This document shows, one piece after another, positions 1 through 10,894 of a stretch of 10,894 nt of DNA. A program made the translations under genes and the position numbers. Within the stretch, counting starts at the first letter, position 1; the number at the start of each line of letters is the position of its first letter. The stretch comes from a virus. Taxonomy: Duplodnaviria > Heunggongvirae > Uroviricota > Caudoviricetes. The stretch is from the IMG/VR virus record IMGVR_UViG_2660238349_000010. One strand, given 5' to 3'. Under the pieces are notes generated by a model, which saw nothing but the letters and a program-made list of their open reading frames with translations, did not search any database and had not been told where the DNA came from.

Positions 1-660
1 ATGGATCGTATAGTTAGTTCTTCACATGACCGTACATCGCTGCTTAGCACCCATAAGGTGCTGCGTAATACCTATTTTCTGCTGAGCCTGACGCTGGCCT
101 TTTCGGCGATTACCGCAACTGCCAGTACGGTGCTGATGCTGCCATCTCCGGGTCTGATTCTGACGCTGGTGGGTATGTATGGTTTGATGTTCCTGACCTA
201 TAAAACGGCGAATAAGCCGACCGGGATTATCTCCGCATTCGCCTTTACCGGTTTTCTGGGTTATATCCTCGGACCAATTCTGAATACCTATCTGTCTGCC
301 GGAATGGGTGACGTAATCGCTATGGCACTGGGCGGAACGGCGTTAGTGTTCTTCTGCTGCTCCGCATATGTGCTGACCACCCGCAAAGATATGTCGTTCC
401 TCGGCGGTATGCTGATGGCGGGTATTGTGGTGGTGCTGATTGGTATGGTTGCTAATATCTTCCTGCAACTGCCTGCTCTGCATCTGGCGATCAGCGCGGT
501 CTTCATTCTGATCTCCTCTGGCGCTATTTTGTTTGAAACCAGCAACATCATTCATGGCGGTGAAACGAACTATATTCGTGCCACGGTTAGCCTGTATGTT
601 TCGCTGTACAACATCTTCGTCAGCCTGCTGAGCATTCTGGGCTTCGCCAGCCGCGATTAA
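1..660 (+). CDS. yccA: Inner membrane protein YccA (BAX inhibitor-1/TMBIM family, FtsH modulator); host chromosomal gene
   Basis: Complete 219-aa ORF from ATG at base 1 to TAA at 658-660. Strongly hydrophobic multi-pass protein. Translation [28 protein letters not shown]... recognised from memory as enterobacterial YccA; not confirmed by search. Confidence 0.88.
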
Positions 661-694
661 TCTCGCCCAGGGTTACTTACCGAGCCTCGCTTTA

Positions 695-781
695 TGATGC
701 GCCGCGCGATAAATGCACTCTATCTTGTGCGATAAATGGCATCCACGCGGCGTTTCATTATTTGAAAAAGAATTACATTTC
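695..781. repeat. Putative transposable-phage right end (attR-like) with MuA-binding-site-like motifs
   Basis: Plus strand from 695 reads TGATGCGCCGCGCGATAAATGC... The first 22 bp match my recollection of the phage Mu right terminus (TGAAGCGGCGCACGAAAAACGC) at 17 of 22 positions. CGATAAATG occurs at 707-715 and again at 730-738, the second copy at almost the same distance from the end as the CGATAAATG block of Mu R2. A CGTTTCAT motif lies at 751-758. Comparison is from memory, not alignment. Confidence 0.5.
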
Positions 782-1345
782 AGGTTGCGTTATGACAGTC
801 CCAACAGGGTGGTAGCGGTAGATCGTTGACAGTCCAATATCATAGATAATTGCCAGCCGCTTTCTGTCATACCCTTTCTGGAGCAATCTTGCGATCTGCT
901 CATGCTGCTCCTTCGTCAGTTTCGGGCGACGTCCTCCAACTCTTCCTTGTGCTCGCGCAGCAGCCAGTCCTGCCAGCGTGCGCTCAACTATCAGTTCACG
1001 CTCCATTTCTGCCAGTGCACCCATCATATGAAAAAAGAACCTTCCCATCGGAGTGCTGGTATCGATTGAATCCGTCAGACTGCGAAAATTGACACCTTTT
1101 GCGCGTAGCTCTTCTGTGAGAGCAATGAGGTGTTTCATTCTTCTACCCAACCGATCCAGCTTCCAGACCACCAATGTATCCCCTCTTTTAAGGCACTTTA
1201 AAGCGCGTTTCAGGCCTGGTCGTTCCGACTTGGTTCCGCTCATTTTGTCCTCAAAAATCTGTTCACATCCTGCGCACATTAATGCATTGCGTTGCAAATC
1301 TGTGTTTTGGTCATTTGTTGACACACGTATGTAGCCAATCAGCAT
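773..1345 (-). CDS. pin: Serine recombinase, DNA invertase (Pin/Gin/Hin/Cin family)
   Basis: 190-aa product from ATG (minus) at 1345-1343, preceded by AGGGAG. N-terminus MLIGYIRVSTNDQNTDLQRNAL... with catalytic-serine motif, and C-terminal HTH region ...ELIVERTLAGLAAARAQGRVGGRRPKLT... typical of Hin/Gin invertases. The ORF-track extension to 1474 is rejected because the conserved invertase N-terminus starts at 1345 and the extension would run through the crossover site. Confidence 0.9.
   Translation of the reverse strand: MLIGYIRVSTNDQNTDLQRNALMCAGCEQIFEDKMSGTKSERPGLKRALKCLKRGDTLVVWKLDRLGRRMKHLIALTEELRAKGVNFRSLTDSIDTSTPMGRFFFHMMGALAEMERELIVERTLAGLAAARAQGRVGGRRPKLTKEQHEQIARLLQKGYDRKRLAIIYDIGLSTIYRYHPVGTVITQPEM
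1250..1335. promoter_or_regulatory. Putative Fis-dependent recombinational enhancer inside the 5' end of the invertase gene (position inferred by analogy)
   Basis: In Hin/Gin systems the enhancer lies in the first ~100 bp of the invertase coding sequence. The corresponding pin segment (sense: GTGTCAACAAATGACCAAAACACAGATTTGCAACGCAATGC) closely resembles what I recall of the hin enhancer region. Fis sites were not individually identified. Confidence 0.3.
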
Positions 1346-1399
1346 TAAAAATACTCCCTTTTGAGTGGTTAAAGTACTGAGATAATGTGGGGAGGATTT

Positions 1400-1425
1400 G
1401 AGAGATAAACGTTGGTTTGGGGGAA
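1400..1425 (+). other. Crossover site 1 (hix/gix-like, 12-bp half-sites around a 2-bp TT core), orientation +
   Basis: GAGAGATAAACG TT GGTTTGGGGGAA. Lies about 55 bp upstream of the pin start and exactly at the 5' boundary of cassette C. The right half-site is identical to that of site 3 on the opposite strand. Confidence 0.6.
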
Positions 1426-1920
1426 GGCTCTGCACTGCCTGTTGGTGTGCCTGTTCCATGGCCCACCGCCACACCGCCAGCAGGCTGGTTAAAGTGCGAC
1501 GGGCGCGCCTTTACAAAAGAACAATATCCTGTTCTGGCCAGAGTCTACCCGACCCTCCGTCTTCCCGATTTGCGCGGTGAGTTTATCCGTGGATGGGACG
1601 ACGGGCGCAAAGTTGATACGGGGCGTTCATTGCTAAGTGGTCAGGCTGCAACATTTATTCGTACAGCTTTGCAGGATTATTACGGTTACGATCTGAATAC
1701 TAATGTCAAAGTAGGTATCGCTTTTGCTACTGCTGATTCTGTTATAACCGTTGGAAACCCAGCTAATCCTAAAGCAGGAAATAATAGCGATTATGTTCCT
1801 GCATCAGCAGATAACTCTATAACGGGTATTCAAAGGACAGCGGAGGATAATTTTACCGGGGCATGGATATCAATGCGCCCCCGCAATGTTGCGTTTAATT
1901 ACATCGTAAGGGCCGCATAA
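1414..1920 (+). CDS. Silent alternative tail-fibre C-terminal cassette C (collar-domain tip); no start codon of its own, promoterless in this orientation
   Basis: Open frame from the site-1 core to TAA at 1918-1920 encoding GLGEGSALPVGVPVPWPTATPPAGWLKCDG...RPRNVAFNYIVRAA. The first ~70 aa and last ~14 aa are shared with the expressed fibre tip; the middle is divergent. Confidence 0.75.
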   Translation, partial: GLGEGSALPVGVPVPWPTATPPAGWLKCDGRAFTKEQYPVLARVYPTLRLPDLRGEFIRGWDDGRKVDTGRSLLSGQAATFIRTALQDYYGYDLNTNVKVGIAFATADSVITVGNPANPKAGNNSDYVPASADNSITGIQRTAEDNFTGAWISMRPRNVAFNYIVRAA

Positions 1921-1939
1921 AAACGTTGGTTTAGGAGAA
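1914..1939 (+). other. Crossover site 2 (hix/gix-like), orientation + (direct relative to site 1, inverted relative to site 3)
   Basis: CGCATAAAAACG TT GGTTTAGGAGAA. Overlaps the stop codon of cassette C and is the 5' boundary of cassette B. Confidence 0.55.
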
Positions 1940-2443
1940 GGCTCGGCGCTACCCGTTGGTGTGCCTGTTCCGTGGCCCACCGCCACACCGCCAGCAGGCT
2001 GGTTACAGTGCAACGGAGCTACGTTCACTAAAGAACAATATCCTGTTCTGGCCAGAGTCTACCCGACCCTCCGTCTTCCCGATTTACGCGGTGAGTTTAT
2101 CCGTGGATGGGACGACGGGCGCAAAGTTGATACAGGACGTAAGTTGCTGTCCGCACAAGGGGCAACGCTGTTAAGAACAGCAATGCTGGATTATTATAAC
2201 CAGGACACTACGGGAACCTCGGGGATAGTCGGCATGGGATTCAACAATGAAGATTCCATTACAGACCTTCGTGAGGGCAGCTTTAAAATGCCGGACGGGA
2301 CAACATTCAGCGATCCTGTCGTGGCAATGTCAGACAATGGTATGCAGGCTACTATTCTGACCTCTATCAGAAGCGGGTATGCGAAGGGTATCACTGTCAG
2401 ACCCCGTAGCATTGCACTTAATTACATTGTGAGGGCAGTTTAA
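1928..2443 (+). CDS. Silent alternative tail-fibre C-terminal cassette B (collar-domain tip), translationally coupled to the downstream tfa
   Basis: Open frame from the site-2 core encoding GLGEGSALPVGVPVPWPTATPPAGWLQCNGATF...RPRSIALNYIVRAV. Its TAA at 2441-2443 overlaps the tfa ATG at 2443 by 1 nt (TAATG). Its first ~200 bp are nearly identical to the reverse complement of 3330-3541. Confidence 0.75.
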   Translation, partial: GLGEGSALPVGVPVPWPTATPPAGWLQCNGATFTKEQYPVLARVYPTLRLPDLRGEFIRGWDDGRKVDTGRKLLSAQGATLLRTAMLDYYNQDTTGTSGIVGMGFNNEDSITDLREGSFKMPDGTTFSDPVVAMSDNGMQATILTSIRSGYAKGITVRPRSIALNYIVRAV

Positions 2444-3057
2444 TGAGTAACACTGCAGTTCTGGATGAAAACGGTATCGCCACTGTAGCGGGCGAGATCA
2501 CTGTATATCACTATGACGAGGAAACCCGGGAATACACCTCATCCTCTGTGGAGTATCTCGCCCTTGGGGTGGGTACTCCGGCACATTCGTGCGCCGATGC
2601 ACCGCCGGAGGCAATTTCGGGTTACGTGGTTTGCCGGACTGCCACGCTGAACGGGTGGGAGCATGTGCCTGATCACCGCGGCGAGACGGTATACAGCACG
2701 GAGAACGGTAACCCCGTTCTGATTACCCAACCGGGTGATTACCCGGCGGACACCACCACAAAACAGCCGGCCACGCCATGGGATACCTGGAACGGTGAGG
2801 CGTGGGTAACCGATACTGAACGGCAGCGAGCCGCAGAACTGGAGGTTGCCAGACAGCAACGCCAGCAACGGGTGAAACAGGCGATGGCGTCCGTCGATCT
2901 TATCAACCTCAAACTGCGTGCTGGTCGCAGTCTGACACCAGAAGAAACGGCAAAACTGAACGCCGTGCTGGATTATATCGACGAGCTGAACGCACTGGAT
3001 ATCAGCACGGCACCTGAAATCAGCTGGCCGGAAGCGCCACTGGCACTTGCCAGCTGA
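2443..3057 (+). CDS. tfa: Tail fibre assembly protein (Tfa/gpG/U-like chaperone), cognate to cassette B
   Basis: 204-aa ORF immediately after cassette B with stop/start overlap. Size, position and acidic C-terminal region (…LNAVLDYIDELNALD…) fit the tail-fibre-assembly family. Converges on the fibre gene, stop to stop, with a 6-bp gap. Confidence 0.7.
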   Translation: MSNTAVLDENGIATVAGEITVYHYDEETREYTSSSVEYLALGVGTPAHSCADAPPEAISGYVVCRTATLNGWEHVPDHRGETVYSTENGNPVLITQPGDYPADTTTKQPATPWDTWNGEAWVTDTERQRAAELEVARQQRQQRVKQAMASVDLINLKLRAGRSLTPEETAKLNAVLDYIDELNALDISTAPEISWPEAPLALAS

Positions 3058-3063
3058 ACGGTA

Positions 3064-4656
3064 TCACGCCGCCCTCACGATATAGTTAAACGCGATATTG
3101 CGGGGGCGGGTTATGTTAAAGAATGCTCCGTTTAATTCGGCTTTTGCGCGACTGTTTGTTCCACCCAGAATTGCGTACCACAAATAATCGCTACGGTAAT
3201 TCCCCGCAAACACCTTATCGCCGCCATAGTCAATATTATTTCCGTTACTCATGTACGAGATATCCAGCGAAGAATCGTTATCGTCATGACCGCCGACCAG
3301 TGTACCTTTCTGCCATGAAAGCAACTTACGCCCCTCGTCAATCTTGCGCCCGTCGTCCCATCCACGGATAAACTCACCGCGTAAATCGGGAAGACGGAGG
3401 GTCGGGTAGACTCTGGCCAGAACAGGATATTGTTCTTTGGTGAACGTAGCTCCGTTGCACTGTAACCAGCCTGCTGGCGGTGTGGCGGTGGGCCACGGAA
3501 CAGGCACACCAACAGGCAATGCAGAGCCTTCCCCCAAACCAAGGTAATTGAGGACATCTTTTATACTGCCCTTAGCGATAATAGCGCGACCAATAGCTGT
3601 AAGGGTTGCCAGCGCTGCGCGGTCTGCTCCGGTAAAATAAGGCAACCGATCTGCTGCAGTGGCAAGTCCTGCCAGAGCAGTGAGCGTGGCATCTGCCGGT
3701 TGTTTTCCGTTTGCCAGATCGTATGCAGCCTTGACCGCTTTCGGTGTGGCGGCCAGTATTTCAGACGTGCTGTTGATGGCACTGCTCAATTGTATGGTGC
3801 CTTTTGCCGTCAGCGAGGCAGCAGGCACTCCCGTTATCTGACTCCACGGGTGAGTGTGGCTGACGGGCGCCTTGCCGGCTGCAAGGTCGTATGCAGCCTT
3901 GACCGCCTTCGGCGTGGCAGCCTCAGTTTCTGATTGACTGTCCGTGGCGCTGCTCAGTTGTACGGTGCCTTTTGCCGTCAGCGAGGCAGCAGGCACTCCC
4001 GTTATCTGACTCCACGGGTGAGTGTGGCTGACGGGGGCCTTGCCGGCAGCCAGGTCATATGCAGCCTTGACGGCCTTTGGTGTGGCGGCCAGCGTTTCAG
4101 AGGTGCTGTTGGTGGCACTGCTCAGTTGTACGATCCCTTTACGGGTCGTTGTTGCATCCTGGGCTGTGTATTTTCCCCGGGCCAGATCATACGCGATTTT
4201 CACAGCCTTCGGCGTGGCAGCCTCAGTTTCTGATTGACTGTCCGTGGCACTGCTCAGCTGTACGGTGCCTTTTGCCGTCAGCGAGGCAGCAGGCACTCCC
4301 GTTATCTGACTCCACGGGTGAGTGTGACTGACGGGTGCCTTGCCGGCTGCAAGGTCGTATGCAGCCTTGACGGCTTTTGGTGTGGCGGCCAGCGTTTCAG
4401 AGGTGCTGTTGGTGGCACTGCTCAGTTGGGTGAACCCCTTAGCTGTCAGTGTCGCGTCCGGGTGGTTACGGGAACGTACGTGTTCAGCCAGTGACTGTGC
4501 GGCTTCCTCCGTTTTTTTCTTCAGCCATTTCGTCCTGTTTGCCAGTTGCCGGGGGGCTCGATTTGATATCCCGTCAGCACCACCCAGAACCGGATCTGAT
4601 GTCTCCAGTTGATAGATTTTTTCTTCCCACTTTTCTGTTTCATTCAGGTTTCCCAT
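3064..4656 (-). CDS. Tail fibre protein (P2 gpH-like N-terminus and shaft repeats; collar-domain C-terminal tip = cassette A currently fused)
   Basis: 530 aa from ATG (minus) at 4656-4654; the ORF track starts 2 codons earlier at TTG 4662. Overlaps the gpI stop. Five copies of the motif TAKGxxQLSSATxSxSETxAATPKAVKxAYDLAxGK, and ...KQPADATLTALAGLATAADRLPYFTG..., recalled as characteristic of P2 H. C-terminal 159 aa after site 3 form the variable tip. Confidence 0.9.
   Translation of the reverse strand: MGNLNETEKWEEKIYQLETSDPVLGGADGISNRAPRQLANRTKWLKKKTEEAAQSLAEHVRSRNHPDATLTAKGFTQLSSATNSTSETLAATPKAVKAAYDLAAGKAPVSHTHPWSQITGVPAASLTAKGTVQLSSATDSQSETEAATPKAVKIAYDLARGKYTAQDATTTRKGIVQLSSATNSTSETLAATPKAVKAAYDLAAGKAPVSHTHPWSQITGVPAASLTAKGTVQLSSATDSQSETEAATPKAVKAAYDLAAGKAPVSHTHPWSQITGVPAASLTAKGTIQLSSAINSTSEILAATPKAVKAAYDLANGKQPADATLTALAGLATAADRLPYFTGADRAALATLTAIGRAIIAKGSIKDVLNYLGLGEGSALPVGVPVPWPTATPPAGWLQCNGATFTKEQYPVLARVYPTLRLPDLRGEFIRGWDDGRKIDEGRKLLSWQKGTLVGGHDDNDSSLDISYMSNGNNIDYGGDKVFAGNYRSDYLWYAILGGTNSRAKAELNGAFFNITRPRNIAFNYIVRAA
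3529..3554 (-). other. Crossover site 3 (hix/gix-like) inside the fibre gene at the constant/variable junction
   Basis: Minus strand reads TCCTCAATTACC TT GGTTTGGGGGAA, encoding LNYLGLGE. The core TT sits in the same codon positions as in sites 1 and 2, so either inversion gives an in-frame fusion. Confidence 0.6.
3700..4450 (-). repeat. In-frame coding tandem repeats of the fibre shaft (units of 36/56/44/56/56 aa)
   Basis: Near-identical DNA blocks, for example about 3900-4030 versus 4200-4330 (about 130 bp with about 3 mismatches, 300 bp apart). Visible in the ORF track as a repeating plus-strand shadow ORF (MTVRG[A/T]AQLYGAFCRQRGSRHSRYLTPRVSV...) at 3934 and 4234. Confidence 0.85.
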
Positions 4657-4658
4657 AA

Positions 4659-5237
4659 TCAACTGCTCCCGTGGTTATAACTGCCATCATGGATGGCGGT
4701 ATTGTTATAGCGAATGGCCACAGACTGATACTCCAGGCTGGCCAGATGGCAGCGGGCCGGTGCAAATGCAGCGAGCGTCTGACGCAGCATCGCGGCCTGA
4801 TCGTTAGTAATGGGCTGTTTCAGAATAACGCGATAAACCGCCCAGGCGGCTGCATCTCCATGAACAAACAGTCCGTTATAGCTGCGATTGCCGTCGTAAC
4901 TGAGACGACCTGTGCCTTCAATCAGATCCACTTCACCAAAGCCAAAACGGCGGATAACTTCCCGGATTGACCACGGCGTCCCTTTATACCGGTGTAGTTC
5001 GATGGCTGCTTTTATAAGCATGCGGCGAACATCGTCCGATTCCGCCAGCTCCCAGCCATCGCCAGACAGTGAGAACTGCTCGCCCAGCCATGGCAGCGCA
5101 GAACTGTCGACGATATCGACGAGAAAGACCATCAGTACGCTCAGGTCGATGTTATCCAGCCGCCCTGCCAGTCTTCCCAGCGTCCTGAGACTGATATCAC
5201 CCTCAAGCGGTGGCGGGAGTTGTAATGGCTCAGTCAT
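4659..5237 (-). CDS. Baseplate/tail protein gpI-like (Mu gp48 position)
   Basis: 192 aa from ATG at 5237-5235 (ORF track starts at GTG 5249). The ATG overlaps the gpJ-like stop (ATGACTGA). Position between the J-like gene and the fibre gene matches P2 I and Mu gp48. Family call from synteny and size. Confidence 0.7.
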   Translation of the reverse strand: MTEPLQLPPPLEGDISLRTLGRLAGRLDNIDLSVLMVFLVDIVDSSALPWLGEQFSLSGDGWELAESDDVRRMLIKAAIELHRYKGTPWSIREVIRRFGFGEVDLIEGTGRLSYDGNRSYNGLFVHGDAAAWAVYRVILKQPITNDQAAMLRQTLAAFAPARCHLASLEYQSVAIRYNNTAIHDGSYNHGSS

Positions 5238-6333
5238 CAGACACTCCACTCATGTTAAGTGTGATCGCCGTACAGTTTGCCCATTCGTTTTCTGCCACCA
5301 CCCTCAGTGCCGGTGTCACCAGTTCAACCTGGTACACCCCGGAAACGGACAATGCACTGATAATCTGGCTGGGGACAATATCACGCCCCAGCGTGGCGGC
5401 ACGTGATGCCACCCAGTTCTGTATGGCGCTGTTAGCGGCATCTTTTACAGACCTGGCATCCTGATCACGATAGATCGTAATCCTGGCTTCAATGGTGTAA
5501 TCCACCTTCACTGGTGTTTTAGCCCGCACTGTATCAGTGAGTGGCCTGACTTTCTCATCAGAGCAGAAACTCTCTACCAGCGTGAGAACACCGCCGTCCG
5601 GCAGACCGGTACTGAGCAGCGGATACAGATCTACGGTCCCGGGAACCGGGGAAAGCACAGCAACATCGACAATGTTGGGATGGGCCTGCATGGCATGAAA
5701 GCGGTATGCGCCACGGCTTCCGGCATTGGTGAATGACTCCGGGGCCAGCCTGATACGCTCCCGGAGCCTGTCATCGTCTTCCTGTTCTGAACCGCCGGAA
5801 CTGGCCGTCAGATTGCTCACCAGCAGGTCGACGTTATCAATCTCATCGAGTAACTGACTGACCTGCGCAGGTTGCCAGCCGTTACCAGCGGTACCGGGTT
5901 CGGTACAGGTGGACGTGACATTGACCAGCAGCAATCCGGCCTTCAGTACCACATCTGTATCGGTGGCAAAAATAACGCTGTCGGAAGCGCTGACGCGGGT
6001 GCCTGCCGGGATCAGCACATCAATGGTCAGTGCCTCATCCACAGAGAACTGAAGTGTGGTGGTGGCAGGCTGCGCGGCAAGGCGGTATACACCAACCAGT
6101 TCTCCGAGGTAATCAATCATCGGCTCTCGTGAAAAGGCGACCAGATTCTGCTTTGCTGCCTCCTGTACCGCAACCCTGACCAGCATTTCGCGATAGGCCC
6201 ACAGATCAATCAGCAGACGTTCTGCCTGTGCCGGGTACAGCGTTTTGCCGGTATCCGCTTCATACTTCGCAATCATTTCTGCCGTGATTTTGTCGGCATC
6301 GCGTTCAATAAAATCGGGTTCTGTCAGCGCCAT
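5230..6333 (-). CDS. Baseplate assembly protein gpJ-like (Mu gp47 position)
   Basis: 367-aa ORF whose start overlaps the gpW-like stop by 10 nt. Size and position fit baseplate J. Family call from synteny and size, moderate. Confidence 0.75.
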   Translation of the reverse strand: MALTEPDFIERDADKITAEMIAKYEADTGKTLYPAQAERLLIDLWAYREMLVRVAVQEAAKQNLVAFSREPMIDYLGELVGVYRLAAQPATTTLQFSVDEALTIDVLIPAGTRVSASDSVIFATDTDVVLKAGLLLVNVTSTCTEPGTAGNGWQPAQVSQLLDEIDNVDLLVSNLTASSGGSEQEDDDRLRERIRLAPESFTNAGSRGAYRFHAMQAHPNIVDVAVLSPVPGTVDLYPLLSTGLPDGGVLTLVESFCSDEKVRPLTDTVRAKTPVKVDYTIEARITIYRDQDARSVKDAANSAIQNWVASRAATLGRDIVPSQIISALSVSGVYQVELVTPALRVVAENEWANCTAITLNMSGVSDD

Positions 6334-6671
6334 AGCAACTCCTGAGTCCGGGTCTGTCCGTCTGAGCCTTTCCAGCTCACCCGGAGCGTAAGATGTTCGC
6401 CGTCGACGGCGGGTTTAACTGACATAAGCTGGCAGCGGGGCTCCCAGCGTCGGATGGCATCGACGGATTCGCGCACCACATGCGGAATGGCCCGGTCTAC
6501 AGGCCAGTCGATATAAAGATGCAGATTGCTGCCGAACTCCGGGCGATGCGGGTCGCTGCCGCGGGGAGTCCGCAGGATAATTTGAATCGCCTGCCGGATA
6601 TCATCCAGCCCCCGGACAATTTCGCCGGGAGCCTGCAGGGTCGGTTGCCAGAATACTGAGGTTGTTTTCAT
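6324..6671 (-). CDS. Baseplate protein gpW / gp25-like (Mu gp46 position)
   Basis: 115-aa ORF, the typical size of the GPW_gp25 family, sitting between the spike and J-like genes. Confidence 0.75.
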   Translation of the reverse strand: MKTTSVFWQPTLQAPGEIVRGLDDIRQAIQIILRTPRGSDPHRPEFGSNLHLYIDWPVDRAIPHVVRESVDAIRRWEPRCQLMSVKPAVDGEHLTLRVSWKGSDGQTRTQELLWR

Positions 6672-6689
6672 GGGGGCAGTATTGCCCCC
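6672..6689 (-). promoter_or_regulatory. Perfect 7-bp stem / 4-nt loop hairpin abutting the gpW-like start codon (possible RBS-sequestering structure)
   Basis: GGGGGCA gtat TGCCCCC at 6672-6689, inside the only real intergenic gap (54 nt) of the tail operon and directly 5' of the ATG at 6671-6669 on the mRNA. Not followed by a U-tract, so not a terminator. Confidence 0.4.
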
Positions 6690-6725
6690 GTGCGGGAACG
6701 CTGATATTAAAGGCGTTTAAAAAGC

Positions 6726-7322
6726 TCAGTGGGAGTGGTGGCTGGAGTTTTCGCCATCAGACAACATACTGCCCGTGGCATGGGCATTCCCTTTAATCTC
6801 GATATTGCCATGGATGGTCGCGGTAACACCTTCACCACCAGAACCCGCCATGCCTCCTTCGTAAATCAGCTTACCCCTGACACGCAGATCTCCGGTAAGT
6901 TCGGTTTCCGGTGCGTCAATCGTGGCTTTCTGTGTTTTCAATACCACATCAGCACCACACTCAATGACAATATGCTCAATGCCGCCCCGGATGATCAGAG
7001 TGTGCGTCTTCCGGTTGTAGCTGTACTCTGCACCATCAGCAAACCGGGTTCCCCGGATATTTTTGTCACTGAACGGTGGTTTATCGACGTCTGAATACAC
7101 CGCGCCCAGAATAACACCATCCTCGCCGTTGGCATCGAGCAGCACCTCAACCTGCTCCCCCACGTCAGGGAGCCAGTAATCTTTGTTATCCTGGGTATTG
7201 CGCTGCAGCACGTTAAGCCAGTTTGTGCGCAGGTTATCGCATTCAGGCAGACGAACGCGGGCCTGAACCCTGTCGGCATCAACGGCACTGACCGTACCGA
7301 CCTGACGAGTGACACCAGTCAT
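6726..7322 (-). CDS. Baseplate spike protein gpV-like (Mu gp45 position)
   Basis: 198-aa ORF whose ATG overlaps the gpD-like stop (ATGA). Size matches Mu gp45 / P2 V spikes. C-terminus ends ...SDGENSSHHSH (His cluster). Confidence 0.75.
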   Translation of the reverse strand: MTGVTRQVGTVSAVDADRVQARVRLPECDNLRTNWLNVLQRNTQDNKDYWLPDVGEQVEVLLDANGEDGVILGAVYSDVDKPPFSDKNIRGTRFADGAEYSYNRKTHTLIIRGGIEHIVIECGADVVLKTQKATIDAPETELTGDLRVRGKLIYEGGMAGSGGEGVTATIHGNIEIKGNAHATGSMLSDGENSSHHSH

Positions 7323-8491
7323 TTTTTCTTCTCTCTTATTACTGTGGACGTGCTGCCGTCCGGTTTATAGATGGTCAGCATCCGGGTTTTGCCGATTTTT
7401 TTACCTTTCTTCGCCTTGCCCTGTGTGATCGGCCCCCGTGCCACTTCCAGCTCTGTGGTGTAGCCGCTGTTACGGTCAAACGCATGGCGGGCAGTGGTTA
7501 TGAGCCATGGCCCGGATAACTGCCCAAAACCCACCAGTTCAATTTTGTTGCCTGCTGTCAGTTGAGGTGTTCCCGTCAGCGTCAGGGAGCCGTTCTGCTG
7601 GTATTCGTTATGTCTGGCCAGTGCTGAATCCGCTTTAATCCGGGCACTGTCCGGGTCGCTGACGCGGCTGTTAACTTTAAGTGAGTCAGCGCTGGTAACC
7701 TTACCACCTTTGAGCTTTTTGTCGCTTTCACGGGTACCACCATCAGCTTCGTAGACGATCAGTTTTTTACTGCTGCTTTTCTGGTGTTTTACCTTTGCAG
7801 ATTTATAGACCCGGTTGATGGTGTCACGCAGGGAAAAGCGGGCCACATCCTGCGGTTTTAACTGCCTGACCGGCTCCTGACTGCGCAGTGTGGCCAGATG
7901 AGAAAAAATCAGCTGGTCACTGACCACTTTCACTGCATAACCATACTCGCTGGCCAGCCGGCGCAGAAAACCCACGTCGGTTTCAGCATACTGGGTCACC
8001 CGGTCGATTCTGATGGACTCAATGCTGCCCACCAGTTTCAGCCGGTGCTTTCTGGCAATCCGCCCCGCAACAGCTGCCAGCGTGGTGTTCTCAAAACCAC
8101 GACTGGTTTTAGTCCGCAGGGCACTGTTAACCGAGGTGGCCACCCCACGGATAGAAACAACGGAAGCGGGCGAACTCACTTCGATCTCGTCTATAGAGAA
8201 CGTACCGCAGGACAGCAGCTTCTCGTCCTGATAGCCCATTTTCAGCGTCAGCGTGTCACCCTTGCCCGGATACCACTTATCCAGCCAGCGGCCATCGGTG
8301 TCGTCCAGCTCCACCTCAATGGTATCGGACTCATTTTTGATGTTATCGCTCCAGGTCACACGGGTGACATAAGGCGCGATATCAGAGGTGATGTTTTTCT
8401 GCAGATACCACAGAGTGAACACCGGTGTCAGCACATCGCTGACGCCGGTTAACGCTGATGTGACTTGCGCAGTGCTGTTTATCTCAGCCAT
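7319..8491 (-). CDS. Baseplate hub / late control protein gpD-like (Mu gp44 position)
   Basis: 390-aa ORF, close to the 387 aa of P2 gpD. C-terminal ...NSGYTTELEVARGP... resembles the gpD family. Sits between gpX-like and the spike. Confidence 0.8.
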   Translation of the reverse strand: MAEINSTAQVTSALTGVSDVLTPVFTLWYLQKNITSDIAPYVTRVTWSDNIKNESDTIEVELDDTDGRWLDKWYPGKGDTLTLKMGYQDEKLLSCGTFSIDEIEVSSPASVVSIRGVATSVNSALRTKTSRGFENTTLAAVAGRIARKHRLKLVGSIESIRIDRVTQYAETDVGFLRRLASEYGYAVKVVSDQLIFSHLATLRSQEPVRQLKPQDVARFSLRDTINRVYKSAKVKHQKSSSKKLIVYEADGGTRESDKKLKGGKVTSADSLKVNSRVSDPDSARIKADSALARHNEYQQNGSLTLTGTPQLTAGNKIELVGFGQLSGPWLITTARHAFDRNSGYTTELEVARGPITQGKAKKGKKIGKTRMLTIYKPDGSTSTVIREKKK

Positions 8492-8691
8492 GGGGCAATA
8501 TCCTCTTCTGTACGGGCTTCTTCAGCCTCAATCACCGGGATCAGTAACAACAGCCCGGAGGGCAGCACCGGCGTGATGGCCACGTGCGGATTGGCGGCAA
8601 TAATCCGGGGATAGCCCAGCGGGTCACCGTAGTACTGCCATGCCAGCGAATCCCAGCGCTCTCCGTCACGGGTAACATGTTCAAGAAACAT
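8479..8691 (-). CDS. Tail protein X-like (LysM-like small tail protein)
   Basis: 70 aa from ATG at 8691-8689, overlapping the gpU-like stop (TGATG). Pattern ...DSLAWQYYGDP...IIAANP...LPSG... fits P2 gpX (about 67 aa). Confidence 0.65.
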   Translation of the reverse strand: MFLEHVTRDGERWDSLAWQYYGDPLGYPRIIAANPHVAITPVLPSGLLLLIPVIEAEEARTEEDIAPWLR

Positions 8692-9575
8692 CACACACTC
8701 CTCGTCAGTATTCTGGCGGCCATTGCACTTAATCCCGGAGACATGCGGTTGAATGCTGTTCCGACGGCGTTAAGCTGCCCGGAAACGGTATCCAGAGCAC
8801 CTGCAATATTTCTTTTGTCCACACCACTCAGCGCAGACTGTGCCTGCTGTACATACGTGGCTGCTTCGCTGGCTGTTCTGGCCAGACTGATGGCATCGGG
8901 CATGGATTCAGAGAGTGCGTTAAACGCCGGAACACTTTTCCCCAGAGCCCCGGAGATATTACCCAGTCCGCTCATCAGCCCCGGCACACGGGTCAGTGCG
9001 ACAACGGGGTTATCCTTCATTTTCTGTGTCACTCGAACGGCGCTGATAGTGGTCTGGAGTACAGACTGCGCCTGTTTCGCATAGTTGACGCCGTTGCGGA
9101 TGAACTGCGCCATCCCGGAAGGTGAAGGAATGGCACCGGAGACCGCCCCGACACCCGGGAGCTTCGTGCGTATTGCCGGTGGTTGCAGAGGATTTTTCGG
9201 GTCACCGGTGTATTCCCGGAGAGACACGGTGGCACTGACAGCCAGCACGTTGCCGGTACTGTCAGTCTGCTCGCTGGTTGCAGTCACATCGGTAATCACG
9301 AACCAGCCGCGATAGTCACCGTTGCCGAAGACCAGCGCCAGTGCCTGATGGGCTTTCATGGCTGTTCGCAGTCTCGCCAGCTCCACATCGGGTACACAAT
9401 AATGCTGATGGAAAACCAGAGTTATCTGGATTTCGTCCAGCCTGTCGCCGACGAACTGCAGGCCAGGCTTACCCCCGATGCGGGCATGCTCCGCATAATC
9501 GACGCCGAACGTGGCCTCGAAGCCGTCCCAGTAGGTAATCAGCTCAAACTCAATATCACCCAGTACGGCAAACAT
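8691..9575 (-). CDS. Tail protein with gpU-like N-terminal domain plus ~160-aa Ala/Ser/Gly-rich C-terminal extension
   Basis: 294-aa ORF whose ATG overlaps the tape-measure stop (ATGA). N-terminal ~130 aa (LGDIEFEL...QFVG...GWFVITDV...LREY) fits the P2 gpU tail-formation pattern. It occupies the slot of Mu N, after the tape measure. Confidence 0.65.
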   Translation of the reverse strand: MFAVLGDIEFELITYWDGFEATFGVDYAEHARIGGKPGLQFVGDRLDEIQITLVFHQHYCVPDVELARLRTAMKAHQALALVFGNGDYRGWFVITDVTATSEQTDSTGNVLAVSATVSLREYTGDPKNPLQPPAIRTKLPGVGAVSGAIPSPSGMAQFIRNGVNYAKQAQSVLQTTISAVRVTQKMKDNPVVALTRVPGLMSGLGNISGALGKSVPAFNALSESMPDAISLARTASEAATYVQQAQSALSGVDKRNIAGALDTVSGQLNAVGTAFNRMSPGLSAMAARILTRSV

Positions 9576-10894
9576 CAGCGGTACTCCTTACGTTGTTTCT
9601 GAGCCAGCAGACGCTCCAGCATTTTTTCCAGCTCATGCAGACTCATATTCAGGGCACCAGTCAGTCCTGCAGGCGCTGTGGTTTCCCTGCCATTGAGGAA
9701 AAACTGAGGATTAAAGCTGACCTGGATACCACCAGACGTTCCACCGCCGGTTGCAGCTGCACCACGGCCTGAATATCCGGCAGCCAGGATTTCAGGCGAG
9801 GGGATACGGGGAACATCCGGTGTCATCTCATTTGCCAGACGTTGCCCTGGTAAAATCGATGCCCGGGTGGAGAGCGGAATAACGGGCATGGAAGACAAAC
9901 TATTGATTACGGCTCCGATCGCATTTTTAGCAGACGACATAAACCCATTGATATCGGGCAACGGCATACTGAAGCGAACACCTGAAGTGTTATCCCGTAT
10001 TTCTGGCCCCTGAATGCTCACGGGCATTCTGGGGAGCAGTTCACTGGCCATTCGCTGCCCGGCCAGAGCTGCAAGCGGAGTGGTCCGCTGCAGGCCAATG
10101 GCGGCCCCCTGCGCGATATTGTCACCAAAGCCCATAAACACGCGGCTCGGCGAATGAATGCCCAGCTTTTCGCTGAACCAGCCACTGATGCTGTCACCCA
10201 TTCCGGTTACACTGGATTTGAGCGACTCCCATTTGTTTTTGATACCGTTAATCAGACCGTCGACAAGATGGCCACCGAAGTCGGTGAACTTTGCCGGCAG
10301 ATCAACACCAAGATATTTCAGCGCAGCTGCAAAGGCTTTATAGAGCAGACCTGCCGGCGACCAGTTAATCAGCAGCTTACCAGTTCCCGCGATACCGCCG
10401 TTAAAGGCTTCCTGAATGTCAGCCCAGCACTGTTTAAACCAGCTACTGATGCTGTCACCCATTCCGGTTACACTGGATTTGAGCGACCCCCATTTGTTTT
10501 TGATACCGTTAATCAGACCGTCGATAAGATGGCCACCGAAGTCGGTGAACTTTGCCGGCAGAGCAACGCCGAAATATTTCAGCGCAGCCGCAAAGGCTTT
10601 ATAGAGCAGGCCTGCCGGCGACCAGTTAATCAGCAACTTACCAATTCCCACAATGCCGCCGTTAAAGGCTTCCTGAATGTCAGCCCAGCGCTGTTTAAAC
10701 CAGCTACTGATGCTGTCACCCATTCCGGTTACACTGGATTTGAGCGACCCCCATTTGATTTTGATACCGTTAATCAGACCGTCGATAAGATGGCCACCGA
10801 AGTCGGTGAACTTTGCCGGCAGAGCAACGCCGAAATATTTCAGCGCAGCCGCAAAGGCTTTATAGAGCAGGCCTGCCGGCGACCAGTTAATCAG
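9575..10894 (-). CDS. Tail tape measure protein, 3' part (5' end lies beyond the window)
   Basis: Long minus-strand frame open to the window edge, directly upstream of the gpU/X/D genes. Contains 87-aa tandem repeats and a Gly/Ala-rich C-terminal region. Assignment rests on synteny and repeat architecture. Confidence 0.7.
   Translation of the reverse strand: MINWSPAGLLYKAFAAALKYFGVALPAKFTDFGGHLIDGLINGIKIKWGSLKSSVTGMGDSISSWFKQRWADIQEAFNGGIVGIGKLLINWSPAGLLYKAFAAALKYFGVALPAKFTDFGGHLIDGLINGIKNKWGSLKSSVTGMGDSISSWFKQCWADIQEAFNGGIAGTGKLLINWSPAGLLYKAFAAALKYLGVDLPAKFTDFGGHLVDGLINGIKNKWESLKSSVTGMGDSISGWFSEKLGIHSPSRVFMGFGDNIAQGAAIGLQRTTPLAALAGQRMASELLPRMPVSIQGPEIRDNTSGVRFSMPLPDINGFMSSAKNAIGAVINSLSSMPVIPLSTRASILPGQRLANEMTPDVPRIPSPEILAAGYSGRGAAATGGGTSGGIQVSFNPQFFLNGRETTAPAGLTGALNMSLHELEKMLERLLAQKQRKEYR
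10174..10894 (-). repeat. 261-bp (87-aa) in-frame tandem repeat array within the tape-measure gene, truncated by the window end
   Basis: Units at about 10174-10434, 10435-10695 and 10696-10894+ with only a few substitutions. Seen in the ORF track as plus-strand shadow ORFs at 10158, 10416 and 10677, all containing ...LNQ[L/P]LMLSPIPVTLDLSD... Confidence 0.85.

Follow-up and report, generated by a model that had tools for sequence, protein, structure and literature searches.

We are highly confident that 695-777 forms the right end of a temperate 37.2-kb phage of the BcepMu/B3 type, apparently complete, which in E. coli M-17 transposed into the terminator loop of yccA. Termini of the form 5'-TG...CA-3', a 6-bp target-site duplication, an empty site, varied insertion sites and a set of transposition genes are all observed directly. 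The boundary of the prophage is fixed to the base (window position 695; element length 37,211 bp; duplication GCTTTA), and the element belongs with the BcepMu/B3 type rather than with Mu. The original prediction, made from the letters of this DNA, had proposed a Mu-like right end inserted next to yccA with a 5-bp duplication. Its substance was right, but two points need correcting: the duplication measures 6 bp, and the family is BcepMu/B3, not Mu.

The window, by which we mean the whole 10,894-nucleotide stretch that was analysed, matches the minus strand of the E. coli M-17 record NZ_CP068394.1 at 10,893 of its 10,894 bases, and the single mismatch may reflect another assembly or a subclone of the same strain. 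In M-17 the 37,211-bp prophage is located between tusE and yccA. The part of it that lies in the window carries the invertase, the invertible tail-fibre segment, the tail fibre, baseplate genes and a partial tape-measure gene, and the prophage extends past the window. The features of the yccA junction and of the right end are collected in Table 1.

Table 1. Features of the yccA-prophage junction and the adjoining prophage DNA (window coordinates).
Feature	Coordinates	Strand	Basis or remarks
yccA (FtsH protease modulator), host gene	1..660	+	RefSeq annotation of NZ_CP068394.1
Host DNA 3' of yccA	661..694	+	682-690 (GAGCCTCGC) is the terminator 5' arm
Right-hand copy of target-site duplication GCTTTA (record strand TAAAGC)	689..694	.	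Left flank ...CGCATAAAGC/TGATT, right flank CATCA/TAAAGC/GAGG; empty site has one copy
Right 10.2 kb of the 37,211-bp BcepMu/B3-type transposable prophage	695..10894	-	Annotation, BcepMu-like gene layout, element sizes
Right-end (attR-equivalent) region: 5'-TG, two repeated sites, third conserved block	695..777	+	Identical in nine E. coli insertions; multi-phage alignment
Site R1 core GCGATAAATG, putative transposase-binding site	706..715	+	Offset 12-21; exact repeat, cross-phage conservation
Site R2 core GCGATAAATG, putative second transposase-binding site	729..738	+	Offset 35-44; same basis as R1
Inner arm of imperfect inverted repeat with the tip	746..758	+	694-706 ATGATGCGCCGCG with 746-758 CGCGGCGTTTCAT; 13 nt, 85% complementary
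Third conserved block AAAAGAATTACA	766..777	+	Offset 72-83; overlaps invertase stop codon 773-775
Gin/Cin-type serine DNA invertase, 190 aa	773..1345	-	Pfam Resolvase + HTH_7; phrog_125 DNA invertase; 77% identity to Mu Gin
Invertible tail-fibre segment	1409..3545	.	226-229-nt inverted repeats; annotation

By inspection of the window, the plus strand from 695 reads TGATGCGCCGCGCGATAAATGC, and base 695 is exactly the right terminus of the prophage (5'-TG), the cleaved 3' end being the minus-strand CA. On the record strand the yccA-side boundary reads ...GCGCATCA/TAAAGC/GAGG, and the other boundary, on the tusE side, reads ...CGCATAAAGC/TGATTAGACTTGAGATAAATGAC. This second end, which had been expected beyond the window, lies 37.2 kb away, starts 5'-TG and has the same flanking bases. 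We searched 5,426 complete E. coli genomes with a 600-nt empty-site query in which both flanks were joined through a single TAAAGC. The tusE-yccA empty site was contiguous in 5,424 of these genomes, with 100% identity in the strains that matched best, LF82 and E2348/69 among them. The yccA-prophage junction itself was found in M-17 only among the 5,426 genomes, which bears out the earlier proposal that the insertion beside yccA is strain-specific.

Nine independent insertions, the M-17 copy and eight others, were compared across both ends. Their sites are yccA/tusE, csiE, a reverse-transcriptase gene, cpsG/wcaJ, zntB, gcd, prpR, hycH and lom, the last of these belonging to another prophage. 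In all nine the element starts TGATTAG... and ends ...GGCGCATCA, and the homology boundary corresponds exactly to 695, the base at which the original prediction had placed the tip. A 6-bp direct repeat flanks every one of the nine insertions and is different at every site (TAAAGC, TATACC, TGAAGG, CATAGC, ATAACC, CGTGAC, CGTCGG, AACAGA and GCACAT), nine duplications being too few to derive a target-site consensus. Because a 6-bp repeat is present at all nine, the duplication beside yccA is GCTTTA (689-694), and the CTTTA (690-694) put forward earlier is one base short. The nine copies are near-identical at their ends, so that conservation within the species is uninformative on constraint.

Beyond these nine, the left 784 bp of the element was found in 641 of the 5,426 complete genomes, beside many different host genes. 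The variety of insertion sites, together with the differing 6-bp flanks, indicates transposition and not site-specific integration. About 12% of complete E. coli genomes contain BcepMu/B3-type phages, which often interrupt genes (gcd, prpR, csiE, zntB, hycH) and are thereby a source of strain-to-strain knock-outs. On the M-17 chromosome a left-end query (Mor-gp16) matched three places and a right-end/invertase query two, and M-17 may harbour further copies or fragments of related transposable prophages.

These data allow us to propose a mechanism for the insertion. TnpA (589 aa, with an rve core) would bind the G(C/A)GATA(A/T)(A/T)T repeats at offsets 12-20 and 35-43 of both ends, synapse the two ends and nick 3' of the terminal CA. 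With its AAA+ partner, the ExeA-like TnpB and analogue of MuB, presenting the target DNA, TnpA would join the two 3'-OH ends to target phosphates with a 6-bp stagger, and gap repair or replication would then produce the GCTTTA duplication.

A real insertion of a transposable phage might by now be an immobile, decaying remnant, its end a fossil rather than a working site. Many copies are indeed decaying: IS66-family elements (ISCro1, ISEc23) sit inside the prophage copies of two other strains (L002 1781-4396; L007 19096-21512), and the IAI39 copy (L009) has internal stops in three genes. Such damage in other strains lends the idea some weight, but we consider it unlikely for M-17, where the copy keeps both termini, both duplications, full-length genes without pseudogene flags and a typical length of 37.2 kb (the nine copies range from 36.9 to 39.8 kb, the largest carrying IS66). 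Its restriction to M-17 among the 5,426 genomes implies a recent event, and the transposases of the phage isolates PhiKM and Phi06_2974 B are 94-99% identical to that of the element. In M-17, a strain used for probiotic production, a seemingly intact prophage could in principle cause insertional mutations and package host DNA.

The slot between repressor and holin holds variable cargo (M-17, L001 16750-19000; L003 25678-28653; L004 25840-29463; L008 9087-12062). In M-17 it contains three genes of no assigned function and an 'ABC transporter ATPase', and in other copies a DNA adenine methylase, a nucleoid-associated protein and further unassigned genes.

The genes of the element include Mor, GemA/gp16, Gam, an AAA+ ATPase (AAA_22), a 589-aa rve transposase, a Ner-like protein and a repressor. 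The early operon runs leftward, with Mor at the left tip, and the lysis, head and contractile-tail genes run rightward, finishing with the tail fibre, the invertible segment and the invertase. This layout is the plan of BcepMu and B3, not that of Mu. We searched 50,697 phage records with TnpA by tblastn. Over 98-100% of its length, TnpA was 68.7% identical to the transposase of BcepMu, 69.5% to that of phiE255 and 56.6% to that of B3; identity was 43% for phiSHP3 and about 40% for two cyanophages. The search matched 69 phage records, among which PhiKM and Phi06_2974 B were the only ones from Escherichia and Mu was absent. PhiKM, a nearly identical phage whose TnpA is 98.8% identical, is filed in GenBank under Bcepmuvirus, the genus of BcepMu and phiE255.

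In relatives of BcepMu the ends are TG...CA and the rve transposase is Tn552-related (PMC2628397). TG-CA ends are found in Mu-like and B3-like phages, and B3 makes a 6-bp duplication, the footprint of B3/Tn552-family transposases (PMC8705779). The E. coli element combines a homologous TnpA and an adjacent ExeA-like AAA+ TnpB with TG...CA termini and a 6-bp flanking repeat (PMC8705779, PMC2628397), with many unrelated insertion sites and an empty site (641 genomes; nine sites crossed; 5,424/5,426 empty), and with a genome of 36-39 kb that has an inverted early operon and Mor and GemA at its left end. It is a BcepMu/B3-type transposable phage, a member of a known family common in E. coli; as an ordinary member of a described family, it leaves the current understanding of transposable phages unchanged.

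The transposase speaks against a true relative of Mu (Muvirus: Mu, D108, SfMu), in which MuA would bind the repeats and the duplication would be the 5-bp CTTTA, and we regard this reading as very improbable. Pfam detected rve only in the transposase, with no Mu-specific domains; raising E to 10 added a weak HTH_8 match at residues 30-48. BLASTP of TnpA against MuA gave no significant similarity (E = 0.48), hhalign of a shallow five-sequence TnpA profile against MuA gave a probability of 0.1%, and phmmer of TnpA against all PDB chains returned weak matches to retroviral-integrase cores and no MuA or TnsB. The tblastn search, as described above, returned BcepMu-, B3- and related phages, with Mu outside the 69 records. 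The common ground with MuA is phrog_310, which TnpA matches over profile positions 129-687 and MuA over 6-639, TnpA being without the first ~125 positions. In the same way TnpB and MuB both match phrog_296, and the TnpB gene (AAA_22) adjoins that of TnpA. The link between TnpA and MuA is that of a PHROG remote-homology family, and homology of the end-binding domains is taken also from published structure predictions of other members. The predicted fold of such a TnpA is nearest to MuA, with two end-binding domains and without an enhancer-binding domain (PMC8705779). MuA has the enhancer-binding domain and Mu-specific Pfam domains, in contrast to the E. coli TnpA, which has Pfam rve only.

The likeness to Mu is most evident at the tip of the end. 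Our reference was the Mu right end in AF083977 as its reverse complement (TGAAGCGGCGCACGAAAAACGC...; read inward, TGAAGCGGCGCACGAAAAACGCGAAAGCGTTTCACGATAAATGCG). The tip at 695 matches this end at 17 of 22 terminal positions, a score that no other of the 21,746 22-mers on the two strands of the window equalled (the runner-up, 15, occurred once), and none of 200,000 shuffles reached 17. The deposited Mu sequence confirms the match of 17 in 22 given in the original prediction. The similarity is at the tip only: in individual alignment with Mu it amounts to these 17 of 22 positions, and blastn of the right end against the phage collection found none of Mu, D108 and SfMu with E raised to 10. Inward of the tip, CGATAAATG lies at offsets 13-21 and 36-44 here and at 35-43 in Mu R2, so that the repeated block, said earlier to recur at nearly the same offset, is one base off its position in Mu. 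Mu R1 and R2 carry ACGAAAAAC at offset 12-20 and ACGATAAAT at 34-42, and we take these blocks of AF083977 to be MuA sites.

The genes behind the tip also recall Mu, as the original prediction had pointed out. The tail genes follow the Mu order, and the invertase at the genome edge shares 77% identity with Gin. Between the tip and the end of the invertase ORF at 773 there are only 78 bp (695-772), too little for com or mom, again as predicted. Mu likewise has TG...CA ends, and its first two sites, with the related core CGAWAAA, lie at close to the same offsets; it too has an AAA+ target-binding partner, Mor, GemA and Gam, the same tail gene order and a Gin-type invertase at the right end. It differs from the E. 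coli element in its duplication (5 bp versus 6 bp), in its site spacing (22 nt versus 23 nt), in early genes that are collinear with the late genes where those of the E. coli element are inverted, and in having com and mom, both of which the E. coli element lacks. Mu proper is marked by a 5-bp duplication, MuA-family transposase domains, nucleotide similarity across attR, and a left-end repressor with collinear early and late genes and gin-com-mom. Set against these, the E. coli element has a 6-bp duplication in 9/9 insertions, phrog_310 as its common ground with MuA, 17/22 identity at the tip only and, from the Mu gene plan, a Gin-like invertase.

Because the transposase is of the BcepMu/B3 (Tn552-related) type and not of the MuA type, the repeats are not MuA-binding sites, as had been supposed, but the equivalent sites of a very distant relative. 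The description of the element as a Mu-like transposable phage stands in the broad sense (transposition, TG...CA, Mor/GemA/Gam) and fails where it would mean a MuA-type transposase. On comparison of the sequences, the best explanation for the likeness to Mu R1/R2 is an end architecture common to very distantly related transposases, and not close kinship with Mu.

BcepMu has the same layout as the E. coli element, with Mor-GemA-...-TnpB-TnpA-...-Ner-like leftward from a central repressor and lysis, head and tail genes rightward, and it has the same TG...CA termini and two-site ends at the same offsets. It differs in carrying an acyltransferase gene at the right end in place of the Gin-like invertase and invertible segment, in its repressor-holin cargo, and in its ends, whose identity to those of the E. 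coli element is only ~16/22 to 28/50. B3 (Beetrevirus) is like the E. coli element in its inverted early operon, ExeA-like TnpB, TG...CA ends and 6-bp duplication (PMC8705779). Its end sites lie at offsets 12-20 and 34-43; it is of the siphovirus type, with other tail genes and internal com/dam-like genes, and its nucleotide similarity to the E. coli element is confined to short end motifs. Tn552 is a 6.5-kb staphylococcal resistance transposon, not a phage, and we liken it to the E. coli element by description rather than by sequence comparison. Each end of Tn552 has two directly repeated ~23-bp transposase sites, and its duplications are of 6-7 bp. The transposase family is related to that of Tn552 (PMC2628397, PMC8705779), and the BcepMu gene note reads 'Tn552/IS1604 rve transposase'.

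The original prediction had also named, as a finding that would overturn it, a prophage bounded by an integrase and an att core. Site-specific integration near yccA by the serine recombinase beside the end is extremely improbable: its gene does lie 78 bp from the junction, but the protein is a 190-aa invertase of the Gin/Cin type, paired with an invertible tail-fibre segment, and the annotation of the element contains no tyrosine or large serine integrase. In place of a common att core at a fixed locus, the flanks differ everywhere; the sites are different in every genome examined and often inside genes, and the 6-bp flanks at nine of nine are unrelated. That the similarity to the Mu end is a coincidence in ordinary intergenic DNA 3' of yccA has next to no probability, the shortness of the match being all that speaks for it, since 695-780 is missing from the yccA-tusE spacer of 5,424/5,426 genomes and so is not native there, homology breaks off precisely at 695 in nine genomes, and 17/22 is the best of 21,746 scores.

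Within the right end of the BcepMu/B3-type prophage, GCGATAAATG is an exact 10-nt direct repeat with a spacing of 23 nt. The end is conserved relative to phage Phi06_2974 B up to 777 and divergent beyond. For the E. coli element, BcepMu, B3 and phiSHP3 our alignment included the left and the right terminus, and for the cyanophage Lsp-JY19 a single one. It took no termini from phiE255, whose record is circularly permuted, or from YO107_2, whose record begins somewhere other than a phage end. The aligned ends have a common plan: they open with 5'-TG, carry a core G-(C/A)-G-A-T-A-(A/T)-(A/T)-T at offset 12-20 and have another core at 34/35-43. The Lsp-JY19 end is 81% identical to window 699-740, with a TnpA that is 41% identical. 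Phi06_2974 B, with a TnpA 93.7% identical, keeps both cores around a diverged R1-R2 spacer. Conservation of the cyanophage end, divergence of the Phi06_2974 B spacer and the presence of the Mu R1/R2 cores at like offsets together argue that the cores are under selection. The repeats at 706-715 and 729-738 are probable transposase-binding sites, an assignment that draws on comparison of five phage lineages and on analogy with Mu R1/R2.

A broader reading would be that the TG and the G-M-GATAAAT-type cores (offsets 12-20 and 35-43) have stayed near-unchanged from Mu through BcepMu/B3-type phages to a cyanophage, while the transposases diverged beyond detection by BLAST. This layout would span enterobacteria, Burkholderia, Pseudomonas, Stenotrophomonas and a cyanophage, and we judge this reading to be improbable. 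If it were true, ends and transposases of different lineages might cross-react, and a resident transposable phage or transposon could mobilise the ends of another, or orphan ends such as the P1-like relic described below.

Such a relic of the same right end is present in the P1-like Punavirus vB_EcoM-673R5 (ON470615.2 64046-64110; L022 1501-1565), where it reads TGATGTGCCGCGCGATAAATGTAC...AAGATAAAT...CGCGGCATT. The relic directly adjoins a split hin-like invertase gene, 75.5% identical to the window invertase, and its similarity to the right end stops exactly at the TG tip. This suggests either an old insertion or the exchange of an invertase/tail-fibre module that carried the transposon end along. 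The Leptolyngbya phage Lsp-JY19 end lies at about 35611-35656 of PP438411.1 (L023 1735-1780), and the record runs ~1.7 kb past this terminus; the extra ~1.7 kb may be packaged host DNA or a product of permuted assembly.

Two further elements lie inward of the repeats. The first is the inner arm at 746-758. RNA of the minus strand, the sense of the invertase, folds over the inverted repeat at -41.8 kcal/mol (z = -2.87), and the P1-like relic has one paired change within the repeat, C6>T with G58>A. The R3 site of Mu stands in inverted orientation, which the inverted inner repeat of the E. coli element recalls. The arm might represent a third site, inverted as in Mu R3, or else belong to a 3' hairpin of the invertase mRNA that would serve as terminator or stabiliser. 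The second element is the third conserved block, to which similar right-end blocks correspond at the same offset in B3 (AAAAGAATTTCA), BcepMu (GAAAGAAATTGCA) and phiSHP3 (GAATGAAATTGCA). An Rfam search of 500-1500 gave no match, promoter and terminator consensus scans of 560-1500 found none, and the structure of plus-strand RNA across the junction was not unusual (z = -1.4). The end region has a single small ORF (713-829, 38 aa), which looks spurious.

The insertion has split a host terminator. In the predicted fold of RNA from the empty site, GAGCCUCGC pairs with GCGGGGCUU across the loop UUUAU to give a 9-bp G+C-rich hairpin, and UUUGUUUUUU comes after it; by this fold it is a standard intrinsic terminator for yccA. 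The prophage is inserted in the loop and separates the 5' arm (682-690), which stays with yccA, from the 3' arm and T-run, displaced 37 kb to the prophage left end (L001 7753-7816). A consensus scan of 560-1500 in the occupied window found no terminator-like site downstream of yccA. The left end of the prophage is 63 bp upstream of the tusE start codon, with the leftward Mor operon pointing at tusE. The insertion may alter the expression of yccA and tusE, or may allow antisense read-through into the invertase gene.

The invertible segment next to the invertase holds two alternative fibre C-termini on the plus strand (1417-1920 and 1961-2443) together with the gene for a chaperone (2443-3057); the constant fibre part is encoded on the minus strand at 3064-4662. 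The repeats at 1409-1634 and 1923-2151 are 90-93% complementary to 3317-3545. Each fibre cassette opens with one of these 226-229-nt inverted repeats of 3317-3545, which is part of the constant fibre gene. The tail-fibre region is a multi-cassette switch rather than a simple G-segment, and its arrangement varies among the nine E. coli copies. The tail-fibre gene also contains internal repeats at 3712-4428, with a 168-bp period in 2.6 copies at 3712-4140 and a 224-bp pair, 96% identical, at 3905-4128 and 4205-4428. In the tape-measure gene, window 10176-10894 comprises 2.8 tandem copies of a 261-bp unit, 96% matching. This gene is 3,213 nt long in M-17 and 2,952 nt in most other copies, a difference of exactly one unit, and the additional unit predicts a longer tail for the M-17 phage.

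Follow-up and report, generated by a model that had tools for sequence, protein, structure and literature searches.

The window, that is the whole 10,894-nucleotide stretch of viral DNA analysed (IMGVR_UViG_2660238349_000010), runs from a host flank into a prophage, whose features are collected in Table 1. The host flank closes with GCTTTA, which represents one of the two copies of a 6-bp target duplication; the phage end reads TGATGCG..., and matches to other genomes begin at 690-695. In comparison with the empty K-12 tusE-yccA spacer, TAAAGC is duplicated and TGAT...GATAAATG is present at both prophage ends. The module lying inside this end comprises an intact invertase gene (pin), three 26-bp sites of the Gin/Pin type, a tail-fibre gene with three C-terminal cassettes, and one assembly gene (tfa).

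Table 1. Features of the tail-fibre module and of the adjoining prophage end, in window coordinates.
Feature	Position	Strand	Description
Prophage right end	689..700	.	host flank up to 694, phage DNA from 695
pin	773..1345	-	serine DNA invertase of the Din family (Gin/Hin/Cin/Pin); 190 aa, intact
Putative Fis-dependent recombinational enhancer	1146..1345	-	5' part of pin; proposed by homology with Gin, Hin and Cin
Crossover site 1	1400..1425	+	adjoins pin; core TT 1412-1413; GAGAGATAAACG TT GGTTTGGGGGAA
Cassette C	1414..1920	+	168 aa; silent in this state; Pfam Collar domain
Crossover site 2	1914..1939	+	core TT 1926-1927; overlaps the C stop codon and the B start; CGCATAAAAACG TT GGTTTAGGAGAA
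Cassette B	1928..2443	+	171 aa; silent in this state; Pfam Collar domain
tfa	2443..3057	+	tail-fibre assembly (chaperone) gene; Pfam Caudo_TAP E=3.5e-28; RefSeq 'tail fiber assembly protein'
Cassette A	3064..3540	-	158 aa; fibre C-terminus in current use
Crossover site 3	3529..3554	-	core AA on the + strand, 3541-3542; reverse complement TCCTCAATTACC TT GGTTTGGGGGAA
Fibre constant N-terminal part	3543..4656	-	~372 aa; five Phage_fiber_2 repeats, Pfam E=1e-93

The protein encoded by pin has all the hallmarks of a Din-family invertase. Specifically, it combines a resolvase catalytic domain (Pfam Resolvase, E=8e-51), in which the GYIRVSTNDQ catalytic-serine motif is kept, with a C-terminal helix-turn-helix (HTH_7); its residues 1-181 match the Gin structures 4m6f/3uj3 (E=2e-93), and its similarity extends to the Hin DNA-binding domain 1hcr (E=1e-10). 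Identity amounts to 77% with Gin (139/180), 76% with PinE of e14 (139/182) and 86% with the invertase of an EPEC P2-like prophage (159/184). A previous reading based on the sequence only had named as driver of the locus a Pin/Gin-type invertase, and this assignment is sustained both by the kinship with Gin and by an intact reading frame, whose product, the annotated invertase WP_000904922.1, is identical at every locus examined. A longer, 233-aa version of the pin ORF was rejected as a longest-ORF artefact; RefSeq likewise annotates 573 nt.

Gin, Hin and Cin act together with a Fis-dependent recombinational enhancer, which in cis occupies the 5' portion of the gene for the invertase. The first 250 nt of pin, aligned with gin, pinE and their EPEC counterpart, display a mean column identity of 76%, and the distance between the site-1 core and the start of pin (67 bp) is close to that between gixR and gin in Mu (68 bp). 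By analogy with the Hin/Gin paradigm, recombination at this locus would depend on Fis and on an enhancer in the corresponding position, and the chemistry of strand exchange is likely to be that of the same paradigm.

Across the window, the pattern TTCYCCYAAACCAASGT has exactly three occurrences (1409-1425 and 1923-1939 on the minus strand, 3529-3545 on the plus strand), the chance expectation in 200 shuffles being 0, which confirms the three 26-bp sites proposed beforehand, two of them in the same orientation and one inverted. In particular, sites 1 and 2 at present form a direct repeat, and site 3, which falls within the fibre gene at the boundary between its constant and variable parts, is inverted relative to both. 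Each can be read as 12+2+12: a TT/AA core of 2 bp, identical across partners, separates two half-sites of 12 bp that are imperfect inverted copies of each other, as is characteristic of Din-type sites. When the three were aligned with known members of this family, the same 12-2-12 layout was found in Mu gix (TTCCTGTAAACC GA GGTTTTGGATAA) and e14 pix (TTCTCCCAAACC AA GGTTTTCGAGAG), the reference sites having been extracted from NC_000929 and NC_000913 at the annotated segment boundaries; moreover, the inner half-site TTCYCCYAAACC is common to all three sites and to pix. The outer half-site of site 3, GGTAATTGAGGA, is a weaker match that deviates from the GGTTT consensus; an EPEC site, GGTAATCAAGAA, has a likewise poor outer half, yet it recombines (PMC4272514). 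From each site a repeat of 226-229 nt runs on into the respective cassette, with 90-93% identity between cassettes.

The fibre gene, which RefSeq annotates as a CDS at 3064-4656 and which contains internal 168/300-nt repeats (3712-4462), is at present completed by cassette A. Cassettes B and C are located on the opposite strand and are devoid of the fibre N-terminal part, so that the positions of ORFs and annotations agree with the earlier view of one fused and two silent cassettes. All three sites occupy a common codon phase at a GLGEGS junction, again as anticipated, and inversions simulated at the core dinucleotides generate in-frame fusions of 545 aa (fibre-B) and 542 aa (fibre-C), compared with the 532 aa of fibre-A, all of them reading ...NYL/GLGEGSALPVG... 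across the junction. The expected fusion of B through site 3 x site 2, and of C through site 3 x site 1, is thus borne out by simulation, and also by natural isomers with breakpoints at the predicted cores. The three fibre proteins share their first ~372 residues, their last 14 and, at 88-95% identity between cassettes, a collar segment of 78 residues; they diverge in a central tip region of ~65-80 residues. In analogy with Mu, P1 and FRphi, the three tips would be expected to bind different receptors.

To describe the possible arrangements, L is used for the pin-side flank, X for the segment between sites 1 and 2 (cassette C), Y for the segment between sites 2 and 3 (B, tfa and A) and R for the constant fibre part, with lower case denoting inversion. 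In the proposed mechanism, Pin would bind the three sites as dimers and, assisted by an enhancer that lies in the 5' portion of pin itself and is bound by Fis, would cleave at the central TT/AA dinucleotide, whereupon the half-sites would be rotated by 180 degrees and religated. As site 3 lies within the fibre gene at codon phase ...NYL/GLGEGS, and sites 1 and 2 head two promoterless cassettes on the opposite strand, a 1.6-kb inversion between sites 3 and 2 would replace tip A with tip B, and a 2.1-kb inversion between sites 3 and 1 would replace it with tip C. The larger inversion would also make sites 1 and 2 mutually inverted, allowing the B-tfa-A segment to flip. In other words, the model predicts a closed cycle, LXYR - LXyR - LYxR - LyxR - LXYR, with four DNA isomers and three fibre proteins.

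Complete E. coli genomes contain all four arrangements predicted by core-to-core inversion (4/4). LXYR is the state of the copy in the window, which belongs to strain M-17; SF-173 corresponds to the predicted LXyR and the second copy of this prophage in M-17, near rstA, to the predicted LyxR, both at 100.000% over 4006 nt, and KS21 carries two copies, one LyxR and one LYxR. Full-length matches were retrieved for LXYR in at least 29 genomes, for LXyR (fibre-B) in ~46, for LyxR in ~17 and, among the matches listed, for LYxR in at least 30; counted by junction, fibre-B occurs in 327 genomes and fibre-A in 103, and cassette C is seen joined to the fibre in natural isomers. Moreover, p11A (LYxR) and p11B (LXyR) are near-identical genomes with the prophage at the same chromosomal position, separated by one site 1 x site 3 inversion. 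Site 1 is the breakpoint of the large inversion in the second copy of M-17, KS21, AR_0081 and others, and site 2 that of the small one. Specifically, judging from the nearest SNPs, sites 2 and 3 crossed over within the 7 nt TTGGTTT, core included, and sites 1 and 3 within a stretch of 23 nt, out of the 226-229 nt of repeat. Comparative genomics, with all four isomers natural and two of them matched at 100%, therefore identifies the event as inversion, not deletion, with exchange at the core. Three sites, two overlapping segments of 1.6 and 2.1 kb, a third inversion after the large flip and three in-frame C-termini qualify the system as one of multiple inversion. The sequence-only reading had forecast three isomers; the DNA isomers are four, as fibre-C exists in two arrangements that differ by a site 1/site 2 inversion, possible once the relative orientation of these sites has been flipped.

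A two-cassette form, lacking exactly the 514-bp segment between sites 1 and 2, occurs in other genomes, and may represent either an occasional deletion or the ancestral state. The direct orientation that sites 1 and 2 have in the window would be compatible with such a deletion.

The sole assembly gene of the module, tfa, lies directly downstream of B and hence changes orientation along with it. In two isomers out of four, namely the A state of this window and LYxR, it runs antisense to the fibre operon; in the other two, namely fibre-B and one of the two fibre-C states, it is co-oriented with it. A search for a promoter-like site for tfa found none. Consequently, the isomers are not necessarily all productive, as the only tfa is antisense in two of them and no promoter-like site was found. 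The BcepMu-like module and the P2-like one of EPEC have kept this layout although their DNA diverges by ~25-30%, a sign that it may be selected, not accidental. It is conceivable, if rather doubtful, that inversion of the Y segment (B-tfa-A) would also turn the chaperone supply on and off, making the locus more than a three-way tip selector. If confirmed, this would imply that fibre-C exists in chaperone-assisted and chaperone-less versions, and that fibre-A folds without Tfa.

The inverted repeats at the cassette starts, long and 90-93% identical, could in principle sustain RecA-dependent homologous recombination, in which case the 26-bp sites and pin would be irrelevant or vestigial. A patch at +80 to +103 from the core has indeed been exchanged between cassettes: in the B allele it is A-like in the window and C-like in KS21, AR_0081 and AVS0786, and therefore some homologous exchange or gene conversion among cassettes has occurred. 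As an explanation of the inversions, however, general homologous recombination is very improbable, because, as the differences between repeats indicate, sites 2 and 3 exchanged strands within 7 of 229 nt round the core. In addition, isomers coincide with core-crossover models at 100% identity, chimeric junctions number 0 in the six loci examined, and the EPEC homologue inverts at high frequency in single-colony cultures (PMC4272514), as is typical of site-specific inversion.

A similarly slim chance is to be assigned to a fossil arrangement, that is, a record of old inversions in a copy whose pin or sites are no longer functional. The degenerate outer half of site 3 and the antisense tfa of the present state would fit such a history; against it stand the intact and invariant pin, the two copies in M-17, one inversion apart and otherwise 100% identical over 4 kb, the clonal pair p11A/p11B in different isomers, and the frequency of all four isomers among 97-100% identical prophages. 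On these grounds, inversion has been very recent and repeated, and comparative genomics makes ongoing switching in this copy probable. Least credible of all is that the isomers are assembly artefacts. Repeats of ~230 nt in a 2-kb region, together with several prophage copies per genome, may confuse short-read assemblers and produce misjoins even in complete genomes, but more than 120 independent complete genomes show only the four site-predicted arrangements, with exact junctions; from a mixed population an assembler would choose one true isomer, not invent one, and four variants were confirmed by PCR in the homologous EPEC locus (PMC4272514). The switch is therefore genuine and recently active, and the locus can with high confidence be regarded as a tail-fibre switch of the multiple-inversion type, carried by a BcepMu-like transposable prophage of E. 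coli at its right end.

With the Mu G/Gin and e14 P/Pin systems the locus shares a serine invertase (76-77% identical), 26-bp sites whose 2-bp core marks the passage from the constant to the variable part of the fibre gene, and an invertase gene that immediately flanks the segment, at 67-68 bp from the nearest site; as in Mu, a transposable phage carries the switch at its right end. In its core dinucleotide, AA/TT, the locus agrees with e14 and differs from Mu (GA/TC). Mu and e14 possess two sites and two tips, each tip having an assembly gene of its own (S-U/S'-U' and stfP-tfaP/stfE-tfaE), in contrast to the three sites, three tips, four isomers and single shared tfa described here. In the R64 shufflon, multiple inversions similarly swap the C-terminal segments of an adhesin (PilV), but there a tyrosine recombinase, Rci, acts on sfx repeats of 19 bp. 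The only recombinase of the present module is a serine invertase and its sites are 26-bp Din-type elements; accordingly, the locus is shufflon-like in its working and outside the R64 family.

With six mix sites, the P1-like plasmid prophage p15B forms a far larger number of isomers than the module described here. As in the present case, a Din-family invertase acts on more than two sites, and overlapping inversions shuffle the 3' ends of a tail-fibre gene. Its Min system (Sandmeier et al. 1990; Iida et al. 1990; cited in PMC5903667 and PMC6906374) represents the classical case of inversion at multiple sites. The sequence-only reading had rightly pointed to Min and had presented the locus as a departure from classical two-site systems, a novelty that was overstated, as the same design had been demonstrated by experiment in EPEC (PMC4272514), and a fibre shufflon with three isoforms in FRphi (PMC13418256). 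EPEC O127:H6 E2348/69 carries a P2-like prophage (Goldberg et al. 2014) in which three inverted repeats support two overlapping inversions, giving four variants and three C-termini, and the four variants coexist in single-colony cultures, as established by PCR and sequencing (PMC4272514). Direct comparison with this locus (NC_011601.1, sites at 1891695, 1892127 and 1893703) revealed the same gene order and site type: a fibre gene, three cassettes at GLGEGS, a single tfa beside one cassette, an invertase reading away from the outermost site, and sites composed of TTCCCCCAAACC AA followed by GGTAATCAAGAA, CGTTTTCATGCT or CGTTTTCGTTTT. The two modules differ in DNA sequence (~70-76% identity), in their tips, in Tfa (120/202 residues identical, 59%) and in the spacing of the direct sites, 432 bp in EPEC vs 514 bp here; moreover, the EPEC backbone is described as P2-like, with the tape-measure gene opposite in strand to the fibre gene, and the present one is transposable and BcepMu-like. 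FRphi, a different phage with a different host (Enterobacter), compared here by its published description, has a shufflon with a Gin-type recombinase and three C-terminal fibre isoforms coexisting in lysogen and virion DNA; with a gin deletion as control, locked variants demonstrated that one isoform only, which uses FhuA, infects the test host (PMC13418256). The switch is thus a further case of an already demonstrated design, for which EPEC E2348/69 provides a precedent with three repeats, four variants and three C-termini, and FRphi one with three C-terminal isoforms.

The three 26-bp crossover sites of the tail-fibre switch lie exactly where the sequence-only reading had placed them, with sites 1 and 2 as direct repeats and site 3 inverted within the fibre gene. 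Their motif, TTCYCCYAAACCAASGT, occurs exactly three times in the window vs zero times in 200 shuffles. For comparison, reference gix and e14 sites were read from database records, those of Mu at the annotated G-segment boundaries. The Mu site reads TTCCTGTAAACC GA GGTTTTGGATAA, and the two e14 sites read TTCTCCCAAACC AA GGTTTTCGAGAG and TTCTCCCAAACC AA CGTTTATGAAAA. When aligned to these known Din-family sites, the three sites of the window match the Mu/e14 layout and the conserved inner half-site, and in their AA/TT core they resemble e14. Each site is followed by a repeat of 226-229 nt, which is 90-93% identical among the three cassettes encoding alternative fibre C-termini. A Pin/Gin-type enzyme had been named as the driver of the system, and the domains of the pin product, its match to the Mu Gin crystal structures (E=2e-93) and its identities (77% to Gin, 76% to e14 PinE and 86% to the EPEC prophage invertase) agree in assigning it to the Din type. 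Where a Fis-dependent enhancer would be expected, the 5′ 250 nt of pin can be aligned with gin and pinE, and the spacing between site and invertase gene is 67 bp in the window vs 68 bp in Mu. The longest ORF over pin (233 aa, 773-1474, with a GTG start at 1474 and crossing site 1) was discarded as an ORF-calling artefact, the true start being the ATG at 1345 (190 aa), as in Gin and RefSeq.

Features of the switch and its surroundings (window coordinates)
Feature	Position	Strand	Remarks
yccA	1-660		host gene
prophage right end	from 695 on		~37-kb prophage between tusE and yccA
pin	773-1345	-	Resolvase + HTH_7 domains
site 1	1400-1425		12-2-12: GAGAGATAAACG TT GGTTTGGGGGAA
cassette C	1414-1920	+	
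site 2	1914-1939		12-2-12: CGCATAAAAACG TT GGTTTAGGAGAA
cassette B	1928-2443	+	followed by tfa
tfa	2443-3057	+	only tail-fibre assembly gene, directly after B
fibre gene	3064-4656	-	at present ends in cassette A
site 3	3529-3554		reverse complement, 12-2-12: TCCTCAATTACC TT GGTTTGGGGGAA

As the same reading described, cassette A is fused to the fibre, and B and C lie on the opposite strand. By the logic of the sites, inversion at the cores would generate a cycle of four arrangements of the pin-side flank (L), the site 1-2 segment with cassette C (X), the site 2-3 segment with B, tfa and A (Y) and the constant part of the fibre gene (R), lower case denoting an inverted segment. Isomer sequences were modelled by inversion exactly at the core dinucleotides. 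LXYR, the state of the window, encodes fibre-A (532 aa); LXyR would encode fibre-B (545 aa) and LyxR fibre-C (542 aa), a product to which LYxR would also lead. Every modelled fusion is in frame, as had been proposed for B and C. The predicted arrangements occur naturally, but their number is four and not the three originally foreseen, and four of four were found among complete E. coli genomes. Specifically, SF-173 carries LXyR and the second prophage copy of strain M-17 (beside rstA) carries LyxR, each with 100.000% identity over 4006 nt, and the two copies of KS21 are in the LyxR and LYxR states. In whole-isomer searches, LXYR was matched over its full length in at least 29 genomes, LXyR in about 46, LyxR in about 17 and LYxR in at least 30. 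Junction searches, in which two-cassette forms are counted in, detected the fibre-B junction in 327 genomes, that of fibre-A in 103 and that of fibre-C in 78; the two-piece 1087-nt matches given by the fibre-C junction were clarified in their nature by the whole-isomer queries. In particular, the near-identical genomes of p11A (NZ_CP049077.2 2420857-2424057, LYxR) and p11B (NZ_CP103755.1 2420860-2424060, LXyR) share the chromosomal position of the module and carry it in states that are one large inversion (site 1 x site 3) apart. As read from the two genomes, this pair can be taken as a natural snapshot of a lineage in the course of switching.

The same inversions could in principle be produced by RecA-dependent recombination across the 229 nt that the cassettes have in common, a repeat that is indeed present, and there is separate evidence of patchy gene conversion among the cassettes. 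The repeats differ from one another, so that the crossovers can be mapped. In the site 2 x site 3 pair, the informative positions closest to the core are at -1 and +7 and, given the 100% match of SF-173, the crossover therefore falls within TTGGTTT; the corresponding interval in the site 1 x site 3 pair is 23 nt. Chimeric junctions were found in 0 of the 6 loci examined. These junction sequences point to exchange at the Din core. Comparative genomics provides unusually direct evidence, at the level of sequence, that core-to-core exchange as predicted gives rise to all predicted states, and the mechanism originally put forward is supported by these natural isomers.

A deletion between sites 1 and 2 (1413-1927) had also been considered, and two-cassette modules without cassette C (window 1412-1927) do exist. 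Several genomes, including the compared locus L010 (NZ_CP124334.1), are devoid of exactly the 514-bp segment between the two sites. This form represents either an ancestral two-site switch or the outcome of a deletion between sites 1 and 2, which are direct repeats.

The three tips have their first 78 residues in common (69-74/78 identical), a segment in which a phage tail-collar domain akin to the T4 gp37 tip is found, as well as their last 14, RPRN[IV]A[FL]NYIVRA[AV]. In the middle 65-80 residues, A is essentially unrelated to B or C, and B and C are about 43% identical. By likeness to Mu, P1 and FRphi, it is reasonable to suppose that the three tips would confer different receptor specificities. 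Two alleles of B are observed, which differ in a patch at 2006-2029 (+80 to +103 from the site-2 core) that is A-like in the window vs C-like in KS21, AR_0081 and AVS0786; the patch looks like gene conversion among the conserved collar regions of the cassettes. The constant part of the fibre (3712-4462) contains 168/300-nt repeats with 81-89% identity, giving five Phage_fiber_2 repeats, and the number of repeats varies among genomes, with fibre CDS lengths between 1593 and 1965 nt. Other phage backbones were considered as the cause of matches ending at about 4140 or 4428 and dismissed, the backbone being the same and the number of fibre repeats different.

The orientation of tfa, the tail-fibre assembly (chaperone) gene, changes with the switch: in LXyR and LyxR alone does it point the same way as the fibre operon, and it is antisense to the operon in LYxR and in the LXYR state of the window. 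A sigma-70 scan for a promoter that could serve the + strand tfa in the A state found none between pin and site 1; overall, the scan gave fewer hits than in shuffles, and Mor/C-type late promoters are invisible to it. A single tfa in this layout is also found in the homologous EPEC module, and the arrangement is therefore conserved. It may be that tip A needs no chaperone, that another route of expression supplies Tfa, or that some states give chaperone-less fibres.

The window corresponds to E. coli strain M-17 (NZ_CP068394.1 1042750-1053720) with 99.8-100% identity. The rest of the M-17 prophage encodes Mor, gp16, Gam, a MuB-like ATPase, a DDE transposase, a DUF935 portal and a Mu-F-like head protein, with a P2-type tail module after these, and is therefore assigned to a BcepMu-like transposable phage. 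Both prophage ends read TGAT...GATAAATG, and a 6-bp duplication, TAAAGC, flanks the insertion in the tusE-yccA spacer when compared with the empty site of K-12 (window 689-700, with 7800-7830 and 1224-1231 in the compared loci L009 and L013, respectively). Integration associated with a tRNA was discarded, as no tRNA lies within the window and the phage is instead transposable with a target-site duplication. Prophages of the same backbone are inserted at many further places in the chromosome, where the genes disrupted include irp2, flgA, yjjI and yecR; two copies each are present in M-17, KS21, S21EC and DETEC-S566, and the ST131 genomes EC958 and JJ1887 are among the carriers of the module. 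A search of the phage collection for a sequenced free phage with the module gave partial matches only, the best being the unannotated CP025887.1 with 63% coverage. The tape-measure gene (10176-10894) contains a 261-nt tandem repeat of at least 2.8 copies with 96% identity, which reaches the window end.

A transposable prophage with a three-tip switch is present in hundreds of E. coli genomes, ST131 included, and represents a clean, well-documented example, all four states of which are directly visible in public assemblies. A preprint on ST131 described inversions and a 'translocation' in prophage fibre genes, left uninterpreted, in prophages that include a Bcepmuvirus one with an invertase; the three-tip switch explains both kinds of difference (bioRxiv 10.1101/2022.05.07.487787). 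For annotation, 'partial' or orphan 'phage tail protein' genes adjoining the invertase are to be regarded as functional cassettes and not as pseudogenes. Moreover, the three receptor-binding tips are interchangeable in nature, have their collar and C-terminal motif in common, and could serve the engineering of phage host range.

With its six mix sites, the Min system of p15B is the classical multi-site Din system. It is cited in PMC5903667 and PMC6906374. Another known case is the P2-like prophage of EPEC E2348/69, in which two interlaced inversions were described (Goldberg et al. 2014, PMC4272514). Gene order, GLGEGS junction and site type are the same, but DNA identity is only about 70-76%; the EPEC module is a diverged homologue on a different phage backbone. 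The 'Mu' invertible locus of EPEC was excluded as the nearest relative, being e14-like, with two sites and barely any match to the window. In Enterobacter phage FRphi, a Gin-driven tail-fibre shufflon produces three C-terminal isoforms, locked variants were made and the FhuA receptor was assigned to one isoform (PMC13418256). The system of the window belongs to a known type of switch rather than to a new one, and it introduces no new principle; the same design was shown experimentally in EPEC (2014) and FRphi (2025-26).

Follow-up and report, generated by a model that had tools for sequence, protein, structure and literature searches.

The tail-fibre locus and its relatives

The window, the whole stretch of 10,894 nucleotides analysed here (IMG/VR record IMGVR_UViG_2660238349_000010), opens with the host gene yccA (1-660), and the right end of a prophage adjoins it from about position 695. 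A gene on the minus strand at 773..1345 encodes a serine DNA invertase of 190 aa, of the Gin/Pin/Cin/Hin type, with Pfam matches to Resolvase (E 8e-51) and HTH_7 (E 1e-12). The product is WP_000904922.1, annotated as "recombinase family protein" in relatives, and shares 70-76% identity with proteins annotated as phage DNA invertases or gin. A scan for a Fis enhancer gave one strict consensus match, at 1261-1275 within codons 24-28 of the invertase gene, and no partner 48 bp away; the consensus itself is degenerate.

Three 26-bp crossover sites follow, each with a TT/AA core between 12-bp half-sites. Site 1 (1400..1425, core 1412-1413), 67 nt from the invertase gene, reads GAGAGATAAACG TT GGTTTGGGGGAA, the letters of 'Phi2_3prime' in the EC958 prophage Phi2. 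Site 2 (1914..1939, core 1926-1927) reads CGCATAAAAACG TT GGTTTAGGAGAA and lies in direct orientation to site 1; isomer junctions map to it. Site 3 (3529..3554, core 3541-3542) reads TCCTCAATTACC TT GGTTTGGGGGAA on the minus strand and is inverted relative to the other two. Its constant-side half is, letter for letter, 'Phi2_5prime' of EC958. The cassette-side halves, TTCCCCCAAACC and TTCTCCTAAACC, agree with the published crossover-site consensus as quoted in the EC958 literature.

Immediately past the 2-bp core of each site starts a tail-fibre cassette. Cassette C (1414..1920, plus strand) is silent and comprises a conserved block, a variable tip, a conserved C-terminal end and a stop; it is joined to the constant part of the fibre gene in isomers L007, L010, L093, L098 and L099. 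Its 5′ part is block copy C (1414..1626, plus strand), which encodes a collar domain (Pfam Collar PF07484, E 6.6e-16) and includes a K-type patch, LKCDGRAF, at 1492..1515 (plus strand). Cassette B (1928..2443, plus strand) is likewise silent; L011 and L096 are among the relatives that have it joined to the constant part. Block copy B (1928..2140, plus strand) was identified both as a repeat and by Pfam Collar, and its patch (2006..2029, plus strand) is Q-type in the window and K-type in a close relative, L001. The tail fibre assembly gene tfa (2443..3057, plus strand; Pfam Caudo_TAP, E 3.5e-28) runs in the same direction as cassette B only, so that one of the three cassettes has an assembly gene of its own. 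Cassette A (3064..3540, minus strand) lies in frame with the constant N-terminal part (3543..4656, minus strand), forming an ORF at 3064-4662. By this fusion it is the currently expressed isomer, and in L001 cassette and constant part are annotated as a single CDS. Block copy A occupies 3328..3540 (minus strand), and its Pfam Collar match covers residues 385-432 when the whole fibre protein is counted. The constant part matches Pfam Phage_fiber_2 in five stretches and has internal repeats at 3713-4462. The conserved 3′ end of cassette C (RPRNVAFNYIVRAA and stop; 1876..1920, plus strand) has equivalents at 2402-2443 in B and at 3064-3108, minus strand, in A. These ends emerged from a repeat search as a second, short homology flanking each variable tip.

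Some match to the element was found in 1,887 of 5,426 E. coli genomes, and close relatives are 97-99.8% identical. The host neighbours of these relatives all differ and are often truncated (kefF, ybcJ, gcd, cysM, gspL, irp2, aroA and others), a hallmark of transposable phages. In its tail and baseplate genes the element is 97.7% identical to phage PhiKM, a classified Bcepmuvirus that encodes a transposase, Gam and GemA along with morphogenesis proteins numbered as in Mu. As judged from these relatives, the element is a Mu-like (BcepMu-type) transposable prophage of E. coli, of the family of the EC958 prophage Phi2. The block described above is present at up to 9-10 places per genome, roughly 600 complete E. 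coli genomes match it over its full length, and related loci have up to 8 cassettes.

A conserved block follows each crossover site

The original prediction held that a conserved block of about 210 bp follows every crossover site, and this was borne out: beginning with the base past each core, there are three copies of about 213 nt (C, 1414-1626; B, 1928-2140; A, 3540-3328 on the minus strand) with 90.6-93% pairwise identity. Counted over these 213 nt, A and B are 93.0% identical (15 mismatches), A and C 91.5%, and B and C 90.6%. A repeat finder returned the same relationships as a direct repeat of 276 nt (1407-1682 and 1921-2196, 85%) and as inverted repeats of 229 nt (1923-2151 and 3317-3545, 93%) and 226 nt (1409-1634 and 3320-3545, 90%). 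Pairwise alignment of the three blocks, the check that had been proposed, thus confirmed the repeat in direct (C, B) and inverted (A) orientation. Three copies of such length and identity are far beyond chance. A and B had been described as almost base-perfect, which holds for the centre of the block, where a single base differs across 170 nt and perfect runs extend over 74 and 95 bp, and fails at both block ends. The longest perfect run is 56 bp for B and C, and likewise for A and C. The predicted protein difference between C (KCDGRAF) and the other two cassettes (QCNGATF) is present in the translations.

All three cassettes match Pfam Collar PF07484 with E values of 3.5e-15 to 6.6e-16. The cassette also aligns with the receptor-binding tip of T4 gp37 (PDB 2xgf, E 2e-15), in an alignment that reaches the extreme C-terminus (RNIAFNYIVRAA against KNIAFNYIVRLA, including NIAFNYIVR). 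Read through these alignments, the cassette plan is a conserved collar encoded by the 5′ block, a variable middle needle or tip, and a short conserved C-terminal strand. The block is conserved at the protein level because the collar is the joint that must fit the constant shaft; pN is 0.02-0.05.

The copies might be alike only through purifying selection on the collar combined with recent duplication of cassettes, with no exchange between them. The Pfam assignment, the conserved protein and the homology to structurally defined collars would all fit such an origin. Synonymous divergence does not: within a 93-nt block core it is 0-0.044 among the window copies, whereas a second phage family, with invertases 84-86% identical, has the same domain at a pS of 0.73-0.79 from the window, so that the collar does not require identity in DNA. 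The C tip of this second family is 93-97% identical to that of the window, similarity restarting just beyond the distal block edge. The blocks therefore track the locus and not the tip, a hallmark of concerted evolution. On these figures, the near-identity of the DNA exceeds what protein constraint alone explains. Selection with duplication is further contradicted by two observations set out below, namely mosaic runs that are incompatible with simple divergence after duplication, and clusters of 5 and 10 SNPs that set apart prophages with no other differences. We regard it as very improbable.

Isomer junctions fall at the site cores

Two direct sites and one inverted site give four reachable arrangements, and all four are present among the relatives. 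With slashes for sites and arrowheads for direction, they are T1, inv/C>/B> tfa>/<A-const (the window, L001, L003, L004, L008 and L009); T2, inv/C>/A>/<tfa <B-const (L096 and L011, and EC958 with cassettes E and F); T3, inv/B> tfa>/<A/<C-const (L007, L010, L098 and L099); and T4, inv/A>/<tfa <B/<C-const (L093 and L012). As read from these arrangements, the locus is a three-site tail-fibre inversion switch, in which the invertase recombines the sites and so joins A, B or C to the constant shaft. It combines three sites, overlapping invertible segments and more than two gene fusions seen across genomes, as a Min-like system does.

In lineages with resolving markers, isomer junctions fall in intervals of 7-24 nt that contain the 2-bp core. 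Between L012 and EC958, all three junctions lie between alignment columns 24/29 and 35; between L012 and L011, the junction intervals are at most 12 nt and include the cores. A form lacking cassette C (L002/L005) has its junction at the site, outside the block. The same boundaries appear in a transfer between elements. A P1-like IncY phage-plasmid, pAVS0973-B, carries a B-tfa-A segment that is 100% identical to L010 over 1,627 bp; the identity begins and stops within 5 nt of both cores, and the adjoining DNA is 85-88% identical only. Serine invertases are known to cut with a 2-bp stagger and to swap strands there, with no branch migration. The core-bounded isomer junctions and the plasmid transfer together indicate that routine switching and segment transfer use the sites.

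Gene conversion between block copies

Within the blocks the pattern is different in kind. Along the block, the relationship among A, B and C alternates in only 6 runs across 25 informative sites, and none of 100,000 permutations gave so few (P<1e-5). Over the first ~27 nt A equals C and differs from B; in a 24-nt patch A equals B and differs from C; and at the distal end B equals C and differs from A.

Recent conversion tracts are visible between close relatives. The window and L001 (strain S21EC) differ at 11 positions in ~3,970 bp, with 10 of them inside the block B patch at 2006-2029. There, L001 matches its own C patch at 10/10 positions, and the window matches its own A patch at 9/10. The exception, position 2029, is T in window B, C in A and A in C, a third allele shared with strain EBJ003; its donor may lie outside the locus, or there may have been one additional mutation. 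A second case comes from an irp2 insertion common to three complete genomes, among them AVS0575 (L093) and Z0117EC0055 (L096). Between these two, the invertase flank, cassette C and B-tfa show no differences, and 2,100 bp of the constant part show one SNP. They further differ by isomer and by 10 SNPs, which change the A patch from Q-type to the K-type of B and C. In a third, from the ST131 Phi2 lineage with its insertion at aroA, AZ 191 differs from EC958 by exactly five SNPs over 6,824 bp, through which block E gets the proximal markers of block B. The tracts therefore appear as clusters of 10 and 5 SNPs, with ends inside the blocks, between otherwise identical prophages; the direction of each conversion we infer by parsimony.

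Reshuffling is also seen across the family. In a table of haplotypes, tip B was found with four proximal types and four patch types, and for tip A the proximal types number about seven and the patch types four; for either tail, 7-8 different pairings of proximal segment with patch are seen. Hybrid blocks that we designed synthetically were matched at 100% identity in complete genomes. The perfect runs of 56-95 bp exceed the minimal processing segment for homologous recombination, which is ~25-30 bp. There are no Chi sites in the invertible region, and the only one in the window lies in yccA, at 165. Exchange may in part take place between co-resident prophages or phage-plasmids, beyond one locus.

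Repeated blocks in cultures of mixed isomers could lead assembly and polishing to create conversions and swaps that never occurred. Inversion is active in culture, as the alternative contigs of EC958 illustrate, and short reads that are anchored in a flank and polished on the order of another isomer would swap exactly the markers nearest the core, the pattern of L103; the effect could extend over ~150-250 nt, as in L105. Several cases do not behave in this way. The haplotype B(Avp,K) is constant in three assemblies of one lineage, whatever flank adjoins B; B(Ep,K) is present in CE10 and other two-cassette loci, where there is no E cassette to give such reads; the Qt patch allele of the window, seen in two independent genomes, is no mixture of the other alleles; in L093 an inner patch is changed and markers closer to the flank are unchanged; and one-sided changes such as that of L104 misfit a simple mixture. 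Given these cases, the non-reciprocal exchanges are robust against assembly artefact, and we consider it quite unlikely that artefact accounts for the conversions and swaps.

Exchange could also be real and independent of RecA, through template switching between the repeats or through the invertase acting at quasi-sites within the blocks. Clustered multi-base changes that bring imperfect repeats closer to each other are a hallmark of template switching; the copies here, 0.5-2.1 kb apart, are far from each other for that process. Enzymes of the invertase family can use quasi-sites, to go by the titles of Iida & Hiestand-Nauer (1986, 1987). By inspection, however, nothing like the 26-bp site occurs in the block, and an internal patch would take two exchanges to make, an unlikely outcome at quasi-sites. 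Both routes seem to us improbable. Homologous exchange between block copies remains the preferred reading of the tracts.

The segments most often re-paired with foreign tips are the 6-55 nt nearest the cores. B is found with Avp, Cp or Ep, A with Bp, Cp or Ep, and E with Bp. Such a bias would be explained if the invertase at times left abortive double-strand breaks at the cores and these were repaired by homology to another block copy; the cores would be the favoured starting points of conversion tracts, which would extend from there into the blocks. We hold this coupling between the two processes to be conceivable, though rather unlikely.

Candidate crossovers inside the blocks

It had been predicted that the blocks could support RecA-dependent inversion (A with B or C) and loss of cassette C by deletion between C and B, independently of the invertase. 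Exchange within the blocks did take place, as mosaicism and the clustered patches attest; inversion or deletion with a junction inside a block is suggested by the cases below; and as a main route the proposal is not supported, since the junctions that markers resolve lie at the cores.

One candidate is CCUG 73778, which differs from EC958 by exactly ten SNPs in 6,824 bp, together a reciprocal swap of five proximal markers between blocks E and B. Both swapped blocks, 1,772 bp apart, are found at 100% identity in four independent complete ST131 genomes, CCUG 73778, 21AR0807, g1-11 and MSB1_4E. A swap of this kind is the product expected of one homologous and one site-specific inversion. Within the 6.8-kb locus, a clade test found no other SNPs shared by the swapped ST131 genomes. 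The T3 isomer was found in none of 12 native ST131-type genomes whose block positions were tabulated (five are T2, and seven have E and B adjacent); its absence counts against an artefact in CCUG 73778, since reads from T3 would be needed to produce one.

Strain 446 (L105) has hybrids of E and F in both positions. On the invertase side, E-type sequence reaches at least column 189 and gives way to F-type by column 218; on the constant side, F-type sequence reaches column 258 and E-type takes over at column 260. The pair matches the products expected if the inverted E and F blocks had crossed over once, together with a short conversion tract. Taken with the ST131 swaps, these are natural candidates for reciprocal crossovers with junctions inside blocks, suggestive in their marker patterns, which a chimeric consensus of mixed isomers could mimic.

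Three candidates for block-internal deletion or replacement were rejected as proof. In L097, a locus with two cassettes, the block beside the invertase is C-type proximally and B-type distally, matching the prediction for deletion of C. It is ambiguous: its B-block haplotype is shared with the three-cassette loci L098 and L099, so that conversion followed by site-specific deletion fits equally. The C/A hybrid of L016 comes from a single draft viral contig; the exact hybrid was absent from the complete genomes searched, where the best match was 99.4%. L094, with two cassettes and the aroA insertion of EC958, looked like a block-internal replacement. Its whole segment, from site to site, is 99.5% identical to that of L007, and a site-bounded swap explains L094 equally well.

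Whether the blocks provide a significant route of rearrangement that is independent of the invertase and dependent on RecA has to be weighed on all of this evidence. Perfect identity runs of 56-95 bp would permit it; the exact reciprocal swaps in CCUG 73778 and three further genomes, the E/F and F/E hybrids of strain 446 with junctions ~190-260 nt off the cores, the hybrids of L097 and L016, and the absence from the 12 native genomes of the isomer needed to fake CCUG 73778 each speak for it. On the other side, every marker-resolved isomer junction contains a core, L002/L005, the form without C, is joined at the site, the L097 haplotype recurs in L098 and L099, the exact L016 hybrid occurs in no complete genome, hybrid assemblies of inverting populations can yield chimeric blocks, and the documented exchanges are mostly non-reciprocal. 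A significant route of this kind is a real possibility, albeit one that we are inclined to doubt.

The reading that we prefer, and hold to be very probable as a whole, is that homologous recombination both maintains the likeness of the copies and reshuffles them, and that switching proceeds routinely via the site cores. Homologous exchange would consist mainly of short, non-reciprocal gene-conversion tracts of ~24 to <200 bp, and occasional reciprocal crossovers probably invert DNA with a junction inside a block; on this reading the reciprocal swaps would be real and not assembly chimeras. As a second and slower layer, homologous exchange would homogenise the blocks and re-pair their segments with tips. 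The enzymology is presumably that of RecA-dependent host recombination, possibly between phage copies in replication.

Comparison with known systems

The block is already in the literature through the EC958 prophage Phi2 of E. coli ST131, and the locus is a tail-fibre inversion switch of the Min/Cin/Gin type, not a new kind of system. In Phi2, a "227 bp imperfect inverted repeat", made up of 26 bp and 197 bp, has been described, the invertible 3′ part was stated to encode a collar domain, and inversion was seen directly as alternative PacBio contigs (Forde et al. 2014, PMC4134206). Table 3 of that report gives the two outer sites only, and an internal third site and exchange between repeats are not discussed (PMC4134206). 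The window locus has three sites against the two of that table. The two prophages have the identical invertase, WP_000904922.1, and the same outer crossover-site halves; they differ in cassettes (E, F and B in EC958; C, B and A in the window) and in position, Phi2 being inserted next to aroA and the window prophage next to yccA.

Sandmeier, Iida and Arber reportedly described, between 1990 and 1994, the Min multiple inversion system of p15B and the Cin system of P1 with its C segment. Both have a serine invertase and 26-bp sites within a tail-fibre gene. p15B Min has six sites with overlapping invertible segments, and the P1 C segment has long inverted repeats (~0.6 kb) inside its crossover sites; conserved motifs beside the sites of Min and P1 have been proposed as a driver of tail-fibre evolution. 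Compared with Min, the window locus has three sites and four isomers and resides in a Mu-like transposable prophage. With Gin and the G segment of Mu and with Pin and the P segment of e14, it shares a switch at the right end of the phage, an adjoining invertase of the same family, and a constant tail-fibre part to which one or another variable part is joined. In Mu and e14 a pair of sites selects between two alternatives, and either alternative comes with an assembly gene of its own. The site repeats of Mu are short, ~34 bp, whereas the blocks of the window measure ~213 nt, or 227-229 nt with the site.

A parallel for the exchange itself lies outside phages. In work attributed to Abdulkarim and Hughes in 1996, the inverted tufA and tufB genes of Salmonella are said to undergo gene conversion. 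Short non-reciprocal tracts keep these genes nearly identical at synonymous sites, and occasional crossovers invert the intervening DNA. The tuf repeats are whole housekeeping genes, whereas those of the window are shared 5′ modules of cassettes that abut site-specific sites. Shufflons of the R64 type (Rci) resemble the window in having several short cassettes and alternative C-termini generated by multiple inversions. They use a tyrosine recombinase and different sites and vary a pilus adhesin; the enzyme of the window, unlike Rci, is of the serine resolvase type, and its target is a phage fibre.

Implications

Tail-fibre inversion switches are the textbook means by which temperate phages alternate host range. 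In the locus described here, the collar block would act as an adaptor, so that one shaft can accept any tip. Continual homogenisation and reshuffling of the copies, if it takes place, would explain how one joint stays interchangeable among very different tips and how tips move between unrelated phages (Mu-like, P1-like and P2/e14-like). It would also explain why assemblies and annotations of such loci are prone to error, and it carries a warning that consensus genomes of inverting loci may be chimeric. The linkage between block haplotype and tip offers a cheap assay, from natural variation, that separates site-specific from homologous events. Were the coupling of cleavage and repair to prove true, the invertase itself would keep the collar blocks homogeneous, and thereby exchangeable among Mu-like, P1-like and P2/e14-like phages.

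Apparent transfer of cassettes and tips between phages

The invertible segment comprising cassette B, the tail-fibre assembly gene tfa and cassette A (window 1921–3547) has a counterpart of 1,627 bp that is 100% identical between a P1-like IncY phage-plasmid (L102, 5022–6648, plasmid NZ_CP124473.1) and a Mu-like prophage (L010, 2213–3839). At either end, the identical stretch stops no more than 5 nt from a crossover-site core, and outside the segment the flanks share only 85–88% identity. From this alignment, it looks as though the entire invertible segment has moved between unrelated phages, bounded by the crossover sites. The plasmid also carries IS26 close to the remnant of its own invertase gene.

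The variable tip of cassette C (window 1641–1920) is 93% identical to sequence in a different phage family (loci L077, 3712–3991; L087, 4076–4355; and L080, 1969–2248), while the collar block that precedes it is only about 73% identical. Since high similarity starts again immediately beyond the distal edge of the block, the sequences indicate that tips are exchanged between phage families, with a breakpoint just past that edge.

Related loci, whose invertases are 84–86% identical, contain tandem arrays of up to eight cassettes of roughly 440–515 bp, each opening with a crossover site and collar block and ending in ...NYIVRAA. Collar blocks number eight each in L077, L080 and L087, seven in L090 and six in L052 and L082. 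All of these multi-inversion arrays are far bigger than that of the window. The blocks in these array loci are mosaics built from a few segment variants.

In the window, a co-oriented tail-fibre assembly gene (2443–3057) follows cassette B only, and not A (3064–3540) or C (1414–1920). Fusion of the shaft to C, or to A as in the window's state, leaves either a further silent cassette or the antisense of tfa downstream.

Prophage setting, repeats and the state of the switch

The prophage end region (window 661–772) was compared among relatives L001–L010 and L093–L105. In the window, about 35 bp separate the stop codon of yccA from the prophage end that follows it. In the relatives' genomes this end adjoins or cuts a lambdoid prophage or one of several genes, including irp2, gcd, gspL and yjjI. 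Strain DETEC-S566 has two prophage copies, which differ in both isomer and block haplotype.

The constant part of the tail fibre (window 3713–4462, minus strand) contains internal repeats of 168/300 nt, consisting of Phage_fiber_2 units. Units with the HTHPW motif number three in the window and the S21EC prophage (L001), four in L003 and L004, and six in L009, L093, L096 and L099. These prophages are nearly identical in other respects, so the differing counts show that repeats are actively gained and lost in the same tail-fibre gene that carries the switch. Three tandem 261-bp repeats, 94–95% identical, occupy window 10176–10894 and continue beyond its end, inside a gene upstream of the baseplate genes that is most likely the tape-measure gene.

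In the two-cassette prophage of strain M9682-C1 (L005, NZ_CP024275.1), site 1 at about 2216, equivalent to window 1412–1413, lacks one base of its 2-bp core, reading AAACGTGGTTT instead of AAACGTTGGTTT. The missing base could be a sequencing error; if real, its loss should lock the switch.

Follow-up and report, generated by a model that had tools for sequence, protein, structure and literature searches.

A single tail-fibre assembly gene among three invertible fibre tips of a Mu-like Escherichia coli prophage

The presence of only one tail-fibre assembly (tfa) gene beside three alternative fibre tips is the normal, long-conserved design of a family of collar-tip cassettes, and not a lesion of the prophage that carries it. 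The DNA in question is a viral stretch of 10,894 nucleotides (the window), and the locus it holds is, according to sequence comparison, the invertible region of a Mu-like transposable E. coli prophage, a host-range switch that is the same element as Phi2 of strain EC958. We regard it as moderately probable that this is a Min/Pin-type switch at the right end of a Mu/BcepMu-like prophage in which a single tfa is normal, that Tfa acts on the collar and strand shared by the tips and so serves every one of them, and that its supply in two of the four inversion isomers (1 and 4) is independent of the late operon.

Organization of the invertible region

The following features are referred to below (positions are those of the window).

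1-660, host DNA with yccA, left of the prophage right end
695..772, no strand assigned, right end of the prophage (transposable, Mu/BcepMu-like); identical sequence starts at TGATGCGCC in 5 genomes with unrelated flanks
773..1345, minus strand, serine DNA invertase of the Gin/Cin/Pin/Min family, 190 aa (Pfam and Gin match)
1378..1386, plus strand, candidate extended -10 element, TGAGATAAT, reading from the invertase side into the invertible block (from its -10 score)
1400..1425, plus strand, outermost crossover site, 26 bp, GAGAGATAAACG TT GGTTTGGGGGAA, read from the sequence
1414..1920, plus strand, cassette C, a silent free tip (collar, head and C-terminal strand; Collar E 6.6e-16), which gives an in-frame fusion with the constant part
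1914..1939, plus strand, middle crossover site, 26 bp, CCGCATAAAAACG TT GGTTTAGGAGAA
1928..2443, plus strand, cassette B, a silent tip (Collar E 3.7e-15), which gives an in-frame fusion with the constant part
2443..3057, plus strand, tfa, 204 aa, sole copy (Caudo_TAP PF02413, E 3.5e-28)
3064-4662, minus strand, tail-fibre gene with a terminal Collar domain
3064..3540, minus strand, tip A, fused to the fibre gene in the window and convergent on tfa (Collar E 3.5e-15)
3529..3554, minus strand, crossover site within the fibre gene, 26 bp, TCCTCAATTACC TT GGTTTGGGGGAA
3543..4662, minus strand, constant part of the fibre gene (Phage_fiber_2 repeats, E 1e-93; internal 168/300-nt repeats)

The prophage is inserted at different places in different genomes (kefF, yehY and gspL, as well as yccA in the window). 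Its invertase reading frame is intact and has the composition of the small serine recombinases of the Din family (Gin/Cin/Pin/Min/Hin), with an N-terminal catalytic domain (Resolvase, PF00239, E 8e-51) followed by a C-terminal helix-turn-helix (HTH_7, PF02796, E 1e-12). Over residues 2-182 it aligns with the Gin protein of phage Mu (PDB 3UJ3/4M6F; E ~1e-93), and the same recombinase is annotated, with 573 nt, in a near-identical prophage (L001).

As in other members of that family, the segment borders hold inverted 26-bp sites with a 2-bp core, which is TT at all three sites; the site within the fibre gene is opposite in orientation to the two located ahead of cassettes B and C. The 5' ends of the cassettes are inverted repeats of the fibre gene (229 and 226 nt, 93% and 90% identical), and each repeat starts at a Gin-type crossover site. 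The outermost site has the same sequence as Phi2_3prime (PMC4134206, Table 3), the left half of the fibre-gene site is identical to Phi2_5prime of the same paper, and in EC958 the right half of the middle site, GGTTTAGGAGAA, is joined to the left half of the constant side. That work also compares the Phi2 sites with a consensus for Mu, P1, e14 and p15B (PMC4134206).

All three tips contain the Collar domain (PF07484, Pfam), the silent cassettes being matched as 1417-1920 and 1961-2443 on the plus strand (E ~1e-15 each). Tip A is homologous to the tip of T4 gp37 (2XGF, E 1e-13), with both the collar and the C-terminal NIAFNYIVR motif aligned. Its AF2 monomer model reaches a mean pLDDT of 55, with confidence in the collar only and values below 50 in the head, which is too poor for a fold search. 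Within every array the collars are 89-95% identical, against ~20% for the heads, and a comparison of one-tfa with two-tfa arrays revealed no clear difference in this homogenisation of the collars. The heads are, as judged from dN/dS values of 0.04-0.17 (up to 0.17 for the head of tip A versus its relatives), under purifying selection. The 3' flank of tip A, TGATACCGTT, was considered as the remnant half crossover site of an old deletion or quasi-site event, a reading that was dropped because the equivalent flanks in loci L009 and L017 are unlike a half-site.

The tfa reading frame scores 98.8 bits against PF02413 (gathering cut-off 22.1) and lies directly downstream of tip B, whose stop codon overlaps its start (TAATG); this B-tfa pair is kept in L012, L013 and L016. 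An HMM built from nine Tfa proteins, with which open stretches of 40 aa or more in all six frames of the window were searched, matched exactly one gene, and the minus-strand reading frames inside 2443-3064 (2539-2868 and 2739-2912) are not tfa-like. The stops of tfa (3055-3057) and of the fibre gene (3064-3066) are separated by 6 nt, ACGGTA. The earlier note on this DNA had reported one tfa for three tips, a fibre stop converging on that of the B-linked tfa across a 6-bp gap, and no second tfa-like frame on the minus strand between them, and it was correct on these points. Homologues of Tfa that are 95-99% identical are found in a Salmonella Typhi prophage and in P1-like plasmids and carry PF28596 in addition to PF02413; a sequence search of the PDB with Tfa gave no matches.

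Inversion isomers and the position of tfa

Recombination among the three sites by the Gin-like invertase would generate four isomers. Isomer 1, that of the window, has A fused to the constant part, with tfa, B and C following on the opposite strand. B is fused and followed by tfa in isomer 2, with A and C on the opposite strand, and isomer 3 carries C, B and tfa in one direction and A in the other. The fourth consists of C fused and followed by A, with tfa and B facing them. All four have been found in near-identical prophages (L001, L004, L002 and L003), and inversion of Phi2, the same prophage with the same sites, has been observed in PacBio reads (PMC4134206). Three sites, three tips and four isomers, with overlapping invertible segments, amount to a multiple-inversion system of the Min type. 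Among E. coli genomes matching the junctions with a coverage of at least 80%, the constant part is joined to A in ~266, to B in ~326 (EC958 itself among those matching the constant part-B-tfa arrangement, H69) and to C in 77.

Because there is no crossover site between B, tfa and A, these three invert as one rigid unit, and tip A can therefore never have tfa downstream, in agreement with the remark in the earlier note that the expressed tip has no tfa in cis. Its further statement that only the B fusion would carry tfa in its operon, and cassette C never, is wrong, since inversion between the fibre-gene site and the outermost site places the constant part, C, B and tfa on one strand, and this isomer exists in nature (L002 and L016). 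Cassette C is the fused tip in both L002 and L003.

Single-tfa arrays in relatives and the supply of Tfa

Units made of a tip, tfa and a convergent tip, together with free cassettes, recur in Mu-like prophages, P1-like plasmids and a Salmonella Typhi prophage. Arrays with tips leading into exactly one tfa and tips converging on it, 2 to 10 tips in all, include L009, L017, L012, L013-15 and IMG/VR loci, and over 20 arrays, each offering 2 to 10 alternative tips, hold exactly one Tfa. A P1-like IncY plasmid carries the site-to-site block at 99.5% identity, and other arrays on P1-like plasmids combine up to 10 collar cassettes with one tfa. A search of genome contigs with a single Tfa protein returned one short locus, and IMG/VR scans and alignments were used instead. 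A survey seeded by tips and covering 80 viral contigs comprised 17 one-tfa arrays with multiple collars and four two-tfa arrays with collar tips on both sides; a collar-tip locus devoid of any tfa was found in 0 of the 77 informative loci. When the alternative tip is not of the collar type a second tfa is present, as in 44 of the 80 loci. The record of phage PhiKM is partial and broken inside the fibre gene, and holds no evidence on orientation at the level of the virion.

The junction formed by the tfa stop, 5-6 nt and the tip stop is kept across Tfa proteins that are only 57-72% identical and is common to three phage backbones, which indicates that it is old and maintained. Relatives with the same single-tfa layout were what the earlier note itself had named as evidence against its suspicion of damage, and the layout does recur among them.

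How one Tfa could serve all tips is suggested by the comparison of Tfa proteins with the tips beside them. At 200 locus pairs, N-terminal domains of Tfa with an identity of 90% or more stand beside heads that are less than 35% identical, and identity in this domain follows that of the collar (rho 0.50) more than that of the head (rho 0.17). Since near-identical N-domains adjoin unrelated heads, the specificity of Tfa appears from these sequences to lie with the class of tip and not with any one head. Tfa would leave the variable head aside and act on what all tips have in common, the homogenised collar together with the C-terminal strand, so that one copy would serve every tip. Folding of T4 gp37 requires gp38, which can be replaced by lambda Tfa, so a perfectly matched head is not needed. 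According to the summary in PMC9608196, the distal part of the Mu fibre is where the N-domain of Tfa binds, and by analogy head specificity would be predicted. Two further observations speak against a head-agnostic Tfa: A-like heads in Erwinia, Enterobacter and Serratia have their own tfa directly downstream, and the four arrays with collars on both sides keep two tfa genes. The evidence leans towards a shared, head-agnostic Tfa. A special "generalist" C-terminal domain in the Tfa of one-tfa arrays was rejected, the same type of domain being common in two-tfa loci.

Regarding supply, tfa would be co-transcribed with the fibre gene in isomers 2 and 3. In isomers 1 and 4 the gene runs antisense to the late operon and would be supplied by transcription independent of that operon. 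A sigma-70 scan found no tfa promoter on the plus strand, and a position weight matrix gave no enrichment in the cassette upstream of tfa (8.95, versus 8.90 in other cassettes and 7.98 +/- 1.59 in shuffles). The candidate -10 element at 1378-1386 has the best inward -10 score among 47 spacers between invertase and site; it was missed by the sigma-70 scan and is not conserved in other one-tfa arrays.

These searches, which together with that for inward -10 elements yielded no independent tfa promoter, fit a different explanation, unlikely in our judgement, by which Tfa acts only when located downstream of the expressed tip, being needed by B or serving as an optional cap or co-adhesin, while tip A, and tip C in isomer 4, would have no need of it for folding or function. 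Co-inheritance of B and tfa and their translational coupling through the TAATG overlap agree with this, as does the frequency of the state with no tfa in cis, which is that of ~40% of E. coli carriers and of about half of the natural one-tfa arrays with a recognisable fused tip (7 of 14 IMG/VR contigs). If Tfa were dispensable to such an extent, however, the absence of tfa-less loci from the 77 informative ones would be difficult to reconcile with it, and in other phages the same head families immediately precede a tfa of their own; one head type may be convergent, free or adjacent to tfa depending on the phage. The pairing of near-identical N-domains with unrelated heads also argues against it. 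Moreover, expression in cis would have to cross kilobases of untranslated cassettes in arrays of 8-10 tips, so that the retention of tfa calls for more than supply in cis.

A pair of alternatives has, in our opinion, a slim chance of being right: either tfa is transcribed in all isomers because it always faces one of two fixed flanks, the late fibre operon driving it in 2 and 3 and an inward promoter beside the invertase (candidate TGAGATAAT) in 1 and 4, or Tfa is absent in 1 and 4 and capped and uncapped fibres differ in receptor use. The former would be a simple way of making a gene inside an invertible block independent of orientation; the latter would give four phenotypes, namely A, B with Tfa, C with Tfa and C without Tfa.

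That other resident prophages lend their Tfa in the A state is very improbable. E. coli genomes matching the region do so at a median of 3-4 places, and many hold further modules of collar tips and tfa on P1-like plasmids and P2-like prophages. Nevertheless, a phage entering a new host without helper prophages has to function there too, several unrelated backbones and hosts share the architecture, and nothing indicates that a helper tfa is expressed at the right time. Least credible is the option, one of those raised in the earlier note, that the tfa cognate to A was deleted, leaving A-state prophages fibre-defective or locked: the tfa behind A-like heads in the three genera named above makes it plausible that both sides of an ancestral segment had a tip-tfa pair, but the option is largely refuted by the four isomers, the demonstrated inversion (PMC4134206) and the old junction shared by divergent Tfa lineages and three backbones, and it is further contradicted by the intact invertase, the low dN/dS of the tip A head and the ~266 genomes in which A is the fused tip.

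The useful result is a negative one: finding a single tfa in the collar-tip family should not be taken to mean that the prophage is damaged. In about half of the natural copies tfa is antisense to the fibre operon. The element could serve to test whether Tfa chaperones recognise the conserved collar rather than the receptor-binding head, a distinction that matters for host-range engineering of phages and tailocins, for which the usual assumption is that the chaperone has to match.

Comparison with known systems

The Mu G, P1 C and e14 P segments each consist of two mirror-image tip-tfa pairs. The window shares with them a Gin-family invertase adjoining the segment, 26-bp sites and in-frame exchange of the C-terminus of the fibre, and differs in having three sites, three tips of the collar type and one tfa: instead of two convergent tfa genes, one behind each tip, a single Caudo_TAP gene is present. 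Its tips are not homologous to the Mu S tip, and Mu S matches the shaft repeats only. Closer in layout is Min of p15B (and the Pin-type systems of Shigella), where the crossover sites number more than two, the invertible segments overlap and a single fibre gene has several alternative 3' ends; in contrast to p15B Min, the window has three sites and four isomers in a Mu-like transposable prophage. Extrapolating from P1-like relatives, p15B itself would carry a single tfa.

The closest solved tip is that of T4 gp37 (2XGF), homologous in collar and C-terminal NIAFNYIVR motif, although the window tips are much shorter (~70-80 aa from collar to C-terminal strand), lack the long needle and are exchanged by inversion. 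Related collar tips also occur in xenorhabdicin, a Xenorhabdus tailocin (PMC13280938), in which P0092 is 56% identical to tip A. The tip segments of its extra tail-fibre genes are inverted between sister strains, and its authors ask whether the fibres have a common chaperone or need none (PMC13280938). Unlike the window, xenorhabdicin is a tailocin and not a phage, and the invertase gene is absent from the locus.

The nearest system is the Phi2 switch of EC958 (ST131; Forde et al. 2014, PMC4134206), which belongs to the same prophage family and has identical crossover sites, Phage_fiber_2 repeats with Collar tips and imperfect inverted repeats of 227-229 nt. EC958 was assembled with tip B fused and the window with tip A. 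The generic figure legend of that paper depicts mirror-image alleles, each with its cognate minor fibre gene, and does not mention the single copy of Phi2 (PMC4134206). The switch itself is ordinary and widespread, and hundreds of E. coli genomes carry it, those of ST131 among them.

Gene order at the prophage end

From 695 onward, next to yccA, the window is taken up by a transposable prophage, of which it holds the right end. At this end (695-772), five E. coli genomes share a sequence that begins exactly at TGATGCGCC; their flanks are unrelated, with other insertion sites adjoining kefF, within yehY and adjoining gspL. Repeated GCGATAAATG(C/G)CA motifs at ~708-722 and 737-750 appear to resemble the transposase end-binding sites of a Mu/BcepMu-like phage. 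The full prophage of L001, a near-identical E. coli relative, carries Mu-type head genes (a DUF935 portal, and proteins resembling F and G of Mu) together with a tail module composed of the types T-U-X-D-V-W-J-I-H, and a related isolate is classed by NCBI as Bcepmuvirus.

Genes of the window
9575-10723, minus strand: tape measure, first of the tail genes running to the fibre gene
3064-4662, minus strand: fibre gene (532 aa), last of the tail genes
2443-3057, plus strand: tfa (tail-fibre assembly chaperone gene), beyond the fibre gene
1928-2443, plus strand: cassette B, beyond the fibre gene
1414-1920, plus strand: cassette C, beyond the fibre gene
773-1345, minus strand: invertase, after the cassettes
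1-660: yccA, host gene (Bax1-I domain match)

The tape-measure gene holds a 261-nt tandem repeat (10176-10894, 2.8 copies, 96% identity) that continues past the window end. The constant part of the fibre gene is made up at 3712-4462 of 168/300-nt Phage_fiber_2 repeats; fibres of 532, 543, 640 and 664 aa occur in otherwise near-identical prophages, which suggests variation in repeat copy number.

The product of 2443-3057 is a Caudo_TAP protein (E 3.5e-28), and a Phage Tail Collar domain is found in the fibre C-terminus (tip A) and in both cassettes. Among solved structures, the tips are most closely related to the T4 gp37 tip, a homology that takes in the C-terminal NIAFNYIVR. The earlier note had described a single tfa on which the fibre gene converges, and this is borne out by the Caudo_TAP match and by the 6 nt that separate the two stops. 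No second frame had been overlooked, as a Tfa HMM run against all six-frame open stretches finds only one tfa in the window.

Inversion among three tips

The invertase matches Gin of Mu at E ~1e-93. The cassettes start with inverted repeats of the fibre gene, 229 nt (93% identical) and 226 nt (90% identical) long, and each repeat is headed by a 26-bp site with a TT core.

Crossover sites
1400-1425: outermost site, GAGAGATAAACG TT GGTTTGGGGGAA
1914-1939: middle site, CCGCATAAAAACG TT GGTTTAGGAGAA
3529-3554, minus strand: site in the fibre gene, TCCTCAATTACC TT GGTTTGGGGGAA

Since the fibre site faces both cassette sites, inversion is possible with either of them; after the larger inversion, the two inner sites can invert further. 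The joints of the constant part with B and with C are both in frame. Enumeration of the inversions yields four isomers, all of them present among near-identical prophages (L001-L004).

Isomers of the invertible segment (const, constant part of the fibre gene)
Isomer 1 (window): const-A, <tfa <B <C; found in L001
Isomer 2: const-B tfa>, <A <C; found in L004
Isomer 3: const-C> B> tfa>, <A; found in L002
Isomer 4: const-C> A>, <tfa <B; found in L003

Tip A never has tfa downstream, in any isomer, because no crossover site lies between B, tfa and A, and to this extent the earlier note stands. Its companion claim, that C also lacks a downstream tfa and that only the B fusion carries one, fails with isomer 3, in which tfa lies downstream of C, both on one strand. 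Isomers 1 and 4 have tfa on the strand opposite to the late operon.

With junction queries built so that at least 80% coverage comes from the matching isomer only, 77 genomes match const-C, ~266 const-A and ~326 const-B-tfa; the last two counts are upper bounds, with an excess of at most 77 each, because same-strand pieces can be joined in matching, and they may include some genomes in isomers 4 and 3. Strain EC958 is among the const-B matches. In its prophage Phi2 the segment has been seen in both orientations in PacBio reads (PMC4134206), and the crossover sites of the window are the published Phi2 sites, letter for letter (PMC4134206). The element and its inversion are already published, and the prophage is not locked, contrary to one option of the earlier note, because four isomers exist and inversion of the same sites is on record.

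The one-tfa layout in other phages

The one-tfa layout is not a lesion. A rigid unit, formed by a tip, an overlapping tfa and a convergent tip 5-6 nt past the tfa stop, recurs in a further Mu-like E. coli prophage, which has six or seven tips (L009), in a prophage of Salmonella Typhi whose baseplate differs (L012), on P1-like plasmids (L013-L015) and on a P1-like plasmid of Salmonella that carries ~ten cassettes and a single tfa (L017). The junction between the two stops is kept although Tfa identity to that of the window is only 72% and 57%, which speaks against a deleted A-cognate tfa and a fibre-defective prophage. The whole invertible block (1409-3542), with its ends exactly at the outer crossover sites, has a 99.5% identical counterpart on the IncY P1-like plasmid pAVS0973-B (L016 3501-5634), and is swapped as a unit between Mu-like and P1-like phages.

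Among 80 IMG/VR loci, seeded by tip and not by tfa, 17 hold one tfa with two or more collar tips, 4 two tfa with collar tips on both sides, 44 two convergent tfa with a second tip that is non-collar or off the contig, and 12 a single tip with tfa; 3 are cut by a contig end, and none of the informative loci is devoid of tfa. Of those one-tfa arrays from IMG/VR in which the fused tip could be recognised, tfa lies downstream of that tip in 7 and not in the other 7. On one IMG/VR contig (L135 7025-10531), two collar arrays of the one-tfa kind stand in tandem (E> T> F< T< T> F> T< I>). In Enterobacter hormaechei (L006/L007 6897-9232), an IS66-family element lies in the fibre region, adjoining a two-tfa invertible segment, and probably inactivates the fibre gene.

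The tip heads are under purifying selection. Tip A and an A-like free cassette of L009 are 75% identical (dN 0.17, dS saturated), dN/dS is 0.17 between tip A and an Enterobacter A-like head, and the convergent head of L009 is a free cassette in L017 (dN/dS 0.04), so that, from phage to phage, one head family can be convergent, free or next to tfa. Identity in the head is 47-68% for A-like heads, compared with 19-22% for A against B or C; those of Erwinia, Enterobacter and Serratia have their own tfa directly 3', and chaperone independence is not predicted by head type.

A probable shared chaperone for several tips

Within each array, identity is 89-95% over the first 66 tip residues and 79-97% over the last 14, compared with ~20% for the heads. 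Within the locus, the collar-coding 5' parts (1414-1640, 1928-2150, 3317-3540) show homogenisation (89-96% aa, dS 0.2-0.3), and the same head types in other phages carry collars only ~76% identical. This homogenisation, well beyond the 26 bp that the invertase needs, looks like concerted evolution.

Comparison of 125 distinct pairs of a tip and its directly downstream tfa argues against a head-specific Tfa: in 200 comparisons, Tfa N-domains are at least 90% identical with adjacent heads below 35%, and Tfa-N identity follows that of the collar (rho 0.50) far more closely than that of the head (rho 0.17). Loci whose alternative tip is of a different fold class hold a second tfa. Folding of T4 gp37 requires gp38, for which lambda Tfa can substitute. 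Caution is needed in extending this head-agnostic reading because, according to a review (PMC9608196), the N-domain of Mu Tfa attaches to the distal fibre, and the protein remains on the virion. For a related Xenorhabdus tailocin, a 2026 paper poses the same alternative, a chaperone in common or no need of one (PMC13280938).

Independent expression of tfa is favoured, because in the 8-10-cassette arrays expression in cis would cross kilobases of untranslated DNA. Scans gave no support for a dedicated tfa promoter: a sigma-70 scan of the plus strand found nothing, and by a PWM-type score the tfa-adjacent cassette is like any other cassette and like shuffles, in scans that would miss activator-dependent late promoters. 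An extended -10-like element (TGAGATAAT, 1378-1386, plus strand) lies between the outer site and the start of the invertase gene and points from the invertase side into the invertible block, with the best inward score among 47 spacers; other one-tfa arrays do not conserve it, and it may simply mirror the invertase's own -10.

The single tfa is real, and the alarming reading of a damaged prophage is wrong; the question left, modest and open to testing, is by what means a single chaperone could serve many tips. The one-tfa property is shared across the family and, the p15B literature aside, apparently little discussed; the generic legend of the EC958 paper even gives each side its own cognate minor fibre gene (PMC4134206). 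The locus works like, and belongs to, the Din-family inversion systems, and is of the Min (multiple inversion) type because it holds three sites, whereas the two mirrored tip-tfa pairs that define the G segment of Mu, the C segment of P1 and the P segment of e14 are absent from it.

Follow-up and report, generated by a model that had tools for sequence, protein, structure and literature searches.

Tail fibres set the host range of phages, and attention has gone mostly to their tips. The locus described here raises the question of whether the shaft can change as well, through stepwise gain and loss of repeat units while the rest of the phage stays the same. The window (the whole stretch of 10,894 nucleotides that was analysed, IMG/VR virus record IMGVR_UViG_2660238349_000010, Caudoviricetes) belongs to a BcepMu-like transposable phage with a P2-type baseplate, not to P2 itself; its relative PhiKM is classified as Bcepmuvirus. 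A sequence-only reading of the window had proposed that in-frame repeat amplification in the tail-fibre gene is a route to fibre-length variation independent of the tip switch. Comparison between assemblies of strains, as opposed to within one culture, indicates with a probability of roughly 80% that the shaft array is a coding minisatellite of Phage_fiber_2 modules, whose in-frame gain and loss would give otherwise identical phages differing in shaft length.

The fibre gene is preceded on the minus strand by the baseplate genes V, W, J, and I, which are recognised from Tail_P2_I and from RefSeq names on identical proteins. Its reading frame starts at an ATG at 4656 (the program-made ORF list runs on to a TTG at 4662), and the gene is 99.9% identical in EC11, where RefSeq names the product a phage tail protein with the start MGNL. 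The Pfam content according to hmmscan is five copies of Phage_fiber_2 (PF03406), with 307 bits against a cut-off of 22 over five stretches (E 1.1e-93), and a Collar domain; many tail-fibre PHROGs match as well. The N-terminus is matched by phrog_10372 and phrog_3100, and its sequence MGNLNETEKW... is the same in 68 database proteins, which have 5-11 repeats. PF12571 (Phage_tail_fib), the N-terminal domain of P2 gpH, has no match in the window fibre at E ≤ 0.01. In a PDB sequence search, the tip matches 2xgf and the short tail fibre 9cuy, and the repeats yield only one-unit matches, to Mu gpS entries.

Table 1. Features of the tail-fibre locus, in positions of the window.
Feature	Position	Strand	Content or basis
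Tip-switch region	773..3057	mixed	Resolvase + HTH_7, Collar, Caudo_TAP domains; repeats
Serine invertase	773-1345	-	Resolvase + HTH_7
Alternative tip cassettes (two)	1417-1920, 1961-2443	+	Collar; repeats
Tail-fibre assembly gene (one)	2443-3057	+	Caudo_TAP
Tail-fibre gene	3064..4656	-	530 aa; ORF list, Pfam
Currently expressed receptor-binding tip, collar + T4 gp37-like needle	3064..3545	-	Collar domain; PDB 2xgf gp37, E 9e-14
Inverted-repeat arm in fibre gene, first 229 nt of tip	3317-3545	-	tip switch
Constant segment between array and invertible region (TALAGLATAADRLPYFTG...)	3546..3681	-	homologous to equivalent P2 gpH segment
Unit 5	3682..3813	-	terminal type A variant (AINSTSEILAATPKAVKAAYDLANGKQPADATL), 44 aa
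Unit 4	3814..3981	-	type B core + long linker, 56 aa
Unit 3	3982..4149	-	type A core + long linker, 56 aa
Unit 2	4150..4281	-	type B core (DSQSETEAATPKAVKIAYDLA) + short linker (RGKYTAQDAT), 44 aa
Unit 1	4282..4449	-	type A core (NSTSETLAATPKAVKAAYDLA) + long linker (GKAPVSHTHPWSQITGVPAAS), 56 aa
Homology block copy 2	3905..4128	-	most of unit 3 + start of unit 4
Homology block copy 1	4205..4428	-	most of unit 1 + start of unit 2
Constant N-terminal 69 aa, putative baseplate-attachment part	4450..4656	-	common to all copy-number alleles

The array occupies 3682-4449, in agreement with the 3700-4450 first proposed, and consists of five Phage_fiber_2 units of 44 or 56 residues with two alternating core types. 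The count of five copies is borne out both by the QLSSA motif, which occurs five times in the fibre, and by the five PF03406 stretches. A repeat search of the window returns a 282-nt family with a spacing of 300 nt. Compared base by base, the two homology blocks are identical at 216 of 224 positions (96.4%), a match that far exceeds chance; all eight mismatches are third-position changes in their codons and leave the encoded peptides identical. The original description of blocks about 98% identical and 300 bp apart was right about the pair and its spacing, and essentially right but slightly generous about the identity, which is 126/131 (96.2%) for 3900-4030 versus 4200-4330 and reaches 98.4% (120/122) in the best sub-stretch, 3905-4026. 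The remaining unit pairs share only 60-87% DNA identity, so the array combines old, diverged units with one younger duplication of 300-nt period (1.75 copies). Divergence between units is overwhelmingly synonymous, in the 224-nt block as well as at third positions in its flanks, so the protein modules are under purifying selection. The array periods (132, 168, 300, and 336 nt) are all multiples of three. No Chi sites, sought as recombination hotspots, occur in the array. An AlphaFold2 monomer of residues 60-340 (mean pLDDT 37, pTM 0.16) is unusable for the fold or the rise per module; this low-confidence model suggests a short helix at TPKAVKAAYDL in every unit.

The prophage is present in about 586 of 5426 complete E. 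coli genomes (approximately a tenth), including many clinical ST131 strains. Array length was read from the span between the matches of a query in which both array flanks were joined and the array removed, with the constant segment at 3546..3681 as downstream anchor. The 103 census rows, out of about 586 loci and with clonal clinical lineages such as ST131 over-represented, contain arrays of 468, 600, 768 (the window), 804, 936, 1068, 1140, 1200, and 1368 nt, corresponding to 3-9 units. Among the best 60 rows, the lengths are 1068 nt (33 rows), 768 (13), 804 (6), 1368 (2), 1140 (2), 936 (1), and 600 (1); in two further rows of this set (H60 and H77), the span misses a multiple of three by 1-2 nt, which may reflect flank indels or assembly errors. 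When rows are drawn evenly from along the ranking, the lengths are 468 nt (25 rows), 1140 (6), 768 (5), 1068 (3), 804 (2), 600 (1), and 1200 (1). PF03406 stretches number 9 in CD306, 7 in P0022, 6 in P0041 and P0054, 11 in P0001, and 3 in PhiKM, an isolated phage.

Homologous fibres are therefore not uniform five-copy proteins with normal divergence between units, the pattern that had been set against the proposal; they range from 3 to 9 units in E. coli and from 5 to 11 in the protein database. The term "expanded" suits the window array when the yardstick is the 3-unit allele or the two units of P2 gpH. It does not apply within the window's own family, where five units are low to middle, and among the closest relatives (the best 60 rows) the 7-unit allele is commoner than the 5-unit allele, 33 versus 13. 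The reading frame is intact in each of the 11 alleles from other strains for which the fibre was translated (eight genomes and three more). By core type and linker, the alleles form a series, AL-BL-A, AL-Bs-AL-A, AL-Bs-AL-BL-A, AL-(Bs-AL)2-BL-A, and AL-(Bs-AL)3-BL-A, alongside variants with periods of 168 and 336 nt, and the type of unit 5 is the last unit of all alleles examined. The shaft thus varies stepwise. Since these changes are located upstream of the region that inverts, they are, as had been claimed, independent of the tip switch.

Alleles of different length occur on the same flanks. The window, EC11, EBJ003, and CD306, with 5, 5, 7, and 9 units, respectively, have identical upstream flanks over 2600 nt, and those of AR_0013 (3 units) and B771 (8 units) differ at only five positions. 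Both flank groups differ internally in unit number, so changes have happened repeatedly, in two or more haplotype groups. Across the compared alleles with 3-9 units, the 2600-nt flanks have 0-33 differences. Between the window and CD306, 5924 nt upstream are 99.95% identical and 3735 nt downstream 99.5% identical, with the CD306 array longer by exactly 600 nt; the flanking proteins of EC11 (530-aa fibre) and CD306 (730 aa) have identical RefSeq accessions.

The 300-nt unit amplified in the 7-, 8-, and 9-unit alleles is made up of units 2 and 3, with at most 1 nt of difference between the added units and their neighbours. In EBJ003, an offset-300 run of 524 nt has no mismatches beyond the eight of the window, and the added unit thus contributes none. 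The longest near-identical neighbour stretch in the longer alleles, in elppa9, has eight mismatches in 824 nt; DETEC-S566, with a 336-nt period, has five in 710, and B771 has five in 779. In CD306, the 300-nt units in the middle of the array are hybrid and differ mutually by 1 nt in 300, with a 5′ part resembling copy 2 of the window block and a 3′ part resembling copy 1: they carry the copy-2 variants at the eight marker sites, apart from a private base that one unit has at one site, and their 3′ end is of the copy-1 type. This pattern places the join inside the homology block, at its 3′ end, as expected from unequal recombination or slippage. With whole-unit differences, a conserved frame, and near-identical added units, the locus fits a copy-number-polymorphic coding tandem repeat. 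At the level of sequence, the variation of fibre length through repeat gain and loss is real and of a known kind, and the amplification originally proposed is supported.

The duplication within the window is itself older. With eight synonymous changes in 224 nt (3.6%), it predates the spread and diversification of the prophage haplotype, and the very recent events are those seen in other strains. The 5-unit allele could be either the progenitor or a contraction product of the commoner 7-unit allele. Its origin by simple duplication of the 3-unit allele was considered and rejected, since the unit 2-3 junction (short linker and TTRKGIV) is missing from the 3-unit form; the latter is explained more simply by deletion from one homology block to the other.

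A mechanism consistent with these comparisons would start from the long near-identical DNA between neighbouring units (224 nt at 96% in the window), which would act as a substrate for misalignment. Whole modules would then be added or removed when sister or replicating copies recombine homologously out of register, or through slippage during replication, and periods that are multiples of three would leave the reading frame unbroken. The outcome would be shafts that range from 3 to 9 modules within the prophage lineage of the window and reach 11 in the wider family, while the attachment part at the N-terminus and the receptor-binding tip, switched by the invertase, remain the same. At the molecular level, either RecA-dependent unequal exchange or slippage may be responsible. 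Every module would presumably lengthen the trimeric shaft, and length may matter for reaching receptors through O-antigen or capsule.

The explanation that survives best alongside this one accepts the polymorphism as real yet regards it as functionally neutral: repetitive coding DNA would unavoidably gain and lose units, the shaft would accept any module number, and that number would have no role in host range. Its chances fall somewhat short of even. Many of the prophages show decay: for instance, V carries a frameshift in FDN-4, W is interrupted by an internal stop in AR_0013, and the tape-measure gene of CD306 is truncated. Periods divisible by three keep the frame without selection. The purifying selection read from synonymous divergence weighs against neutrality, but it bears on the sequence of the modules and not on selection for their number; fibre duplications and length haplotypes that track infectivity or killing spectrum do so too, but in other systems and not for module number here. 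The opposite proposal, that the array is a hypermutable length-tuning locus in which several fibre lengths are kept and the same tips reach their receptor through O-antigen or capsule of varied thickness, is doubtful. Were it true, host recognition would vary on two independent axes, reach (by copy number) and specificity (by inversion), and the polymorphic 87-residue repeat of the tape-measure protein might likewise vary tail length. If length affects access to receptors under O-antigen or capsule, repeat number would be a simple engineerable parameter in phage and tailocin design and also a marker worth recording in prophage typing.

Exchange with other tail-fibre genes in the same cell (prophages, P1-like plasmids, or P2-like phages) is an improbable source of the length changes. 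Fibre DNA does have a median of four matching places per genome, 147 of those on plasmids, and the repeats (8-13 copies) and the tip recur at 60-85% identity in fibres with three other N-termini, the P1-like MNDVTV and MGADKT on ~95-kb contigs and the P2-like MSTRKF, which has PF12571. The unit 2-3 junction (GKYTAQDATTTRKGIVQLSSATNSTSE) also resembles the unit 1-2 junction of P2 gpH, which suggests an older mosaic exchange. However, DNA imported at 60-85% identity would bring many mismatches, whereas the added units are identical to their own neighbours or 1 nt off, and contain lineage-specific variants such as APASHTHP and AINSTSETL in all B771 copies, and the alleles step through n, n+1, and n+2 copies of a single 300-nt unit on zero-difference flanks. 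Finally, it is hardly credible that all strains really have an identical array and that assembly has collapsed or expanded a 300-nt repeat: tandem repeats of this length at 96-100% identity are hard for short-read assemblers, two census rows are 1-2 nt off frame, and PGAP fragments the 3- and 4-unit alleles, but the records are RefSeq "complete genome" assemblies, the major alleles recur in many independent genomes (at least 33 rows of 1068 nt, 13 of 768 nt, and 25 of 468 nt), the translated alleles are all intact and orderly in architecture, including both that PGAP fragments, the periods differ by lineage (168, 300, and 336 nt), and the isolated phage PhiKM has the 3-unit form.

Gain and loss of modules in the shaft can be set beside several known systems. 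P2 gpH (AF063097, 669 aa) belongs to the same PF03406 family and has exactly two Phage_fiber_2 stretches, as the sequence-only reading had indicated, against five in the window fibre; both P2 units are of 44 aa, without long-linker or type B units. Its units (LTAKGFTQLSSATNSTSETLAATPKAVKAAYDLANGKYTAQDAT) are almost identical to the type A unit of the window, and the two fibres share the post-array segment (TALAGLATAADR.PYFTG). They differ at their ends: gpH has a PF12571 N-terminus (193 bits), another C-terminal tip, and no invertase switch, whereas the window fibre has no PF12571 and a collar/gp37-like tip. The V-W-J-I-H order of P2 corresponds to V-W-J-I-fibre here, but P2 G is co-oriented, whereas the assembly gene of the window lies in the invertible segment and is convergent in the present orientation.

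The tip switch itself fits a Gin/Cin/Pin/Min-type system, in that the invertase adjoins inverted repeats inside the fibre gene and alternative cassettes. The repeats I1 and I2 are 226-229 nt long and 90-93% complementary. The tip is flipped in B771 and elppa9, and both orientations occur among strains. Mu (S/U, Gin) likewise has a serine invertase, long inverted repeats in the fibre gene, alternative C-terminal cassettes, and an assembly gene, and its gpS structures (5yvq, 8ju3, 9ki1) match one repeat unit of the window. P1 (Cin) and p15B (Min) have a comparable invertible tail-fibre arrangement. In contrast to these invertible systems, the window has three tips and one assembly gene, and its length variation concerns the constant part of the fibre, upstream of the switch, and proceeds by copy number rather than inversion.

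Coding minisatellites and contingency loci in bacterial surface proteins, as well as the adenovirus fibre shaft, have an in-frame module number that sets fibre length and is changed by unequal recombination or slippage; these are other proteins and folds, which the window fibre resembles in its in-frame repeat polymorphism. Among phages, Enterococcus phage EfV12-phi1 has in-frame tandem fibre duplications upstream of the receptor-binding part, with a copy number variable in the population (Wandro et al. 2019, PMC6365445). According to the same paper, which cites Tetart et al. 1996 for duplications of a small domain of T4 gp37, the EfV12-phi1 and T4 duplications arose de novo in the laboratory from a single-copy source (1.8 kb and a small tip domain, respectively) and were selected by resistant hosts (PMC6365445). 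The substrate here is instead a pre-existing natural repeat family, known from strain comparison. In Pseudomonas tailocins, discrete fibre-gene length classes coexist in a natural population and correlate with killing spectrum and sensitivity (bioRxiv 10.1101/2023.04.17.536465). The likeness is in the length classes of one contractile-tail element, which in the prophage are classes of repeat copy number. In the part of the literature naming Phage_fiber_2 that was covered, the name is confined to tables or serves to label a modelling target, with no discussion of copy-number variation; literature on BcepMu-like E. coli prophages, Sandmeier's motif work, and Mu fibre structures held nothing specific to the window array.

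Two observations accompany these results. The tape-measure gene has a polymorphic in-frame repeat of 261 nt (87 residues) in two or three copies, whose number does not co-vary with that of the fibre repeat in four strains (3/5, 3/7, 2/8, and 2/7). In practical terms, repeat arrays of this kind are easily mis-assembled, and in annotation PGAP breaks the short alleles, splitting those with 3 and 4 units into "partial" pseudogenes or fragments despite their intact ORFs.

The tail-fibre gene of the window contains five Phage_fiber_2 (PF03406) stretches (307 bits, Pfam), in agreement with the five shaft repeats proposed by the sequence-only reading. The units alternate between two core types, A (NSTSETLAAT) and B (DSQSETEAAT), with long (L) or short (s) linkers, giving the architecture AL-Bs-AL-BL-A. 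Most unit pairs share only 60-87% DNA identity. The closest block, 3905-4128 versus 4205-4428, is identical at 216 of 224 positions; all eight differences fall at third codon positions, and the encoded peptides are identical. The identity of about 98% initially claimed holds over 3905-4026 (98.4%) but drops to 96.2% for 3900-4030 versus 4200-4330, and the statement that P2 gpH, the tail fibre of phage P2, has about two repeats is borne out by the two found there. The repeats themselves are confirmed.

Features of the window
Feature	Position	Strand
yccA, host gene	1-660	
Serine invertase	773-1345	minus
Alternative tip cassette	1417-1920	plus
Alternative tip cassette	1961-2443	plus
Tail-fibre assembly gene	2443-3057	plus
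Fibre gene, 530 aa	3064-4656 (ORF call extends to TTG at 4662)	minus
Unit 5, 44 aa	3682-3813	minus
Unit 4, 56 aa	3814-3981	minus
Unit 3, 56 aa	3982-4149	minus
Unit 2, 44 aa	4150-4281	minus
Unit 1, 56 aa	4282-4449	minus
I	4659-5249	minus
J	5230-6333	minus
W	6324-6671	minus
V	6726-7322	minus
294-aa tail protein, tail protein X, gpD-like protein	7319-8491	minus
Tape-measure gene	9575 to beyond 10894	minus

The tail module is encoded on the minus strand. Near-identical prophages adjoin ybaP in strain CD306 (locus L001, 9084-10474) and a truncated yqhA in EC11 (L002, 9318-10423), and the prophage end in the window (region 1-772) adjoins intact yccA. These differing neighbours are consistent with a Mu/BcepMu-like transposable phage inserting at many sites. 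Because near-identical copies occupy other chromosomal sites and PhiKM, a related phage isolate, has been assigned to Bcepmuvirus, the element is not P2 itself but a BcepMu-like transposable prophage that has a P2-type baseplate.

In a protein search, 68 clusters had the N-terminus of the window fibre and 5-11 repeats, and fibres with P1-like or P2-like N-termini had 8-13; the hits are ranked by score, which biases the list towards long arrays. To reduce this bias, a 2965-nt query was built from 2600 nt upstream and 365 nt downstream of the array, with the array left out, and array length was taken as locus span minus query length. The locus occurs in 586 of 5426 complete E. coli genomes, the polymorphic prophage being carried by about a tenth of them. 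The counts from two samples place the window allele among the common ones, yet toward the short end of the range. The off-frame spans, 1067 nt in H60 (NZ_CP147551.1) and 1066 nt in H77 (NZ_CP014488.1) versus 1068, may reflect assembly errors or 1-2-nt indels, either within the array or in its flanks.

Array lengths in the best 60 of the 586 rows (flanks at least 98.9% identical) and in 43 full-locus rows evenly spaced across the list
Length (nt)	Best 60	Even 43
468	0	25
600	1	1
768 (window allele)	13	5
804	6	2
936	1	0
1066-1067 (off frame)	2	0
1068	33	3
1140	2	6
1200	0	1
1368	2	0

Fibre alleles from other strains, namely eight census representatives, CD306, EC11, and PhiKM, were translated, and all 11 are intact ORFs. 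RefSeq/PGAP breaks the 4-unit (L009, 2892-4118) and 3-unit (L011, 2892-3986) alleles into "incomplete; partial" pseudogene fragments; their frames run from a normal start to a normal stop (474 and 430 aa, respectively), and the split looks like an annotation artefact of the shorter array. Several related prophages bear marks of decay elsewhere: CD306 has a truncated tape-measure gene (L001, 1-254), FDN-4 a frameshifted V (L010, 29-624), and AR_0013 an internal stop in W (L011, 679-1026). Some prophages with the polymorphic fibre probably do not form particles.

Architectures of the fibre alleles
Units	Source	Architecture
3	AR_0013, PhiKM	AL-BL-A
4	E300010	AL-Bs-AL-A
5	window, EC11	AL-Bs-AL-BL-A
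5	E8	AL-AL-BL-AL-A
6	FDN-4	AL-Bs-AL-BL-AL-A
7	EBJ003	AL-(Bs-AL)2-BL-A
7	DETEC-S566	AL-(BL-AL)2-BL-A
8	B771	AL-(Bs-AL)3-A
9	CD306, elppa9	AL-(Bs-AL)3-BL-A

Several comparisons point to recent, intragenic changes in the array. Between the window and CD306, identity is 99.95% in the 5924 nt upstream of the array and 99.5% in the 3735 nt downstream, with an array length difference of exactly 600 nt; the proteins neighbouring the fibre have identical RefSeq accessions in EC11 and CD306. The 2600-nt upstream flank shows no differences among the window, EC11, EBJ003, and CD306, which carry 5, 5, 7, and 9 units, and only 5 nt separate AR_0013 (3 units) from B771 (8 units). Added units match their neighbours almost exactly: the 524-nt offset-300 run of EBJ003 has no mismatches beyond the 8 of the window block, elppa9 has 8 in 824 nt and CD306 has 9, B771 has 5 in 779 nt, and DETEC-S566 has 5 in 710 nt with a 336-nt period. 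Import of length differences from other fibre genes is at odds with these identical additions. It is plausible for older mosaic history, as repeats and tips are common to P1-like, P2-like, and other fibres, and fibre matches fall at a median of four places per genome.

Amplification within the array, or homogenisation, is expected to place lineage-specific substitutions in every copy within a lineage, as seen for APASHTHP and AINSTSETL in B771. In CD306, the middle units are hybrids that combine the window copy-2 (3905-4128) variants at eight marker sites, apart from a private base at one site of one unit, with a short-linker 3′ end of the copy-1 (4205-4428) type. From this pattern, the units were joined where the homology block is identical at its 3′ end, between the marker at offset 200 and offset 245 within the 300-nt unit. 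The two window blocks differ at eight sites, all synonymous (3.6%), which is more than the prophages diverge in their flanks (0-1.3%), so the first 300-nt duplication predates the spread of the window haplotype. The window allele may have given rise to the 7-unit allele, or may have arisen from it by contraction. The short-linker/TTRKGIV junction is absent from the 3-unit allele, for which a deletion between the two homology blocks is the simplest origin. The simplest reading is that in-register units misalign during homologous recombination or slip during replication, with mechanism, rate, and RecA dependence all putative. All periods are multiples of three, and the frame is therefore kept in every event. 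A search of the array for a Chi site found none.

Prior knowledge covers the repeat family, its occurrence in fibres of P2, Mu, and P1 type, and the duplication of fibre genes in general. Among the precedents, an Enterococcus phage gains in-frame fibre duplications of 1.8 kb during coevolution (PMC6365445, which also cites duplicated domains in T4 gp37, Tetart 1996), and tailocin fibre length haplotypes track killing spectrum (bioRxiv 10.1101/2023.04.17.536465). None of the papers searched describes this population-level polymorphism of 3-9 modules on identical prophage backgrounds. The array is a clean, well-supported case of a known type of variation with a putative functional meaning. Since the array separates the N-terminal attachment part from the switchable tip, copy number should alter shaft length only. 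Functional neutrality of the length differences is a possible reading; the purifying selection seen here concerns the module sequence. Assembly artefacts are an unlikely source of the array-length differences, as each allele is found again across many complete genomes, with orderly unit architectures that keep the frame.

The invertible region lies downstream of the fibre gene, and inverted repeats of 226-229 nt (90-93% complementary) tie its cassettes to 3317-3545 within that gene. The region 773-3545 holds three alternative tips versus one assembly gene. The tip joined to the fibre in the window (3064-3545) resembles the T4 gp37 collar/needle (2xgf, E 9e-14). In the window orientation, the assembly gene is convergent with the fibre, leaving the expressed tip without a co-oriented chaperone. 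The region is flipped in B771 and elppa9, where the assembly gene comes directly 3′ of the fibre.

The tape-measure gene also carries an in-frame tandem repeat of 261 nt (87 aa; 96% identity; 10176-10894), with at least 2.8 copies up to the window end. There are 3.0 copies in the 3213-nt gene of EC11 (L014, 2398-3193), whose length and RefSeq protein accession are shared by EBJ003, and 2.0 in the 2952-nt genes of B771 and DETEC-S566 (L016, 923-1457, and L017, 1032-1566). Fibre and tape-measure repeat numbers showed no co-variation in four strains. Since tail length is normally set by tape-measure length, the difference in copy number might change the tail by a single 87-residue step.

Follow-up and report, generated by a model that had tools for sequence, protein, structure and literature searches.

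Three interchangeable tail-fibre tips in an invertible prophage segment, with a shared C-terminus that probably closes a discontinuous collar domain

The window analysed here, meaning the whole 10,894-nucleotide stretch of viral DNA IMGVR_UViG_2660238349_000010, holds a tail-fibre gene with one tip cassette fused in place (c3) and two silent ones (c1 and c2). The reading favoured here, to which a probability of about 0.8 is assigned, is that the three are tips of the class formed by T4 gp37, lambda Stf and T4 gp12, with a discontinuous collar, a specificity insert and Din-type switching, and with an end that is conserved both as the closure of the collar and as the Shine-Dalgarno site of tfa. 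Under this reading, each cassette would encode the tip at the distal end of a trimeric tail fibre. One discontinuous collar domain would be formed by some 60 residues at the N-terminus together with the final 12-17, and the 69-82 residues between them would be an insertion that points outwards from the fibre and, from its homology to gp37, carries receptor specificity. A Din-type serine invertase would recombine the DNA at a 26-bp site immediately before the collar, with every switch exchanging the entire collar-insert-collar unit; because both collar halves are near-identical in every cassette, only the insert would change in effect. The terminal RPRN-IAFNYIVRAA would be kept for two reasons, one at the level of the protein, as the stretch that returns to complete the collar fold, and one at the level of the RNA, where GTG-AGG-GCN-GCA-TAA-TG would supply a Shine-Dalgarno sequence, a spacer of constant length (7 nt) and the stop/start overlap with tfa. 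The RNA-level signature would be inherited even by c1 and c3, which now have no tfa behind them.

The window opens on a host gene, yccA, and the end of the prophage begins at about position 695, with a P2-type tail module on the minus strand (tape measure, GpU, X, D, V, W, J and I). From the fibre gene towards the prophage end, the order is tfa, c2, c1 and a serine invertase. In other E. coli strains, the same prophage end adjoins kefF, gspL or an NRPS gene, and further copies of the prophage lie close to yqhA, ssuB and malE. Since the flanking host genes differ among strains, the element appears to be transposable. The features of the segment are as follows.

1-660: host gene yccA (Bax1-I family)
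773-1345, minus strand: serine DNA invertase, 190 aa from the ATG at 1345 (Resolvase PF00239, E 1.2e-50; HTH_7, E 1.7e-12; RefSeq annotation of the identical gene)
1400-1425, plus strand: crossover site of c1, GAGAGATAAACG TT GGTTTGGGGGAA (from the sequence; inverted repeat I2)
1414-1920, plus strand: silent cassette c1 (Collar, E 6.6e-16; 2XGF, E 1.2e-15, in two stretches)
1414-1638, plus strand: c1, N-terminal collar block
1639-1875, plus strand: c1, insert
1876-1920, plus strand: c1, C-terminal 14 codons and stop codon
1914-1939, plus strand: crossover site of c2, CGCATAAAAACG TT GGTTTAGGAGAA, overlapping the c1 stop codon (from the sequence; inverted repeat I1)
1928-2443, plus strand: silent cassette c2 (Collar, E 3.7e-15; 2XGF, E 1.3e-11; Foldseek 2xgf_A, E 4.8e-5)
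up to 2152, plus strand: c2, N-terminal collar block
2153-2398, plus strand: c2, insert
2399-2443, plus strand: c2, C-terminal 14 codons and stop codon
2429-2445, plus strand: Shine-Dalgarno-like GTGAGGG (c2 codons Val-Arg-Ala), 7 nt, and TAATG stop/start overlap for tfa (from the sequence, codon statistics and the lambda layout)
2443-3057, plus strand: tfa, tail-fibre assembly protein, the sole Tfa in the segment, convergent with c3 (Caudo_TAP PF02413, E 3.5e-28; PHROG 105, E 4.3e-88)
3064-4662, minus strand: tail-fibre gene, whole ORF
3064-3543, minus strand: cassette c3, now fused to the constant part (Collar PF07484 at aa 385-432, E 3.5e-15)
3316-3543, minus strand: c3, N-terminal collar block
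3109-3315, minus strand: c3, insert
3064-3108, minus strand: c3, C-terminal 14 codons and stop codon
3529-3554, minus strand: crossover site of the expressed gene, TCCTCAATTACC TT GGTTTGGGGGAA (from the sequence; outer boundary of inverted repeats I1 and I2)
3544-4662, minus strand: constant part of the tail-fibre gene, a shaft with five Phage_fiber_2 repeats (Pfam PF03406, E 1.1e-93; tandem and direct repeats)

The original prediction had singled out 3064-3540 on the minus strand, and this interval is exactly the expressed cassette, running from just past the crossover core TT (3541-3542) to the stop codon. It had also proposed that three alternative tips share the motif PWPTATPPAGWLxC[DN]G...YPVLARVYPTL...LPDLRGEFIRGWDDGR, which is found in all three cassettes, and that variation is confined to a central insert, which the three-way alignment bears out, with divergence limited to the 69-82 aa between conserved flanks. 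When the cassettes are split at LLS and RPR, the 76-aa N block is 91-97% identical between pairs, the inserts of 69, 79 and 82 aa are 24-34% identical, and the final 14 residues are 71-93% identical (amino acid identities throughout). The proposed pattern for the end, RPRN[IV]A[FL]NYIVRA[AV], fits c3 (RPRNIAFNYIVRAA) and c1 (RPRNVAFNYIVRAA) and is broken at its fourth position by c2 (RPRSIALNYIVRAV). In an alignment of 45 homologues with differing inserts, RPR and NYIVRA are invariant.

The assignment of the tips to the collar family, likewise put forward in the original prediction, is upheld by several profile and structure comparisons. Pfam Collar (PF07484) matches c3 at 56.2 bits (E 3.5e-15), c1 at 58.5 bits (E 6.6e-16) and c2 at 56.1 bits (E 3.7e-15), in each case above the gathering score of 24 bits and over the full 57 positions of the profile. 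In agreement with this, all three cassettes match PHROG 523, 'tail collar fiber protein', which covers the whole of c3 (E 2.3e-66), and the T4 gp37 tip (PDB 2XGF), which is the best solved relative by sequence and by fold. In phmmer searches of the PDB, 2XGF gave E-values of 2.1e-15 (c3), 1.2e-15 (c1) and 1.3e-11 (c2) and ranked first or second for every cassette, the other of the top two sequence matches being the 'Short tail fiber' entries 9CUY / 9MJN (E 5.8e-13, 3.7e-14 and 2.8e-13), to which the N collar block alone was aligned. For c3 and c1, the alignment to 2XGF falls into two parts, the N block from about gp37 residue 810 and then the last 11 residues, where NIAFNYIVRAA faces the gp37 C-terminus NIAFNYIVRLA (gp37 1016-1026). 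T4 gp12 (1OCY) also aligns to c3 in two parts, the second of them its C-terminal motif RPWNISLNYIIK.

Structure prediction gives a compatible picture. The AlphaFold2 monomers are of low overall quality (mean pLDDT 55.6 for c3 and 51.3 for c2), and within them the N collar block is modelled confidently (pLDDT 76-92 for c3, 83-91 for c2) and the inserts fall below 50 in both, as is expected if the insert folds only within an intertwined trimer. The final residues are the only other part modelled with confidence: a terminal strand is predicted at residues 157-161 of c3, whose last residues have a mean pLDDT of 83, and at residues 164-168 of c2, whose last 10 residues average 68. Foldseek searches of the PDB with these models returned 2xgf_A first (E 5.7e-7 for c3, 4.8e-5 for c2), followed by gp12 structures (1ocy, E 1.7e-4 for c3); superposition is limited to the collar, which keeps the TM-scores low (0.30-0.36).

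The two-part alignment to gp37 suggests what the conserved end may be. Domain D10 of gp37 is formed by residues 811-881 together with 1010-1026 and has the fold of the gp12 collar, the elongated D11 (882-1009) being an insertion into it (PMC6957217). A similar path of the chain is described for the Bas63 fibres, in which it turns around at the head and runs back to the collar (PMC12609058). Because the gp37 residues that align with it belong to the discontinuous D10, the 14-residue end of the cassettes is, on the evidence of the alignments, better read as the closing segment of a discontinuous collar domain than as a separate tag. Closure of the collar fold would explain why the end is conserved alongside the N block while the insert varies, and membership in that fold would likewise explain why gp12 keeps the end motif, despite having no Tfa-type chaperone. 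The packing of the C-terminal strand into the collar is suggested by homology together with the pLDDT pattern. Pfam Collar models only the first 57 residues of the discontinuous domain. The Ur-lambda paper (PMC12617516) was not used for this domain argument, the 'collar domain' discussed there being the N-terminal tail-attachment ring of Stf, a different thing.

Receptor specificity of gp37 maps within its insertion (PMC9659904), and by homology the inserts of the three cassettes would be the receptor-specificity determinants. Judged by their sequences, they are nonetheless not needles of the gp37 type, which contains seven HxH motifs within a 128-aa insert (PMC6957217; PMC12609058). The inserts here are about half that length, none of the three contains an HxH motif, and histidine occurs once in the 69-aa insert and is absent from those of 79 and 82 aa.

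The means by which the tips would be exchanged are those of the Din family, in which imperfectly palindromic 26-bp sites, each with a 2-bp core, mark the junction of the constant and variable parts of a fibre gene, and in which more than two sites give several states, as in Min. Members of this family include the Mu G segment with Gin, the P1 C segment with Cin, the e14 P segment with Pin and the p15B Min system of multiple inversion. As in those segments, a serine invertase with Resolvase and HTH_7 domains adjoins the cassettes. The three 26-bp sites of the window (12+TT+12) agree in their TT core and in their right half, GGTTT(G/A)GG(G/A)GAA, and we take them to resemble gix, hix and cix. 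One is on the minus strand and two are on the plus strand, hence in inverted orientation, at the boundary of constant and variable sequence, and they form the outer ends of inverted repeats of 226-229 nt.

Alternative fusions were sought using synthetic junctions that join the constant part to c1 or to c2. Complete E. coli genomes contain fibre genes fused to c1 and others fused to c2, in both cases at 100% identity and coverage, and at a coverage of at least 80% the c1 fusion is present in 74 genomes and the c2 fusion in 283. All three fusions therefore occur naturally in E. coli, and c1 and c2 are real alternative ends rather than free-standing genes. In one genome (L002), c1 is fused, followed by c3 and then by tfa and c2 on the opposite strand, an arrangement that requires two successive inversions. 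Another (L003) carries a two-cassette version in which c2-tfa faces c3.

The second proposed reason for the conservation of the end lies at the junction with tfa, which is directly downstream of c2 only; c1 and c3 have none behind them. At the end of c2, GTGAGGG is followed by 7 nt and the ATG of tfa, with TAATG at 2441-2445, and from its sequence it looks like the Shine-Dalgarno site of tfa, at an ideal spacing and combined with a stop/start overlap. Codon usage was compared over 79 related loci, one genome per species, which yielded 85 non-redundant cassette ends; these loci were retrieved partly by the peptide pattern RN[IV]AFNYI, which makes amino acid conservation there circular and leaves the choice of Arg codon free of that circularity. 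The conserved Arg of NYIVRA is encoded by AGG in 64 of the 85 ends and by AGA in 19 (AGR in 83/85), whereas elsewhere in these cassettes AGR makes up 21.5% of Arg codons (Fisher p = 4.5e-45). Because the peptide patterns used for fetching left out that codon, the bias is not an artefact of retrieval. The Arg is always trailed by exactly two residues before the stop codon (85/85), and synonymous sites nearby are scrambled, the Ile codon being ATC in 36 ends, ATT in 34 and ATA in 14, and the Ala codon GCT in 29, GCA in 28, GCC in 17 and GCG in 9. A tfa gene sits behind 56 of the 85 ends, with a TAATG junction in 52 of these, and AGG is commoner when tfa follows (48/56) than when it does not (15/27; p = 0.005).

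From this pattern, GAGG would work as a ribosome-binding site, and it is concluded that the last four codons of the fibre cassette are under a dual constraint, on protein and on RNA. Despite the lack of a tfa gene behind them, c1 and c3 retain AGG; with no such gene to serve, an RNA-level constraint cannot act on them now. The stf-tfa junction of lambda has the same layout, ATT GTG AGG CTT GCA TAA TG leading into a Caudo_TAP tfa gene. In T4, the arrangement differs, with the conserved Arg of gene 37 encoded by CGT and gene 38 starting 27 nt downstream, without overlap.

The original prediction had further suggested that the conserved last residues may be a trimerisation or chaperone-recognition tag. 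Conservation of the end stands, and the notion of a separate tag is disfavoured by the alignment to gp37 D10, by the gp12 motif and by the putative ribosome-binding site of tfa. In its strongest form, with the final 14 residues acting independently of the collar fold, either as an autonomous tag that Tfa recognises or as a nucleus of trimerisation, this alternative is improbable, even though some observations favour it. The segment has a single tfa for its three tips. A non-invertible phage carries a tip of the c3 type (71% identical) with its own Tfa behind it, and the full-length identity of that Tfa to the present one is 57%. In addition, the N-terminal domain of Tfa does not vary in step with the insert: its identity averages about 44% at any insert identity, with Spearman coefficients of 0.07 against the insert and 0.19 against the scaffold over 61 cassette-Tfa pairs, values that are descriptive only because the pairs are phylogenetically non-independent, and Tfa pairs within a locus give mixed values. 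Such independence makes it more likely that Tfa recognises something conserved, and the sequence comparison argues that it is the collar scaffold, rather than the insert, to which this Tfa family is matched, in which case a single Tfa could serve three tips. Against an autonomous tag, the equivalent residues of gp37 are integral to D10, and gp12 has the same motif, yet is folded by gp57A, on which it depends, without a Tfa-type partner according to published accounts. For Mu Tfa, the summary of the published work describes a variable N domain that binds the fibre and a conserved C domain that trimerises, and that summary does not describe a C-terminal peptide tag. Recognition by Tfa is in any case compatible with the discontinuous-collar reading, since Tfa could recognise the assembled collar, which may, C-terminus included, act in chaperone-assisted trimerisation.

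Two further alternatives are given very little weight. In one, the shared end is conserved as DNA, being a recombination target or the product of recent gene conversion between cassettes, a view in line with the 52-nt inverted repeat formed by the ends of c1 and c3 (81% identity) and the 42-nt direct repeat common to c1 and c2 (74%). The terminal 14 codons, however, are only 67-83% identical in nucleotides between cassettes and differ at 5-8 synonymous as opposed to 1-4 non-synonymous positions, so that selection has been on the protein and not on DNA identity. Moreover, the motif is kept in T4 gp37, lambda Stf and the 85 cassettes with its third positions scrambled, the end is unlike the 12+TT+12 crossover sites, and the three upstream sites alone account for the rearranged genomes observed. 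The repeats D3 and I3, considered as a DNA-level cause of the C-terminal conservation, were ruled out by the codon analysis. In the other alternative, which is just as improbable, the two silent cassettes are independent genes, each encoding a small collar-domain protein (167 and 160 aa in RefSeq), with in-frame TTG or GTG starts and CDS annotated as 'phage tail protein'. Both, however, start exactly at a Din-type crossover site that is inverted relative to that of the fibre gene, both are fused in frame to the same constant part in the complete genomes noted above, and a sigma-70 scan of 650-3700 found no promoter-like site ahead of c1 or c2.

The discontinuous-collar reading leaves a puzzle in the supply of Tfa to c3. 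Classical Din-type segments have one tfa per tip, as do several relatives of the present locus (L016, L036, L065, L067 and L031), whereas here there are three tips and one tfa. The tfa gene and c3 are convergent, with no crossover site in between, and enumeration of the possible inversions gives four states, in none of which (0/4) is c3 co-transcribed with tfa; tfa is antisense also in one of the two c1 states. The sigma-70 scan of 650-3700 found no plus-strand promoter able to drive tfa in the present orientation, its lone match being on the minus strand, below the expectation from shuffled sequence. A tentative solution, itself rather doubtful, is that one Tfa serves all three tips through the invariant collar and that its synthesis is uncoupled from the fibre operon, in which case either tfa would have a promoter that is independent of orientation or a collar-type tip would fold without Tfa. 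If this were true, a rightward promoter in the fixed spacer between the invertase and c1, for instance, would make Tfa available in precisely the states A and D.

Set beside the known systems, the tips most resemble that of T4 gp37, in which the collar is likewise made of an N-terminal block and the extreme C-terminus, the receptor-binding part is inserted into the collar, and folding relies on a specific chaperone gene downstream. They differ from it in having inserts of 69-82 aa in place of 128 aa with HxH iron-binding motifs, and T4 has no DNA inversion. Lambda Stf, which is homologous to the gp37 tip, shares the C-terminus NIAFNYIVRLA, and differs in its long, needle-type insert with HxH motifs, its single fixed tip and the lack of an invertase. 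T4 gp12 (PDB 1OCY / 1H6W) is the founding member of Pfam Collar, and its C-terminal motif aligns with RPRNIAFNYIVR; the similarity is much weaker (E 1.4e-3), its Zn-binding head is a different insert, and it uses gp57A and no Tfa.

The architecture is thus an ordinary and well-understood one, a further collar tip of the gp37 / Stf / gp12 kind with short inserts that lack HxH motifs, placed under a Din-type multi-cassette switch, and the current understanding of phage host-range switching is unchanged by it. Its value is as a clean natural example of a rule for fibre engineering, namely to retain both collar halves and swap the insert alone, with the exact boundaries of the swap marked by the upstream crossover site, by a point at about LLS past the N block, and by RPR ahead of the C-terminal strand. 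It also serves as a reminder that a match to Pfam Collar spans just the first 57 residues of the domain. Finally, with the ribosome-binding site of tfa probably lying in the last four fibre codons, synonymous recoding of the fibre or the addition of a C-terminal tag may silently abolish synthesis of its chaperone.

The junction between a collar cassette and the tail-fibre assembly gene, tfa, was considered in three regions, namely window 2429-2445 and, in two other loci, L086 620-640 and L085 660-710. The motif GTGAGGG at the ends of collar cassettes supplies Val-Arg-Ala codons of the tip protein and is also a Shine-Dalgarno-like sequence, positioned 7 nucleotides 5' of the tfa start codon (window 2429-2445), which itself overlaps the cassette stop codon in the arrangement TAATG. 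The Arg codon of this motif is AGR in 83 of the 85 related cassettes. The lambda stf-tfa junction, with a Shine-Dalgarno-like site and a stop/start overlap, is arranged as in the collar cassettes here, whereas the T4 37-38 junction lacks this arrangement.

Among the relatives, the invertible segments follow two designs that are split by the ratio of tfa genes to cassettes. In the classical design, each collar cassette is accompanied by its own tfa (loci L016, L036, L065, L067, and L031), whereas in the reduced design there are fewer tfa genes than cassettes (the window, L003, L011, and L071); in L071, from Photorhabdus kayaii, tandem cassettes are followed by a single tfa. Within window 2443-3543, tfa (+) and the expressed cassette c3 (-) point toward each other, and no crossover site separates them. 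Four inversion states are reachable, and none of them allows c3 to be co-transcribed with the sole tfa gene; strain DA33135 (L002) is a natural case of state D, with c1 expressed and tfa antisense. As for annotation, the silent cassettes appear in RefSeq as separate 'phage tail protein' genes (1417-1920 and 1961-2443; 167 and 160 aa), and the mechanically listed invertase ORF (773-1474) is too long, the RefSeq start being at position 1345.

Repeats are present in two structural genes:

3712-4462, fibre shaft, tandem unit (168 nt, 2.6 copies, 85%)
3712-4462, fibre shaft, 282-nt direct repeats
10176-10894, tape-measure gene (3' part), tandem repeat (261 nt, 2.8 copies, 96% identity)

The tape-measure repeat continues past the window end. 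Shaft length differs among strains, as evidenced by the fibre protein, which has 532 aa in the window, whereas its L002 and L003 counterparts have 640 and 611 aa, respectively.

The host gene adjoining the prophage end is yccA in the window (~695), and kefF, gspL, or an NRPS gene in other strains, with yqhA, ssuB, and malE found near further copies of the prophage. Such varied host flanks suggest that this phage, which has a P2-type tail module, is transposable (Mu/BcepMu-like).

Follow-up and report, generated by a model that had tools for sequence, protein, structure and literature searches.

Close to one end of the stretch of viral DNA analysed here (the window, 10,894 nt), an open reading frame that runs off the sequence contains head-to-tail copies of a 261-bp unit that are nearly identical to one another. 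Which protein carries this array, how does its unit number change, and what would such a change do to the virion? The reading that we consider probable is that the array, of one to three units, lies in the tail tape-measure protein (TMP) of a BcepMu-like prophage, that its history is one of misaligned exchange, and that tail length would change with it in steps, the last point following from the ruler principle for tape measures.

The array itself is resolved by several independent means. Tandem Repeats Finder (TRF) places it at window positions 10176-10894 with a period of 261, 2.8 copies, 96% matches, 0% indels and a score of 1326, and an independent seed-and-extend search recovers three in-register copies spaced by 261/261 nt at 94-95% identity. 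Up to the window edge, the visible part amounts to 2.75 head-to-tail copies of the 261-bp unit. Inter-unit DNA identity is 94-99.5% and free of indels, a level that over 261 bp is far above chance expectation. Translation of the minus strand from 10894 to 9575 gives a single open frame of 439 aa plus stop with the array in frame, and each 87-aa unit reads SWFKQ[R/C]WADIQEAFNGGI...KNKW[G/E]SLKSSVTGMGDSIS. The array is an 87-aa module repeated in frame in the C-terminal third of the tail tape-measure protein (Table 1). The array end reported by TRF, 10176, lies beyond the last unit because the first codons (GWF) of the conserved motif that follows the array repeat the start of the unit. Within the full 1070-aa protein, the array spans aa 608-868, immediately preceded by two hydrophobic, membrane-like segments (aa 477-508 and 572-600) and immediately followed by the GWFSEKLGIHSPSRVF motif. 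A sequence-only reading of the window had described near-perfect tandem repeats of 261 bp and 87 aa in at least 2.8 copies, and TRF, the seed-and-extend search and translation all bear this description out. It had also stated that the array runs off the window, which holds as far as continuation is concerned but not for a long array: in the closest relatives (L019 and L001), the array ends ~78 nt beyond the window edge, at exactly 3.0 units. Three units are likewise predicted for the genome from which the window comes.

Table 1 Features of the tail region of the window that bear on the array
Feature	Position	Strand	Basis or remark
TMP gene, 3' part: C-terminal 439 codons and stop (9575-9577)	9575..10894	minus	Open frame; 5' two-thirds of the gene outside the window
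Proximal unit, type A, last 63 of 87 codons, cut at window edge	10706..10894	minus	
Middle unit, 87 codons, type A save for a B-type first codon	10445..10705	minus	Translation and SNP map
Distal unit, type B, 87 codons	10184..10444	minus	
Conserved motif after the array, GWFSEKLGIHSPSRVF	10136..10183	minus	
gpU-like tail protein gene; start overlaps the TMP stop	8691..9575	minus	PF06995 Phage_P2_GpU, E=7e-39
P2-like tail/baseplate genes gpX, gpD, gpV, gpW, gpJ, gpI	4659..8694	minus	PF05954, PF04717, PF04965, PF04865, PF09684

The three units of the window are not equally distant from one another. The middle and distal units differ at 14/261 nt, and the division of these differences at synonymous sites that the same reading had proposed gives 6 synonymous and 8 non-synonymous changes (7 aa). 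The middle unit differs from the partial proximal unit at 1/189 nt and is identical to unit 2 of four relatives (L001, L006, L007 and L019). At unit codon 70, the proximal unit has an ATC (Ile) allele of its own, and this SNP is without match in the complete E. coli genomes (best 99.9%). On the plus strand, each unit also contains an ORF of 61-62 aa (10158-10343, 10416-10604 and 10677-10865); these ORFs are antisense echoes and not genes.

Which gene carries the array can be answered from its full-length relatives. Taken alone, the window fragment has no Pfam match over threshold and yields sub-threshold noise only (DUF5009, Chalcone_2), because the diagnostic domain is upstream, outside the window. 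A megablast search with window positions 9400-10894 against 5,426 complete E. coli genomes matched 634 genomes (best 99.9%), and all of these matches are annotated 'phage tail tape measure protein'. The fragment differs by 1 nt in 1320 from L019 and by 1 in 1495 from L001, each compared over the 3' end of a 1070-aa gene, and the full TMP gene of L001 (NZ_CP029747) is 3213 nt long and encodes 1070 aa. Full-length relatives match PF10145 PhageMin_Tail (E=1.3e-20, 74.6 bits; cut-off 33.2) and TIGR01760 tape_meas_TP901 (59.8 bits; cut-off 28.8), and PF10145 is present in 120/120 homologues listed in a search of 5.8 billion proteins. Moreover, the gene order is that of a P2-type tail, sheath - tube - DUF7739 - PF10109 chaperone (with an overlapping GpE-family ORF) - TMP - gpU, continuing with gpX - gpD - gpV - gpW - gpJ - gpI - fibre. 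In L001, the TMP is preceded by a PF10109 gpE-type tail assembly chaperone and followed by gpU/gpX/gpD, and the tail/baseplate genes are annotated in the same order as in the window. Judged by the domains of full-length relatives and by gene context, the truncated ORF encodes a tail TMP. The earlier identification of the gene as a tape measure is in this way upheld, by PF10145 and TIGR01760 in the full-length relatives and by the position between chaperone and gpU.

The surroundings of the gene point to the kind of element that hosts it. Upstream of the tail, L001 carries genes for a DUF935 portal, Mu F-like head morphogenesis, virion morphogenesis (Mu G) and Gp37/gp436. The closest phage by tblastn is Escherichia phage PhiKM (PQ738613, Bcepmuvirus), with 96.7% protein identity over the TMP, followed in the ranking by Klebsiella phage KP12, BcepMu gp44 and phiE255. 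BcepMu gp44, phiE255 gp18, the P2 gpT-type TMPs and the PhiKM protein occupy the same position (chaperone E/E' - TMP - gpU - gpX - gpD), and the Bcepmuvirus TMPs share the PF10145/TIGR01760 core with the gene of the window lineage. They differ in the module: the 846-aa BcepMu gp44 matches the second half of one module only, whereas the window lineage has 2-3 modules. By this gene content, the host element appears to be a transposable BcepMu-like E. coli prophage that combines a Mu-type head with a P2-type contractile tail. The phage end lies at window positions 693-695, ~35 bp after the host gene yccA, and this yccA-prophage junction is shared by no complete E. coli genome searched. In relatives, the host flanks vary by lineage and include yehQ, codA, yeiB, ybaP, malE, irp2, barA, helD and the suf operon. 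The exact 530-aa tail fibre of the window occurs at six loci, all at other insertion sites and none adjoining yccA. The chromosomal site thus differs in nearly every lineage, in keeping with the essentially random insertion of transposable phages of this kind, and recent transposition or infection is implied.

How variable is the number of units? Among the relatives, complete genes differ by whole units, such that a gene of 2691 nt (896 aa) has one unit (L009 and L010), a gene of 2952 nt (983 aa) has two (L008 and L013; L014 also has two, with a later annotated start) and a gene of 3213 nt (1070 aa) has three (L001, L005, L006 and L007). Phage KP12 and a second E. coli lineage of greater distance encode an 821-aa protein with one unit, in contrast to the window lineage, which has expanded to 2-3. 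Population frequencies were estimated with the whole three-unit gene against the complete-genome set, from which 60 records were taken at even steps down a ranking of 635. The best-place span was 2952-2953 nt, or two units, in 38/60 records and 3213 nt, or three units, in 14/60; single units of the close lineage (2691 nt) account for 2/60, a divergent one-unit type (2454 nt) for 3/60, and shorter or partial spans from truncated or remote genes for the final 3/60. The largest protein cluster (1,995 members) represents the 983-aa form. No span longer than 3213 nt occurs in the 60-genome sample, and alleles of at least four units are found neither in that sample nor among the matches listed from 5.8 billion proteins, where the longest homologue (P0001, 1084 aa) contains a 101-aa duplication that is not a fourth unit. 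The missing alleles of more than three units could reflect selection against longer tails, or they could reflect just limited sampling.

A single-unit query returns 1-9 units per genome with a median of 2. Counts across genomes, those of the 60-record sample included, are inflated by clonal sampling, many of the genomes being ST131. Where genomes with more than three units were checked, the best-match gene still has 2 or 3 units, and the excess over three presumably comes from additional prophage copies. The six loci that encode the identical 530-aa tail fibre have 2 or 3 units each. A TMP rearrangement of another kind, a 68-aa deletion, is seen in one relative (P0106).

One explanation that must be weighed at this point is that the repeat, or its copy number, is an artefact of assembly, as the sequence-only reading had itself cautioned. 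A 261-bp unit at 94-99% identity is longer than short reads, the array of the PhiKM record is interrupted by a 100-N gap and annotated 'coding region disrupted by sequencing gap', and numerous proteins in the databases are 'partial', ending near the array. However, clean steps of 261 nt together with lineage-specific SNPs recur in ~630 closed genomes from many laboratories and platforms, and the crossover patterns of the hybrid units described below are biologically sensible. We regard the chance of an artefact as negligible, and the objection is excluded by the consistent array structure in hundreds of closed genomes. The same property does have practical consequences. In NZ_CP048920 and NZ_CP103710, PGAP annotates the 3213-nt ORF, which is intact and has no internal stop, as two 'incomplete' pseudogenes. 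The array breaks short-read assemblies and misleads annotation, and prophage typing and calls of 'intactness' are therefore unreliable at this locus.

By what route does the unit number change? A SNP map of 32 variable unit positions resolves two haplotypes, A (proximal) and B (distal), which are 14-17 nt apart; proximal and middle units are 0-3 nt apart, boundary codon set aside. Outgroup lineages have a single unit that lies between A and B, as would be expected if one ancestral module had been duplicated long ago. The middle unit of three-unit genes begins B-type at the 5' end and continues as A-type, and the position of the B-to-A switch differs among lineages: it falls between unit nt 3 and 16 in L001, L006, L007, L019 and the window, between nt 16 and 51 in L005, and between nt ~70 and 96 in L020. 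The expansions accordingly comprise at least three different crossover products. The single-unit genes are hybrids as well. The L009 unit stays A-type as far as nt 96, is B-type from nt 117 onwards and agrees with the two L008 units, and the L010 unit combines the 5' portion of the first L013 unit with the second; the contractions thus involve two different crossover points. Patchy conversion is also visible, with B-type tracts at nt 51-72 of unit 1 in L013 and at nt 62-70 of unit 1 in L007.

These patterns show the following history. The ancestral state is one module, from which an older duplication produced a proximal A and a distal B unit that are now ~5-6% diverged. Misaligned homologous exchange, recent and repeated, has since generated the three-unit alleles (A-hybrid-B) and the one-unit alleles (an A/B hybrid), the middle-unit pattern being what unequal exchange between two misaligned A-B arrays is predicted to yield. 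The hybrid units are proof of misaligned homologous exchange. The exchange could proceed by RecA-mediated unequal crossing-over or by replication slippage/sister-strand exchange, and the data fit both routes. With respect to tempo, the non-repeat TMP DNA (~2.1 kb) is informative. It shows 0 differences between L010 (one unit) and L013 (two units), 6 between L009 and L008, and 11 between L001 (three units) and L013. Strains with the different alleles include AVS0947 (NZ_CP124460, one unit) and AR_451 (NZ_CP030337, two units), which have the same TMP flanks, as well as DLI.5a (one unit), 2020S05-235 (two units) and 2016C-3878 (three units). Alleles of different unit number are separated by only 0-11 flank differences; units are therefore gained and lost repeatedly, and quickly compared with point substitution. 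The initial proposal that units are gained or lost by slippage or recombination is in this way supported by the one-, two- and three-unit alleles of near-identical prophages and by the A/B hybrids. Its companion claim of recent expansion agrees with the distance of 0-3 nt between proximal and middle units as against 14-17 nt between A and B.

Are these alleles merely the debris of prophages in decay? Under this explanation, constraint on non-functional prophages would be relaxed and the alleles would be without phenotypic meaning. It is true that the sequences come from prophages in bacterial genomes, and that relatives show other TMP rearrangements, namely the 101-aa duplication (P0001) and the 68-aa deletion (P0106) mentioned above. 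Against it, all complete relative TMP ORFs are intact and in frame (17/17, from E. coli genome loci, KP12 and BcepMu, a count that leaves out PhiKM with its 100-N gap), and the whole tail and head modules are intact. Units A and B differ with a pN/pS of ~0.4 (59 synonymous and 202 non-synonymous sites), and purifying selection acts on the in-frame array. The different chromosomal site in nearly every lineage, with the recent transposition or infection that it implies, and the 96.7%-identical TMP in the deposited phage record PhiKM likewise speak against it. For these reasons, decay is considered a very unlikely explanation.

The module is not confined to the window lineage. A phmmer search with the 87-aa unit against 1.84 billion cluster representatives (50% identity) returned 579 proteins at E<=1e-3 and 321 at E<=1e-10. 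The matched TMPs are typically 800-1500 aa long, with the match at about two-thirds of their length. Among the best 150 of the 579, a list ranked by total score that favours multi-copy proteins, 78 have one matched stretch, 52 two, 16 three, 3 four and 1 five. Inspection of 12 distant TMPs revealed a common layout, in which an LLMNPIGL-type hydrophobic segment and 1-4 diverged modules (periods of 75-117 aa) precede GWF..LGIHSPSRVF; this last motif follows the module in every distant TMP inspected. The module consensus is W..I..AF.GGI.G...LI.NWSP.GL.Y.AFA.....FGV.LP..FT.FG. In some distant homologues, half-modules are repeated alone (the first half in P0149, the second in P0243), which suggests that the module may consist of two sub-modules of ~42 aa that can be duplicated separately. 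The multi-module TMPs (four modules in P0122; two to three in P0123, P0131 and P0134) have the same module in tandem between the same flanks. Their copies are old and diverged (~37-50% identical to the 87-aa query, with periods of 75-117 aa), whereas those of the window lineage are 94-99% identical in DNA and still turning over. TMP length in this family has thus evolved recurrently by module expansion, and the window shows the youngest stage of that process. The idea that the repeat unit is the most conserved part of the TMP was rejected, as the unit belongs to a larger conserved block at aa 480-720. The gene is also mosaic, its central 100-480 region being replaced between lineages.

What would one unit more or less mean for the tail? 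Length control by tape measures is textbook, and experimental tests of it have relied mainly on engineered mutants of T4 and a handful of siphoviruses. In contractile tails, each ring contributes a rise of ~4 nm. The ruler principle goes back to Katsura & Hendrix, as summarised in PMC3271669, and in lambda gpH, TP901-1 and T4 gp29, in-frame internal deletions and duplications shift tail length proportionally, as cited in PMC3271669, PMC8616913 and PMC13585406. The related transposable myovirus KS10 combines an 811-aa TMP with a tail of ~140 nm, corresponding to 0.17 nm per residue (PMC2628397). If every residue accounts for 0.15-0.17 nm, one 87-aa unit would add ~13-15 nm, which is roughly 3-3.5 tube/sheath rings, and the 896-, 983- and 1070-aa alleles would form a stepwise series of tail lengths. 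This natural allelic series occurs in near-identical prophages that are widespread in clinical E. coli including ST131. It allows the ruler model to be tested directly and with little effort in a contractile tail of the P2 type, and it would yield a value in nm per residue for a defined module.

An alternative hypothesis is that the module is real and variable in copy number but lies outside the ruler, either as a compact or hairpin fold or in a membrane or conduit role after ejection, such that tail length would change little or not at all and unit number would tune some other property. The module directly follows the two membrane-like segments at aa 477-508 and 572-600, and it may for that reason lie in a portion of the TMP that acts after ejection. 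Each unit has Gly/Pro-rich breaks (NGGIxGxG, LPAKFTDFGG and TGMGDS), at which it could fold back instead of extending, and the W/F/NWSP positions are conserved over hundreds of distant TMPs, suggesting a specific interaction and not a passive spacer. An AlphaFold2 single-sequence model of the 439-aa fragment is mostly helical with one break per unit and shows a helix-loop-helix per unit, but its mean pLDDT of 42 makes it unreliable. On the other hand, tail length changes in proportion in every tested system, namely lambda gpH, TP901-1 and T4 gp29 (the three sources cited above), and TMP lengths in the family scale with module number. Moreover, the hydrophobic autocorrelation over aa 520-880 peaks at 7 (0.31) and, weakly, at 11 residues (0.20), a periodicity that is expected of amphipathic helices and typical of extended ones. 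A module outside the ruler is accordingly judged unlikely. A bolder hypothesis, which we hold to be rather improbable, makes the module more than a spacer, namely a functional unit, serving for example in a trans-envelope conduit after ejection or in gpE/E' docking, whose copy number would be under diversifying selection, with unequal exchange at a high rate keeping the adaptive alleles in flux. If true, alleles could for example be matched to the thickness of the host capsule/LPS, and the array would be a contingency-like locus in a phage structural gene. The ruler reading, in which the module adds length, remains the one that we prefer.

How does this array compare with the repeats already described in tape measures? 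That phage TMPs contain tandem repeats which are duplicated and lost is established knowledge (Belcaid, Bergeron & Poisson 2011, PMC3271669), and the array described here is a young example of a known phenomenon that would not surprise a specialist. A literature search of limited coverage found no paper describing this array, and nothing specific on PhiKM or on unequal crossing-over in TMPs. Like the repeats of Belcaid et al., the array is internal and in frame with conserved W/F positions, units are duplicated and lost as TMP length evolves, and gene length is expected to be proportional to tail length (PMC3271669). A 2026 survey treats TMP repeats as mainly a siphovirus feature, and most of those described are from siphoviruses, whereas the tail here is contractile and P2-type (PMC13585406). 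Unlike in the repeats of Belcaid et al., the copies are near-identical in DNA, one, two and three units occur as a series in near-identical prophages of one species, and the crossovers can be reconstructed. The unit is also of a different size, 87 aa (261 bp), as opposed to an 11-aa period with W/F markers (PMC3271669). A test for an 11-aa period failed, since 87 is not a multiple of 11 and the aromatics of the unit (positions 2, 3, 7, 14, 28, 35, 38, 44, 45, 53, 56 and 72) are without strict 11-aa spacing. The array works like the 11-aa W/F repeats but is outside that repeat family. A sub-period of 29 aa (3 x 29) or 11 aa within the 87-aa unit was likewise considered and is unsupported, and the 87-aa module is the period in which the array repeats.

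The tape-measure array is a hazard to annotation and to assembly. In the two relatives NZ_CP048920 and NZ_CP103710, each of which carries three units, the 3213-nt tape-measure open reading frame (3139-6351 of each locus) has no internal stop, and RefSeq/PGAP presents the gene as two 'incomplete' pseudogene pieces; apparently, protein-guided gene calling was misled by the repeat. The deposited genome of Escherichia phage PhiKM (PQ738613) contains a sequencing gap of 100 N that falls exactly within the array (at 4915-5239 of the locus) and breaks the tape-measure gene into two CDS. Between units, codon 70 of the module varies at one nucleotide with three alleles, AAC (Asn), AGC (Ser) and ATC (Ile). 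The proximal unit of the window carries ATC (10757-10759), an allele that none of the complete E. coli genomes searched was seen to share.

The tape-measure gene is mosaic between two E. coli lineages, as judged from alignment of the protein of the single-unit locus L009 with those of loci L003 and L011. Identity is at least 95% over residues 21-80, only 17-50% over residues 100-480, which form the PF10145 core, and 85-97% over residues 500-720, which comprise the hydrophobic segments and the module and are followed by a 75-aa indel. Two homologues, each from a single contig, represent further length variants of the window's tape measure. In P0001 (1084 aa), a 101-aa duplication with a non-homologous junction (...GTGKLL/REGGKLRW...) takes in the second hydrophobic segment together with the first third of a unit. 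P0106 (915 aa) has lost 68 aa from its N-terminal half, in a deletion that lies between a pair of 'LGD' motifs. More distant tape measures found with one 87-aa unit (P0130, P0187 and P0149; 1300-1500 aa) combine the module with duplicated 'GWF..LGIHSPSRVF' motifs and, at the C-terminus, with long arrays whose proline-rich or Q-rich repeat units measure about 20-25 aa. These arrays and doubled motifs are additional, independent routes of length expansion.

At the other end of the window, the host gene yccA is separated from the prophage end by ~35 bp, and this junction is absent from all 5,426 complete E. coli genomes searched. The host gene adjoining the phage end changes in nearly every relative (yehQ, codA, yeiB, ybaP, malE, irp2, barA, helD, suf). 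The unshared yccA junction and the varying host neighbour are together the hallmark of a Mu/BcepMu-like transposable phage.

Features of the prophage end and tail-fibre region (window coordinates).
Feature	Position	Strand	Details
yccA (host gene)	1-660		
Phage end	about 693-695		within 661-700
Gin/Cin-type serine invertase	773-1474	-	beside the inversion segment
Inverted repeat, 226 nt	1409-1634 / 3320-3545		90%
Inverted repeat, 229 nt	1923-2151 / 3317-3545		93%
Silent alternative C-terminal fibre cassettes (two)	ORFs 1417-1920 and 1961-2443		
Tail fibre gene	3064-4656		contains second tandem repeat of window
Second tandem repeat	3712-4140	-	period 168 bp (56 aa), 2.6 copies, 85% matches

The segment at 1409-3545 is a multiple-inversion system acting on the C-terminus of the tail fibre, in which both inverted-repeat pairs connect the expressed fibre gene with the two silent cassettes. 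In the relative NZ_CP029747 the segment lies in a different orientation, giving a fibre of 643 aa versus 530 aa in the window. The 168-bp repeat within the fibre gene matches Phage_fiber_2 (PF03406) repeats, five of which were found by Pfam.
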